DNA of 63,756 nucleotides, counting the filler, from an uncultured Methanospirillum sp. (GTDB lineage: Archaea > Halobacteriota > Methanomicrobia > Methanomicrobiales > Methanospirillaceae): the NCBI GenBank assembly GCA_964637135.1. It is 4 parts of 4 records of this genome, joined end to end, with 100 filler letters (N's around TTAATTAATTAA, not from the genome) between each part and the next. Parts side by side here need not be neighbours in the genome. Positions count along the whole stretch, not along the records: positions 17,286 to 34,029 come from CAZWTX010000041.1; 3 more parts are not named here. One strand, given 5' to 3'. The notes beneath the pieces are model-generated. The model was not told the origin of the DNA and did not search any database. It was given only the letters and a program-made list of their open reading frames with translations. Made by a program: the position numbers and the translations under genes. The first letter of the stretch is position 1. The number at the start of each line of letters is the position of its first letter. Of this stretch, positions 1 to 63,756 are shown piece by piece.

Positions 1-114
1 TAGATGGATACCTGCATGAACAACAGTGGGAGATGGTTGCCGCTCATGGAATAAAGAGTTCCTGCTGCAATCCGGCAGAAATATATAACAGGACAAGGGG
101 ATGAGGGTCGCGGA

Positions 115-864
115 TTACCGTCTGACGCCTGACCGGGAGAGATAGGTCCGGGTCCAGGGACAGATCGCGATGCATATCCCGCACACCTGGGGTCGTTCAT
201 TCCCGTCACGGCTTCCCCGGGAGAAGTCATTACAGACATTATAACACCGGCTCGCGTTCCAGAATTCCTCACGGATACGGGACGGGTTCCAGTGAATTCC
301 CGTCGGTGCCATCCCGGGGCAGGAATCCGTGCAGCGCGAACAGTCCCCGCAGAAAGACGATTCCACGGGTTTTCCGGAGATCAAGGGTGCATCGGTGAAC
401 ACGGTCACGAGCCGGAGGGCAGAGCCGTACTCCCTGGTTACAAGGAGGGCCGATTTCCCGATCCAGCCAAGACCCGACCTCGTCGCAGCGGTTTTATGGG
501 GATATTCGGCGGCGAGGGCATCTGGGCCGGTCACGATCATCGTCGGGGGGTAGGCTTCGGCTCGGTACCCGGCCGCGATAATCCGGGATACAGCGTTAGC
601 AGAGAGCGTGGACAGGATGGAGTTCACCCGTTCATACTCAGCCACATACGCATCCAGGTGTCCGTGCAGGATCCCGTCCACGATCCCCGGGGAGAGGGCA
701 ACCGCGATGGATATCCCGACGGGCAGCCATTGCGGAGGAAGAAGGGACGGCAACGAGAGATCGGCGACACCCACGAGCGATGCCCCCCGTCCCCGGAGGT
801 ATGCTGACAGGTCCTGTGTCAGAACCTCACTGGTTTCAGTACCGTCTGCCCGTCGTTCGTTCAT
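115..864 (-). CDS. QueG/epoxyqueuosine-reductase-like double 4Fe-4S protein
   Basis: HKTAATRSGLGWIGKS motif, CGDCSRCTDSCP and CGICIAICP clusters; start placed at ATG 864, just after the upstream stop (track start 912). Confidence 0.8.
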   Translation of the reverse strand: MNERRADGTETSEVLTQDLSAYLRGRGASLVGVADLSLPSLLPPQWLPVGISIAVALSPGIVDGILHGHLDAYVAEYERVNSILSTLSANAVSRIIAAGYRAEAYPPTMIVTGPDALAAEYPHKTAATRSGLGWIGKSALLVTREYGSALRLVTVFTDAPLISGKPVESSFCGDCSRCTDSCPGMAPTGIHWNPSRIREEFWNASRCYNVCNDFSRGSRDGNERPQVCGICIAICPWTRTYLSRSGVRR

Positions 865-869
865 GCCCG

Positions 870-2063
870 TTACCAGACCGGCATCAGTCCCGGATGCTTC
901 CCGGTGATGCATTCACCGCCGTTCTGCGTGACAATAAAGATATTCTCAATTCCGACCATGCCAAAACCCGGGACTCCCTTCTTTGGTTCAAGGGCGAATA
1001 CCATGCCTTCCTCAAGCGGTTCATCAAACCCGGCGGCGATGACCGGTAACTCATTCACGAGAAGACCGATCCCGTGACCGAGGAACCTGACCGTCCGCTG
1101 GCCGAATCCCATGAAGTTCTCAAGAAACGATGGCTCAAGGCCATCCATGATCTCCTGGTAGATAGAAGCCGGTGTTCTCCCCGGCACAAGCCGGACAGCA
1201 ACATCCTGCTGGATCGTCACGCACTGATTATGGATCTCCTGCACCGCTTCCGGTGCTGAACCATGGAAGAGGTAGGTCATCGTCTTGTCGGTATGGTACC
1301 CGTCCACCCCGAATCCGACATCCACGAATACCAGGTCGCCGTCATGAAGTTTCCGTTCCCGGTTTCCGAGGAGAGGAACCGCCGGGCTGAGGCCGAGACT
1401 TCCGCCGGGACCGTCAAAGCAGGTCGGATACAGGGAACTCTCCCCGAACCCGACCTGGCCGACAACCATCTCGGCATCGAACATCCCGAATCTGACAACG
1501 CCGTGGTGACCGCTCCTGACCATAAGGGAGTAGAGATCGGTCACGAAGGCAGCTTCATCGATTCCTTCGCTGAGCAGGGAAGGCACCTTATCCTCGAGAA
1601 CCTCCCGGTGGATCTTCCCCGAAGTCCGCATAATGTCAAGCTCGAAGGGACTTTTCACGGATCGCACCCTGCCGATGGAGAGATCAAGCGGGCAGATCCG
1701 GGTGGAGGAGAAATGTTTCCTGAATCGATCGAGCATCGCGACCGGAACGATCTCGGTCTCGATATGGATGGATTCAAAGGGACCGGAAAAGACTGCTGCT
1801 GCATCACGGAAACTGCGCATCTCGCGGATATCAGGGAAGACCGATTCGACCGTCGCCCGTTCATAACTCCGCCTGACCCAGAAGATGGGATCCTGGTCGC
1901 GGGGGATGAGCAGCATCCCGTCCTGGATGGTACCGGTGAAATAATAGAGATTTATTTTTCCGAAAAATGCCGCTAATTCCCAGCCGGGATGATCATGATC
2001 CATCTGCATCCTGAACCGTTCCAGGCGATACATGATCTCAGATACGGGAACCAGTGGTTGCAT
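870..2063 (-). CDS. Xaa-Pro aminopeptidase (M24 family)
   Basis: Creatinase-like N-terminus; GYHTDKT, GHGIG, EPK and GIEN metal-site motifs. Confidence 0.9.
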   Translation of the reverse strand: MQPLVPVSEIMYRLERFRMQMDHDHPGWELAAFFGKINLYYFTGTIQDGMLLIPRDQDPIFWVRRSYERATVESVFPDIREMRSFRDAAAVFSGPFESIHIETEIVPVAMLDRFRKHFSSTRICPLDLSIGRVRSVKSPFELDIMRTSGKIHREVLEDKVPSLLSEGIDEAAFVTDLYSLMVRSGHHGVVRFGMFDAEMVVGQVGFGESSLYPTCFDGPGGSLGLSPAVPLLGNRERKLHDGDLVFVDVGFGVDGYHTDKTMTYLFHGSAPEAVQEIHNQCVTIQQDVAVRLVPGRTPASIYQEIMDGLEPSFLENFMGFGQRTVRFLGHGIGLLVNELPVIAAGFDEPLEEGMVFALEPKKGVPGFGMVGIENIFIVTQNGGECITGKHPGLMPVW

Positions 2064-2144
2064 GAAAAGTATGAAACCCGATCTCTTTTACCGGTACTGA
2101 ATCATGTTTCGGTAAAAGAGCGGGCAGAGCAGGAACATACCGGG

Positions 2145-2714
2145 TTATTTCTCCGGGCCGGCAGAGGAACCGGGGATCCGGTCACGGAAGAGGACATAAC
2201 GGTGTTCATCAAGCAGTTCTCCCCGTTTAAGGATCGCGTTTCTGGACACTCCCTCGCAGACAAATCCGTTTTTCTCAAGGACTCGCATTGAAGCAGGGTT
2301 TGAAGAGAAAATACCGGCTTCAAGACGGGTAACCGGGAAGGTTTCAAAGGCAGTCGGGATAACCGCACCGAGAACCGCGGTCATGATCCCGCTTCCCCAG
2401 AACGGCTCGCCGAGCCAGTACCCGATCTCTGCCCGGCACCGGTAGACATCTGAAAGGCGGAACACACCGATCCCCCCGGCTGCTTCGCCATCGATCTCGA
2501 TGGCACGAAGCAGGGCATCGTCCCGGGGGGCTGCTGCCATCTCCAGAAAGGAGCGTCCGTCTGCTTCAGTGTAGGGATACGGAAACCCGTCCCGCAATGC
2601 CCCCGATACTGCCGGGTTGTTCGCGTACTTCAGGAGAGAGGCAAGATCATCCGGTTCCCATGACCTGAGTCGGAGAGATACCGACAGCCGGTCTCCGATG
2701 ATCTCCCGGTTCAT
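2145..2714 (-). CDS. GNAT (RimJ/RimL-type) N-acetyltransferase
   Basis: AEIGYWLGEPFWGSG and NPASMRVLEKNGF motifs; ATG 2714 overlaps the upstream stop (ATGA). Confidence 0.9.
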   Translation of the reverse strand: MNREIIGDRLSVSLRLRSWEPDDLASLLKYANNPAVSGALRDGFPYPYTEADGRSFLEMAAAPRDDALLRAIEIDGEAAGGIGVFRLSDVYRCRAEIGYWLGEPFWGSGIMTAVLGAVIPTAFETFPVTRLEAGIFSSNPASMRVLEKNGFVCEGVSRNAILKRGELLDEHRYVLFRDRIPGSSAGPEK

Positions 2715-3358
2715 ACAGGTTTCCCGATCCGGTGAAGGGTATCCCGGAGAAGTGTTTCTTTTTCCGCTATCAGGGCAAAAATATCTGCTTTCCGGCGTTC
2801 CAGGCATGCCTCCTCACTCAATCCCTCTTCCGGAAGACACCGGGAACTCACGTTCTCGAGGAGCTGGTTCAGAACACGGACCTGACAGGCCAGTGCAGTA
2901 AGATTCCTGGTTTCGGCTGCCGCGACACCGTGCGCCATGAGATCAACAGACCGACGATTCTGATCTTCCTGCCATGCAAAATGGGATCGGACAAAACTGC
3001 AGAGTTCATCTTCCTGTACCGGTTTCCCGATGAACCCAACAATGCGCTCGCCGTACCGGAGGATCTCATTGACATCAAGCAGTTTTGCCGAGATCATCAT
3101 CACCGGGATCTCGTTGACCTGTTTGAGGTTCCTGATTGAGTCCAGGGTTTCCCACCCGTCGAACGGTTCCATCAGGATGTCAAGGAGGATAAGATCAAAC
3201 CTGCCCGCCTTGATCTGGTTCAGGCCGTCAGAGGCATTATCAGCAGATTTACAAGAATACCCACACCGGGTCAGGGCGTCGGTGAAATAGTTCCTGAATA
3301 CCATCTCGTCGTCAATGACCAGGATTTTTTTCTGCCCGTTTTCCATGGTTATACTCAC
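2711..3358 (-). CDS. Response regulator (REC domain plus helical C-terminal extension)
   Basis: ILVIDDE, LILLDILM (phosphoacceptor Asp), ISA, KP motifs. Confidence 0.88.
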   Translation of the reverse strand: MSITMENGQKKILVIDDEMVFRNYFTDALTRCGYSCKSADNASDGLNQIKAGRFDLILLDILMEPFDGWETLDSIRNLKQVNEIPVMMISAKLLDVNEILRYGERIVGFIGKPVQEDELCSFVRSHFAWQEDQNRRSVDLMAHGVAAAETRNLTALACQVRVLNQLLENVSSRCLPEEGLSEEACLERRKADIFALIAEKETLLRDTLHRIGKPV

Positions 3359-3456
3359 AAAATATCCGGCCTGTTCCCTCTTGTACAGACGATCTATCTG
3401 AATATTCGTATGTACCTATAGTATAGAAGAGATCGGATACTGGAAAACGGGCTGAG

Positions 3457-4623
3457 ATGACCATCGGAAAAGCTGCCTACTTAAAAACACTAACCGCTGC
3501 GACCATACGGATGAACTCGGTTGAAACCGGGACCGAGCTTGCGGGAAGTTCACCCCCCTCGGTTTTTATCGGCAGCTCGGGCTTTCCAAAACTGCTCGCC
3601 GGTCCCATGATCACCCCGGTTCACGGAGACACCGCGATCATGGACCAGCCTGAAGAATGGATCTCCCGCCTGCTCCCCCAGGAAGACATCATCAGGTACC
3701 GGATGAACCTCGTCAGGGGAAAGCACCGGGTGGACGCGAAGGACCTTGACAGCCGGTTCATCACCCAGCTTCGTGAGATTGCCATGGCTGACACGTCCAT
3801 CGAGAGTGACGCCACATTCAGTTCTGTGCCGACCGGGATCTCCTTCAGCGAAGAGCATGCCCCGTATGGGCCGAGTGCCGAGATCACCTCGCTTGAGATC
3901 GAAAATACCCGGTGGAATCACCGGCTTGAAAAGGTATACAGCGATACCGACCTGGTCGCAACCGATGCCATCATGCATCTTCACCGGCAGGGTATTCCCT
4001 TTTCCACCATCCAGAAGGCATTCTCCGTTGGAACGATGGGACGGGGAAGAGACCGGCACCTCGTACCGACCCGCTGGTCAATCACCGCATGTGACAGTAC
4101 GATCGCAAACCGGCTGTATCAGGAGGTGAAGACAAATGTTCTCCTCGACACATGGCGAGTCCACGAATTTTCCAGCCTGAACAACCGGTATACCGTCATC
4201 CTGATGCCGACCGGATGGCAGTACGAGTGGACGGAAGCCTTTGTCCATGTCCTCGGGAACGAGGAACTGGTCTTTTCAGACCACGAGATCCGAAAGCCGA
4301 AGACCACCTACTCCCCCCTCGGCGGATGCTACTACTCCTGCAAGATGGCGGTGCTTGAGGCCCTGGCACGAGAGCGGATCCAGGCCGGGGCCATCGTGCT
4401 CAGGGAGGCACAGGAAGGATATGTCCCGCTCGGGGTGTTTAATGTCAGGGAAAACGTCCGGAGCGCTCTCCGGCAGCCGGGTATCGAGCTCGAGGATGCA
4501 GAGGCTGTTTTCAGCCACATCAAAGACCGGTTCACTCTCCCGGCATCCCGGTTTGAGATGGCCGGAAAACTCCTCCGCGACCTCAGGCGGGGAAGACAGA
4601 CAACGCTCTCGGCATTCTCCTGA
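3457..4623 (+). CDS. nreA: Nre-family archaeal DNA repair protein with C-terminal PIP box
   Basis: GSSPPSVFIG, LVPTRWSITA, GGCYY, GVFNVRENVR motifs; C-terminal QTTLSAFS PCNA-interaction motif. Confidence 0.85.
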   Translation: MTIGKAAYLKTLTAATIRMNSVETGTELAGSSPPSVFIGSSGFPKLLAGPMITPVHGDTAIMDQPEEWISRLLPQEDIIRYRMNLVRGKHRVDAKDLDSRFITQLREIAMADTSIESDATFSSVPTGISFSEEHAPYGPSAEITSLEIENTRWNHRLEKVYSDTDLVATDAIMHLHRQGIPFSTIQKAFSVGTMGRGRDRHLVPTRWSITACDSTIANRLYQEVKTNVLLDTWRVHEFSSLNNRYTVILMPTGWQYEWTEAFVHVLGNEELVFSDHEIRKPKTTYSPLGGCYYSCKMAVLEALARERIQAGAIVLREAQEGYVPLGVFNVRENVRSALRQPGIELEDAEAVFSHIKDRFTLPASRFEMAGKLLRDLRRGRQTTLSAFS

Positions 4624-4657
4624 ATGATAACATCTACAGGGATGAATAAAAAGGGGA

Positions 4658-5233
4658 TTAATGCCCGCTCTTGCTCAGGTAGTATGAACCCAGGCATATC
4701 GCCAGGATCGCAATCGAGAGAAGGAACGCATCGATCATCGAGAAGACGCCCATGCTGATCACGTTCTTGAAGAAGGCAACCATGAGGATGATGATGATCA
4801 CCTTGATAATCTTGCTCTTGAGTTCATCGAGCGAGGTTATCTGCAGGAGCTGGTGATCTTCCCCGCCCTTCACCCTGGCCACATCGATCTTCGAGATGAT
4901 GATCTCGTACAGACCGAAACTGAAGATGAGGAAGAAGACGGCAATAAGGTAGAGATCGATTGCACCGATGAACGACTTGAGCAGTTCTTCATTCTCGATG
5001 GCATGCTCGCCGGTTTCTACGGTCGCATGGAAGACGGTGATGATGGGATGAATGATCTCCAGCGTTCCCATGATGAAGAGAACGACCGCAGCAATGGCAC
5101 AAAATAAGACCGCAAGGAAGGATACATACCTGAATTTCCATAGCCAGTATTCTATGGGGCCCAGGATCCTGCTTTCGAACGATTCGTCGATGGATCTCCA
5201 GATATCACGTACCATGTCGTATCCGTACGGCAC
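4658..5233 (-). CDS. YqhA/UPF0114-family membrane protein
   Basis: Four hydrophobic segments; IDLYLIA..FGLYE and ITSLDELKSKI motifs. Confidence 0.8.
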   Translation of the reverse strand: MPYGYDMVRDIWRSIDESFESRILGPIEYWLWKFRYVSFLAVLFCAIAAVVLFIMGTLEIIHPIITVFHATVETGEHAIENEELLKSFIGAIDLYLIAVFFLIFSFGLYEIIISKIDVARVKGGEDHQLLQITSLDELKSKIIKVIIIILMVAFFKNVISMGVFSMIDAFLLSIAILAICLGSYYLSKSGH

Positions 5234-5314
5234 TTTTCAGGTTTTACCGTTGCGGTCAGAAATGATCCCCTGGTTCACCGGTTACATTATCATCCCCCTT
5301 ACCAATACCACGGT

Positions 5315-5545
5315 ATGTTTGGCATGGACACCATTGCAAAACAGGCGCTCTCCTCCCCGGACGGACAAAAGATGCTGATGGAGTTTCTCTCCTCACCCGA
5401 GGGGATGAAGACGATCCGGGAATTTGCCGGCACTCCCCAGGGAAAACAACTCATCGGAACGGCTATCTCCTCGCTGACAAAGGGTCTTGGTCTTCCGGAT
5501 GATCAGGCTGCACAGGTAAGTTCGATCATCGGCAAATTCGTCTGA
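5315..5545 (+). CDS. Small helical hypothetical protein
   Basis: 76 aa with an internal (S/T)PxG repeat; fills the intergenic space and is followed by a T-rich tract. Confidence 0.6.
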
Positions 5546-5637
5546 TGTCCACTCTCCCGGGCAGGGGGAAAGAATTTATCTCCTCTTTTTTTGGGTACTC
5601 ACCCTGATTACCCCCCCGCTCCAACCCTACAGTGCAG

Positions 5638-8523
5638 ATGAAAAATATCATTATCAAAGGTGCCAGAGAGCACAACCTTAAAAATATCACCGTTACCATT
5701 CCCCGTGACCAGTTCGTCGTCGTGACCGGTCTTTCGGGGTCAGGCAAATCCACCCTCGCCTTTGACACGGTATATGCAGAAGGCCAGCGGCGGTACGTTG
5801 AATCCCTCTCATCGTATGCCCGCCAGTTCCTCGGCCTGATGAACAAACCGGACGTCGACAGCATCGAAGGGCTTTCGCCTGCCATCTCCATCGAGCAGAA
5901 ATCGACCTCGAAAAACCCGCGATCAACGGTCGGGACCGTTACCGAGATCTACGATTATCTCAGACTCCTGTACGCCAGGATAGGGATCCCGTACTGCCCG
6001 GAGCATAACCTTCCGATCATTGCCCGGTCACCGGAACGGATTGCACACCATATCGAGGAAGAACTCTCCGGCATGGTCACCATCCTTGCCCCGCTCATCA
6101 GGAAGAAGAAGGGGACGTACCAGCAGCTCCTCCGTGACCTGAACCGGGAAGGCTTCGCACGGGTCAGGGTAAACGGAGAGATCATCAGGACCGACGAGGA
6201 GATCGCCCTCGAGCGATACAGGATGCACACCATCGATCTCGTCATCGACCGGTTCGACGTATCAGAGCACGGAAGGCTTGTCGAGGCCTGTGAACGGGCG
6301 GTGGAACGATCGGACGGCCTCGTAATTGCAGTGATGGAAGACGGTGCCGACCATCTCTACTCGGCACGGATGGCCTGCCCGGTCTGCGGGATTACTTTCG
6401 AGGAACTCCAGCCACGTATCTTCTCATTCAACAGTCCCTTCGGGGCCTGCCCGGAATGCAAGGGTCTTGGCTTTAAGATGGATTTCGATCCTGAACTGAT
6501 CATCCCTGACCGGAACAAATCGATTGCCGAAGGGGCGATTGCGACATACCGAAACTTCCTCGATGGTCACCGGTCCCAGTATGTCGGGGCCGTTGCCTCT
6601 CATTTCGGGTTTTCCATCCACACCCCGATCAGGGATCTCACTGAGAAGCAGTACCAGGTCCTCATGTACGGGTCAGACGAACAGATCGAGTTCAAGATGA
6701 GTTACCGCCAGGGACAGGGAAAATGGGAACACCGGGGAACCTGGGAAGGGCTCCTTCCCCAGGCAGAACGGCTGTACAGCCAGACCCAGTCCGAGTACCG
6801 CAAACGTGAACTTGAGAAGTTCATGCGGATATCAAGCTGTCCCTCCTGCAAGGGAAAACGGCTGAAAGATACCGTGCTTTCCGTCAGAATCGCCGGTAAC
6901 TCGATCATCGATCTCACCGACCTCTCGATCACGGCCCTTATCGGATTCTTCGAAACCCTTGACCTGAACGAGAAAGAAGCAGAGATTGCAAAGCAGGTAC
7001 TCAAGGAGATAGGTTCCCGGCTCCTCTTCCTCCAGCGGGTCGGGCTCGGGTACCTCACCCTCTCACGGAGTGCCGGCACCCTTTCCGGCGGGGAAGCACA
7101 GCGGATCCGGCTTGCGACCCAGATCGGTGCCAACCTCATGGGAGTGCTCTACGTGCTTGATGAGCCTTCGATCGGGCTCCACCAGCGGGATAACACGAAA
7201 CTGATCGAAACCCTCCGGGAACTGCGGGATCTCGGAAACACCCTGGTCGTGGTCGAACATGACGAGGATACCATCCGGGCGGCAGACTGGGTCATCGACA
7301 TGGGCCCGGGAGCCGGTCTTCACGGCGGCGAAGTGATCGCAGAAGGAACCCCGGACGAGATCATCGCAACCGAACAATCCCTCACCGGGGCTTATCTCTC
7401 CGGGAGACAGGCAATCGAAGTGCCCCAGACCCGACGATCCGCTTCACGGTTCATCAGGATCACGGACTGCCGGGAGAACAACCTGAAGGGTATCTCGGTC
7501 GGGATCCCGATGGGCACGCTGACTCTCGTCACCGGGGTCTCCGGGTCAGGAAAATCAAGCCTCATCTATGACACGCTCTACCCGGCCCTCCAGCGGGAAG
7601 TCTACCACTCCCGGGTCGAACCCGGAGTATTCGGGGATCTCACCTGCGATGAGCCGGTCGACAAGGTGATCGTCATCGACCAGTCACCGATAGGACGGAC
7701 CCCCCGGTCAAACCCGGCAACCTACACGAAGGTCTTCGATGAGATCAGAACCCTCTTCGCCGCGACAAAGGAGGCAAAGATCCGTGGGTACCAGGCTGGC
7801 AGGTTCTCTTTTAATGTCAGGGGCGGGCGGTGCGAGGCCTGTCAGGGTGACGGGCTGATCGAGATGAACTTCCTCCCCGATGTCTACATCGAGTGCGAGG
7901 AGTGCAAGGGAAGCAGGTATAACCGTGAGACACTTGAGGTGAAGTATAACGGCAGATCGATCGCCGATGTACTCGCGATGACCGTAGAGGAGGCATTCGA
8001 ACTCTTTGTGAACATCCCGAAGATCCGGACCAAGCTTCAGACCCTGATGGATGTCGGGCTCGGGTATATCAAGCTCGGCCAGTCGGCAACAACCCTCTCC
8101 GGCGGCGAGGCACAGCGGATCAAGCTGACCCGGGAACTCTCGAAACGGGCAACCGGCAGAACGGTCTACCTCCTTGACGAGCCGACGACCGGGCTTCACT
8201 TCCACGACGTGAGAAAACTCATCGGGGTACTTGACAGCCTCGTGGCAAAAGGGAATACCGTCATCGTCATCGAGCATAACCTCGACGTGATCAAATCAGC
8301 CGATTTTATCATCGATCTCGGGCCGGAAGGCGGGGACGCCGGAGGAGAAGTTATCGCTACCGGGACACCGGAAGAGATCGCCACAGCCGCCCGGAGTTAC
8401 ACCGGGCATTTCCTCGCCAAGATGCTACCCGGTAAAATTATCGGGACGGCGAAGGCCCCCGGGAAGAAACGAACGGTCAAAGCGAAGAAGAAAGCGGGTA
8501 ATTGCAGTACCCGCCGGAAATAA
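5638..8523 (+). CDS. uvrA: Excinuclease ABC subunit A
   Basis: GAREHNLKN, two Walker A motifs ([16 protein letters not shown]), two LSGGEAQR signatures, zinc fingers. Confidence 0.98.
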
Positions 8524-8534
8524 TCCAAAAACCC

Positions 8535-10100
8535 ATGCAGTCCAGCATCGATCTTTCGGCACTCCCTGAACACCCGGGATGTTATCTCTACCATGATTCC
8601 ACCGGAACGATCATCTACGTGGGAAAAGCCAAGAATCTGAAGAAACGGGTCTCGAGTTATTTCCAGAAAAACGACCTCGATCCCAAGACACGGCTCCTCG
8701 TCTCTGAAATTGCCGGGCTCGATTTCATTGTCACGGAGACCGAGGTTGAGGCACTCATCCTTGAGAACAATCTCATCAAGAAACACCTCCCCCGGTTCAA
8801 CATCGATCTCAAGGATGCGAAGAGTTATGCCTACATCCAGATCAGTGATGACCCCTACCCGCGGATCGGGATTGCACGGCATCGCGGCGGAAAAAAAACC
8901 GGCACCCTCTACGGTCCGTTTGTATCGGCGGCAGAACGCGACCAGGTGCTTCACTTCATCAAGCAGACGTTCAGGCTGCGGACCTGCCGGAAGATGAACC
9001 GCAAATCCTGCCTCCGCTATCACCTCGGTACCTGCTCGGCCCCCTGCCAGGAGAAGATATCAGAGCCTGAATACCAGTACCTCATCAGGGATGCCGAACT
9101 GCTGCTGAAAGGAAAGAACCAGGATCTCATCAGTGAACTGCGGGCAAGGATGGAAGACTGCTCCGCAAAGAACGAGTTTGAACAGGCGCTTGTTCTCCGT
9201 GACCAGATCCAGGCGATCAAGCGGTTATCAGAGCGGCAGTATGTCCAGCGGCAGAAGCGGGAGGACGAGCATATCATCAATTTCCAGGTTTCTTCAGGCA
9301 CCGTCTATCTCATGCTCTTCTCCGTCGAGAAGGGAATCCTCGCAGGAAAGGAGGAATATCGGTTTGACTGGAACGAGGATGCAATCGAGGAGTTTCTCGT
9401 CCAGTACTATGCCGGGGTCACGCCACCACACGAACTGATCCTCCCGCATGAGGTGGATCCCTCGCTTGCAGAATACCTCTCAGCAATCCGGGGAACGAAT
9501 GTATCCGTGGTGGTGCCAAAACACGGGGCGAAAAAGCATCTGCTCGACCTCGTCCATACCAATATCGAAGCATCCTTCTTCAGGGGAGAGATTCGCACGA
9601 TTGAACTCGCCGAGATCCTCGATCTTCCCGCTCCTCCGGAGGTTATCGAATCCTTCGATATTTCCCATCTCTCCGGGACCGGGATGGTCGGTTCCATGGT
9701 CTCGTTCCGGAACGGAAAACCCGACAAGGCTAACTACCGCCGGTTCCGGATCCGGGATGCCGGAAAAGGAGATGATTATGCCGCAATCGGCGAAGTGGTA
9801 CGACGACGGTACTCCCGTCTCAAAAAGGAAGAAAAACCACTCCCTGACCTGGTCCTCATCGACGGGGGACCGGGACAGCTCGGGGCAGCCAAGGATGAAC
9901 TTGACCGGCTCGGTCTTTCTATCCCGGTCATCTCGATTGCCAAACGAGAGGAGCAGATCTACCGGCCCGGGCGAAGAACCCCCCTCCCCCTGAAACGAAA
10001 GGATCCGGCATCCCTTCTTCTCCAGGAGATCAGGGACGAGACACACCGGTTTGTTATCACGTACCAGCGTCAGACAAGGAGAAAACAGATCAGATCATGA
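8535..10100 (+). CDS. uvrC: Excinuclease ABC subunit C (ends before the usual HhH2 tail)
   Basis: GIY-YIG (GCYLY..IYVGKAKNLKKRV), Cys-rich region, UVR domain, RNase H-like FDISH and LIDGG. Confidence 0.95.
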   Translation: MQSSIDLSALPEHPGCYLYHDSTGTIIYVGKAKNLKKRVSSYFQKNDLDPKTRLLVSEIAGLDFIVTETEVEALILENNLIKKHLPRFNIDLKDAKSYAYIQISDDPYPRIGIARHRGGKKTGTLYGPFVSAAERDQVLHFIKQTFRLRTCRKMNRKSCLRYHLGTCSAPCQEKISEPEYQYLIRDAELLLKGKNQDLISELRARMEDCSAKNEFEQALVLRDQIQAIKRLSERQYVQRQKREDEHIINFQVSSGTVYLMLFSVEKGILAGKEEYRFDWNEDAIEEFLVQYYAGVTPPHELILPHEVDPSLAEYLSAIRGTNVSVVVPKHGAKKHLLDLVHTNIEASFFRGEIRTIELAEILDLPAPPEVIESFDISHLSGTGMVGSMVSFRNGKPDKANYRRFRIRDAGKGDDYAAIGEVVRRRYSRLKKEEKPLPDLVLIDGGPGQLGAAKDELDRLGLSIPVISIAKREEQIYRPGRRTPLPLKRKDPASLLLQEIRDETHRFVITYQRQTRRKQIRS

Positions 10101-12025
10101 CCACCTTCCAGCTCACGTCGGAATTCCAGCCAAAGGGATCGCAGCCGGAGGCAATCGAACGACTTGTCCGGGGATATCGTTCCGGCATGCCGATGCAAAC
10201 GCTCCTCGGGGTTACCGGGTCAGGCAAGACGTTCACGATGGCGAACGTGATCGCCGAGGTAGGGGTCCCGACGATCATCATCGCCCACAACAAGACACTC
10301 GCGGCACAACTCTACCACGAATTCAGGGAATTCTTCCCGAAGAACCGGGTAGAGTACTTCGTCTCCTACTATGACTACTACCAGCCGGAGTCCTACATTC
10401 CCCAGAAAGACCAGTACATTGAGAAAGATGCCCAGATAAACCCGAAAATCGAGATGATGCGGCTCTCGGCAACGGCGTCTCTCCTCTCCCGGCGTGACGT
10501 GATCGTGGTTGCCTCGGTCTCCTGTATCTATGGTCTCGGCCGGCCGGATACATACAAGAACATGGGATTCGATCTCGGGACCGGACAGAAGATCGGGCGC
10601 CGGGAGATCATCGAACGCCTTATCGACAACCTCTACGAACGCAACGACATCGAACTTGTTCCCGGGAGGTTCCGGCTCCGGGGCGATACGATAGATCTTG
10701 TGCCGAGCTACTACAACAATATCATCAGGATTGAACTCTTCGGTGACGAGATCGACCGTATCACCGAGATCAACCGGACCACCGGGGATGCGGTGGAGAA
10801 CCTCCGGCATATCTATGTCTACCCCGCGAGCCACTATGTGATTCCCGAATCAGAGAAAGAAGCGGCTATTGTCTCCATACAGGAGGAGCTGGCTGACCGG
10901 TTACCAGGACTCGGCATGCTGGAGTCACACCGGCTTGAGCAACGGACCCAGTATGACCTTGAGATGATCCGGGAGACGGGATCATGCAAGGGAATCGAGA
11001 ATTATTCTCGTCATTTCGACGGCCGGAGTCCGGGACAACGTCCGTACTGTCTCCTGGATTATTTTCCTGAGGAGTTTCTCATCCTCATCGACGAGAGTCA
11101 CCAGACGATCCCGCAGATCAGGGCGATGTTCAATGGGGATCGCTCCCGGAAGACCCCGCTTGTCGAGTACGGGTTCAGGCTCCCGTCTGCATTCGACAAC
11201 CGGCCGCTCCGGTTTCCCGAGTTCGAGGAGTTCATGCAGCACGTGATCTTTGTCTCTGCCACGCCCTCGGTCTACGAAGCAGAACATGCCGGTCAGGTCG
11301 TCGAACAGATCATCCGGCCGACCGGGCTTGTCGACCCGGTTGTGGAAGTCAGGCCAATCGAGGGCCAGATGGGGGACCTGAAATCCGAGATCGAGGCTAC
11401 CATCGCAGCCGGGGACCGGATCCTGATCACCACCCTCACGAAACGGCTTGCCGAGGAACTTACCGAGTACCTCCTCGCAAAGGAGATCAAAACCCGGTAC
11501 CTGCATTCAGACATCGATACCCTTGAGCGGACCGAGATCATCCGGGAACTGCGTCTCGGGAAGTTTGACGTCCTCGTCGGGATCAACCTCCTTCGGGAAG
11601 GCCTCGATATCCCTGAAGTCGGGTTTATCGGGATCCTTGATGCAGACAAGGAAGGGTTCCTCCGGGACGCACGAAGTCTCATCCAGATCATCGGACGGGC
11701 TGCACGGAATGCACAGGCCCGGGTGGTCATGTACGCTGATACCATCACCGAATCAATGAAGACCGCCATTGACGAGACGATGCGACGCCGGACGCTTCAG
11801 CTTGAATACAATTCCGCCCACGGCATTGTTCCGATGACCATCAAAAAGCCGGTCAGGGCACAGGAAGTTGAGATCTCACCAAAGAAGCGGACACCGAAAG
11901 AAGCAATTCCAAACCTCCTGATAGAGCTGGAAACAAGGATGAAATCAGCAGCACAACGGCTTGACTTCGAAGAAGCGATCCTGCTCAGGGACCAGATATC
12001 AACGCTCAGAAAAGAACTGGAATAA
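10097..12025 (+). CDS. uvrB: Excinuclease ABC subunit B
   Basis: GVTGSGKT, YYDYYQPE, DESH, GRAARN, C-terminal UVR domain; ATGA overlap with uvrC. Confidence 0.98.
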   Translation: MTTFQLTSEFQPKGSQPEAIERLVRGYRSGMPMQTLLGVTGSGKTFTMANVIAEVGVPTIIIAHNKTLAAQLYHEFREFFPKNRVEYFVSYYDYYQPESYIPQKDQYIEKDAQINPKIEMMRLSATASLLSRRDVIVVASVSCIYGLGRPDTYKNMGFDLGTGQKIGRREIIERLIDNLYERNDIELVPGRFRLRGDTIDLVPSYYNNIIRIELFGDEIDRITEINRTTGDAVENLRHIYVYPASHYVIPESEKEAAIVSIQEELADRLPGLGMLESHRLEQRTQYDLEMIRETGSCKGIENYSRHFDGRSPGQRPYCLLDYFPEEFLILIDESHQTIPQIRAMFNGDRSRKTPLVEYGFRLPSAFDNRPLRFPEFEEFMQHVIFVSATPSVYEAEHAGQVVEQIIRPTGLVDPVVEVRPIEGQMGDLKSEIEATIAAGDRILITTLTKRLAEELTEYLLAKEIKTRYLHSDIDTLERTEIIRELRLGKFDVLVGINLLREGLDIPEVGFIGILDADKEGFLRDARSLIQIIGRAARNAQARVVMYADTITESMKTAIDETMRRRTLQLEYNSAHGIVPMTIKKPVRAQEVEISPKKRTPKEAIPNLLIELETRMKSAAQRLDFEEAILLRDQISTLRKELE

Positions 12026-12067
12026 CCGCAGCGATAACCGGAACGGTAAAAAGGGGAAGAAAAGGGG

Positions 12068-15000
12068 TTACTTGATAACCACGTACCCCTGTTTTGTCTT
12101 TGTCGAGGTTCCTTCGTCGCTCGTGACGCTCAGGGTGACCGTGTAATTGCCCGGGGTGTCATAGACATGGACCGGGTTCTGGTCATATGAACCGGTGCTG
12201 TCACCGAACATCCAGGTCCAGGCAGTCGGGAAGCCCTGGGACTGATCCTCGAACTGGACGATAAGCGGAGCCTCGCCGGATACCGGGTGGCCGATGAAGT
12301 CGGCAACCGGCTCCTGGAGGATCGTGATCGTCTCGTAGGCATAGTCTGAACCGACATAAGGTTTCTCGACCTTGTGGGTCACCTGGTACACGCCCGGAGC
12401 GGTGTAGGTATGGGTGACATTCTTTGCAATCGAACCTTCTTCGTCATCGCCAAAGTTCCAGCCATATGAGACACCGTCCGTGTTCAGGGAACAGTCAGTA
12501 AACTGAACCTGGACTCCCGGAGGGATCGTACCGCCGAGCGGCGTGGCGTTGATGCAGGCAATCGGTTCGTTCGTGACGGTGATGTAGTTCTCCTTCACCT
12601 TTGAGACACCCTTCGGGGCTGCCGCGTTGAATGCCGTCAGGGTAACGGTGTAATTCCCTACTGCGGTGTAGTAGTGAACCGGTTCGCGGACATTCGTGAT
12701 CTCACCGTCGCCGAAGTCCCAGAGCCAGTCGGTCGGGCTGTTGCGGGTGAAATCGTAGAAATGAACCGGGTACATCGGCGGGACACGGATGCGGTCAGAA
12801 CCGAAGTCAGGTTCCGGCGGCATGACAAAGACCGGCTCAATGGTATGATCCTTCGTCACGTTCTTAAAGCAGTACGGGCTGGTCGCATTAGCGGAGACGT
12901 TGTCCACGATCAGTTCGGTATAGACGTTTCCGGCAAACGGCGTGATGGTAAAGCACTGTTCTGAACCGCAGTTCACCTGGACGATACCGCCGGTGCCGTT
13001 CGGAGTGATGGTACCTCCTTCAGACTGGTTGACTGTGATGCTGAATGTCTTGACGAGGAAATCGGCGTGAATGGTATGATCAGATCCGACATCCGTGAAG
13101 GTATACGTAAACGGACTGATCTGCGGACCGATTCCGGTACCGTCAATCAGGACATCACCGATGGTGTGACATCCGTCTGCCGTGATGGTAAAACTGGATG
13201 AATTCCCTATCGGAACGATCTGCGGAGTGGACGGGGTGATCATGCCACCGGCTGAAGCGCTCGGGGTGATGGTGTAGGCGTACTGCGAGAAACCTGCCGT
13301 GATATTGTGATCCTTCGTCACATTCTCAAAGCAGTACCGCGAGAGGTTGCCGGTGTTCACCCCGTCGACCGTGACATTGGTGATGTAGTAGTTGGCATTT
13401 GCGGTGATGTTGAAGCACTGGGAATCGTTATAGGTCACATTGACCGTCCCGTTCGGCTCAATTTTTCCGCCCTGTCCAGCAACCGCCGTGATAGTCAGGA
13501 CGTCAGTGCGAAAATTTGCAACAATATCATGATCCTCCGTGACCGTGATATTGTAAGGACTTACCGCACCCTTTGAGACACCGTTATCCATAACCGTGGC
13601 AAGTTCATACCCGGCAAACGGGGTAATCGTAAAGGATAATTCATCCCCGTACCCTCTGGTCAGGTTCCCGGACGGGTCAATGATACCGCCTTCTTCAGCC
13701 CGGGCAGAGATCCGGTAGGATCCTTCATCAAAGGTGAGCTGAAGGGTCATGTTCGCCGTGGCCTTTCTCGAAGGGATGATGATCGATTCCCCGGATATGT
13801 CGGAATCGAGTGCAGAGAGTGAATCGGTTTCGGTCCATCTGGTATTCGAGATATTCACATGATACCCGGGATCAGGAACCACCTCGTATGCATGCGTGGA
13901 TCCCAGGTAATCGATCTGGTAGGGAACCGCGGGAACACCGCCATCCAGCAGTTTACCCCCGGTTCCGACCTCATGAGTAATCCAGACCTTTGTCGGGCGG
14001 AATTTCGCGTAGATGATATGGTTGGTGGTGAGGTTGTAGAACTCCCACCAGTTATCCGTGGATTTCTGTATGTTGTCCACCCAGAGGCTCTCCTGGACAT
14101 AATCAGTGTCGTTCACAAAGTTGTACCGCAGGCTGTCAGAGCCGTAATCATAGGACCGCTCACCGGAGAGATCATGTCCTTCTGAGTCAACAACCCGTCC
14201 GCCTTTGCTGACAGTTGCATTGACTATTACCTGGGCAACACTTGCCTGTAGGTGCAGGGTTGCATTCCCGGTTATGTTGGAGATCATAGCGGTAGCTGAA
14301 GGAAGATTGTACGGGATGACACTGGTTTTGTTCGAATCTGAGCGGTATACGGTCAGGTTGCCGGCAAGATATTTCGGACCATGACCACTCAGGTCGAAAC
14401 TGGTTGAGTCCCCGGCAAAGACCACGATGGAGGCCGGGTGAATGGCACTGTTTGCATCAGCGGTAGCAGTCACCCAGTACTTCGCCACGCTCAGCTGGAT
14501 TGCCTGGCCCCATTTGGATGGTCTGCCCACGAAGAGGGTTGAATCAACGGTGATGGACTTGGGTGAAAAGAGCGGCATCTTGTCAAAGGTAACGTTGACC
14601 AGTTTCTCGGATGGCAGATCAACCCAGCAGGGAGTCCGGTTCGGTGCCAGTTCTCCGTTTACATACACCCGTGCACCGGAATCTGCATCCGGGAGCCCGT
14701 CAACGTTTGTCTCGAAGTATACACCCACGTATTCGGTCAGGGGAGTCATATCCTCCTCGACTGACATGTCGTTTCCGGCTGTTACCGAGAATTCACCTGA
14801 TACCGGGTGGTGTCCGTCAAGGAAATAATAGTACTGGTATGAACCGGCATGCAGTTCCATCTCAAAGGGAGTGGTTCCAACGAGCCCGGCGACGATTTTG
14901 ACCGGCGGAATGGTTTCTGCACCGACAAGGCTCTTGATTTCAAGTTCTGCTTCTTCTGCAGAACCGTTGAACTCTTCAAGAACTGTCTCCGCATCCTCCA

Positions 15001-15664
15001 TGACGGATGCAACAGTACCATCGGAGAAATCTCCCCCGATAAGAAGTACTCTCGCCCCGCTCGGGTCGCTTCTGAATGTGACATCTGCCGAATCCGGAAT
15101 CGGGACCAGCGGAACGTACAGTTCGGTTACATTCCCTGCTTCGACCGTTGTCGAGCCGTTATACTGGTAATACCCGGGTTTCGTCAGGGTATAGTTATAT
15201 AATCCCGGGGGAAGTGACTCGACAGATGCCGGGGTGGTGCTGTAGATCAGGCTGGTCACGTTCGGCACCACGCGGTTTAATACCAGGTCTGCCCCGAACG
15301 GGTTTGAATCAAGGTGAATAGCACCATATACCGCGTTCTTCTCGGTCATGGTGACCGTTCCGAAATCCACAACCTTTCCGGCCTCAACAATGAATGATTC
15401 ATTCCACCAGGTTGTATACCCGTATTTCTTCAGATATATCCCGTATGTTCCGGGTTGGACAAAAAATTCCTTCGGAGTAAACCCCCGGGTATCAGATACC
15501 GTCAGGTTATCCGGATGAACTGAGGTATTCGTGAGATAAATCTCCGCCTCGCCGGGGCTTGAATTAATATAAATTACCCCGTTCTCCGGTTCAGCCATCG
15601 CACCGCCGATCGCCAGCAAGATGCATATTCCGACGAGAAGCGGATACATTGCAGTCTTCTTCAT
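12068..15664 (-). CDS. Secreted surface protein: PEGA-like repeats, InlB-B-like repeats, three C-terminal PKD domains
   Basis: Signal peptide; SxPxGA..TP PEGA pattern; GGxIxPxG..YxFxNVxxDHxIxAxF repeats; W(D/N/M)FGD PKD motifs. Confidence 0.85.
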   Translation of the reverse strand: MKKTAMYPLLVGICILLAIGGAMAEPENGVIYINSSPGEAEIYLTNTSVHPDNLTVSDTRGFTPKEFFVQPGTYGIYLKKYGYTTWWNESFIVEAGKVVDFGTVTMTEKNAVYGAIHLDSNPFGADLVLNRVVPNVTSLIYSTTPASVESLPPGLYNYTLTKPGYYQYNGSTTVEAGNVTELYVPLVPIPDSADVTFRSDPSGARVLLIGGDFSDGTVASVMEDAETVLEEFNGSAEEAELEIKSLVGAETIPPVKIVAGLVGTTPFEMELHAGSYQYYYFLDGHHPVSGEFSVTAGNDMSVEEDMTPLTEYVGVYFETNVDGLPDADSGARVYVNGELAPNRTPCWVDLPSEKLVNVTFDKMPLFSPKSITVDSTLFVGRPSKWGQAIQLSVAKYWVTATADANSAIHPASIVVFAGDSTSFDLSGHGPKYLAGNLTVYRSDSNKTSVIPYNLPSATAMISNITGNATLHLQASVAQVIVNATVSKGGRVVDSEGHDLSGERSYDYGSDSLRYNFVNDTDYVQESLWVDNIQKSTDNWWEFYNLTTNHIIYAKFRPTKVWITHEVGTGGKLLDGGVPAVPYQIDYLGSTHAYEVVPDPGYHVNISNTRWTETDSLSALDSDISGESIIIPSRKATANMTLQLTFDEGSYRISARAEEGGIIDPSGNLTRGYGDELSFTITPFAGYELATVMDNGVSKGAVSPYNITVTEDHDIVANFRTDVLTITAVAGQGGKIEPNGTVNVTYNDSQCFNITANANYYITNVTVDGVNTGNLSRYCFENVTKDHNITAGFSQYAYTITPSASAGGMITPSTPQIVPIGNSSSFTITADGCHTIGDVLIDGTGIGPQISPFTYTFTDVGSDHTIHADFLVKTFSITVNQSEGGTITPNGTGGIVQVNCGSEQCFTITPFAGNVYTELIVDNVSANATSPYCFKNVTKDHTIEPVFVMPPEPDFGSDRIRVPPMYPVHFYDFTRNSPTDWLWDFGDGEITNVREPVHYYTAVGNYTVTLTAFNAAAPKGVSKVKENYITVTNEPIACINATPLGGTIPPGVQVQFTDCSLNTDGVSYGWNFGDDEEGSIAKNVTHTYTAPGVYQVTHKVEKPYVGSDYAYETITILQEPVADFIGHPVSGEAPLIVQFEDQSQGFPTAWTWMFGDSTGSYDQNPVHVYDTPGNYTVTLSVTSDEGTSTKTKQGYVVIK

Positions 15665-15916
15665 AATTTCTTCCCCTTACCTTCCAACGAGATTTCCAGA
15701 GCGAACCTCCGGGACGCATGCCTCATTTGGATGCAACTCGCAATAGGAGTTAATCAGGGTTATATTTCTCATCATATATATACATATGGAAATACGCCCC
15801 ATATACATCCGGTTTGCGAAACCGGAAGAAGATAAAAACCAGTAATACAAAAAAAGAAGAGTCTGGAGAAATCAAAGGAAAATCCTCTGATTTCCCGCAT
15901 TCTTGTGTATTAGTCC

Positions 15917-17185
15917 TCACAGGACGACGACGTATACCACCTTCGTCTTCTCGCTGGTACCGTTCTCATTCTTCACCGTCAGGGAGACCGTGTACATGCC
16001 CGGGATAGTATACTGGTGATCGGTGGTCGGCGGGAACGGGGCCGATTCAATGAGGTTGGAACCGTCACCAAAGTCCCAGTACCGGCTGGTCACATTTGCC
16101 TGGGCCGGTGTCGAGTCAGTGAAGTGAACCGTGAGTGGTGCCTGTCCGGTCGGGAACGTCTGCCCGCCACTCGTACCAAAGTCAACATTCCGCGGGGCCG
16201 ATTTCTCCATCACTTCGTACGTCCGGGAGACCGATTTTGTGACCAACTCCCAGTTGGTGGCGGTCATGATTACATTGAAGGGACCAGTCCGCTCAAACAC
16301 GTGGGTAATTGACGGACTTGTCGTGTTGGTCGGGAGGCTTCCGTCACCAAAGTCCCATGACCACTGGGTCGGTACCCCCTTTGACGCATCGGTGAAGGTT
16401 ACCGTGGTTCCGACATTAGCCCACTCCTCAGGACTTATCGTAAAGTACGGAATCAGGCTACGGACTTTCACGGCATCGGGGATCGTCTTTATATGCGATC
16501 CATACTGGTTTTCAGCCTTCAGGGTGATGTCGAACCAGCCGGGTTCGGTGTACCGGTGCGTGGGGGTCCAGTTCAGCCCATCAAGAACAGTACCATCCCC
16601 GAAATCCCAGAGCAGGCGGCTAATACCCGGTCCCTGAGTCGTACTCCTAAAGGAGACCTCCTGGCCGATATCAACGATATCAGGAGCGAGGGTGAAGTCT
16701 GCTACCGGCGTCCGGTTCTCGGTCAGGTTCAATGCCCGGGTTACCGTGCTGGTCGTGTTGTATACCACATCAGTCACGGTGAGGGTGACGTTGTAGACCT
16801 TGAACTCGGCAAACTGGTGGAACGGATGCTGGGTAGTGTTCGCGGGGGTTCCGTCATCGAAGTTCCAGTTCCACCCGGTTGCCCGTCCGGTGGGAAGGGT
16901 GAGATCCTGGAATGAGACGATACGTAAAGGATCAACGGCATAGGTCCCGTTCGGCCTGAAATCTGCCTGGAGGGGATCCACGACCTGGATGTACCCGGTC
17001 TTCTGCTCGGTATCACCGGATCCTGAAGAGACATTCCGTGCCGTCAGGGTAACGGTGTAGGATCCTGACCTGTTAAACGTATGATTCGGATTCTGAAGGG
17101 TACTGTTGCCGGGGTTTGCTGGATCTGAAAAGTTCCAGTCCCAGTTCGTTATCCAGCCGGTGGGAACGGACGTATCGGTGAAATT
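15917..17185 (-). CDS. PKD-repeat surface protein (5'-partial, runs to the contig edge)
   Basis: About five WxWxFxD PKD units; frame stays open from the gap (NFTDTSVPTG...). Confidence 0.85.
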   Translation of the reverse strand, partial: NFTDTSVPTGWITNWDWNFSDPANPGNSTLQNPNHTFNRSGSYTVTLTARNVSSGSGDTEQKTGYIQVVDPLQADFRPNGTYAVDPLRIVSFQDLTLPTGRATGWNWNFDDGTPANTTQHPFHQFAEFKVYNVTLTVTDVVYNTTSTVTRALNLTENRTPVADFTLAPDIVDIGQEVSFRSTTQGPGISRLLWDFGDGTVLDGLNWTPTHRYTEPGWFDITLKAENQYGSHIKTIPDAVKVRSLIPYFTISPEEWANVGTTVTFTDASKGVPTQWSWDFGDGSLPTNTTSPSITHVFERTGPFNVIMTATNWELVTKSVSRTYEVMEKSAPRNVDFGTSGGQTFPTGQAPLTVHFTDSTPAQANVTSRYWDFGDGSNLIESAPFPPTTDHQYTIPGMYTVSLTVKNENGTSEKTKVVYVVVL

Positions 17186-17285
17186 NNNNNNNNNNNNNNN
17201 NNNNNNNNNNNNNNNNNNNNNNNNNNNNNTTAATTAATTAANNNNNNNNNNNNNNNNNNNNNNNNNNNNNNNNNNNNNNNNNNNN
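17186..17285. other. Artificial contig spacer (N run with TTAATTAATTAA)
   Basis: Six-frame-stop linker flanked by Ns. Confidence 0.97.
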
Positions 17286-17852
17286 TTTTTAGGGACCGAA
17301 TCCCCGATGAAAATATCCACTCCAGCCAATATCACATATGAATTTGATAAATCTGTATTCACTCCTGAAGAGGCAAAACTTACAACAGATCTGCAAATTC
17401 TTCTATTTCCTGAAAAAGATCCGACAGTAACTCCAACGAGGATTAATAGCACGCTGCGATCATTACGGACATCTAATCTATATAAATTACCCGGCGAACT
17501 CTTGTATGAGGATAAAAAAAATGGAACGGCTGTAATAGCCAAAACTGATATGATCTTTGCAAATATTGTGGTTACTTCCGGAAACTCTACTCATATTCTT
17601 GATTCGTATCTGTATCCGCCTATATATAGACCGGAAGACATCATCGGTTTGAATAGTAAATGGGATAACAGTGTTAGTGCCTGGGTAGAATTATCTCAGG
17701 TAATGAATATTGCCAATATTTCGACAGTAAAACGAATCTCCCCGGTTATTTTTGGTACGTTTAATAAAGGTTCAATAACAACAGAGGGGGATGGTATCCA
17801 TCATTCAGATTTTGTCCGATATGGAGTAAACGATACCCGTTTCACCCGCTGA
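17286..17852 (+). pseudogene. Truncated paralog of the pro-region of the protease at 21853
   Basis: Strong DNA/protein similarity to ~21957-22498 (PGELLYEDKKNGT, GSITTEGDGIHHSD); similarity stops before the catalytic domain. Confidence 0.85.
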
Positions 17853-18051
17853 AATCATGCGGTGGAGAGAGGAATATCCTGTCACTCCCAAAGCATTAGA
17901 CACTACCTGATGCGAATTTTCAATAGAATGCATAGACGAAGATCACCTCAGGTAGCAGTATGTTAATCAGGAAAACCTGACACATACTACTATAGTCGTC
18001 TCTATGTAAGGAATCACTGACGTAAACGGCCGATAATGATGGAGAGTATGA

Positions 18052-18315
18052 ATGGTTGAAAGCAGAGCCGGAGTAACAATCCGCCAAAGGGAAGGATATC
18101 CTGCTTTTATTCCAAAGCCGCTCCCTCCCCATCTTCCTTTAGATCTTCATGATTCCTTGCTCTCTCTTCTCTCGCATCAAGGCAGGATAATCCTGAATGA
18201 TATCAATAAAGAAAATAGACGCCTTATTGAGCCTTTCATCCCAAAAAATCATCCTCGTTGGTATACGCCTGTAGAGAAGAGACCCCTGATTCAGACGTGG
18301 ATATCATGGGAATAG
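18052..18315 (+). pseudogene. Fic-family N-terminal remnant fused to unrelated sequence
   Basis: RAG..RQ.EGY.AFIPKPLPP resembles the Fic N-terminus; no HPFxDGNGR core. Confidence 0.6.
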
Positions 18316-18561
18316 AGGATGCCGTGGATCATCAGAGGATGGAAATGATCAGGCAAAAAAGCAGTGGGAAGAATAACGCCGGGTGTTGGAATGAATATTA
18401 TGGTATCCTATAGAAAAAAATCCAGAATCCGGTACCGGGAACGGTGTTGTACCAGCCCCATTCTGAAGGGAAGGGGGTTTGAAAACAGATAAATGACGAT
18501 AGGTCATTTCAAAGATTTGATACCCTGTATTCCGGAAAGATAAAAAAAAGGGATTTAACAC

Positions 18562-18876
18562 ATGAATGAGAATACCGGAACGCCTGGACAGATTATCGAG
18601 ATCCTGACTTCAAAGAGAGATGAACTCATTGCACTCTCCCGGAAACACGGTGCATCAAATATCAGGGTTTTCGGCTCTGTCGCCAGACGGGAAGAGAGGC
18701 CAGGATCTGATATTGATCTTCTGGTAGATATGGATGAAGAAGCAAGTCTTCTTGATCTTGCCCGCCTGAAAAACGATCTTGAGGATCTGCTTGGAAAATC
18801 AATTGATATCACGACAAAATCTGCTCTTCATCCCATGCTTGCTGATGCAATCCTGAAGGAGGCAATTGCACTGTGA
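18562..18876 (+). CDS. Minimal nucleotidyltransferase (MNT) antitoxin
   Basis: FGSVARREERPGSDIDLLV (GSx10DxD). Confidence 0.92.
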   Translation: MNENTGTPGQIIEILTSKRDELIALSRKHGASNIRVFGSVARREERPGSDIDLLVDMDEEASLLDLARLKNDLEDLLGKSIDITTKSALHPMLADAILKEAIAL

Positions 18877-19226
18877 GAACCCGGGACATTTACCTTGCTG
18901 ATATGATGGAATCGATCAACAAAATCGAATCCTATGCTGAATCAGGAAGAGAAACGTTCCTTGAAACACCTTTAATCCAGGATGGCATTATCAGAAACCT
19001 GGAAATTATTGGAGAAGCAGCACATCACCTGGATGAATCATTTCAGAGATCAAATCCTGATATTGACTGGAGAGGAATAATCTCGCTTCGAAATCTCCTG
19101 ATTCATCAGTATCACCGGGTTGATCTTAACCTGATCTGGCGTGTTATTGAACGGGATATCCCGCAATTAAAAGTCAAAATTCAGAATTTAATCAGCGAAT
19201 CTGAACACGATGGAAAGGGGAAGTAG
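18873..19226 (+). CDS. HEPN (DUF86/HepT-like) RNase toxin, intact
   Basis: RNLEIIGEA and RNLLIHQY (Rx4HxY); GTGA overlap with MNT. Confidence 0.92.
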   Translation: MRTRDIYLADMMESINKIESYAESGRETFLETPLIQDGIIRNLEIIGEAAHHLDESFQRSNPDIDWRGIISLRNLLIHQYHRVDLNLIWRVIERDIPQLKVKIQNLISESEHDGKGK

Positions 19227-19434
19227 GGTCGTATCAGAATATTGCTGCAAAAAAAGATTGATCCCATAATCGATACAATCAGATTCACCTGTTTAGATCC
19301 TGTACCCTTTTATCAGCACACATTCAACGGTACGACGATAGGCTTTGCCATACAATCTTATAGATCGCTCGAATCCGGTCCCTGAATGACAATACATAAT
19401 ATAGCCCCGTCTGATAATCAGATTATACCTCATT

Positions 19435-19752
19435 ATGCAGGGACTCATTGAGCAAAACCGGCATCCAGTTATCAGGCACCTGAACGATGTAGTCCCGACG
19501 ATAAAAAACACATTCGGGGTTACCCGCATCGGGATCTTTGGTTCGGTAGTTAGGGGTGATGAGACCGGCAAAAGCGATGTTGATATCCTCGTTGAACTGA
19601 CAGAAGGATATAAGACCCTTAAAAATTTTGTTGCCCTGGCTGATTATCTCGAAGCCCTCCTGAGTCGGAAGGTAGACCTTGTCACCGTCGATGGACTGGA
19701 TCCGTATGTCAGGCCATATGTAGAGAACGAGGTGGTCTGGGCTCAGGGATGA
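19435..19752 (+). CDS. Second MNT antitoxin
   Basis: IGIFGSVVRGDETGKSDVDILV, RKVDLVT. Confidence 0.9.
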   Translation: MQGLIEQNRHPVIRHLNDVVPTIKNTFGVTRIGIFGSVVRGDETGKSDVDILVELTEGYKTLKNFVALADYLEALLSRKVDLVTVDGLDPYVRPYVENEVVWAQG

Positions 19753-19810
19753 CTGGATCTCCCTGAAACATATACTTTATGAAATTTTAGTTCTGTTGAG
19801 ATCTTCTTTT
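19740..19810 (+). pseudogene. Remnant of a DUF86/HEPN toxin N-terminus
   Basis: Overlapping frame reads LRDDWISLKHILYEI, like DUF86 N-termini, then diverges; no Rx4H. Confidence 0.45.
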
Positions 19811-19979
19811 AATAGCAGCTCGAGAGAATCTCCCCCTGAATTCAGGATTTGTTCATCTTTAGGGCTAAATCTGATGTAATTTATGGGGTTCTATTTTCGT
19901 CCCAAAATATGGTAATTCACATTAAAGACTCTGTTAGCCACTATTTTGATTATCGACGAAACCCATAGATCACATACGC

Positions 19980-20213
19980 ATGACCTCCTCAACCATCCAG
20001 ATACCTGAGTCCACCATCCATGCTCTCGATCACCTGAAAATCCATCCCGGTGAAACCTACGCCGAGGTTATCGAGCGACTTATCGGCCTCTGTAACGAGG
20101 AAGAAGATCTCACTCCGGAAGAATGGTCACGAATAGAGCAGGCCGAAGCAGAATACAAAACCGGAAAAACATACAATTTCGACGAAATAAAACGAAGACT
20201 GGGAGACGAATAA
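19980..20213 (+). CDS. Putative antitoxin (RHH-like, archaeal RelE-associated type)
   Basis: TIQI..LDHLKIHPGETYAEVIERL; paralog of 30129-30365; directly upstream of a RelE frame. Confidence 0.8.
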   Translation: MTSSTIQIPESTIHALDHLKIHPGETYAEVIERLIGLCNEEEDLTPEEWSRIEQAEAEYKTGKTYNFDEIKRRLGDE

Positions 20214-20484
20214 TATTTTTACCCTCTCTTTCTCCCATTCTGCCGAGCAGGGACTCCGGCAGATTCCCAAAGAATACCGGATAGCAATATACCAGAAACT
20301 GGAAGAACTCTGCCATCTTGAAAACCCCGTTCTTCTCCTGAAAAAACTGAAAAGTCCGGATGGAGTCAGCCGGTACTCTCTTCGGGTTGGGATATACCGG
20401 GTCATCCTGAGAATAGAACAAGATAAACTGGTCATCATCGTCCTTGATGCAGGACATCGAAAACACGTATATCGCAAATACTGA
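20206..20484 (+). pseudogene. RelE/ParE-family toxin frame starting at ACG (not in the ORF track)
   Basis: Open 92-codon frame ..KKLKSPDGVSRYSLRVGIYRVIL..AGHRKHVY; no ATG/GTG/TTG at the 5' end after the in-frame TAA at 20188-20190. Confidence 0.8.
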
Positions 20485-20679
20485 TTCCCTTTTTCAATAC
20501 ATATGGTGAGCAGGCTGTTGCATGCCGGAAACGACATTCAGAGATGATTTGTTCGATACCGGTTTCCGGAATCCTCCAAATCCATATAAAATGAACTTAC
20601 CCTTTCTCACATCCAAAATTGAGAGAACTTATTCAGGGGAGAAGAGTATAAAAGGGTATATCGAAAGGAGATCTGCCTG

Positions 20680-20919
20680 ATGACGAAATATCAATTTACA
20701 ACCCTGATATGGGAAGAAAACGGGGTGTATGTTTCGAAATGTGTAGAGATTGAACTCTCATCCTGTGGGGATACCCCAAAAGAGGCACTTGAAAACCTGC
20801 GAGAAGCGATCGATCTCTGGTTGAAAAATGCCGAATATCTCGGATTATTATCCGATGCTCTTCCCTCAATAACCGCGTCAGAAAAATTTACTTCTACCAT
20901 CGAGGTTGAGGCTGCGTGA
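20680..20919 (+). CDS. HicB-family antitoxin
   Basis: YVSKCVEIELSSCGDTPKEALENLREAI. Confidence 0.88.
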   Translation: MTKYQFTTLIWEENGVYVSKCVEIELSSCGDTPKEALENLREAIDLWLKNAEYLGLLSDALPSITASEKFTSTIEVEAA

Positions 20920-21151
20920 AATTACCGCAGATCTCCTCACAAACTCTTATTAAAAGTTCAAACGTATCGGATATCGGGATGCTCCTTTCCAGGGAAAGGG
21001 GAGTCACGCCGCTCTCTATAAGGACACTGACGGTACGAAATTACTGGTCATAATACCAAAACGGGATCCAATTCCCATTGGAACCCTTTTGTCTATTATG
21101 AAACAAGCTCGGATGGAACGAGATAAATTTTATTTATTCCTCACCAGCTAA
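20916..21151 (+). pseudogene. HicA-family toxin, frameshifted (not in the ORF track)
   Basis: GTG MKLPQISSQTLIK, then shifted frame KFKRIGY..GKGSH..IPIGTLLSIMKQA; 236 bp, one base short near the A-run 20952-20955. Confidence 0.85.
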
Positions 21152-21239
21152 ATGAATACCTTCTAGCCGGGATTTCACATATTAGAAGACATATCAAATT
21201 TCTTTCCGGTCAATTACCATCAGGTTGGGTTCTATCAAA

Positions 21240-21555
21240 AAAAGAGGTAAGATCCTCTCCCTCCTTACCCCCGCATCCACCGGACCAGCCCTCCGAGCTG
21301 GCCGAGGTGATCCCTCGCCTGGCCGGCAACGGCAAGGGCATCGACGCTAACACTACCATCCTCTTCTTCCCGGACCGCTTCCACGATCCCGACGGCGAAC
21401 TCAACTGATACCTCTGCCAGAGCCAGGTACTGGCGGAGAACAAGGAAGAGGGCTCCCCCGTTCACCACCGCAATCCCGGCTGACACCCCGGCGATCACCT
21501 CGGCAATCATCGCTTCCCTCCGATCCTCACTGCATCGCTCACCGTGAAATTCCCG
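21240..21555. repeat. Direct repeat copy 1 (~315 bp)
   Basis: Aligns by eye with 28286-28601 (offset 7046 bp); contains the 81-aa gene and the last ~15 codons of its upstream gene. Confidence 0.9.
21265..21510 (-). CDS. 81-aa predicted membrane protein, copy 1
   Basis: MIAEVIAGVSAGIAVVNGGALFLVLRQY; near-identical to 28311-28556, frame conserved. Confidence 0.8.
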   Translation of the reverse strand: MIAEVIAGVSAGIAVVNGGALFLVLRQYLALAEVSVEFAVGIVEAVREEEDGSVSVDALAVAGQARDHLGQLGGLVRWMRG

Positions 21556-21852
21556 TATGCTCACAGCAAGACAAAGAAGAAAGATTGTAGAGTTGAATTT
21601 CAATAGTAGTGAAGTACAAAAATGAAGATGTAATTGAATTAATCGGGTACATTTATATCTTTAGTAAGATTAGTTAGGTTAAATAAAAAAATCAGATCAA
21701 TTATAATAGACGAGATCTAATTAACATACTATATGATATTTAAATGTGTTACGTTAGTAAAATACACCCATACATTCTTTTCCCTTTTTTCCCAGGAGGA
21801 AATAAAAAAAAGGATTATTGTGGAAAAAAAGGAGAAACCCGTTTTCCATGCA

Positions 21853-24800
21853 ATGCCGTTTTCGATAGAAACGAGTTTAATATTACTCCTCATTTTATCA
21901 GGAATTCTCTTCAACCCGGTTTCTGCAAAGGTCTATGCAAATTATACCCCTCAATTCTTTGTAGGGAACGAATCCCCGATGAAAGAATCCACTCCTGTCA
22001 ATATCACATATGGAGTATACGATATATCGACATATACTCCTGAAGAACGCAAACTTGCAACAAGATTACGTACTCTTCTTTTTCCGGAAAAAGATCCAAT
22101 CGTAACTCCGGCAATGATTAATAGCACCTTATTGACATTGATTGGTTCAAATTTATACAAATTTCCCGGCGAACTCTTGTATGAGGATAAAAAAAATGGA
22201 ACGACTGTAATTGCAAAAACCGACATGATCTATGTAAATATTGCAGTTACTTCCGGAATCTCCACTCATATACTTGATTCGTATCTGTATCCACCAATAG
22301 GAAGAAATGAAGATATTTTTGGTTTATATAGTAATTGGAATGGTAATAATGTCGATGCCTGGGTAGAATTATCTCAGGTAATGAATATTGCCAATATTTC
22401 ATCAGTAAGACGAATCTCTCCGGTCATTTTGGGTACTTTTACTAAAGGTTCAATAACAACAGAGGGGGATGGTATCCATCATTCAGATCTTGCCCGAAAT
22501 TTAGTAAACAATACAAACCTCTCTGAAATAAAAATTGGAGTGATTTCAGACGGGGTAACAAATAAACAACAAGCAATCTCTTCAGGAGATCTTCCGGCAT
22601 CATTGAAAGTAATCGGAACCGGGGAAGGTGATGAAGGAACAGCAATGCTGGAAATTATTCATGATATTGTTCCAAATGCTTCTCTATATTTTCACCCAAC
22701 CCTGACTACCCAGTATAGTTTTTCAATAGCCCTTTCTGACCTGATAAATGAAGGATGCACCATAATTTGTGATGATGCTTGCATATTATTTGAACCTGCG
22801 TTCTATGATGGGAATGTTACAACTTTGATGAATAATTATGCTCAAAATCAGAATGTTCTCTTCATTTCATCAGCAGCAAATTATGCAAAAAGTCATTACC
22901 AAGGTTTTTTCTTTCCACAAAATTCGGATCCGCTATTAAATGATTTTAGTAAAGGTGGGTTGTCTCCAGAACCTGTTCCCGATAAACCGAATTTATATGC
23001 CCGTTTAAATCCTGGTGATATCATCAATGTTGCACTTCATTGGGATGACGGGGGCCAGTCAGGGAACGACTATGATTTATATTTACTGAATTTTGATACA
23101 GATGAGATATTGGCATCTAGCATAGATTATCAAACGGGTAGTGAAATCCCTTTTGAATTTATTAGTTATAACTCATCGGATTACCTAACAGCCATGATTC
23201 AGGTGAAAAAAAAATTCCCTACTGTTCAAAATAAAACATTAGAATTATTTATCGATGTAGATGATGCGCAAAAAATATACACCAATAATATCGTAGAAAT
23301 TGATTCAATATTTGAACATGCAGCTGCGAGTGGAGTGGTAACGGTTGGTGCAGCACCATATGACAACACCCATAATATTGAACCAACCTCTTCACAGGGA
23401 TGCGTGACTATCCAATATCCAGTCCCTGAAATCAGAAATAAACCTGATATTACTGGTGTTGATAAAGTTAGTGTTACAGGTGCAGGGGGGTTTAATTCTC
23501 CATTTTACGGAACAAGTGCTTCAGCTCCCCATATTGCCGGTATCGCCGGTTTATTATGGAGTAAAAACACCTCGAAAACCGCATCAGAGATAAAAAATGC
23601 TATCCTTACTACCGCTGATGCAAGAGGTGATCATTATTTATTTGGTTCCGGTTTAGCGAATGCGTCACGAGCGTATTATTATTTATATCCCGGTCCAACG
23701 GTCACAAGTATCACCCCGAATATCGGTGTGAACGATGAATTGGTTCTATCTACCAATCTTACCGGAACAAATTTTGAATCAGATGCCAGCGTTTATCTCT
23801 CGAAGACAGGACAATCACAGATAAACGCAATAAATATCTCGGTAATTTCTTCCGCTCTTCTCACCTGAACTTTCAATATTTCGAATGCGGAAACAGGGCC
23901 ATGGAATGTCACGGTTCAAAATCCGGATAGACAATCCGGGACATTGTATGAAGGATTCCTCATTAACACGACAAATTCCCTGACGGTAACAAATATCACT
24001 CCGAACATTGGTATGAACGATGGATTGGTTTCAATAACTAATCTTTCCGGAACGAGCTTTAAACAAAATGCCAATGTGTATCTCTCAAAAACAGGAGAAT
24101 CACAGATAAACGCAACAAATATCTCGGTAATTTCTTCCTCTCTTATCACTTGCACATTTAATTTAACGGATGTTGCAACAGGTCCATGGAATGTCACGGT
24201 TCAAAACCCTGATGGTGAAACCGGGACATTATATAATGGATTTGCAATTAATTCTATCAGTTATCTCTCTGTTACAAGTATCACTCCGAACACTGGTCTC
24301 AATACGGGTTCTGTTACGATTACCAGTATTTCTGGCGATTCTTTTGAAATCGGGGCAACTGTAAACTTAACCCGAACTGGACAACAGAATATTACTGCTG
24401 GATCAGTTCAGGTAGTTTCACCAACCCAGATTACCTGTGTTATTCCCCTAGCTGGAAAATCCGCTGGCCAGTGGAATGTTGTTGTAACCAATCCCGGTGG
24501 ACAAACAGGATCGCTTTTAAATGGGTTTACCATTACCGCTCCAAGTCCGGGAAATACTCCCTACAAAATCGATCCTTCAAAGATGAATACCTTTGATGGA
24601 CAATATCTCTCTTCTCGGGGATATGGCTGGTGTGACTTTGGTGGTAAAAATAACTCTTACTATAAGATCACGCTCAGTGGTTCCCAACAATATCCTACTG
24701 AATTCCACCTGGTTAATAGTTTTACAACAAAAGCTCAATTTGGCATCCTTCTCCAGGCCTCAAATGTCAGGATCAGTGGAATAGATCTTTCAACAGCCCT

Positions 24801-27800
24801 AAATGCAGATCAAAGACCGGTGAATTCAATAACAAATATTTATGCTCCTTTACTTCTGGCAGAAACGGGGGCAGCAGGAATAAAGATTCCCTCGGGGTAT
24901 AACAACATTAAATTGGTAAATGTGAACGTTGATGCCTTGAATGTACCGGCAATCCATGTAGATGGTTCGAATGTAGATCTCATTGGAACCAATAATCCTG
25001 ATCCATATCTTACAACCTACACCGGTTGCGGAATAAATGAGAACTGGGGTACAACGCTCATTGGAAGACAAAATTCAGGATATGGACTTGGTCTCCTTCA
25101 ACAGACACAATCACGCAGTTCTGCCATTACCATTACCGGATCAGGAGGGAACGGGGTAAATATAATGGGTCCGTTTAGTGGTATTGAATTGAATGGAAAG
25201 ACTGCTTCTCTGGCAATTAATGGCGAAAAAATTCACATTACCGGTACAGGGACAGAGAGTGGAACTGGATATGACCGTAATAGTGGGATTAGTGCATGGG
25301 GTGGTAGTTCAGTGTTGGTATCCGCAACTGATTCTTCAATAATTGGTCAGGAGTACGGAATCTATGGTCAGGGAGGAGCAATTATCAATATAAACTGTCC
25401 AAATTGTACAATCGGCCCAATTGGTAGCAGTTCGGTCTTATCATCATCTGAAGTAAAATCTCAAGCAATAGGATCTCTTATCCAGGGTGGAAAGGATGGT
25501 TTATTCCTTACTGGAACTAGTACACCCGGATTTGGGAAAGTAACGATAGAAAATACAACCGTACTGGGACAGACAGGATATGGAATAAACTTCAGTCAAG
25601 CTGGCGGATATGCGATAACTATCACCAACCCTACTGAGATCCAGGGAGGTCAGGGAAAACTTGGAGCCTCAGAGAGTGAATCCAACCAGATTACCATAGG
25701 AAGTGTAAATGTCACCACCGGAGCTACCGGACCGTATCTTGTCAACATTTCCTTAGATGCCATTTCCGGACCCGATCCATATAATCTGTTAATTTTTAAT
25801 GAGTCAGGGGGTGTCGTGTATGATATTACCAACTGGTCTTCTCTTCCAGAAGGGATCACATACACCTCTTCCCCAGCAATAGTATCATTCGCATCTGAAA
25901 CCCTGGAGATCTATTCTGCAAAAAAATATCCTTCGTCTGGTCCGGATCTCTCTCTTACCTCCATTGAACCGACACAGGCGCAACAAGGATGTATTACTCA
26001 AGTAAATATCTCCGGTATTTTTAATCCCGTTGCAAACGCAACTACAATCAGCCTTACTCGTTTTGATTCCTGTGTTAATGGGACTGATGTAACGGTTGAA
26101 TCTTCAACATTGATTCGTGGAATTTTTTCACTCCCTCCAGAGATAGAAACAGGTTCCTGGCAGGTGAATGTAATTCAGGATGAGACCCCATGTGCTGGAA
26201 ATGTAACCTTTAACGTAACAAGTAAACCCCTTCTCCCCTCAATAACCACTCTTCCAGCCAATAATGTCAGTTCATACTCAGCTCAGATCTCTGGAAATTT
26301 AACTTCTACCGGTGGAACATCATGTAATGTTTATTTTGGTTATGGAACGAATGAATCAATGTTCTCAACATTCACTACGCCTATCCTATTAACAGGACCG
26401 GGAATTGTTACTGCCAACATCAGTAATCTCATCCCTGAAACTCCATGGTTTTATGCGGCATTTGCCAACAATACCATGACTGAAATCAGAGGGGATATCA
26501 TGAGTTTTACCACCAATGCGGTAAATAATCCTCCGATTATCAAAAGTGTTCTACCGTCTTCCGGAATTCAGGGCAATCGTATAACGATAACGAATCTTTC
26601 CGGATTTTTCAATACGAGTGCCTATCAAACCAATGTTATTCTTACTGGTTTAGGAGTGAATATCAGTGCAGAAAACGTTTCAGTTGTCTCTTCTGAGCAG
26701 ATAACCTGTACCTTATCCCTTCCTGTATCAGCAACCCCAGGTCAATGGAGGATAATGGTTGAACAGAATGGACAATGGAGCAATGGTGATATTCTGTTTG
26801 AAATCGGACAGACGAGTTATATCATACATGCTTCTGCATCACCTGGTGGAAATATCACTCCTTCAGGGGAAATATCTGTGTTATCTGGTTCAAACCAGAC
26901 GTTTTTAATTACAGCAGATCCCGGATATCATTTAGGAAATCTGATAATTGACAACATGAGCACTGGAGCAGCAGAAACCTACCTATTCCATGATATCTAT
27001 GAGAACCATACAATATCAGCGGAATTTATCCCAAATAGTATCCCCTCTTATATCATTACAGCGATTGCATCGCCAGGCGGGAATATCACTCCTTCAGGGG
27101 AAATATCTGTTTTATCAGGTTTAAATCAGACCTTTTTCATCGCAGCAGACTCTGGATATCGTATTGTAGATGTTATGATTGACAATATGAGCATCGGATC
27201 TTTGGATAGATATACATTTGAAAATGTTACTTCGCCTCACAGAATTGAGGGGATATTTGAAAAAATGGGCATAGCTCCGATAATTACCCACGTACATCCG
27301 ACATCAGTCCGCCAGAATAGTGTTGTGACTCTTTATTTGTCAGGTCAGAATTTCTTCGGTAATGAGCGAGTTGATCTCACGAGAAATGGGTCTGATAACC
27401 GGACTGGAAGAGGTATTCTATTTCAGGATCGATTAATCGTTCGAGGAATGAATCTAGTCGGAGCACCCGTGGGGTTATGGAATATCCAGGTAACTAACCT
27501 TACAACCGGTCTTTTCGGAATAAAAAGGGACGCTTTTACTATCGATCCAGCACCCCAGCCGTATTATACCATCTATACTGTTGATGATGAATACGGTGAT
27601 TTATATCCATCAGGTCCTGTTCGTGTACGGACCGGATCACATAAAACATTTAGAATAAGAGTTACTCGTGGTGCTGAAATCGTAAATGTCACTGTAGATG
27701 GTACTCCAATAATCCTTGATCACAACAATGGGTATACTTTTTTCAATGTAAGAAGTGACCATACTATTACGCTTAACACCGGCCTAATTCCCGGTATTAT

Positions 27801-28197
27801 TCATGCGAACTTCACCGTGAATCAGACCTCTGGTAAAGTCCCCCTCACGGTTCAATTTATTGATACCTCATCAGGTAATCCTGACAGGTGGTTATGGAAT
27901 TTTGGTGATAGAACCACTTCTACGTTACAAAATCCTGTTCATACCTATACCAAACCAGGTAAATATTCTATCCAACTGGGTGTTAAAAAGGGAAATCGGA
28001 GTGATATGATTATCCTTCGGGAGCATATTTGGTCAATATCAAATAGAAATCTCTTAATTGAACCAAAAAGCGATGATTCTGTCACCTCTCCATATACCTT
28101 GACATCTGTAAAAATACCAATTGTTTCGATGAAGAGTCATGAAGATAATAATATGTCGGATGAACTGTTGCCCCTGAAACTGCCTGAAATTACATAA
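21853..28197 (+). pseudogene. Giant secreted S8/S53-like serine protease with IPT/TIG, beta-helix-like, InlB-B-like and PKD domains; one in-frame TGA at 23866-23868
   Basis: Signal peptide; IGVISDG, DEGTAMLEIIHD, GTSASAPH; track ORFs 21733-23868 and 23944-28197 share a frame and repeat homology runs through the stop. Confidence 0.85.
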
Positions 28198-28285
28198 AAT
28201 TTATCCAGTTATCAGTTTAGGTGAAGCCTTCCTGAATCCCGATCCGTTTTTTCTGAACAAAACCGGTAAATGGTGGGATCTCCTA

Positions 28286-28601
28286 AAAAGGAATAAGGTC
28301 TCCCCTCCCCTTACCCCCGCATCCACCTCACCAGCCCCCCGAGCTGGCCAAGGTGATCCATCGCCTGGCCGGCAACGGCAAGAGCATCGACACTGACAGC
28401 CCCATCCTCTTCTTCCCGGACTGACTCCACGATCCCGGCAGCAAACTCATGCGAAATCTCTGCCAGGGTGAGATACTGCCGGAGAACGAGGAAGAGGGCT
28501 CCCCCGTTCACCACCGCAATCCCGGCTGACACCCCGGCGATCACCTCGGCAATCATCGCTTCCCTCCGATCCTCGTCGTATCGCTCACCGTGAAATTCCC
28601 G
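28286..28601. repeat. Direct repeat copy 2 (~315 bp)
   Basis: Matches 21240-21555. Confidence 0.9.
28311..28556 (-). CDS. 81-aa predicted membrane protein, copy 2
   Basis: Hydrophobic N-terminal helix; ATGA overlap with the upstream gene. Confidence 0.82.
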   Translation of the reverse strand: MIAEVIAGVSAGIAVVNGGALFLVLRQYLTLAEISHEFAAGIVESVREEEDGAVSVDALAVAGQAMDHLGQLGGLVRWMRG

Positions 28602-29128
28602 GAGACGAATCCGTCGGAGTCGACACTCCGGTTATCCCGGCGGGATGCCCCGAATGTTATCATCCCTGACCCGTTCGCGAAGATAGCTCCCGACAGGTCA
28701 GGACCGATCTTCCGGGACGAATCATACTCCCCGTGTCCGAGGATCCCGGATGCATAGGCCGATACCGGTTCCTCGAATTCCCCCGGACGGGTGAAGAATG
28801 AACAGAGATCGGCGATTCCAGACTCCTTCAGGAACCCGTCGGCATACTCGGTGAAAAGCACCTGTCCGGACGAAGCAACCGAGAGATCGGCCGCAATATC
28901 CCGATCCCCGGCAAGCGTCCGGGAGAGCCGGGCTGCATCGGTCGCCATCACCCCGGACGAATACGACCCGTTCTCATCGCTCCCTTCCGTATGGAGCACC
29001 ATCATCCCGTCGGTCGCAATCGTCGTCGCCAGGTAATCGGCTCCGGCAAGCCCGGCAAGGACCAGCAGGGCGATACCCGCGATACCCATGCCGCTCATCC
29101 TAATCCCGGTTATTCTGGCCGGCATCAT
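28553..29128 (-). CDS. Secreted Gly/Ser-rich hypothetical protein
   Basis: Signal-peptide-like IAGIALLVLAGLAGA; ATGA overlaps at both ends. Confidence 0.8.
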   Translation of the reverse strand: MMPARITGIRMSGMGIAGIALLVLAGLAGADYLATTIATDGMMVLHTEGSDENGSYSSGVMATDAARLSRTLAGDRDIAADLSVASSGQVLFTEYADGFLKESGIADLCSFFTRPGEFEEPVSAYASGILGHGEYDSSRKIGPDLSGAIFANGSGMITFGASRRDNRSVDSDGFVSGNFTVSDTTRIGGKR

Positions 29129-29634
29129 GCCAGGGCAGCCACCGAATCAGCCCAGGTCTCAAGGCCGGTCCGGATGGCATCATCCTCGTAACTCGAGAGG
29201 CTGATGCTGTCCCGTTTGAAGGTTACCGTGTAGAGTTCGCCGTTGCTGTGATGAGCCTTGATGGTACAGCTGAACGAATCACCGGACGAATCACGGGACG
29301 CAAACACCCCGGTCCCGTACGCTGACGTGATCGCCTCATTCGCGGTGATCTGGGTCACCGCCGTATTCACGGCAGCCATCGACGGCCCCCTCACCGTGAT
29401 CGTCCCGACCGTCTTCGCCTCCTCGTTCTGGTAGACAATCGAAGCCGTGTATGACTCCTTGGTCTTCTCAACTGCCGGCTTTGCAGCCCCGGCGGATTCA
29501 TACGCCGTACATCCCCAGGGGTTGTTTGTCAGAACACCCTGGATAACCGTAGAGAAGGACGCGTAATCAGCAAACGGAGCGGCAAGAGCCCGTACCGCTG
29601 ACTTGATCACGCTCTTCTCGGTAAAATCTCCCAT
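29125..29634 (-). CDS. 169-aa Ala/Ser/Thr-rich hypothetical protein (MGDFTEKSVIKSAVR...)
   Basis: ATG 29634 with a GGGGAG RBS; first gene of a coupled three-gene operon. Confidence 0.8.
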   Translation of the reverse strand: MGDFTEKSVIKSAVRALAAPFADYASFSTVIQGVLTNNPWGCTAYESAGAAKPAVEKTKESYTASIVYQNEEAKTVGTITVRGPSMAAVNTAVTQITANEAITSAYGTGVFASRDSSGDSFSCTIKAHHSNGELYTVTFKRDSISLSSYEDDAIRTGLETWADSVAALA

Positions 29635-30128
29635 TTCTCTCCCCCATGTCGCATTCCTGCGACGTACCCTCATATGCCCGTCGCAGATATCTCCTTCCCG
29701 GGGGACACCCGATCTGCTTGTCCGGCGGCCATGAATCATGAAACCCGGGGAATATTCGAGCATTACCCGGTACCCGGAGAACCCGGATGAAAGAGTGTCA
29801 CCGATTGCCCGGTGGGTCATACGTCGTCACGAAATCTTCGAGGCGGGTACATGACTTCTCACGGGTTGTGATAACCGAATCCTGAATTCATGTGTTCGTT
29901 CCACCTGGCAGGAGTTTTGGTATTCCCTCGAACCGGATAGAGAAAAAACCGGTTATCTAGTGGAGGCAACAGGTTTTGTGATTTGATATGGATTTCCCAC
30001 CGCTACACTATCTGCCGAAATGGTTCTTCTAACCCCCCCATCCTCCTGAGTTTTTCGGCACTATACCGGTCATGGATCATACCGTTCCGTGTTTACTATC
30101 AATACCGGTAAACACCTAGAGGTATATC

Positions 30129-30365
30129 ATGCAAGAGGCTTCCACGATATACATTCGATCTGATTTGAAGGAGCAGTTAACTCACCTGAAGACACACCCC
30201 CGGGAATCATATAGTCCAGTGATCGAGCGCCTTCTCTCATGTGCCATTGATCCCAATCCTCTTACATCAGAAGAGATAGCAGGAATTGAAGAAGCACTGG
30301 AAGATATCAAAGCAGGAAGGGTCCATACTGAAGAAGAGATCGTGAAAGAATTCGGGGTTGAATGA
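30129..30365 (+). CDS. Putative antitoxin, paralog of 19980-20213
   Basis: TIYI..LTHLKTHPRESYSPVIERL..EALEDIKAGR. Confidence 0.82.
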   Translation: MQEASTIYIRSDLKEQLTHLKTHPRESYSPVIERLLSCAIDPNPLTSEEIAGIEEALEDIKAGRVHTEEEIVKEFGVE

Positions 30366-30627
30366 CTGAGTTTCAGATCATCTACCCAAACAAAGCAAAA
30401 AGAAACCTCAAAAAATACTCTTGCCCATTGCCCAGGAGATAATCAGAGCCATCCATGAACTGAAGAATAATCCCTGGTCACGGGTACAGAAACAGGAAGG
30501 ATCTGAGAAGTCTCCCTTTTATTCTTTTCATGTCGGTGGGTACCGGGCTATTCTCTCTATTCAAAACAATACACTCATCGTGTATGTGGTGGAAGTCGGT
30601 CCCCGGAAAACCATTTCCCGGAAATAG
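30362..30627 (+). pseudogene. RelE-family toxin, frameshifted
   Basis: ATG overlapping the antitoxin stop (MTEFQIIYPNKAKRNLKK), then shifted frame ..YSFHVGGYRAIL..VGPRK; 266 bp, one base short at the A6 run 30410-30415. Confidence 0.85.
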
Positions 30628-31200
30628 TGACCTTTTTTTTGAAAATTGAATTATTCTCGGCTCTGTTGAGTTCCCCAACGTATGGTGAAACCTCTTTGAA
30701 ATCGTGATAATCGGTGAATGAGGAAACAGATACCCGTCCGTGTACCGCCTCATCTGTATTTGAGTAAATACGTACTTCGTGTTTCGTTTAGCCATATTCT
30801 CAGCAGGGAGCGCTCCGTTCTGAGATCTTTTTTTCTTTCCGGAGGTTCTCAAAGAACCCCGATTTCGTACTAAAAAGGGAACTCTCGGGCAGAGAACCTG
30901 AATAGATTCTCTTACCGGACGATACAAATCAATAGCTTTAGAAAGATCACGGGAATACGGTGCATTGCCCGGGTCTGCGACAACCATGAGCATATCACCG
31001 GGCGTGGGTGTCCGGAATGATACCAGGAGAGAGAGAAACAACAAAAGGCTCCCCGACCGTTACAATCGCTTGGAGGCTGATTACAGTGGGGAGTATACTC
31101 ATTACGCCTGTCGGATTTTTAATCGTATCTTCGGTTCTGATGAATCCCGGGATAGCGGATCATCATTCTGCCAGGAGATCCGGTTTCCGCGGGTTATGAG

Positions 31201-31548
31201 ATGGCTTCCTGGAGTGGCCATTTCACCCGTCGTACTGCCGAGTATGCCGCCCGGGACCTGCTCATGGAGCAGGGATACGAGGTTGTCCGGGTTACCGAAC
31301 GGTCAGGGGCCGTTCCGTCCCGGTTTCACCTGATCGCCTGGAAGAAGAGACGGGTCATCTTCATCCGGATCGGATCGCACCGGATGCCGAAAACGTCCGT
31401 TCATGCCGAGATCGTCAGGCTCTCCGGGCTGGTCAGGACCGGGACGTACCCCGGCGACGTGCAGTACTGGATCGGGTCCGGCTCCGGCTGGATACGGCAC
31501 CTGATCCTCCCGGGCGGCAGCATCCGGCTCTTCGGTGGATTTACATGA
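31201..31548 (+). CDS. Hjc-like PD-(D/E)xK-fold protein with degenerate active site
   Basis: AEYAARDLLMEQGYEVVRV..FHLIAWK..VIFIRI matches the Hjc pattern; overlaps the primase gene. Confidence 0.55.
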   Translation: MASWSGHFTRRTAEYAARDLLMEQGYEVVRVTERSGAVPSRFHLIAWKKRRVIFIRIGSHRMPKTSVHAEIVRLSGLVRTGTYPGDVQYWIGSGSGWIRHLILPGGSIRLFGGFT

Positions 31549-34029
31549 TCCCCTCCAGGCCGGCCGGAACGGGGATTCACCGGTTCCCGGGTTATCGGAA
31601 GATCGGCCAGGCAGGGGGGGAATGACTCCCGAAGAGGTCAGGGCAGCAATCGAACAGGCCCTCTCCTGCCTGGTCGCCAAAGAATCGGTCTGTGAGATCC
31701 GGATCCTTGCTGAAGAGAGCGTATCCTCTGGGTATTATACCGATCTTCAGAAGGCTGCGGCTGATATCGCTATCCGGGATACCGACCCTGAGGTGCACGG
31801 GATCTATGTCACCCTCAACCCGGTCAATCCGGCTCTCCTTGCGAGGAGAGCGAACCGGTTGAAATTCAGGCTCGGGAAGAAGGATGCGACCACCGCTGAC
31901 GGGGATATTCTCAGGCGGCGGTGGCTCCCGGTAGACATCGACCCGGTCAGGCCGTCGGGAGTCTCATCATCGGAGAACGAGCATGCAGCAGCCTTTGACT
32001 GTGCCCGTTCCGTCCGGAAATTTCTGGAATCGGCCGGATGGCCGACACCCATCCTCGGTGACTCAGGGAACGGGGCTCACCTCCTCTACCCGGTCGATCT
32101 CCTCGAGGGTGAAGCACAGAAAACCCTGATCCGGCAGATCCTCGATCTCCTCCATCGCCGGTTTTCAACCCCGGTCTGCCGGATTGACACGGCGAATTTC
32201 AACGCTGCCAGGATCTGGAAGGTCTACGGGACGATAGCGAGGAAAGGGGATCATCTCCCCGAACGGCCGCACCGGCGATCCCGGCTGCTCGAGTGTCCTG
32301 ACCGGACGGTCTCCCTCACCGAATCTGATCTCACTGCACTCCTGGACCGGGAAGGAACCCGACACCCGCCGCCCGGTCAGGATGACTCCCCGTCCCCGGC
32401 TCCTCCGGCAGTATCAGACGGGATCGTCGAGAACCGGTCGATTCACCTGGGCTCCTGGCTCTCCGGTCACGGGCTTTCGTATACCGAAAAGCCGTACCAG
32501 GGAGGAGTCTTATACGTCCTTGACCGGTGTCCCTTCTCAGACGACCACACCGACGGGGCATTTGCCATCCAGTTCCCGAACGGGGCGATCTTCGCCGGAT
32601 GCCACCACACCTCCTGCGGGGGAGGCCGGCAGCGGTGGCAGGAACTCAAAAGCCGGTATGACCGGCGAAATCCGGGTATCGCCGACCGGATGAAGGCGAT
32701 CAGATCAGACCGGATCCGGTCACGGTTCGCTCATGAGAGCGGAGAATCCGGATTGCTTCTGCCTGACCGATCAGCCGATCCACGACCCCGTCTCCCGGAT
32801 GAGACGATCCCGTTTCAGGCACGGGAGATCCTCGCTTCCGGCGATCCGTTCTCGTTCTTCCTTGAAACCTTCGGAAAGAACCATGAAGGGGATCTCCGGG
32901 TGGCCGAATGCCTGCTCCATTCGCTCATCTCCCGGACGGTCAGAAACAGCAAAGGCCTGCATGTCTCCATCTCCGGGGAGTCAGGGAAGGGAAAATCGCA
33001 TGCCATGGAGACGATGCGGTCCCTGGTTTCGCCGGATCTTCGGATCGAGGGACGGGTAAGCGACAAGGCCCTCTTTTACATGGACGATCTCCGTCCGGGA
33101 ACGGTCATAGCCCTGGATGATGCCGTCCTCTCAGACCAGATGCAGGAGATCCTCAAAGGCGTGACCACCTCGTTTCAGAAGCCCTTTCCGTACCGGACGG
33201 TGAACAAGGAGAGAAAGGCCCTGACCTGCCTGATCCCGGAGCGGTGTGTCTGGTGGATCTCCCGGGTCGAAGGGGCCGGAGACGACCAGGTCTTCAACCG
33301 GATGCTCACCTGCTGGATAGACGATTCCGAGAGCCAGGATCTGAAGGTGCTCTCCCGGTCGCTGGAGAAGGCTACGCAGTTTCCCTCCGAAAGGCTGGAG
33401 GAGAGCGAGGAGATCCTGATCTGCCGGCAGATCTGGGAGGAGATTGATCCGGTCTGGGTGGTGATCCCGTTTGCCGGCCGGATCCGGTTCCAGTCGGCAG
33501 CGAACCGGCGGAACCCGGATATGCTCCTCGATCTCATCCGGACCCATGCAGCCCTGAACCAGTACCAACGGGAGAGCCGGATGGTGGAAGGGGTCCGGTG
33601 CATCATCGCAACCGAAGCGGATTTTGAGAATGCTGCCCGGCTGTATGTCGCACTGAACGGAGAGAGCGGTGCCCAGACCCACAAACTGACGAAACGTGAG
33701 TCTGTTCTGCTCGATGCCCTCTCGTCGGCCGGAATCGGCGAGGTCCCGGTTGCTTCCCTCCAGCGGATGACCGGGTGGTCGAGCAGCTCCATCCACAAGC
33801 TCCTCCACGGGTACCTGAGTTATGGGAAGACCTACTCTGGCTTGCTCGAGAAATGCCCGGCGGTCTCGTTCCTTGACCGGACGGTCTCCCGGGGCGATGA
33901 CGGGTGCACGACGCTCCGGCGGGTGAGGGTCTACTCCTGGGATGCTGCCCTCTACGAGGGATGGATGAAAGGCGGGTCGGTCTGGCTCGAAGATGAACGG
34001 TCCGAGCCCCCGGACGATCCGCCGTCCCC
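31535..34029 (+). CDS. AEP primase / Zn-finger / MCM-like AAA+ helicase fusion (3'-partial; alternative start 31622)
   Basis: VDIDP, DSGNGAH, DTANFNAARIWKVYGT; CPF..H..CHHTSC; Walker A GESGKGKS, Walker B IALDD. Confidence 0.8.
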
Positions 34030-34129
34030 NNNNNNNNNNNNNNNNNNNNNNNNNNNNNNNNNNNNNNNNNNNNTTAATTAATTAANNNNNNNNNNNNNNN
34101 NNNNNNNNNNNNNNNNNNNNNNNNNNNNN
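34030..34129. other. Artificial contig spacer
   Basis: N-TTAATTAATTAA-N. Confidence 0.97.
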
Positions 34130-35473
34130 GTCATTGAACCGGAGGTAAAACTGGATATAATCAAGGGCCAGGGCGATCTTCCGGCAATCCTCCTCACTAT
34201 ACGTGTCAGACACAAGATCAAGGTATGCCTTTCGCTCCGGTGCCTCGCTTCGGTCTGCAACACCGGCAATGGCAGCAATATGACGGATGGCCGGTTCAAC
34301 GCGGGGATTAATCAGCCGGGCGATCTCGGTGCCAAGCATCCCGGCCGTGACCCCGTAATCACCGCCAACATGGTATGGATTTACATGGGCAAGCAGGAAC
34401 TGGTCAACGATCTCATCAGGATGGTGATGGTCGAAGACGATCATCGGCATGGAGTAGACCTGTGCCATCTTCATTGCCGGCAGGTCTTCTTCAGTAGACC
34501 CGTTATCGGTCAGGACGATCAGCGGCATCTTCTGGCCAAACCTGATGTTATCACGGGTCGCATAGTCAAGATCCCTGATAATATCCTCAATCTCATAAAA
34601 CGGAGCCTTTGATGGGGCACGTTTGAAGAGATAGTAATCAGAGTCATAATCTCCGCCAGAATCGTTGATAAGGGAGACGACTGCCTGTTCAATCGCAACC
34701 GCCGAACAGATCCCATCTGCATCGGCATGATGCCTGAGCAGGATCGGCTGGGCGGTGAAAACGGCTTTCCGGATCAGCCGGGCTATCTTTCTCATTTCAG
34801 GACGAAGTTTCTCAAGGACCGGGCTGTCCACAAGGAGCGGGATATCCTCCGGCTCTGCCCGCTCTTCAAGGGCCTGTTCGATCCGTTGCAGGACCGCTTC
34901 TGCTTCAGGCCCGGTCAGGCGGTCAAGCCGATCCAGTTCGATCTGGACCTGGCCACCCCTGAGCATCACCTCGCCGGTTGCCCGGACGACATCTCCCTGG
35001 TCGACATCAGGGTAGGCACGCTTGCCTGCCTCGACGAAACCGGCAGCATTCTCGGTTCCGGTCTCATCAACAAGGGTGAAGATGGTAGGACCGGAGGTCT
35101 GTTTCACCTGGGCGACATGGCACTCAATGGTGACTGTGCGACCGACCTTTCGTGATAATTCGCCAAGCTGGGTGGCCTTGCGTTTACAGACCACCGGCTG
35201 GATCTCGTAGGAACTGATAACAACCTCTTCGAGATCGATGTTGCCATTGTCACGGATATTCGCAACCCTTACCAGGACGACTGCACCTTCCTTGTGGGTC
35301 GTTATCGCGTTGCTTTTGTGGATCAGTCCCTTTGTCGAACTATTGAGATACACAAATGTCCCAAATGTGGCAAACCCCTGGACGGTACCGGAATAGATCT
35401 TTCCAGGTACAATATCCGTAATCGCACAGCCATCTCCCAGGCTGTACACAATCGTATCAGTTCCTTTCGGCAT
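34130..35473 (-). CDS. Archaeal RecJ-like DHH phosphoesterase with S1 and OB folds (3'-partial)
   Basis: S1 (ATFGTFV..GLIH), OB (QTSGPTIF), RHHADADG, DNGS, DHHH. Confidence 0.88.
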
Positions 35474-35682
35474 ATCGTTCACCAAAACAGGTGTAAACAC
35501 CCAAAACCCGGTTCATCACACAGCACCGGAGCACCCCCCGAAGACTTTACAGTCAGTATCACGTCAGAAGAAGTCTGCTCATCAGGCGATGAGTCGCGGG
35601 GGATATCTGGATTAGTATCCACCTTCATGATATATGAGGTATCCTGTGACAACAAAAACGGGAGAAGACACCGGCCAGCTTA

Positions 35683-36648
35683 TCACCGGTCCGATGGACC
35701 AGGTACCGGGTCATCCCTGAACGGAATCTCGATCATGACGAGGTCGTCAGGTGCAGAAATTTCCCCGGAAAAAAACTTCTTCGCATCGGTCAGGTGTTTC
35801 TCATATGAGGTATACCGGCTGCTCAGGTGGAAAAGGGCCAGGTGGCTGACCTGCAGGGATGAGGCAGTCCTGCCTGCCTCGCCGGCGGTCGCATGCATGA
35901 ACTCCTTCGCCCGTTCCAGTTCTCCATCGTCAAACGTGGCATCATGAATGAGAAGATCCGCAAATTCTCCATTCTCTGCAAGTTCTGCAAGGATTGGCCG
36001 GGTATCACCGGTATAGATGATCTTCCGGCCAGACCGGGGAGGACCCATCACCATATCAGGCGTGATAGTCTTTTGTTCCACTCCAGACTCGATTGTTACC
36101 GTTTCTCCACGCTGCAGCCGTCCAAAGAGCGGTCCGGGTCTGACTCCGAGGGCGATGGCCCCTTCCCGGTCAAACCTTCCCGGACGGCGGTTCTCCTCGA
36201 AGATGTACCCCACGCCGGGGATGCCATGATCTGTTCCGAAGACATGAATGACGTATCCGTCAAATCCAAGGAGATCACCGGGCTTTACGCGTCGTGACTC
36301 GACCTGGAACCGGAGTTTTGTCCGGCAGAGCCGGGTCATATCCCCCACGATTTCATGGACACAATCCGGACCATAGATAACGAGCGGATCTTCCCGACCT
36401 GAGAAAGAGAGCGTCTGGAGCAGCCCGATAATACCGAGGTAATGATCCGCATGCCAGTGGGTGATGAAGATCGCCTCGAACGAGAACCCGCATCTCCCTC
36501 TCATGATCTGCCGCTGGGTCCCTTCTCCACAATCAAAAAGAAGATCATGGGCTCCCCACTTGAGAAGAATGCAGGGAAGATTCCGGGATATCGTCGGAAG
36601 GGCTCCCGAAGTCCCGAGGAAAAAGACCTGGAGCGTTTCTCCTGCCAT
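35683..36648 (-). CDS. rnz: Ribonuclease Z
   Basis: FLGTSG, DCGEGTQRQ, THWHADH, GP-rich exosite, GDTRP, HDATF, HLSSRY. Confidence 0.95.
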   Translation of the reverse strand: MAGETLQVFFLGTSGALPTISRNLPCILLKWGAHDLLFDCGEGTQRQIMRGRCGFSFEAIFITHWHADHYLGIIGLLQTLSFSGREDPLVIYGPDCVHEIVGDMTRLCRTKLRFQVESRRVKPGDLLGFDGYVIHVFGTDHGIPGVGYIFEENRRPGRFDREGAIALGVRPGPLFGRLQRGETVTIESGVEQKTITPDMVMGPPRSGRKIIYTGDTRPILAELAENGEFADLLIHDATFDDGELERAKEFMHATAGEAGRTASSLQVSHLALFHLSSRYTSYEKHLTDAKKFFSGEISAPDDLVMIEIPFRDDPVPGPSDR

Positions 36649-37418
36649 CAGGTCCACCTGCTGACGACATCCTGCGACAGTCTGGCCTCGGGAAGCGACC
36701 GTCCTTCAACAACCACGACGCCTGTGTACCGGTTCACGAGATCGGAGCCCAGTGACGACCAGTTCAGGGTGCCGTTCCCGATCGGGAGGTGTTCATCACT
36801 CTTCCCGTGATTATCATGGATATGCACATGGGAAGCCTCCGCAAGCACCTTCCGGAAGGCTTCGACCCGACCGAGGGTGTGGGCATGGCCGAAATCAATC
36901 GTCATCCCGACCCCATCGATCCCCTCGATCAGCCCGAGAATCTCTTCCGGGTACTGGCAGAGGAAATCAGGAATATCGGGCATGTTCTCGATACAGGCGA
37001 TAACCCCGCATTCAACAGCAGTTTTTCCAAATTCACGGACCGCTTCCTTCTGCAATGCCCAGACCTTTTCAGGCACGAGCTTGCCGGTGCAGGACACGTA
37101 CCCCGGATGGATAGTCACCCGATCGGTGATCTCAGAAGCCTTCCTGATACATTCACAGATCTGCCTGACTGTCTCCCGCCAGATCGAGTCGTTAATCGCT
37201 GCAGGGTTCAGATCGCCGTACGGAGCATGAACGGTGGTTTTCAGCCCGGTAGAGGAGAGCGTCTCGATGACCATCTCGTACTGTCCCGGGCGGGAAAAAT
37301 GGTAGTTACCATCGGCACAAATCTCCCAGCCGACAAACCCGGCCTCCTCAATCCCGAAGATCCAGGAGATATCGTCCCAGACCCGTGCAGAAGAACCAAA
37401 AAACGGTTTCAGACTCAT
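36648..37418 (-). CDS. Sugar phosphate isomerase/epimerase (AP endonuclease 2-type TIM barrel)
   Basis: VHAP, IHPG, IENMP, DFGHA, HIHDN..DEH. Confidence 0.88.
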   Translation of the reverse strand: MSLKPFFGSSARVWDDISWIFGIEEAGFVGWEICADGNYHFSRPGQYEMVIETLSSTGLKTTVHAPYGDLNPAAINDSIWRETVRQICECIRKASEITDRVTIHPGYVSCTGKLVPEKVWALQKEAVREFGKTAVECGVIACIENMPDIPDFLCQYPEEILGLIEGIDGVGMTIDFGHAHTLGRVEAFRKVLAEASHVHIHDNHGKSDEHLPIGNGTLNWSSLGSDLVNRYTGVVVVEGRSLPEARLSQDVVSRWT

Positions 37419-37966
37419 CTTTCCTCATCCACCATCTGTCTGATCAACCTGGTTACCGCAGCCCTGAACACTTCAAGTCCTGCATCATTGGGGATATGTA
37501 TGGCTGCCATCTCAATCGCCCGTTTCAGACCGAACGAGGACTCCCGCTCATCACGGGCGGCAAGTGCCTCCATGGTGAGAAGATCATCGGATCGACCCCT
37601 CCCCCGGAGCCGTGAGAGCCTGATCTCAATAGGTGCATCGATCGCGATGAGGGTGAATCCTGGGAAGGTCTCAGTAAAGAGCCCGACCTCTGCATCGCCC
37701 CGGATACCGTCAACGAGGACGACCGGTTCCGTCCTGACACGGATATGGGGGATACAGAATCCGGCGATGGCTGCCATTCCATGTTCTTCACGAAGCCGCC
37801 GTGCGACGATACCCATGTTCTCATCCACCGCAGCAAGCCCTGCCTTCATGACCTGTTCCCGGATCACGTCCCCCATCACCACGACGGGAATACCCAGGCT
37901 GGCGGCTATTGCAGAGAATTCTCCTTTACCCGAGCCGGGCATTCCCACGATTCCCAGTACCTTCAT
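37415..37966 (-). CDS. Dephospho-CoA-kinase-like P-loop kinase (UPF0200)
   Basis: MKVLGIVGMPGSGKG, MGDVIRE, DGIR, RGRSDD. Confidence 0.85.
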   Translation of the reverse strand: MKVLGIVGMPGSGKGEFSAIAASLGIPVVVMGDVIREQVMKAGLAAVDENMGIVARRLREEHGMAAIAGFCIPHIRVRTEPVVLVDGIRGDAEVGLFTETFPGFTLIAIDAPIEIRLSRLRGRGRSDDLLTMEALAARDERESSFGLKRAIEMAAIHIPNDAGLEVFRAAVTRLIRQMVDEER

Positions 37967-38651
37967 AATAGAACTCTCCTTCTTCCTGGGTCCGGATCCA
38001 CACCGGCCTGTCGAGACGGTCTGCAATATTCTGTATTTCATCAGCAGTCTGTTCCCTGATGCCGGTTACCCGTCCCTGCTGGAGGACAAGGGTCACGTCC
38101 ACAGCCACATCCCGGGCGATCGTAACAACCTCTTCCCCGTAAAAGGGAAAGAGGGTGATCACCACAGAAAACGCCCCAAGCTGTCCCCCATGCCAGGCAT
38201 CGGTGCATACCTGCAGGCTCTCCCTGACCCGTTCTGCCACATGCCCCTTGTCACGCCCTTTCAGGGTATAGAGATTTGATTCAGCTTTTATGTCAAGAGC
38301 GATGTAATCGATCAGTCGGTTTCTGACAAGGGAGCGGATGGCGTCCGGGTAGACCCCGTTGGTATGCAGCCCGGTCTTCAGTCCCATACCCCGTGCGCCT
38401 GATGCAAGGCACATAAGGGCATCCAGTTGCATTGTTGCCTCTCCTCCGGAAAAAACCACCCCGCTGATGAGCAGGGATGCTTCACGGATCATCGCTATGA
38501 TATCGTCAACGGATCGCCAGTCATCCCCGGAGAGGAGATGCTGGTTATGGCAGTACCAGCACTTGATCGGGCATCCCCGGAAGAAGACGACCGAGACAGA
38601 ATGCCCCCTCCAGTCGACCGTACTGAGCGGGACGAATCCACCGAAATTCAT
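37926..38651 (-). CDS. Radical SAM anaerobic ribonucleotide reductase activase-like protein
   Basis: STVDW, GCPIKCWYCHN (CxxxCxxC), SGGEAT, TNG. Confidence 0.85.
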   Translation of the reverse strand: MNFGGFVPLSTVDWRGHSVSVVFFRGCPIKCWYCHNQHLLSGDDWRSVDDIIAMIREASLLISGVVFSGGEATMQLDALMCLASGARGMGLKTGLHTNGVYPDAIRSLVRNRLIDYIALDIKAESNLYTLKGRDKGHVAERVRESLQVCTDAWHGGQLGAFSVVITLFPFYGEEVVTIARDVAVDVTLVLQQGRVTGIREQTADEIQNIADRLDRPVWIRTQEEGEFYYEGTGNRGNARLG

Positions 38652-38818
38652 GCGCACCGGTGCTGCCACTGTCTGAACAGATTGAACGGGGCATTTGATG
38701 AAGATGTGGGTTGCCGGCCGCTGACTCTTCTCAGGAAAAGTTGCGTACAAATACACTAATATTTACTCTTCTTTTGAAAAACGAGCCTTTATGTATCCAC
38801 TTATGAAACAGATAAGAC

Positions 38819-40099
38819 ATGTCAATAGTTGAGGATGCCCGAAAAGGCATCGTCACCGAGGAGATGAAAGTCGTCGCTGCTCAGGAAGGCGTCACTGAAG
38901 ATTTTATCAGACGCGGCATTGCAGCAGGCCGGATTGTCATCCCGGTCTCTCCCTATAGGAAAGTAAAGTTTTGTGGAATTGGCGGCGGTCTCCGAACGAA
39001 GGTAAACTGCTCGGTCGGAACCTCTTCTGATATCGTTGATATTGACATGGAGGTCGAGAAGGTAAAGGCAGGCGAGCGTGCCGGTGCAGATACCATCATG
39101 GAACTCTCGACCGGCGGTGATTTCTACGAAGTCAGGAGACGGTGTATCGAGGCAACCTCCCTCTCGGTCGGTAGTGTCCCCCTGTACCAGGCGTTCATCG
39201 AAGCAGCACGCAAGGACGGGGCGGTCATTCACATGCGGGAGGATGACCTCTTCCGTATAACCGCTGAACAGGCCAAACTCGGAACAAACTTCATGGCCAT
39301 CCATACCGGGATCAACCGGGTTACCCTTGAACGACTCCAAAAACAGGGACGCCACGGTGGCCTCTGTTCCCGGGGAGGAGCCCTCCTCACCGCCTGGATG
39401 CTTCACAACGACAAGGAAAACCCCCTTTACGCAGAGTTCGATTACCTCTGCGAGATCCTGAAAGAGCACGAGGTCACCCTCTCAACCGGGAACGGCATGC
39501 GGGCCGGGGCGGTTCATGATGCTACCGACCGGGCACAGATCCAGGAACTGATCATCAATGCAGAACTCGGTGACCGGGCTCACGAGAAGGGGATACAGGT
39601 CATCGTCGAAGGACCCGGTCATGTCCCGATCGACGAGATCGAGACAAACGTCAGACTCATGAAGCGGATGTCAGGCGACAAACCGTTCTACATGCTCGGA
39701 CCGATTGTCACCGATATCGCACCCGGATATGATGACCGGGTAGCTGCTATCGGAGCTGCACTCTCCTCGTCATACGGGGCGGATTTCATCTGCTATGTCA
39801 CCCCCGCCGAGCACCTTGCCCTGCCAAATGTCGAAGAGGTTTACGAAGGAGTATACTCAAGCCGGATCGCCGCCCATATCGGGGACATGATCAAGCTCGG
39901 CAAACGGGATTCTGACAAGGCAATGGGCCATGCAAGACGTGACCTTGACTGGGAAACCCAGTTCAATCTTGCCATCAATCCGGAACGGGCACGCAGGATC
40001 CGGAGTGAACGTTCTCCGGCTGATTCCGATGCCTGTACGATGTGCGGCGATTACTGTGCCCTCAAGATCGTCAATAACATCATCACCAAGCGGGACTGA
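38819..40099 (+). CDS. thiC: Phosphomethylpyrimidine synthase (ThiC family)
   Basis: TKVN.SVGTS, SRGG, EGPGH, YVTPAEHL, CTMCGDYC; a Bza-type paralog cannot be excluded. Confidence 0.88.
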   Translation: MSIVEDARKGIVTEEMKVVAAQEGVTEDFIRRGIAAGRIVIPVSPYRKVKFCGIGGGLRTKVNCSVGTSSDIVDIDMEVEKVKAGERAGADTIMELSTGGDFYEVRRRCIEATSLSVGSVPLYQAFIEAARKDGAVIHMREDDLFRITAEQAKLGTNFMAIHTGINRVTLERLQKQGRHGGLCSRGGALLTAWMLHNDKENPLYAEFDYLCEILKEHEVTLSTGNGMRAGAVHDATDRAQIQELIINAELGDRAHEKGIQVIVEGPGHVPIDEIETNVRLMKRMSGDKPFYMLGPIVTDIAPGYDDRVAAIGAALSSSYGADFICYVTPAEHLALPNVEEVYEGVYSSRIAAHIGDMIKLGKRDSDKAMGHARRDLDWETQFNLAINPERARRIRSERSPADSDACTMCGDYCALKIVNNIITKRD

Positions 40100-40165
40100 T
40101 TTTCAGCCGGCTATCCCTTTTTTCACGACAAAGTCTTTTTCCTTCCAGAGGCCACCCTTTTTTGA

Positions 40166-41071
40166 ATGGTCATCATTGCCGCATCTGATCTCGTCAAGCA
40201 GTACGGGTCCCAGACCGCTGTTGACGGTATCGGGTTCCAGGTCAGGAAAGGTGAACTGTTCGGATTTCTCGGCCCGAACGGGGCCGGAAAAACGACCACC
40301 ATGCGGATGATCCAGTGTATCTCCCCACGGACATCAGGAACCCTCACCGTCCTTGGAATGGATCCCAATACCGCAGGAAAGGCGATACGTGCCAGGATGG
40401 GGGTGGTTCCCCAGGAGACAAACCTCGACACCGAACTGACCGTGTTTGAAAACCTCGTCTCGTATGCATCGTATTTTGATATCAGTAAGAAGCAGGCAGG
40501 GGCGGTGGCAGAACAACTGCTTGAGTCCTTCCAGCTGATTCAGAAACGGGACGTTAACGTAGATCTCCTCTCCGGGGGAATGAAACGCCGTCTCCTCCTT
40601 GCACGGGCAATGATGAGCGGGCCTGAACTGTTCATCCTCGACGAGCCATCGATTGGACTTGATCCCCAGGCAAGGCATGATCTCTGGGACCGGCTCGTCC
40701 AGCTCAAGGCCCAGGGAAAAACCATTGTGCTGACCACCCATTACCTGGACGAGGCGTCACGGCTCTGTGACCGGCTCGTGATCATGGACCAGGGAACGAT
40801 CATCGCAGAAGGCTCGCCGGGTGACCTCGTGGATCGGTACATCGGCATGGATATCGTTGAGACCGAACGCAGCGAGAGTATCGCTACAATTTTGAATCAG
40901 CATGAGGTTCTGTATGAAGAGATCGGTGAACAGATCCAGGTGAAAACAAAGAACCCCCGTGAGATCATGGACCTCCTTATGGAAGGGGAGACGGGTATCC
41001 GGGTCACGACAAGACCGGCATCGCTCGAGGATGTCTTTCTCCTTCTGACCGGGAGGACCCTGCGGGAGTGA
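40166..41071 (+). CDS. ABC-2 exporter ATP-binding subunit (NodI-like)
   Basis: GPNGAGKT, LSGGMKRR, LDEP, TTHY. Confidence 0.92.
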   Translation: MVIIAASDLVKQYGSQTAVDGIGFQVRKGELFGFLGPNGAGKTTTMRMIQCISPRTSGTLTVLGMDPNTAGKAIRARMGVVPQETNLDTELTVFENLVSYASYFDISKKQAGAVAEQLLESFQLIQKRDVNVDLLSGGMKRRLLLARAMMSGPELFILDEPSIGLDPQARHDLWDRLVQLKAQGKTIVLTTHYLDEASRLCDRLVIMDQGTIIAEGSPGDLVDRYIGMDIVETERSESIATILNQHEVLYEEIGEQIQVKTKNPREIMDLLMEGETGIRVTTRPASLEDVFLLLTGRTLRE

Positions 41072-41859
41072 GAGAAATGAACACGGAACTGAATGAAACC
41101 ATCCGGGGAATTTTTGAAGTCTGGTACCGGAACTGGTATGTCTTCAGGAAACAGATCACGGTGAATTTCCTGGCCCCGTTTATTGAACCTATCCTCTATC
41201 TCGCTGCGATCGGGTATGGGATCGGCAGTTACGTCTCCGGCGATGTCGAGGGACTGCCCTATGTCGTATTTATCGCTCCGGCAATCCTTGCCGGCGCCGT
41301 CATGAACGCCTCATTCTTTGAATGTGTCTTCGGTACCTTTGTCAGGACGAACTATCTTAAGACGTACGATGCCGTGCTGGCAACCCCGATTACCGTACGC
41401 GAGATCGTCCTTGGTGAGATCATCTGGGGGGCAACCCGGTCACTCCTGTACGCAGCGGCGATTTACCTCGTTCTCGTCATCATGAACCTGACTACTCCCG
41501 GAATCAGTCTCCTCGTCCTGCCTCTCTCCTTTCTCGCCGGGCTCCTCTTCGGAGCACTCGCCGTGGCAATAGCGGCGATAGCCCCCTCGATTGAGACCCT
41601 GAACTACCCGGCATTTCTGGTGATCATGCCGATGTATCTCCTTTCAGGGACGTTCTTTCCCCTGAGTCTTCTTCCGGCGCCGCTTCAGGGAATAGCCCTC
41701 GTTTTTCTCCCGCTTACCCACCTCGTTGCCCTTACCCGGGAATTCATGACCGGGCTTGCAACCCCCTGGGGAGGGTTCCATCTCCTCTGGCTGGTCGTCG
41801 TTACCGTCCTCTTCTCAGTGCTCGCCGTCAGGCTGTACGAACGCCGGCTGATCGTCTGA
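41068..41859 (+). CDS. ABC-2 permease (NodJ-like)
   Basis: About six TM segments; EPILYL, SGTFFP, PLTH; coupled to the ATPase gene. Confidence 0.9.
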   Translation: MREMNTELNETIRGIFEVWYRNWYVFRKQITVNFLAPFIEPILYLAAIGYGIGSYVSGDVEGLPYVVFIAPAILAGAVMNASFFECVFGTFVRTNYLKTYDAVLATPITVREIVLGEIIWGATRSLLYAAAIYLVLVIMNLTTPGISLLVLPLSFLAGLLFGALAVAIAAIAPSIETLNYPAFLVIMPMYLLSGTFFPLSLLPAPLQGIALVFLPLTHLVALTREFMTGLATPWGGFHLLWLVVVTVLFSVLAVRLYERRLIV

Positions 41860-41899
41860 CAGGGATAACCCTTAAGGGATCTCCTTCCGATTTTCGGGC

Positions 41900-42316
41900 A
41901 TGTTCCAGAAGATCATTCCCTGTAGTTCAAAACGGGAAGGAGAGATCATTGACATTACCGGAGAAGTTTCTGCAGCCGTAGCCGAATCAGGAATCAGGGT
42001 TGGAATGTGCTCTGTTTTTATTACCGGATCCACCGCAGCGGTCACCACCATCGAGTATGAACCCGGGGTTCTTGCCGATCTTGCGGGAGCCCTTGCCCGG
42101 TTTGCCCCGGCTGACATTCCCTATGCACATGATGCACAGTGGGGGGATGGAAACGGGAGATCCCATGTGAAAGCAGCCCTGGTCGGCCCTTCTCTCTCTG
42201 TTCCGATCAGGGACGGAAGCCTGCTCCTTGGAACCTGGCAGCAGATCGTCCTCCTTGAACTTGATACCCGGGCAAGATCAGATCGGCAGGTCATCGTATC
42301 GGTTCTCACCGGGTAA
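41900..42316 (+). CDS. yjbQ: YjbQ/UPF0047 family protein
   Basis: GSTA, NGRSHVKA, LGTWQQI. Confidence 0.9.
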   Translation: MFQKIIPCSSKREGEIIDITGEVSAAVAESGIRVGMCSVFITGSTAAVTTIEYEPGVLADLAGALARFAPADIPYAHDAQWGDGNGRSHVKAALVGPSLSVPIRDGSLLLGTWQQIVLLELDTRARSDRQVIVSVLTG

Positions 42317-42420
42317 GCCGGCCGAAAAAGAGCAGATTTCCTGCCGGATAACTTCAGGATTTCCTGAGGCTTAAGGAAACTCCTTTTCTTCTGTGATACA
42401 ATGACAACGCAGGGATACCC

Positions 42421-44301
42421 ATGAACATCCTACCCGTTCTTACCGGACTGCTCCTTGCCTCCCTGCTTACCACCTGCGGGGCAGTCACTGCACCGGATGA
42501 ATCCCTCGCGCTTATCCGGTTCGATAATGGAGATGATTTAAACCAGTTCCTCGAAAACCAGACCGCCGTATGGGAAGAGGAACTGATCCGTTCCGGGATT
42601 GATTATTCCGGGCAGAAAGCCCTGGCAACAGGAGTGACTGCTGAGAATGCTGCCGATAGTGCCGCCCCTGTCGCCGGAACCGGATATGCACAGGACTATT
42701 CCACGACAAACATCCAGGTTCAGGGAGTCGATGAGGCTGACTTTGTTAAGAATGACGGGAAGTACATCTACCACGGCTCGGGAGAGACCCTGACGATCAT
42801 CGATGCCTATCCTCCTGAAGGGGCAAAGATCATCTGGCAGGAGGAACTGGACGGACGCATCTGTGATCTCTTCCTGAACGGCGATCAGCTCGTTGTTTTC
42901 CTGGAGAAATCCGATGAGAACTGGATTTATCCGCAAAATTCCCGGGTCCCGATCCTGGATGGTCGGCCGATCCTTGAGGCACGGATCTATTCAGTTGCAA
43001 ACCCGGCTGATCCAGATGAAGAAAGAAAAGTGACCGTCTCCGGTTCGTACGAAAATGCACGCATGGCAGGAGATACCGTGTACCTCCTTTCGGCGTCGTC
43101 ATATGAACCGACCGTTGATACCCTGCCGGTGGTCAGAAACGGCGATACGGTTGTCGAACCGGCCATATGGGTTCCCGGCATCCCGTTCCACTCATACCGG
43201 ATGCATACCCTGACTGCCTTCTCTCTCACCGGTGAGGCCCTGTCAGCCGAATCCTTCCTCCTCGGGTACGATAACACTCTCTATGCCTCTGAAAAGAATA
43301 TCTACATCGCTTACCAGCCATATTACGGGTGGTGGGGGAATATCGGCGATGAACAGAAGACCGTTATCCACCGGTTCGGTATTGATGGCCCGAAGGTTGT
43401 CTACCAGGCAAGCGGAACGGTTCCCGGAACGCTCCTGAACCAGTTCTCCCTTGACGAATACGAAAATCACCTCAGGGTTGCAACAACGGTCAGTTCCTGG
43501 AATTCGGGTGAGAGTGAGATGTATAACAATGTCTATGTCCTTGACCGGGATCTCACAACCGTTGGTGAACTCACCCATCTCGCCCCGGACGAGAAGATTT
43601 ATTCGGCACGATTCATGGGCGATCTTCTGTACCTGGTCACGTTCAAACAGATCGACCCCCTCTTCGTAATCGATCTTTCAAACCCGCAAAGTCCGGGAAT
43701 CCTCGGGGAACTGAAAATCCCGGGGTACTCCGATTACCTCCACCCGGTCGGTGATCACTCCCTCCTCGGGATCGGAAAAGATACCGAGACGAACGAATGG
43801 GGAGGGGTATCTGCATCAGGACTGAAGATTGCCCTCTTTGATATCACCGATCTGAATAATCCCGGTCTCATCGACCAGGTGATCCTCGGAGCGGCCGGAT
43901 CAGACTCTGCTGTCCTCACCGATCACAAGGCCTTCCTCTATGATCCGAAGAAAGGGATCATGGTTCTTCCCGCACGGGTGGTTGAAAAAACTCCAAACAC
44001 AAAAAGTTCCTATGAAGGTTCATACCGGTACTCGGTCTGGCAGGGGGCATATGTCTACCATGTCAGTCCCACGACCGGGTTTGACGAAATTGGGAGAGTT
44101 CAGCATGGAGATACCATTGAAGAGGACTGGTACTGGGGTTCTCCGGAGGTGACCAGATCGATACTCATGGACAATGCCCTTTACACGATATCATCAGAGG
44201 AACTCGTTGCCAGCCTGCTGGACAACCCGGGGAAGATACTACAATCCCTCCCCCTTCCGGGGGCGGGACAGGAACCTGTGTATCGGATCCTCGCTGAATA
44301 A
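42421..44301 (+). CDS. Secreted beta-propeller-domain protein (COG4880-like)
   Basis: Signal peptide; YSTTNIQVQGVDEADFVKNDG, NQFSLDE, VTFKQIDPLF, GELKIPGYS. Confidence 0.88.
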   Translation: MNILPVLTGLLLASLLTTCGAVTAPDESLALIRFDNGDDLNQFLENQTAVWEEELIRSGIDYSGQKALATGVTAENAADSAAPVAGTGYAQDYSTTNIQVQGVDEADFVKNDGKYIYHGSGETLTIIDAYPPEGAKIIWQEELDGRICDLFLNGDQLVVFLEKSDENWIYPQNSRVPILDGRPILEARIYSVANPADPDEERKVTVSGSYENARMAGDTVYLLSASSYEPTVDTLPVVRNGDTVVEPAIWVPGIPFHSYRMHTLTAFSLTGEALSAESFLLGYDNTLYASEKNIYIAYQPYYGWWGNIGDEQKTVIHRFGIDGPKVVYQASGTVPGTLLNQFSLDEYENHLRVATTVSSWNSGESEMYNNVYVLDRDLTTVGELTHLAPDEKIYSARFMGDLLYLVTFKQIDPLFVIDLSNPQSPGILGELKIPGYSDYLHPVGDHSLLGIGKDTETNEWGGVSASGLKIALFDITDLNNPGLIDQVILGAAGSDSAVLTDHKAFLYDPKKGIMVLPARVVEKTPNTKSSYEGSYRYSVWQGAYVYHVSPTTGFDEIGRVQHGDTIEEDWYWGSPEVTRSILMDNALYTISSEELVASLLDNPGKILQSLPLPGAGQEPVYRILAE

Positions 44302-44346
44302 TTTTTTTATGAACCTTTTTTTATACTGAACGCGCAATACATTTGC

Positions 44347-46176
44347 ATGCAGTTTATTTCCGGGATTGGCTCGGTAATCATCGGATTAGTGCTTATCATA
44401 TCGTTCTCTGGGATCTCGCTCGGAGAGGAACCCTATGGGATTATGCATCTCTCCCGGGAAGAGAGGATAGCGGAACATCTCACCGACCAGGCAATCAGGG
44501 AGACCGATATGATTGAAGAGTACCCGGGGCCGGGTGAAGTCAGTCTCCTCCCCCTGATACCCTATATCCCCTCGGAACGCAACCAGGGGAGCTGTGGGAA
44601 CTGCTGGGCATGGACAGGAACCGGTATTGTCGAGACCGCACATACCGTGCAGACCGGGATCTCTGACCGGCTCTCCATCCAGTATCTCAACTCGTTCATG
44701 AATGGAGGAGGAACCCTGCCGTCAGGGTACGGAGGGAGTTCTTTTGCCTGCGATGGAGGAGGTGCTACTAAATTTTCCGCTTTTTACCAGGGAAACGAGG
44801 CAAACCGTACACTCGTTCCCTGGAGTAATATAAACGCGAGTTATTTCGACGGGAACGGGGGACAACCGGGGGGACTCAACGGTTCTTACCGGACGATGAT
44901 ACCGGCAGAATCCATCACGACAACCCCCCGGTATCCAATCACATCAATGGAGGCACAGTGGTTCGATCTCTCAACGATGACCCGGGAACAGGCTATCGGG
45001 ACCATTAAAAATGAACTATACAATAACCGGGCACTATACTGCGGATACAGCCTGCCAAACAGTTCTTCCTGGCGGGATTTCTCACGATTCTGGAGTACCC
45101 AGACACAGGATACATTCTTTTCACTGGATCCCTACAATGGGACGCATTATGAGGAAACAGGGGGAGGTCATGCAGTACTCCTCGTCGGGTATAATGACAC
45201 AGATCCTGACCCCGCAAACCATTACTGGACGCTCCTGAACAGCTGGGGGAATAATACTCTCCGGCCCGAGGGAACGTTCCGGTTTCCGATGCAGATGAAC
45301 TACCAGAATGTTGATGACGAAGGGTACCCGAACTTCCGGATCTACCGGATCACCACCGAATTCGCTGCGTTTCATCCGGCCCCGGTAATCTCGGGCATCT
45401 TCCCGTCATCAGGTATACAGAACACGATCATCCCGCTCGTCAACATCACCGGCAGTAACTTCGAGACAGGGGACCGGATTGCATTCACCCGGGACGGGGA
45501 TACCTGCCTGACCAGTGCCGGGGTGAAAGACCAGAGCAACCTCACCATCACCGGATTGAACCTGGCCGGAGTTCCAGCCGGGATATACAGCCTGACCGTC
45601 ACCAGCCAGACAACCGGATGGACCGGAATCCTCCCCCGGGCATTCACCGTCAACGGACCCGAACCGACTCCTGAACCTGTTCCAAAACTCTACAACATCC
45701 AGACTGGTTCAGATAACCTCGGGACCATCATCCCCTCTGGCGAAGTACTTATCGTCAACGGGACCAACCAGACCTTCATAATGCAGGCTAAACCGGGAGC
45801 GGTTATCAGCGAACTTACCGTAGACGGAATAGAAATTTCGAGTGCACGGGGTAAAACCAGTTACACGTATACCTTCCCGGCGATATCAGCCAATCACACC
45901 ATCTTCCTCACCGGACGGGTCCTGGACGGAGTGTTGATCGCCTCGTTCTCCCAGAATCAGTCTTCGGGAACCGCACCTCTGACCGTACAGTTCACCGACA
46001 CTTCAGCCGGAAATCCGGACCGGTGGTTCTGGACATTCGGCGATGGACACTCTTCTTCCCGCATGGATCCCATTCATACATACTCAATCCCGGGATCGTA
46101 CACCGTATCTCTTTATGCACGGAATCATCAGGCAAGCAGCAGTATCTCCAGGGAAAACCTGATACAGGTCAGGTGA
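44347..46176 (+). CDS. Secreted papain-like C1A cysteine protease with IPT, InlB-B-like and PKD tail
   Basis: QGSCGNCWAW, GGHAVLLVGY, NSWG; WTFGD. Confidence 0.9.
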   Translation: MQFISGIGSVIIGLVLIISFSGISLGEEPYGIMHLSREERIAEHLTDQAIRETDMIEEYPGPGEVSLLPLIPYIPSERNQGSCGNCWAWTGTGIVETAHTVQTGISDRLSIQYLNSFMNGGGTLPSGYGGSSFACDGGGATKFSAFYQGNEANRTLVPWSNINASYFDGNGGQPGGLNGSYRTMIPAESITTTPRYPITSMEAQWFDLSTMTREQAIGTIKNELYNNRALYCGYSLPNSSSWRDFSRFWSTQTQDTFFSLDPYNGTHYEETGGGHAVLLVGYNDTDPDPANHYWTLLNSWGNNTLRPEGTFRFPMQMNYQNVDDEGYPNFRIYRITTEFAAFHPAPVISGIFPSSGIQNTIIPLVNITGSNFETGDRIAFTRDGDTCLTSAGVKDQSNLTITGLNLAGVPAGIYSLTVTSQTTGWTGILPRAFTVNGPEPTPEPVPKLYNIQTGSDNLGTIIPSGEVLIVNGTNQTFIMQAKPGAVISELTVDGIEISSARGKTSYTYTFPAISANHTIFLTGRVLDGVLIASFSQNQSSGTAPLTVQFTDTSAGNPDRWFWTFGDGHSSSRMDPIHTYSIPGSYTVSLYARNHQASSSISRENLIQVR

Positions 46177-46310
46177 TCTCCCTCACTATCCATTGTCAGG
46201 GGATGAATCCATCACTCATCTTCCGCGGTTTCCAGAAAATCAAGTGTTCAGCAGCCTGTTCAGCATCAATTTGTCCAAATTATTTTATACAACAAATTCA
46301 ATGAAATACT

Positions 46311-48161
46311 ATGACGGGTGTTGCGGGGCGAATCGGGATGATCATCGGATTATTCCTATTCTTTTTACTTCCTGGGATCGTTTCAGCGGAGGATGAACCA
46401 CTTGCGATAATGCAGGTATCTGCAGAGGAGAAAAATGCATGGTTTACAGAGGCGCAGCGTCTTCCAAAGGTGGATGCAGTCTCTTCTTACCCCGGACCGG
46501 GAGAAGTGAACCTCCTTAACAGGATTCCATACATTCCTGCTGAACGCAACCAGGGGAATTGCGGGAACTGCTGGGCATGGGCTGCAACCGGTGTCGTTGA
46601 GATCGCCCATACCACCCAGACCGGCTCCTTTGACCGGCTTTCGGTCCAGTACCTGAACTCTTTCATGAACAAAGGGGGAACTATTGCCCCCCAGTACACG
46701 GGAGGTGCATTTGCCTGTGACGGGGGATGGGCACAGCAGTTCACCAGTTTTTACATGGGTCCTGAAGCAAACAGAACCCTTGTTCCCTGGACAAATACAA
46801 ATGCCAGTTATTTTGACGGGAACGGTGGGCAGCCAGGGGGGTACAGCGGAACAAACAAGACCTCAATGCCGGCAGAATATGTCTCCACCACCCCCGGATA
46901 TCCGGTAACCTCCATGTCCGCGAGCACTATTGACATCTACAATATGAGCCAGGGAGAAGCCATCGGATCCTTAAAGAACGAACTTTACAATAACCGGGCA
47001 GTCTGGTTCGCATTCTGGCTTCCGAACAATACCGCCTGGACAGATTACCGGGCATTCTGGAGGGGAGAACCGGAAGAGAAACTCTTTTCCTTCGACCCCT
47101 ATAATGGTACCCCTTTTGGTGAAACCGGAGGCGGACATGCCGTTCTCCTCGTCGGGTACAATGATACTGATCCTGACCCCGCAAATCATTACTGGACGAT
47201 CCTGAACAGCTGGGGCGTCACCGCGCTCAGACCAAACGGAACCTTCCGGATACCAATGCAGATGAATTACCAGAATGTCGATGCAGAGGGATACGGCAAT
47301 CTCATGACACAGCGGATTGCAACCGAATTTGCCCCGCTTAACCCCTCACCCGTGATCTTCGGGATATTCCCCTCATCAGGCCTGCAGAATGCAACCATCC
47401 CGCTCCTCAACATCACGGGTCAGAACCTGGAAACCGGCAACAAGGTGGAGTTCAGCCAGGCCGGAACTACCTGGCTTGCGTATTCGGGGGTTAAAAGCGG
47501 GAGTAACCTCACGATCTCACAGATGAATCTCACGAATATTCCCACCGGGGCATACAACCTGACGGTAACGGACATGGTGACCGCCAGGAACGGAACCCTT
47601 CCCGGTGCTTTCACGGTGACGGGTGAGACTCCTGTCCCGACTCCCACGCCCACCAGTACCCCTTCGCCTGATCTCTACCGGATCACGACAACATCAGACG
47701 ACCTCGGATACATCATCCCATCCGGCGGAATTCTTGTGGCCGGCGGAACGAACCAGACGTTTATAATGAGGGCGAAACCGGGAGCAGTCATCAGGGAAGT
47801 AGCAGTCAACGGGACAATCAAACCGGAGGCAGCCGGACAAACATCGTTCTCCTATACATTTGTCAATGTCCACGAAAACAGCGACATCTCACTCACATGT
47901 AGTGTTTTGGATAACGTTGTCATCGCCTCCTTCTCCCAGAACAAGACTATGGGGCCCTCCCCGCTGATGGTATCGTTCACCGACACCTCGGCCGGGAACC
48001 CGGATCAGTGGTACTGGACATTCGGGGACGGTAATAAATCATCTCTGAAGAATTCTACGAATATCTATACTACTCCGGGATCCTATCCGGTTAAACTCTG
48101 GGTCAGGAATGCCCAGAGCAGCGGAAGTGTGACAAAAGAGAACCTGATCCAGGTCTCCTGA
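46311..48161 (+). CDS. Tandem paralog C1A cysteine protease with the same tail
   Basis: QGNCGNCWAW, GGHAVLLVGY, NSWG; PTPT linker; PKD. Confidence 0.9.
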   Translation: MTGVAGRIGMIIGLFLFFLLPGIVSAEDEPLAIMQVSAEEKNAWFTEAQRLPKVDAVSSYPGPGEVNLLNRIPYIPAERNQGNCGNCWAWAATGVVEIAHTTQTGSFDRLSVQYLNSFMNKGGTIAPQYTGGAFACDGGWAQQFTSFYMGPEANRTLVPWTNTNASYFDGNGGQPGGYSGTNKTSMPAEYVSTTPGYPVTSMSASTIDIYNMSQGEAIGSLKNELYNNRAVWFAFWLPNNTAWTDYRAFWRGEPEEKLFSFDPYNGTPFGETGGGHAVLLVGYNDTDPDPANHYWTILNSWGVTALRPNGTFRIPMQMNYQNVDAEGYGNLMTQRIATEFAPLNPSPVIFGIFPSSGLQNATIPLLNITGQNLETGNKVEFSQAGTTWLAYSGVKSGSNLTISQMNLTNIPTGAYNLTVTDMVTARNGTLPGAFTVTGETPVPTPTPTSTPSPDLYRITTTSDDLGYIIPSGGILVAGGTNQTFIMRAKPGAVIREVAVNGTIKPEAAGQTSFSYTFVNVHENSDISLTCSVLDNVVIASFSQNKTMGPSPLMVSFTDTSAGNPDQWYWTFGDGNKSSLKNSTNIYTTPGSYPVKLWVRNAQSSGSVTKENLIQVS

Positions 48162-48243
48162 ACTTTTTAATCACAATTACTTTATATATTTAAATATATT
48201 ATTTTTCGTAGATATTTTCCCGGGATGGAACGGGGCACGCTAT

Positions 48244-49912
48244 ATGAACAGGTTTTTCATAATTCTTCTGACCGGACTGGTTCTTTCCATGGCCTTCGGG
48301 GTCCATGGAGATTCATCCGGATTGCTCTTGCCCTCTGAACAGACAGGTACTCCTGCACCGGATACCCAGACCGGAATGAGCATGATCCAGGAGCAGCCAT
48401 ACCATCCTGACCGGTTGATAGTCAGGTTTGATTCCTCGCCGGTGGCACGATCTGATATCGGCATCTCATCCATTAATGAAGATATCGGCGCGACGGTGAT
48501 CGAGGATCTATCCCCGTCCGGGGTGGAGGGGATGAAACTTGTGGATCCCGGGAATCTCCCGGTTGCCGAGGCAATTGAATACTATGCAGAACAACCGGGG
48601 GTTCTCTACGCAGAACCGGATTACATCTATCGGATCATGCCATCAGGCGAGGATTCGATCTCTGCCGTCACTCCTGATGATCCGGGTTTTGCACAACTCT
48701 GGGGGCTCCATAACACCGGTTCTGCCGGGGTGGCCGATGCAGACATCGATGCACCTGAGGCATGGGATCTGGAAACCGGATCACCGGATACGATTATTGC
48801 GGTCATCGATACCGGGGTTGACTATACCCACGAGGATCTCACCGCGAATATCTGGACGAATACCGGTGAGATACCCGGAAATGGAATCGATGACGACGGG
48901 AACGGGTTTGTCGATGACCTGCACGGCTGGGACTTTATCAATGGAGACAATGATCCTGCCGATGATCACAGCCATGGAACCCACTGCGCCGGTACTATCG
49001 GGGCGGTCGGGAACAACAGTATCGGAATCACCGGCGTGGTCTGGAAGGCCCGGATTATGCCGCTCAAGGCATTCAATTCAACCGGATACGGAAGCCTTTC
49101 TGCAGAAATAGCCGCAATCGGGTATGCACACCAGATGGGTGCAGACATCATCTCAAACTCCTGGGGAGGTACATCCTACAGCCAGGCATTGAAGGACGCC
49201 ATTGAGGCAACAGATGCAGTTGTGGTCTGTGCAGCTGGAAACAGTGGGAAAAATACAGATACTACGCCCCAGTATCCATCATCATACAGTTCGATAAATG
49301 TCATCTCCGTCGCCTCAACCACCAGCAGTGATACACTCTCATCATTCTCGAATTACGGACCGGCCACGGTTGATATTGGTGCACCGGGATCCTCTGTCTA
49401 CAGCACGATTCCCGGAAACAGGTATGGCATAAAATCAGGTACCTCAATGGCCACTCCTCATGTCTCCGGGGTTGCTGCCATGGTCCACAGCAGGTATCCG
49501 CTTTTAACCCCCGAAGAGATTATCACACAAATCCTCGCCACTGCTGATCCGGTCTCCTCCCTGTCCGGAAAATGCGTTGCCGGGGGCCGGCTGAATGCAT
49601 ACAAGGCCATTACCCACGAGGAACCAGACCTGGTTCCGGTGATATCCGGGATTTCCCCATCCTCAGGAGAACAAAACTCCACTATATCATTCGTCAACAT
49701 ATCAGGCTCAAATCTCACCACCGGAGACCAGGTTTCCTTTTACCGGACCGGGTATACCGGTCTTACGTACCCCGGGGTAATGAGGGAGTCAACCCTCACC
49801 ATTTCATCGGTGAACCTGTCCGGGGTGCCCTGCGGGGTATGGAACATCTCGGTGACCAATGCCACTTCAGGTACAACAGGGCACCTGAAGAGCGCTTTCA
49901 CCGTATACACCC
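48244..49912 (+). CDS. Secreted S8A subtilisin-like protease (3'-partial)
   Basis: VIDTG, HGTHCAG, AAGN, GTSMATPH; IPT-like domain follows. Confidence 0.93.
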
Positions 49913-50012
49913 NNNNNNNNNNNNNNNNNNNNNNNNNNNNNNNNNNNNNNNNNNNNTTAATTAATTAANNNNNNNNNNNNNNNNNNNNNNNNNNNNNNNN
50001 NNNNNNNNNNNN
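49913..50012. other. Artificial contig spacer
   Basis: N-TTAATTAATTAA-N. Confidence 0.97.
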
Positions 50013-50537
50013 ATTCTCGGTGAACGCGGGGTTCATATCGCCCACAACCCGGTGAGCAACATGAAACTTGCCACCGGGCGGATGATGCCGTACCACTGGC
50101 TGAAGAAAACAGGGGTCAATGTAACCCTCGGCACGGACGGATGCTCCTCGAATAACAACCTTGACATGCTTGAGGAGATGAAAACCGCCGCTATCGGTCA
50201 GAAGTTCTTCTGGAACCAGGACACGCTCCTTCCGGCACACGAGGCCCTTGCCATGGGTACCGTGAACGGGTCACGGGCTCTCGGGATCCCGGGTGGAGTT
50301 ATCATGGCAGGCAATCCGGCAGATCTCGTGCTGATCGATCTCATCCACCCGTCGATGGTGCCGCTCCACAACCCGGTCTCAAATATCGTCTATGCCGCTC
50401 ATGGCGGGGCAGTAGATACGGTTCTGTGTGCCGGACGAATCCTCATGAGTGAAAGGTTCATCCCGGGAGAAGCGGAGACGGTGAAAAAAGCGGCAGATGT
50501 TGCCGTATCCCTCGTACAGCGGGCCGCTTCCGGGTAA
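50013..50537 (+). CDS. Amidohydrolase, MTA/SAH/5'-deoxyadenosine deaminase-like (5'-partial)
   Basis: HNPVSNMKL, LGTDGCSSNNNLDM, ADLV. Confidence 0.85.
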   Translation: MLGERGVHIAHNPVSNMKLATGRMMPYHWLKKTGVNVTLGTDGCSSNNNLDMLEEMKTAAIGQKFFWNQDTLLPAHEALAMGTVNGSRALGIPGGVIMAGNPADLVLIDLIHPSMVPLHNPVSNIVYAAHGGAVDTVLCAGRILMSERFIPGEAETVKKAADVAVSLVQRAASG

Positions 50538-50549
50538 AAAGCTCCCTGA

Positions 50550-51449
50550 TCAGGGGAGACAGGAGAGGATCCGGTGCATTATGCTGGCAGCAACCGCGGG
50601 ATTCTTCATCAGGGTATCACACCTGAGCGAGCCGGGAATATCATCCCTGTCGCGTTCATCCTGAACATATAAATCCACGAGATCCCCGTACAGTTTGGCA
50701 AGGCCGGACGAGCACGGTTGAAATCCCTTCGCTGTCATCAGGGCACCGGCCGGCCCGCTCACCGGCTGGTCATTGATGAAGGGGCTGACTGATACCACGA
50801 ATTTTTCCTGTAACGCTTCCCGGACTCCCCGGCACTCCAGGATGGGGAGGATACTTGTGACCGGGTTGCTCGGCCCGATGATCACGGCCCGGCTTTTCCT
50901 GATGGCGTCCAACACCTCCGGGGTCGCCTGTGGAGGCTGTGCAGGTTCGCGGAGAACCTCCCTGATCGGGACCGACCCCCGGTACCTCACCCAGTACTCC
51001 TGGAAATGGAGAACCTCGCCCTGACCGGTAAGAATCATCGTGGTATACGGGTGATCAGCCATCGGCAGCACCAATGCCCGGACAGAGAACCGGTCTGCAA
51101 AGAACCGGGTCGTCTCGGTCAGGGTCTTTCCCTCCTGAAGCATCATGGCCCTGGCCAGCTGGACTGCCCGGTCCTGATCCCCGATGGCGATATACGAGTC
51201 AGCCTGCAGGTTCTTCAGCATCTCATGCGTGACGAACGTGTCATCCCTGATCCCCCACCAGGTGCCGGTATTCAGCATGCCTGCAAAGAGATACAGGACC
51301 GTATCAACATCAGGCGAGATATGGCCGCCCTGGTACCAGATATCCTCACCGGTGTTCACGACCACGGCAATATCCGTATCAGGAAGAACTTCCCGGGCTC
51401 CCTCAAGGAGTTTCGGCGTCCCGGTTCCCCCGGACAGGAACGTGTACAT
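50550..51449 (-). CDS. cofD: 2-phospho-L-lactate transferase (F420 biosynthesis)
   Basis: LSGGTGTPKL, NTGED, SPDVDT, HFQEYW, GPSNPVTSI, SGPA. Confidence 0.93.
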   Translation of the reverse strand: MYTFLSGGTGTPKLLEGAREVLPDTDIAVVVNTGEDIWYQGGHISPDVDTVLYLFAGMLNTGTWWGIRDDTFVTHEMLKNLQADSYIAIGDQDRAVQLARAMMLQEGKTLTETTRFFADRFSVRALVLPMADHPYTTMILTGQGEVLHFQEYWVRYRGSVPIREVLREPAQPPQATPEVLDAIRKSRAVIIGPSNPVTSILPILECRGVREALQEKFVVSVSPFINDQPVSGPAGALMTAKGFQPCSSGLAKLYGDLVDLYVQDERDRDDIPGSLRCDTLMKNPAVAASIMHRILSCLP

Positions 51450-51492
51450 ATTCCCTTATTATGTACACCGGGCCATATGAGATGCAGGGCAG

Positions 51493-52695
51493 ATGAAGAC
51501 GATAAAAGACCCGGTGCACGGGTACATCATGGTTGAACCCGACCTTTTGCTCCTGCTTGATACCCCCCATGTCCAGCGGCTCAGGCATATCAGGCAGCTC
51601 GGGTTTTCATATCTCGTTTATCCGGGTGCCCATCACACGCGGTTTGAGCATTCACTCGGCACGATGCACCTGGCATCGGTCCTCTCCCGACAGGTCGGCC
51701 TTTCCCCGGAAGACCACCTTCTCGTCTCTGCATCGGCCCTCCTCCATGATATCGGTCACGGCCCGTTCTCCCATGCAACCGAGGGACTGACCAGGGAGAT
51801 CCTCGGCCGTGAGCATACTGACGTCATGGATCTCCTTCAGGAGCCCGGTCTGAAACCGGTCATCGAAGAGATTGGTCTTGATCCGGCAGATATCGAAACG
51901 ATGATCCAGGGTACCCACCCGCTTGCGAGTATTATTCATGGCGACCTCGATGTGGACAGGATGGACTACCTTCTCCGTGATGCCCATTACACTGGTGCCC
52001 CGTACGGGACCGTCGATGCAATGCGGCTCATCAGGTCAACCCTCATCGTTGACGGAAAGATAACCCTCGATGAAAGCGGGATCCAGGCAGCCGAATCCCT
52101 CCTGATCGCCCGGACCCTGATGCGTCCGGCGGTGTACTACCACCACGTGAGCAGGATCGCCGAGAAGATGTTTGCAGCATCCCTGTACGCTCATATCAGT
52201 CCTGATCCCGCCCGCCTCATGGAAGATATCATCAGGGCAGACGATGCTGCCTGCATGCAGGGCCTGCTCCACTCCGGAAGCACCACTGCCCGGACCTTTG
52301 CCAGAGATCTCTACCGCCGCAACCTCTACAAACGCGTCCTGTATGCAGGCAGTGAAGAGGCTGTAACCACCTTGCGACAGGCTGATGACTCCCTCAGGCG
52401 CGAACGGGATATTGCCGCCAGGATTGCCGGGGAGGCCGGGGTCATGCCTTCCGAGGTCCTCGTCGACATTCCCGCGTTTCCAAAAGATATGTGGGTGGGA
52501 GTCCAGGTACAGGACAAAAATCACCTTGTTTCGCTTGAAGACGTCTCACCACTCGTCACGACCCTGAACGAAACCCGGAGACGACAATGGCGGATCGGTG
52601 TCTATGCCCCTGAACACCTGAAAGATGTCGTTCTCGAAGCGGCCCGGGAAGTATTGCAGCTCAGGCTGCCAACCCGGCAGGAACGGCTGCTTTAA
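51493..52695 (+). CDS. HD-domain phosphohydrolase (COG1078, dNTPase-like)
   Basis: KDPVHG, HTRFEHSLG, LLHDIGHGPFSH, DRMDYLLRD. Confidence 0.92.
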   Translation: MKTIKDPVHGYIMVEPDLLLLLDTPHVQRLRHIRQLGFSYLVYPGAHHTRFEHSLGTMHLASVLSRQVGLSPEDHLLVSASALLHDIGHGPFSHATEGLTREILGREHTDVMDLLQEPGLKPVIEEIGLDPADIETMIQGTHPLASIIHGDLDVDRMDYLLRDAHYTGAPYGTVDAMRLIRSTLIVDGKITLDESGIQAAESLLIARTLMRPAVYYHHVSRIAEKMFAASLYAHISPDPARLMEDIIRADDAACMQGLLHSGSTTARTFARDLYRRNLYKRVLYAGSEEAVTTLRQADDSLRRERDIAARIAGEAGVMPSEVLVDIPAFPKDMWVGVQVQDKNHLVSLEDVSPLVTTLNETRRRQWRIGVYAPEHLKDVVLEAAREVLQLRLPTRQERLL

Positions 52696-52709
52696 AAAAT
52701 AAGGGTGTT

Positions 52710-55700
52710 TCAGGCAGCATTTGCTGCTAGGATCCCGTCGCCGGACATATACAGCCAGTATCCCATGTACGGCTTCATCAGGGTCTGATCGTTGCTCCCC
52801 TTGATGATCATCTGCTCATACTGCTGGGATACGGCATTGAACCCGACACAGTTCACCCATTTGTTTTCAACGGAGAGAAGCGTGTACTTGGCTTCTATGG
52901 GAGTCATCCCGGTAAACCCGATAGCATTCCACCCTTTCTTCACGTCTATGGTGGGAGGGGTCTGGACCGGGTTGGTATCATACGTCAGAGGTACGGTGTC
53001 TGCCTTTGTTGAGTAGATCCAGTACCCTTCAAGTGGCCTGACCGGGCTCGATGCCGTCATCGTGGTCCAGATATGCTTCACGGCATCGTACTGGAACATG
53101 CTGTGTCCCCCGGCATCTATCTTCTTAAAGATTGAGGCGGTGTCAGACCCGGGAGCAAGTTTCTTCGGGACTGAAACGAAGTTCCATCCGGGAGAGAACG
53201 GGATACCCTCCCCGACAGGCCCGCCAAGAACCTCGATAACTTTTGTTGCTGTTCCCGGAGCACAGGTCTGGCTGCTTGCTGTCAGGGTAACCGAATAGAT
53301 CCCCGGCTCGGTGTAGGTATGAACCGGGTTTGCGATCATCGACGGAGGACAATTTCCACCAGAACATGAGACCTCATTGTCACCGGCATCCATTGGGATA
53401 ACACCGTCGCCAAAGTCCCAGTACCACATCGTCGGGTTACCAACCGAACGGTCAGTGAACTGCACTGTCAGCGGGGCCTCGCCCTTCTCGGGAACCGCAT
53501 CAAACTGGGCAGTGATCTGGCACTTGTCACTCACCGTGATCGTCTTGCTGAAGGTTCCCGGGGCACATGTCTGGCTGCTGGCCGTCAGGGTAACCGTGTA
53601 CGTGCCAGGCTTCGTGTAGGTATGGGTCGGGTTAGCAATCATCGACGGAGGACAATTTCCACCAGAACATGAGACCTCATTGTCACCGGCATCCATTGGG
53701 ATGACGCTCTCATCACCAAAGTCCCAGTGCCACATCGTCGGGTTTCCAACCGAACGGTCAGTGAACTGCACTGTCAGAGGAGCAGGGCCGTTCTCGGGAA
53801 CCGCGTCAAACTGGGCAGTGATCTGACATTTTTCACCGACTGTAATCGTCTTGGTGTACGTTCCCGGGGCACAATTCTGACTGCTGGCCGTCAGGGTAAC
53901 CGTGTACGTGCCAGGCTTCGTGTAGGTATGGGTCGGGTTAGCAATCATCGACGGAGGACAATTTCCACCAGAACATGAGACCTCATTGTCACCGGCATNN
54001 NNNNNNNNNNNNNNNNNNNNNNNNNNNNNNNNNNNNNNNNNNNNNNNNNNNNNNNNNNNNNNNNNNNNNNNNNNNNNNNNNNNNNNNNNNNNNNNNNNCA
54101 AAGTCCCAGTGCCACATCGTCGGGTTTCCAACCGAACGGTCAGTGAACTGCACCGTCAGAGGAGCAGGGCCGCTCTCGGGAACCGCGTCAAAACGGGCAG
54201 TGATCTGACATTTTTCTCCGACCGTGATGTAGCCGTTCTTCATCTCGGTATCGGTTGCCCCGAACTGGTTTGATGCTGTCAGTGTAACCGTGTACGTTCC
54301 CGGCTGGGTATACGTGTGTGCCGGGTTTGCAACGATCTCATTGGTACCGTCGCCGAAATCCCAGTACCACATCGTCGGGCCACCGGTGGAACAGTCAGTG
54401 AACTGGACTGCCAGCGGAGCCTGCCCTGAGGCCGGGACTCCCGTGAAATCAGCATTAATAGGCTCTGATGCCTTTTCAACCCGGATATACCCGGTTTTTA
54501 CCTTCTTGTCACTGCCGCCATACTGGTTGGAAGCGGTCAGGGTCACCGTGTAAACACCCGGTTTTGTGTAGGTATGGGTTGGATTTGCGATCATCGACGG
54601 AGGACAATTTCCACCGGAACACGATACATCGCTGTCGCCGGTATCCATCGGGATGACGCTCTCATCACCAAAGTCCCAGTGCCACATCGTCGGGCCGCCG
54701 GTGGAACAGTCGGTGAACTTCACCGTCAGAGGGGCCTTTCCAGAGGTCGGAACACCGGTAAAATCGGCATGAATCTTTGCTGAGGGTCCGGTGACCGTGA
54801 TGGTCCGGGTTGCCGTTCCCGGAGCACAGTACTTGCTTTCTGCGGTCATCGTCACCGTGTAGGTTCCCGGGGTCGTGTAGGTATGCTTTACCACAGACCC
54901 GTGACAACCCTCCCCGGTACATGAGGACTCAGCCTCAGCCATCGGGGTAACCGTCCCGTCACCAAAGTCCCACGACCACATCGTCGGATTGCCAACCGAA
55001 CAGTCACTGAACGTTACCGTCAGCGGTGCAGGTCCCGAGGATGGGTCGGCGTTGAAATGTGCCTCTATGACACAGGTCGGTTCAACGAGGATGTAGTTCT
55101 CCTTGACCTTTGTACTCGTTCCCGCCGTCCTGCTGCTTACTGTCAGGGTAACGGTGTACTTCCCCGGCTTCGCATAGGTATGGATGGGCGCTGCAGTGTC
55201 TGCCGTGATACCATCACCAAAGTCCCAGTGCCAGGTCTCAACGATTCCAACGGAACAGTCGGTAAACCTGACCGTCAGAGGAGCATCTCCGTTGGTTGGA
55301 TTGGCGAGGAAATCGGCCTGCAGCTTGTTCTTGTCCATGACAGCAATGTAATCCGTCCTGATCCGGGTGTCCGTACCGCCGCTCAGGCTGCCGGTCGTCA
55401 GGGTCACGGTATAGAATCCCGGCTTCTCGTACGTATGCGATGGCTGCGCCATCCCGTTTGCCGAGGTTCCATCACCGAAATCCCAGTGCCAGCTCGTCGG
55501 ATACCCGGTTGAAGTATCCATGAACTCAACTTTGAAGGGCGCCGTTCCGGTTGTCGGACTGGCAATAAAGTCTGCAATGATACATGCGCCGCCAGGCCCA
55601 GTGCATTCGCTCTTGAACCCGCTGCTACTGTTGACTGCTCCCTGATCATCTGCGATGCAGGCACTCACCAAAAGGAGTGATCCCGCGAGCAGAAGGAGCA

Positions 55701-55722
55701 TTATTGAAGAGATTTTCGTCAT
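52710..55722 (-). CDS. Secreted PKD-repeat surface protein spanning the scaffold gap (at least ~978 aa)
   Basis: Signal peptide at 55722; PKD repeats on both sides of the Ns; replacing the gap with the 24 bp seen in the sister repeat restores one frame. Confidence 0.82.
53240..54790. repeat. Near-identical ~303-306 bp PKD-coding tandem repeats
   Basis: GACGGAGGACAATTTCCACC recurs at ~53341, 53644, 53950 and 54596. Confidence 0.85.
53999..54098. other. Intra-scaffold gap (100 N, no linker)
   Basis: Lies inside a tandem repeat array. Confidence 0.9.
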
Positions 55723-55865
55723 AACTCCCACCACCAGCAATTGTGAAATGTGTACCAGACACACCCACGTAAATCCTACTCATCGTGGAGACGCATAATA
55801 GTATCCATACGGATCTGATAAAAAGAAAAATATGAAAATGATTCACTAAATCTTTAAAAAAGTGT

Positions 55866-58800
55866 TTATGCCGATACGGCAGCAATTGTGCCGTCTTCTG
55901 ACATGAATACCCAGTACCCATTATACGGGTACAGGAGCGTGGTGTCATCGCGCCCCTTGATGATCATTTGGTCATACTGCTGTTTCTCCTCGTTATATCC
56001 AAGGCAGTTCACCCACTTGTCCTGGATGGAAAGGAACGTGAACTTTGCTTCAAGAGGCTGCAGCCCGGTAAAGCCGATGCCATTCCATCCCTTCCTGAGA
56101 TCGCGGGTTGGCGGGGTCTGCAGGGGATCGGTATCAAAGGTCAGCGGTACCTGGTCTGCCTTGCGTGAATAGATCCAGACTGCTTCAAGGGGTTTGACCG
56201 GTGAAGCGGGGTTCATGGTCTTCCACTGCCCGGAGAGCGAGTCAAACTGGAAGATGGAGTGACCATCCACATCGATATTCGCAAATATCGTGGCTGTGTC
56301 AGACCCGGGAGCCAGTTTCTTCGGGACCGAGATGAAGTTCCAGCCCGGATAGACCGGTATGGAGTCTGTCGGCGCCGGTCCGGAAGAGACCGTGATATAG
56401 TTGGTCTTGCTTTCGGTGTCACTCTGGCCATACTGGTTGGAAGCGGTAAGCGTCACCGTATACGTCCCTGCCTGGGTGTAGGTATGCTTCGGGCTGGCAA
56501 GCATGCCCTCGCTCGTTCCGTCACCAAACTGCCAGGACCACATTGTCGGAGTTCCGGCAGTGAGATCGGTGAACTGCACCGTGAGGGGAGCCTGCCCGGA
56601 GGTCGGGGATGCTACGAAATCAGCATTAAACCCGGAGGAACTGCCGACGGTAATGTACCCCTGTTTAATCTCGGTGTCACTCTGGCCATACTGGTTGGAG
56701 GCGGTAAGCGTCACCGTGTACGTCCCCGGTTCACGGTACGTGTGTACCGGATTGGCAACCATACCGCAACCAGCACCGGAACATGATGCATTCGCATCCA
56801 TCGGCACAGCCCCGTCACCGAAATCCCAGGCCCACATTGTAGGAGTCCCGGTTGAAAGGTCAGTGAACTGCACCGTCAGCGGGGAGTTACCCGATCTCGG
56901 GCTCGCGGAAAAGTCAGCGGAGAGACCGGAAGTGCTCCCGACCGTGATGTAGCCCTGTTTTATCTCGGTGTCGCCCTGGCCATACTGGTTGGAAGCGGTA
57001 AGCGTCACTGTGTACGTCCCCGGCTCACGGTACGTGTGGACCGGATTGGCAACCATACCGCATCCATCACCGGAACATGATGCATTTGCATCCATCGGTA
57101 TAACCCCGTCACCGAAATCCCAGGCCCACATAGTCGGAGTCCCGGTTGAAAGGTCAGTGAACTGCACCGTCAGCGGGGAGTTACCCGATCTCGGGCTCGC
57201 GGAAAAGTCAGCGTTGATCCCCGGAGACGGACTCGTACTGAAATCAAGATCCTTGCGGATTATCCGCTCGCCGGAACGGGAGATCACCTGGGTTGCAGAA
57301 GCACGCTGTGACCCGCTCCAGAAGGTGATCGTCTTTCCGGTATCCTCCTCTTTCACCTGAACAATGAGCCGTGGATCTTCGGGATTGATGCCCGGTCCGC
57401 CATAGGATCCGGCATATTTTGTCGTGTAGGTGGTTGCGACCAGGTCATCGATCTTTGCGACAATCGATGTTCCTGCAGGGGCTGCCTTCCCTCCTGCCAT
57501 GATGTACCCGTAGAATTCATACGGGCTGCTGACCGGGATCGTGACAACGGTCAGATCCTGCCTGAAGCGACCGCCACAGGTGATCTGGAACGACTCTGCG
57601 GCCATGTAATCGCCATCCCAGAACGTCACGCGTTTTCCGAGATCAAGTTCCGTGATCGGAATTTTAAGGGCCGGATCTATCGTTCCCTGGCCGCCGTACT
57701 GCCCGTTCTGAGTCACCGTACAGGTTCCCCTGGCAACATCATCGATCTTTGCGGTCAGAACCGTTCCCTTTACTGCCGGTTGTCCATCAATGAAGACCGA
57801 GCCATAGAATTCAAGATCAGGAAGCGGAGCGGCATAGGTGAAATCGATAGCCTGTTCTGTCAGGGCTCCGTCTCCATTGATCTGGACAGACGGTGTTCCC
57901 TGGATTCCGTTACTCCAGAACGTGATGTACTTCCCGATATCGGCCTGGTTTACCTCAACCGTCAGTTGATCGGCCATGGAACCGGCTCCGCCGTAATATC
58001 CTTCCTGTGTGACCGTTATGGAATCCTTCGTCACTCCACCGATCTTTGCAAGGATTTCAGTCCCGACGGAGGCGGGGAGTCGGTTCACCGTGGCCGGACC
58101 ATAGAACTGGTACGGACGGAAGGGGGTGTCAGGCTGAAGGGTGTACATGAGGATATCCCATCCGCCGAACCGGTCGTCCTGCCATACCACCTTGTCAACA
58201 GAGATATCCGGATTCACCTGGTTACCCGGACCTGCACAGACGGTGTAGGTCTTCGGGATCTGGAGGTTGATCATATAGATATCGCTGGTTTCATCCTGGC
58301 CATACCGTGTCCAGACAATGATGGATCCGGAGATTGCAGGTTCCTTGTCATCTACATCATCGAAGGTGACCGCGGTGGTCATGTCCTTCTTGATGTTGTA
58401 CATGAAAATATCCCACTTCCCGTTCCGGTTGTCCTCCCAGACGACAGATTCTCCGTTGATGCGGGGGTTCTGCTGGGTGGAGGCATCCCTTGTTACCTGG
58501 ACCGTCTCCCGCGTCTGGAGATTGTAGAGGTAAATGTTCCAGTCTTCCTTCCCGTCATCAAGCTGCTGGTAGACGACCCAGTCACCGTCGATATCAGGAT
58601 TTGCCTTGTCCTGTGCACCGGGGTTGATGTACGTGGGAGCAGCGGTTGATCCCAGTTTCATAAGTCCGATGTCCCTGATGTCATCAGTTCCGAAGTCTTC
58701 AAAGACGACATAGTCTCCTGAGATCGCCGGCTTGAACTTGTTTGCAGAGGAGCGGTAAACAACCTCTTCCTTGCGCATCTGGACGTTATAGGAGTAGATG

Positions 58801-59168
58801 TCAGAGAATCCGTTTCTTGAATCACTCCATACGATGATGCCGCCTGACAGGTCAGGATCGCTCTGGTCACCCGGGGTGTTTGAAACCATGTTCCGGTTTC
58901 CGGACACGGTATCGTAGTACCATACCTTCCCTTCACCACTATACTGGACCCAGGTGATACAGGAATCATCCACCCGGGGGTTCCAGTCGAAAACCGAGTC
59001 AAAGGTCAACTGCTCCTCTTCACCCGGAGCCTGGGCAATCATCATTCCTTCAGCAGAAAAGTCTGCGAGGGGTTCATACTCAATCGCTGCATCGGATGCT
59101 GCGTATACCGGTGCAAAAAGGAGAAGCAGAAGAAGCAGCGAAAGACAGGGGGTTAATAGTTTCATCAT
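55866..59168 (-). CDS. Secreted protein: methanogen beta-propeller repeats, three Ig-like units, three PKD domains, conserved C-terminal domain
   Basis: QxxPxIxGxxVVWxDxRxG..DIY repeats; two PKD units with a 294-bp period. Confidence 0.88.
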   Translation of the reverse strand: MMKLLTPCLSLLLLLLLFAPVYAASDAAIEYEPLADFSAEGMMIAQAPGEEEQLTFDSVFDWNPRVDDSCITWVQYSGEGKVWYYDTVSGNRNMVSNTPGDQSDPDLSGGIIVWSDSRNGFSDIYSYNVQMRKEEVVYRSSANKFKPAISGDYVVFEDFGTDDIRDIGLMKLGSTAAPTYINPGAQDKANPDIDGDWVVYQQLDDGKEDWNIYLYNLQTRETVQVTRDASTQQNPRINGESVVWEDNRNGKWDIFMYNIKKDMTTAVTFDDVDDKEPAISGSIIVWTRYGQDETSDIYMINLQIPKTYTVCAGPGNQVNPDISVDKVVWQDDRFGGWDILMYTLQPDTPFRPYQFYGPATVNRLPASVGTEILAKIGGVTKDSITVTQEGYYGGAGSMADQLTVEVNQADIGKYITFWSNGIQGTPSVQINGDGALTEQAIDFTYAAPLPDLEFYGSVFIDGQPAVKGTVLTAKIDDVARGTCTVTQNGQYGGQGTIDPALKIPITELDLGKRVTFWDGDYMAAESFQITCGGRFRQDLTVVTIPVSSPYEFYGYIMAGGKAAPAGTSIVAKIDDLVATTYTTKYAGSYGGPGINPEDPRLIVQVKEEDTGKTITFWSGSQRASATQVISRSGERIIRKDLDFSTSPSPGINADFSASPRSGNSPLTVQFTDLSTGTPTMWAWDFGDGVIPMDANASCSGDGCGMVANPVHTYREPGTYTVTLTASNQYGQGDTEIKQGYITVGSTSGLSADFSASPRSGNSPLTVQFTDLSTGTPTMWAWDFGDGAVPMDANASCSGAGCGMVANPVHTYREPGTYTVTLTASNQYGQSDTEIKQGYITVGSSSGFNADFVASPTSGQAPLTVQFTDLTAGTPTMWSWQFGDGTSEGMLASPKHTYTQAGTYTVTLTASNQYGQSDTESKTNYITVSSGPAPTDSIPVYPGWNFISVPKKLAPGSDTATIFANIDVDGHSIFQFDSLSGQWKTMNPASPVKPLEAVWIYSRKADQVPLTFDTDPLQTPPTRDLRKGWNGIGFTGLQPLEAKFTFLSIQDKWVNCLGYNEEKQQYDQMIIKGRDDTTLLYPYNGYWVFMSEDGTIAAVSA

Positions 59169-59208
59169 TTCAGCCTCGATGGATGTAACTCCTGAAAAGG
59201 GGGAGGTA

Positions 59209-62200
59209 TCAGAGCCCGAGGGCCGCCAGTTCTCCTTCCTCGCTCATGTAAATCCAGTATCCATAACCCGGATAGAGCGTGTTCTTGTTACTTTCCGGCA
59301 CGTTCATGATCGTACTCTGGTACCGCTGGGTCGTCGATTCAAATCCGATGACATAAATCCACTGGTCTTTCACCGAGAGGAGAGCATTGCTTGCCGGAAC
59401 AGAGTTCAGGCTTGTAACACCGAAGGTGTTCCATCCCTTCACGAGTTTCTTTGTCGGCGGGATCTGGAGGGCATCGTTCGCGAAGTAGAGATATACGGTG
59501 TCTGCCTGCTGTGAGTAGATCCAGACCGCATCAAGCGGATTGATGATCGTGGTTGCTGTTACCGTAGTCCAGGATTTTGTCTTCGGATTGTATGCAAAGA
59601 TGCTGTGTCCACCGACATCGACGTGCCCGAAGAGGGCCTTTGCATTATTCTGTCCGTCTGCAAGCATCTTCGGAATGGAGATGAAGTTCCATCCCGGGTT
59701 CAGGCCGATACGGGCATTTGCAGGAGTGACAACCCCGGCAGTGACGAGATTTGATTTGACTGCCGATTTAACCTGGCCGTTCCAGTAGGTCACCTGGAGA
59801 CCGACCGAGTAGATGCCGTTACGGGTGTACTTATGGGTCGGGTTCTTGTCAGTGGACGTTGCACCGTCACCGAAATCCCAGAAGTATGCTCTCGGGCTTC
59901 CGCTTGACTTGTCGGTGAACTTCACACTGAGGGGAACCGCTCCCTGGACCGGAGACGCGGTGAAGTCAACCCCGGCCACGGACTGGGAACTGAAATTGAT
60001 GTTCTTCTTGACGGTCAGGCCGCTCACGATGAGCTGGGACTGGTCGCCCCCGGCCCCGGTACTTGTCTCAAACCGGATTGTCTTGCCGATATCAGCAGGG
60101 TAAATCTGAACCTCGAGATACGGGCCGACTTCAGAACCATACCTGCCTGTGGTCGTGACCGTTATCTGGCCGCGGATCTGCCCGTCGATGACGGCGTTGA
60201 TGATCGTGCCGGCAGAAGCCGGAAGACCGTCAACGACTGCCTGACCATAGAACCGGTACATGGTCTGGGCAGTCAGCGGGAAGGTGAGATCAAGACGCTT
60301 GCTGATGCCCTGTGCAGAGGAGGCGGCCTCGACCGTCTCAGAGGACATCATCGTGATGTCGCTGCTGCTCTGGGCACTGCTGCCGATATACACCTGTTGG
60401 GATGCCGTGTACGTAACACCGTTCAGGGTTCCCGTGAAGCTGATCACCTTGCCGTTATCACTCTTGTACACCGGGATGGTCAGCCCGCTGTAGGAACCGG
60501 GGGAGGTAACCGTTACCTGGCCACGGATCTGGTTGTCAATGCGGGCTGAGATGACTGAACCGGCAGGGGCACGCTGGGTATCAAAACTGGCACTGCCCGA
60601 ATAGGTATAGGTGTTATACGGCTGGGTACTGAGCGGGAAGGTGAGATCAAGACGCTTGCTGATGCCCTGTGCAGAGGAAGCGGCCTCGACCGTCTCAGAG
60701 GACATCATCGTGATATCACTGCTGCTCTGGGCACTGCTGCCGATATATACCTGCTGGGATGCCGTGTACGTAACACCGTTCAGGGTTCCCGCGAAGGTGA
60801 TCACCTTGCCGTTGTCACTCTGGTACACCGGGATGTTCAGGCCGCTGTAGGAACCTGGAGTGGTGATCGTTACCTGGCCACGGATCTGGTTGTCGATACG
60901 GGCTGAGATGATTGAACCGGCAGGGGCATACTGGGTATCGAAACTCGCACTACCCGAGTAGGTGTAGATGGTGTATGGCAGGGTGGAGGTGGATCCAAAG
61001 GTGAGATCATATCTGCCGGAGACCTGCTGGCCGACGGTGATCTGCTGGGATGCCTGGTACCCTGAACCGCCGGTGACGGCACTGAAGGTGATTATCTTCC
61101 CATTGTCAGCCTGGTACACCGGGATCGTCATTGAATACTGGCCTGAAGTGGTAACGGTCGCCTGTGCACGGGATTCCTGGCCGACGTAGGCCGTGATAAC
61201 GGCTCCGGATGGGAGATTCTGGTTGTTCAGAACTGCTGCCCCGGATATCTGGTAGGATCCCGATGTCGGGACAGAGGGGGTCGACGAGGAAGAGAAGGTA
61301 TACATGAAGATGTTCGCACTGCCGGTCCGGTAATCCTGCCAGGCAACGCGACCGGCGTAGATTGACGGATTCTTCTGGTCTGCAGTGTCACTCGTGAGGG
61401 CATAGATCCTTCCGCTCACGAGATCGAGGAGATAGATATCGGCATTGCCCTTCCGGTCATCTTCCCAGACCACCAGCGGCCCGGATACATCGGGGTTGAT
61501 CTCATTCGTATTATCAAAGGTGAGCTGGACTTCTTTGCCGGTATCAAGGAAGATTGCAAAGATATCGGACGCTCCGTTCCGGTCATCCTGGAAGACAACA
61601 ACATTCCCGCTGATCCGCGGATTTTTCTGGTTGTACGAGTTTGAGGTCAGTTGCTTCTCTGTTTCGGTGCTGATATCATACAGGTAGATATCGGCATTGC
61701 CGTTTCTCCAGTCTTCCCATACAACATAATTCCCGGATATGTCCGGTCGTTTCTGGTCACCAAGACTCGTTTGTAGTGCCTTGGTGGTATCAGAATTCAG
61801 GTCTGCGAGGTAGATATTGGAATCACCGGATTTCCAGTCCTCATACACGACGAACCGCCCGGAAACGGCAGGCCGGTTCTGGTTGGAAGTAGATTCGGCT
61901 ACCGGTTTTGATGTCTGTGACTGGAGATCATAGACATTGATATTCGTTACCTGGTTGTTTTTGGTCCCGGCCTGTTCATAGACGATGTACTTCCCGCCAA
62001 TGTCAGGGTAGGACTGCTGCTGGACACCCGGGTAGATCGGGAAGAGTCCTCCGTTGGCGATATCGTACATGCCGATTGATGAAACACCATTGTTCCATTC
62101 CTCGAAGACGATCTTGGTATCGGAAACCCGTGGATTGACGTGGTTCAGGCTTCCAAAGGTTATCTGTTTCTCGGCACCGCCACAACCTTCAGTTGAAAGC

Positions 62201-62442
62201 CCGAATGCGTTTGAATCAAACGTGAGCGTATGCTGCATCGTGTACGTGTCAGGATCCGAGCACGCGATCATCATTCCGATACCGGAATCCGAAGATGCGG
62301 ATGCAAAGTTTATCTCTGCAGTTCCGGTCTCCGGAGACGTTCCTTCAGTGGTTGCAAGTGAAAACTCCTGTGCAGCGACGAGTGAGACACTGAACAGGAG
62401 AATCAGCATAATTGCTGGCAGATATCTCCCTATCTTCATCAT
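59209..62442 (-). CDS. Paralogous secreted beta-propeller/Ig-like/PKD surface protein
   Basis: GGAGGTG RBS before ATG 62442; propeller repeats; same C-terminal domain. Confidence 0.88.
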   Translation of the reverse strand: MMKIGRYLPAIMLILLFSVSLVAAQEFSLATTEGTSPETGTAEINFASASSDSGIGMMIACSDPDTYTMQHTLTFDSNAFGLSTEGCGGAEKQITFGSLNHVNPRVSDTKIVFEEWNNGVSSIGMYDIANGGLFPIYPGVQQQSYPDIGGKYIVYEQAGTKNNQVTNINVYDLQSQTSKPVAESTSNQNRPAVSGRFVVYEDWKSGDSNIYLADLNSDTTKALQTSLGDQKRPDISGNYVVWEDWRNGNADIYLYDISTETEKQLTSNSYNQKNPRISGNVVVFQDDRNGASDIFAIFLDTGKEVQLTFDNTNEINPDVSGPLVVWEDDRKGNADIYLLDLVSGRIYALTSDTADQKNPSIYAGRVAWQDYRTGSANIFMYTFSSSSTPSVPTSGSYQISGAAVLNNQNLPSGAVITAYVGQESRAQATVTTSGQYSMTIPVYQADNGKIITFSAVTGGSGYQASQQITVGQQVSGRYDLTFGSTSTLPYTIYTYSGSASFDTQYAPAGSIISARIDNQIRGQVTITTPGSYSGLNIPVYQSDNGKVITFAGTLNGVTYTASQQVYIGSSAQSSSDITMMSSETVEAASSAQGISKRLDLTFPLSTQPYNTYTYSGSASFDTQRAPAGSVISARIDNQIRGQVTVTSPGSYSGLTIPVYKSDNGKVISFTGTLNGVTYTASQQVYIGSSAQSSSDITMMSSETVEAASSAQGISKRLDLTFPLTAQTMYRFYGQAVVDGLPASAGTIINAVIDGQIRGQITVTTTGRYGSEVGPYLEVQIYPADIGKTIRFETSTGAGGDQSQLIVSGLTVKKNINFSSQSVAGVDFTASPVQGAVPLSVKFTDKSSGSPRAYFWDFGDGATSTDKNPTHKYTRNGIYSVGLQVTYWNGQVKSAVKSNLVTAGVVTPANARIGLNPGWNFISIPKMLADGQNNAKALFGHVDVGGHSIFAYNPKTKSWTTVTATTIINPLDAVWIYSQQADTVYLYFANDALQIPPTKKLVKGWNTFGVTSLNSVPASNALLSVKDQWIYVIGFESTTQRYQSTIMNVPESNKNTLYPGYGYWIYMSEEGELAALGL
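60275..60975. repeat. Intragenic tandem duplication, 357-bp period (119 aa)
   Basis: AGCGGGAAGGTGAGATCAAGACGCTTG at 60275 and 60632. Confidence 0.88.
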
Positions 62443-62773
62443 TACACCTCCCATCCGTATGGCCTTCCTGAAATCCACAGCAAGGCCAGGTACATGATAT
62501 ATGTGCTAATCTGTACGCTAACCTCTATTAAATACTATCATTCTTCCACAGGGCCCCGAATTGTGTCAGAAGAGAGAAACGGGGTGCACTGGTTTTAATT
62601 CGTTTTCTAAACAATATATTGGTCAGGATAAATCCTGACATTTTTCTGATCCTGAAGGCGCGCAATATTCAGGGGATCTGCGCGAGGGATCCGGGAACCG
62701 GGTATGGCCACCATGAAGATGCATCAGGCTGATATTATCATCATCATCAAAGACGGATCTATACCTGATCTGA

Positions 62774-63250
62774 ATGTTTGATCCCTGGATCCCCATCGGC
62801 CTTGTAGCCATAATCATCATCGGCGTGGCCGCAGGAGCATGTATCGCAATAAAGGGTCGCGAATGCCGGAACAGAGAGAACCAGATTCGCCAGGAGGAGT
62901 ACAGCAGGCTCCTCTCTGCCATCACCCGGGTGCATCTCGCCGGTGATGAAGAACCGGCTCTCGCCCAGACCCGGCTTGCTCTTGCAGACCAGGTACACCG
63001 GATGAACCTCACCGCCGGGTACGAGGTTCTTGTTCACCTGAATGCTCTCCTAGAACTCCAGAACCGGACCGCAGGAGGCGAACGCAATCCTGCGAAGGAG
63101 CATGCCGTGCTTCAGAAACTGGTCAGAGCCATGCGCCGGGAGATGAAAACGGGCGACATAAAGCGTTTTGACCGGGAGAAGTTTGCGTTCAAGTTCTACC
63201 TGCCTGCGCCCGTCCGACAGGATGAACCCGGGAAGGAGAGAACCCTGTGA
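62774..63250 (+). CDS. Hypothetical protein with an N-terminal TM anchor
   Basis: Hydrophobic N-terminus followed by a helical domain; stop overlaps the ubiX start. Confidence 0.65.
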   Translation: MFDPWIPIGLVAIIIIGVAAGACIAIKGRECRNRENQIRQEEYSRLLSAITRVHLAGDEEPALAQTRLALADQVHRMNLTAGYEVLVHLNALLELQNRTAGGERNPAKEHAVLQKLVRAMRREMKTGDIKRFDREKFAFKFYLPAPVRQDEPGKERTL

Positions 63251-63756
63251 GTAACCGGCCTGTTCGGATCGTCGTCGGTATCTCCGGGGCAAGCGGGATG
63301 ATATACGCCGACCGGCTCATCACCCATCTTGCCGGGAAGGGAGAGATACACCTCATCATCACCCCGGTTGCGACCGCGATCGCGGCCCACGAAGGGATAT
63401 CCCTGACCGGCCGGGAGGTGATCGTCCATCCGAACGAAGATCTCGCGGCGGTTGTCGCCAGCGGATCATTCCGGCATGACGGTATGGTGATCGCCCCGTG
63501 CAGCATGAAGACATTATCTGCCATTGCCCACGGCTTCACCCCGAATCTCCTGACGAGAGCGGCCGATGTCACCCTGAAGGAGCGAAGACCGTGTATCCTC
63601 CTGCTCAGGGAGAATCCCCTCTCCCGGATCCATATCACGAACATGCTCGCAGCCCATGATGCCGGAGCGACAGTCATGATGGCAAACCCTCCGTTTTATC
63701 ATAAGCCGGAGGGTATTGTCGATCTCGTGGATGCCGTCGTGGCACGAATCCTGGAT
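63247..63756 (+). CDS. ubiX: Flavin prenyltransferase (3'-partial; not in the ORF track)
   Basis: GTG start; IVVGISGASG, ASGSF, APCSMKTL, RAADVTLKERR, RENP, PPFY. Confidence 0.93.
   Translation, partial: MSNRPVRIVVGISGASGMIYADRLITHLAGKGEIHLIITPVATAIAAHEGISLTGREVIVHPNEDLAAVVASGSFRHDGMVIAPCSMKTLSAIAHGFTPNLLTRAADVTLKERRPCILLLRENPLSRIHITNMLAAHDAGATVMMANPPFYHKPEGIVDLVDAVVARILD

Follow-up and report, generated by a model that had tools for sequence, protein, structure and literature searches.

Does the DNA at positions 17286–34029 of the window (the whole stretch of 63,756 nucleotides analyzed here, filler included, from an uncultured Methanospirillum sp.) represent a free plasmid- or virus-like replicon, as an earlier note proposed, or a copy resident in the chromosome? 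These positions cover one entire contig of 16,744 bp (CAZWTX010000041.1, or C41 of genome G000), with assembly linkers on both sides; it holds a single element copy plus cargo, and both ends are cut. In our best reading, the contig is a chromosomal copy left stranded without an integrase and belongs to a family of satellite-like elements. As the note had it, housekeeping genes are lacking (a family search matched none among the 17 ORFs scanned), and a GC-rich core (0.60–0.62 in the cassette and the Hjc/primase region) stands against an AT-rich cargo (0.40–0.45).

Such abrupt GC steps, in a draft assembly of 116 contigs, could betray a chimeric or mis-binned contig, which we consider most improbable. 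In run X1, which may be the source sample, depth is even (5.6–10.3 across cargo and core, among the long pieces listed), the core is not deeper than the cargo, and one 4,325-bp record spans the junction between them, and at the level of contigs nothing points to a chimera. The core is ~99% identical in a sequencing run from another study, core paralogues occur on five further contigs of the source genome, and closed genomes show the same layout. Run X2 is without cover of the protease, which is ambiguous; the joints 17620–28231 (35-nt side) and 28317–21293 are likewise ambiguous.

The module of ~6 kb consists of an Hjc-like gene, a primase–Zn–helicase gene and the cassette C, B, A. The Hjc-like gene (31201–31548, + strand) lies, as in most loci, immediately upstream of the gene for an AEP primase–Zn–AAA+ helicase–wHTH replication protein of the arCOG07809 type (31613–34029, +). 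The fusion suspected earlier is confirmed by AEP motifs (DIDP, DSGNGAH), a Cys/His zinc cluster, Walker A and B motifs and an arginine finger. Because the contig ends within the gene, this copy is without the last ~200 aa, which are predicted to lie further to the right together with a T gene and an iteron array; full homologues have ~960–1120 aa and combine primase, helicase, HTH and, at the C-terminus, Zn-finger domains in one protein. The DxD motif is kept in 46 of 47 homologues, Walker A and the arginine finger in 47/47, and each of these, SGNGxH and the Zn cluster in 43–47/47. The helicase gives a weak alignment to MCM-type AAA+ proteins (P 16%, E 0.0016), not to superfamily I, and pN/pS is 0.36 for the primase. 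A homologue in Methanosphaerula palustris (ACL17332.1, 44% identity over 794 aa) has an Hjc gene upstream and C nearby. The Hjc assignment holds for the fold (PF01870, E 2.3e-4 for a homologue and E 0.08 here), but the catalytic D and ExK are absent; judged by its sequence, the protein of these elements looks inactive. Iteron-like arrays lie at or behind the end of the helicase gene: the locus-wide best inverted 7-mer window falls within 1.5 kb of that end in 19/46 loci (18/45 if the tandem pair counts as one locus); this zone holds about 8% of the windows. This repeat layout suggests that the array may serve as origin.

On the – strand, the coupled three-gene cassette described before is present, with lengths and starts amended for C (169 aa, 29125–29634, start at 29634) and B (181 aa, 28553–29098, start at 29098); A (81 aa, 28311–28556) has a single N-terminal hydrophobic helix and may be holin-like. 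The toxin–antitoxin pair reported between cassette and Hjc gene does lie there (30129–30630, +; DUF7557/RelE(ParE)-type, by family search and reading frames), but it is an insertion with a frameshifted toxin and without DNA-level match at the other fetched loci. Protein C is soluble and acidic (net –5), and its gene is the most conserved of the family, with the strongest purifying selection among element genes (pN/pS 0.16). It occurs in 136/151 Methanomicrobiales genomes (the helicase in 98/151), usually beside a small membrane-protein gene (A, k13 or k20), yet frequently alone, and a primase is present at only 9/32 long metagenome C loci. Full-length and stop-free C matches number 36/67, and 31/67 are broken or partial. 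Family searches matched no known family for C, A or the small T gene, and sequence searches of IMG/VR and GenBank phages did not return C. The confident model of C has no match at E ≤ 0.001 in Foldseek PDB or BFVD, which does not by itself establish a novel fold; the best VIA match has Z 7.8 (rmsd 3.4, 96 aligned), and we do not accept a resemblance of CYTH type (Z 7.5, rmsd 10.0, 126 aligned). For C, the structural role that the note proposed for the cassette is putative.

The model of B is all-beta (pLDDT 88) and has 10 strands; SH-like proteins are marked by an amyloid-like core of two six-stranded sheets, which B may have. With 181 aa and a signal-like N-terminus that forms a hydrophobic helix, B agrees with SH-like proteins, which have a signal peptide and 150–350 aa; it has four sequons and an invariant Cys. 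Against the host sheath profile, B scores weakly at 21.5 (shuffles 12.6 ± 2.0, maximum 18.7). By eye, it apparently belongs to the family of vir387_00095, one of the viral SH-like proteins that PMC11576556 lists. Gene B was found in 4/151 genomes, of two genera of the sample only; all four have sheath genes, and 20 sheath-positive genomes are without B. In the source genome, 13 SH-family matches occur. Fold searches returned no more than generic beta-sheet matches (the best with Z 7.1, rmsd 4.9, 75 aligned), and PDB sequence searches and the ESM Atlas gave nothing usable, from which fold novelty does not follow; of six short motifs sought in the supplements of the sheath paper (PMC11576556), 0/6 are present. 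B looks like a secreted sheath-related protein rather than a capsid protein.

The synteny and multi-copy occurrence for which the note proposed a search are found: matches occur in 35/41 genomes, with a constant gene set. Five complete Methanospirillum genomes have 6–11 primase loci each among the matches listed, 40 in total, and 40/40 are chromosomal. Mhun_2953–2957 and Mhun_1393–1396 are loci of M. hungatei. An integrase sequence lies near 3/40 of them and 37/40 are without (20 kb fetched per locus). With the module chromosomal in the five closed genomes, and core depth here showing no excess, the free replicon of the note is not upheld for this copy. Its suggestion of an integrase beyond the contig ends is right for some family members; here the contig ends first. 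The full form is a tandem 14,956-bp unit with an 18-bp att repeat at tRNA-Gly(gcc), in the order tyrosine integrase (phrog_1, E 3.5e-32), excisionase-like gene (phrog_66, E 5.7e-9), Hjc-like gene, primase–helicase, iteron-like array, small T gene and C-B-A (loci L041/L042). At another locus (L076), a tRNA-Ser/integrase/primase arrangement occurs. An insertion of 11.2 kb at L021 corresponds to 362 bp between identical flanks in genome G020; this single, old empty site has no att site and no target duplication, and the flanks are rearranged at L029, L030, L050, L039 and L062. A transposon (IS or casposon) is rejected, since neither a transposase nor termini are conserved and that empty site shows no target duplication.

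Excised circles were not seen, none of 72,556 plasmids has the full-length protein, and 80 metagenome loci, many of them contig parts only, show no terminal repeat. In IMG/VR, the primase gave three matches to the primase domain only, all in other elements; GenBank phages and PLSDB gave primase-domain matches and one weak helicase-region match. The 127 CRISPR spacers from the locus set have no convincing element match, and no array was found in G000; this comparison is uninformative. A head-tail provirus without C-B-A shares genome G001 with the intact element and is a candidate helper. The module as a remnant of the G001 head-tail provirus type is rejected, that provirus being without primase, C, B and A. 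Compared with PHROGs, 23 element proteins gave no match to terminases, to capsid-size genes or to further known genes of interference or packaging; no terminase (PF03237) was found in G000, G013 or G020, and two matches elsewhere sit in other elements.

The cargo lies immediately downstream of the cassette, as the note placed it, and duplicated element ends bounding it support that site. Complete gene A with the final 48 bp of B recurs 7 kb away (21239–21555, –; 87% over 317 bp to 28285–28601). Between the two copies, the giant protease, a subtilase (S8) with repeats and a PKD domain (21733–28197, +; GC 0.40), is one frame of ~2,150 codons, interrupted by a single in-frame TGA (23866–23868). 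A shortened second copy of its 5′ region opens the contig (17286–17852, +; 81% to 21958–22514). There follow on the + strand an MNT–HEPN (HepT) toxin–antitoxin pair (18562–19226; PF01909 E 1.7e-14, PF01934 E 4.5e-26), a second MNT with a short HEPN-like stub seen in the reading frames (19435–19880; PF01909 E 2.3e-13), a DUF7557 antitoxin with a RelE-like frame lacking the usual start codon (19980–20483; a related copy, 91%, on contig C33), and a HicB-like gene with a frameshifted gene that we take to be HicA-like (20680–21155; family search and reading frames).

Among 66 loci, 14 have direct repeats that touch core genes, and 21/21 of these repeats involve the outermost genes. A fixed end recombination site was rejected as a general rule: two A-side joints agree within 2 nt, but the T2-side joints span 42–726 bp. 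Dispersed copies have recombined, with flanks swapped (L021/L031, 93% over 2.5 kb; L038/L039, 91% over 4 kb), and gene order among loci is circularly permuted or inverted. About half of the compared sites of G020 and G024 have a common flank, so that many copies are old and sedentary; one orthologous copy was found decayed. Locus flanks are rich in TA, restriction, PAS and PKD genes.

With about even confidence, we take these loci for an archaeal satellite-like family of integrative elements of Methanomicrobiales, whose stranded copies recombine and collect cargo. By its sequence, the complete form integrates at tRNA 3′ ends; it would excise and replicate with its own primase–helicase, probably from the iteron array; a co-resident virus may aid its exit from the cell. 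C-B-A would be an exit or packaging module in which A is a membrane protein of holin type, B resembles sheath proteins and disturbs the amyloid sheath, and C binds DNA or forms part of a particle. Most copies, integrase-less and scattered over the chromosome, recombine mutually and decay; selection may still act on stranded copies like this one because homologous recombination with relatives that enter the cell keeps mobilizing or converting them. The duplicated end fragments around the cargo, truncated to varying degrees, would result from one crossover in the core and a second joint that is imprecise.

The missing packaging genes, the cargo-rich ends and a Cdc6 initiator encoded by certain relatives would also suit an integrative plasmid-like element that spreads without helper virus, through vesicles, uptake of free DNA or passage from cell to cell within the same sheath, C-B-A remodeling the envelope for the passage of DNA; the 2014 supplement places arCOG07809 under "plasmid" (PMC4158269). 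We regard this as unlikely, if with an appreciable chance: the conserved genes include no relaxase or conjugation ATPase, the full protein is on no plasmid record, and B resembles proteins described from viruses. That C is the most conserved gene, near-universal in the order, often adjoins a small membrane gene and lacks a fold match can be read in another way, with C a capsid or nucleocapsid of new fold, A a membrane protein and B an exit factor of a self-sufficient non-tailed virus or capsid-forming satellite. Its acidity, the lack of a match to it in IMG/VR and GenBank phages, the lack of a packaging ATPase and terminal repeats in 0/80 metagenome loci (many merely contig parts) make this quite improbable.

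To the same low degree, we credit domestication, in which copies without integrase would serve the host as local origins that can be induced, or as platforms for recombination, to amplify and shuffle adjacent genes of defense, sensing and the cell surface. Intact genes at old orthologous sites, the gene content of the flanks and the frequent solitary C agree with it; the broken or partial C matches, the patchy copy number, the autonomous tRNA-integrated form and the depth of the core do not. A wider claim, distinctly unlikely in our view, makes the loci proviruses or capsid-forming satellites of an unrecognized archaeal virus group in ~90% of Methanomicrobiales genomes: C would be a new-fold particle protein accompanied by exit genes particular to each lineage (in Methanospirillum, a mimic of the amyloid sheath), and integrase-less copies, still replicated and exchanged via their own primase–helicase, would be the chief driver of island growth in this order.

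In digesters and sediments, Methanomicrobiales rank among the major producers of methane, and little is known of the mobile elements of this order. An element family with so widespread a marker gene and so many copies, lying at rearrangement breakpoints and collecting genes of defense and the cell surface, would account for a large share of the accessory genome, and primase plus iteron array may be a candidate replicon for genetic tools. The satellite-like family we favor recalls the tycheposons of Prochlorococcus, which are tRNA-targeted and cargo-carrying and whose remnants build genomic islands; hosts and hallmark genes differ, and the repeats here come from the ends of coding genes rather than from att remnants. 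Phage satellites also have an origin-like array behind the primase–helicase gene, from which P4 and SaPI-type satellites replicate via their own primase–helicase. In P4-like elements, PICI/SaPI, PLE and VEIMEs, PMC9618062 gives an integrase at a tRNA, excisionase, primase–helicase and then accessory genes, and the size setting is similar, with an element of 15 kb alongside a head-tail provirus of ~35 kb. Here, however, the host is an archaeon, no terminase small subunit, AlpA or capsid-size gene was recognized, integrase, excisionase and specific att are found in the full form only, most copies are without integrase, and the helper is only a candidate.

The earlier note called the element undescribed and of no nameable family; this does not hold, since primase and Hjc neighbor already figure as putative integrated satellite elements in Makarova et al. 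2014 (PMC4158269), where the arCOG07809/arCOG09441 pair is a putative integrated satellite virus, with Mpal_2033 as an example. Shared with those arCOG07809 elements are the primase–helicase–HTH–Zn finger protein preceded by an Hjc-family gene, integrase and att in some members, and no recognizable capsid. They differ in that the Hjc protein looks inactive here and the helicase weakly matches MCM-type AAA+ instead of superfamily I; C, B, A, iteron arrays, 6–11 mostly integrase-less copies and end duplications are not in the text of PMC4158269 that was available. That satellite hypothesis is now testable, since a single closed genome contains both a head-tail provirus and an intact element integrated at a tRNA. 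Not found in the literature searched, and new in that respect, are the copy number, the arrays of iteron type that follow the helicase gene, the enclosure of cargo between duplicated element ends, protein C with its small membrane neighbor, and B as a secreted sheath-like protein. With the viral SH-like proteins (Medvedeva et al. 2024, PMC11576556), B shares its length, secreted type, all-beta model and restriction to genomes with sheath genes; those come from head-tailed and icosahedral (pro)viruses, whereas B is on a small capsid-less element, to which the proposed sheath-mimic exit strategy would thus extend.

The contig G000:C41 of the source genome (window 17286–34029) is one entire contig of 16,744 bp. 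Its layout is that described in the earlier note: AT-rich toxin–antitoxin (TA) genes with a subtilase/PKD protease gene, a GC-rich minus-strand cassette of three genes (C, B, and A), a TA pair, an Hjc-like gene, and an AEP primase–helicase gene truncated at the contig end. A second copy of gene A, including 48 bp of B, lies 7 kb off. The protease gene is a single frame with one TGA inside, and several toxin genes contain frameshifts. The TGA (window 23866–23868) occupies the position of a Cys in the adjoining repeat and is most likely a nonsense change. In run X1 (possibly the source sample), contigs have depths of 5.6–10.3 on the long pieces listed and span the cargo/core junction. In run X2 (another study), the core is found at ~99% identity, with sequence extending 1,029 nt beyond the right end. 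Contigs of both runs contain a length variant in an A-run of the RelE-type toxin (window 30403–30409), which may originate in other copies or strains. The 87-aa ORF at window 18052–18315, without a family match, is probably a gene fragment.

Primase–helicase matches occur in 35 of 41 genomes and, among the matches listed, at no fewer than 6–11 loci in each of five closed Methanospirillum genomes; these counts are lower bounds because 83 further matches fall outside those listed. The homologs' names indicate Methanospirillum. In 20 loci (from two genomes), a common set of ~6 kb comprises the Hjc-like gene, the primase–helicase, a small terminal gene T (of two homologous types, P 74%), and C-B(-A). 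We did not observe terminal repeats at the element edges; conservation ends where the genes end. In 151 genomes of the order Methanomicrobiales (only two of them from Methanospirillum; closely related genomes do not count as independent), C is present in 136, the helicase in 98, the host sheath (SH) family in 24, and B in 4. In other genera, C often adjoins a different small gene (membrane or coiled-coil), and Cdc6 is added in some elements. Cdc6/Orc1 genes lie within or beside the elements at L058, L060, L107, and L110–L114, in several genera. At L095–L106 (genera g12 and g13), C often occurs without primase and is followed by three conserved genes, none of a Pfam family (a 54-aa membrane protein, a 177-aa soluble protein, and a multi-pass membrane protein).

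The AEP, zinc, and ATPase motifs are near-invariant among the primase–helicase homologs, and the helicase shows weak similarity to host MCM (P 16%, E 0.0016). The ExK motif is absent from every Hjc homolog; in the window copy, the Asp is missing as well. The position directly behind the helicase gene, a zone making up ~8% of windows, is where 19 of 46 testable loci have the strongest inverted 7-mer array of the entire locus; the arrays inspected as examples lie on either side of an AT-rich core. By analogy with the phage satellites P4 and SaPI, such an array may be read as a putative origin. The window copy stops short of that position. G000:C18 (1–8000) has a third copy of the primase, with a type I restriction R-like gene behind it.

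Protein C (a family of 603 representatives) has a confidently predicted fold (pLDDT 94), for which fold searches gave no clear match. Protein B is of secreted type, with an all-beta predicted model and an invariant Cys. Against the host sheath family, its profile scores weakly (21.5 vs. a shuffled maximum of 18.7). It has motifs in common, by eye, with vir387_00095, listed among viral SH-like proteins in PMC11576556, where a role in exit is proposed for such proteins. Sheath genes are present in all four B-positive genomes; 20 sheath-positive genomes are without B. Protein A, with one hydrophobic helix, could be holin-like.

In the compared genome G001, complete units of 14,956 bp (L041 and L042) form a tandem at tRNA-Gly, where the att repeat is 18 bp long. 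Their genes run in the order integrase, Hjc, primase, T, C, B, A-like, and then other small genes, one of them excisionase-like. In the fetched 20 kb, integrase sequence is found at 3 of 40 primase loci of the five closed genomes (the two tandem units and one fragment). Integrases of the same family without a nearby primase occur at L045, L046, L047, and L049, two of them near tRNAs; they are possibly remnants or in-trans helpers. The C-B pair may lie behind or ahead of the primase or be inverted, the window copy being an example of the last; this variation is consistent with a circular form that opens at more than one point. One cargo-carrying copy is an 11.2-kb insertion relative to a 362-bp empty site, where neither an att site nor a duplication was found; another copy has decayed in a sister genome, and 36 of 67 C matches are intact. 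Between G020 and G024, about half of the sites compared have a flank in common, flanks are also swapped, and dispersed copies have recent tracts in common (91%–93% identity), so that copies are often old and recombine. Though often old, they are under purifying selection (pN/pS 0.16 for C, 0.36 for primase).

Twenty-one direct repeats overlapping core genes are present in 14 of 66 loci, always involving the outermost genes. In most repeat copies of T2 and A, the 3′ end is preserved and the 5′ cut varies in position; TA pairs are among the cargo that the repeats enclose. The outer A copy around the window protease is one such case, and contig C33 has an orphan A fragment with TA genes around it. 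These duplications would result from one homologous crossover in the core and an imprecise second joint. Host-type SH genes, possibly cargo, lie no more than a few kb from element copies or C-B at L025, L038, L039, L072, and G000:C30. On G000:C13 (2461–12000), a primase-less C-B heads a large subtilase/PKD gene array related to the window protease. A CRISPR array of 55 spacers (L028, 889–6142) begins close behind an element copy.

We consider it about an even call that the element is an arCOG07809 member (the primase–helicase type) working like a satellite-type integrative element. Against this count the scarce integrases, the many old sites, and the solo C genes; no circle or particle was observed. 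A helper-free integrative plasmid is distinctly less probable, and a new virus type and a domesticated module are both improbable, to the same degree. A head–tail provirus in G001 carries no primase, C, B, or A, which rules it out as parent and makes it a possible helper for a satellite-type element. In the head–tail provirus at L048/L122 (G001:2815100–2850000), an SH-like ORF starts, by eye, like vir207_00027 of PMC11576556; a spacer from the L028 array agrees with this provirus in 22 of 23 nt. A separate element of ~13 kb (L043/L119, G024:2615150–2627700), ending near tRNA-Phe, contains an integrase, a different primase, a 745-aa ORF, and terminase-like genes, with no capsid seen; it is a PICI-like candidate and has a solo C-B-A cassette next to it. 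The copy number, the origin arrays, the conserved unknown protein, the sheath-like protein, and the end-bounded cargo make the family worth experimental follow-up.

The element is real, mobile in origin, and partly known already: arCOG07809 with its Hjc (HJR-family) neighbor arCOG09441 is assigned to putative integrated satellite elements in PMC4158269. A targeted literature search found no later paper on arCOG07809 elements, which may be covered in subscription papers, such as one from 2018 surveying AEPs across mobile elements and one from 2023 compiling the viruses of methanogens. A protein of M. palustris is 44% identical to the primase–helicase and has the same neighbors as in these elements.
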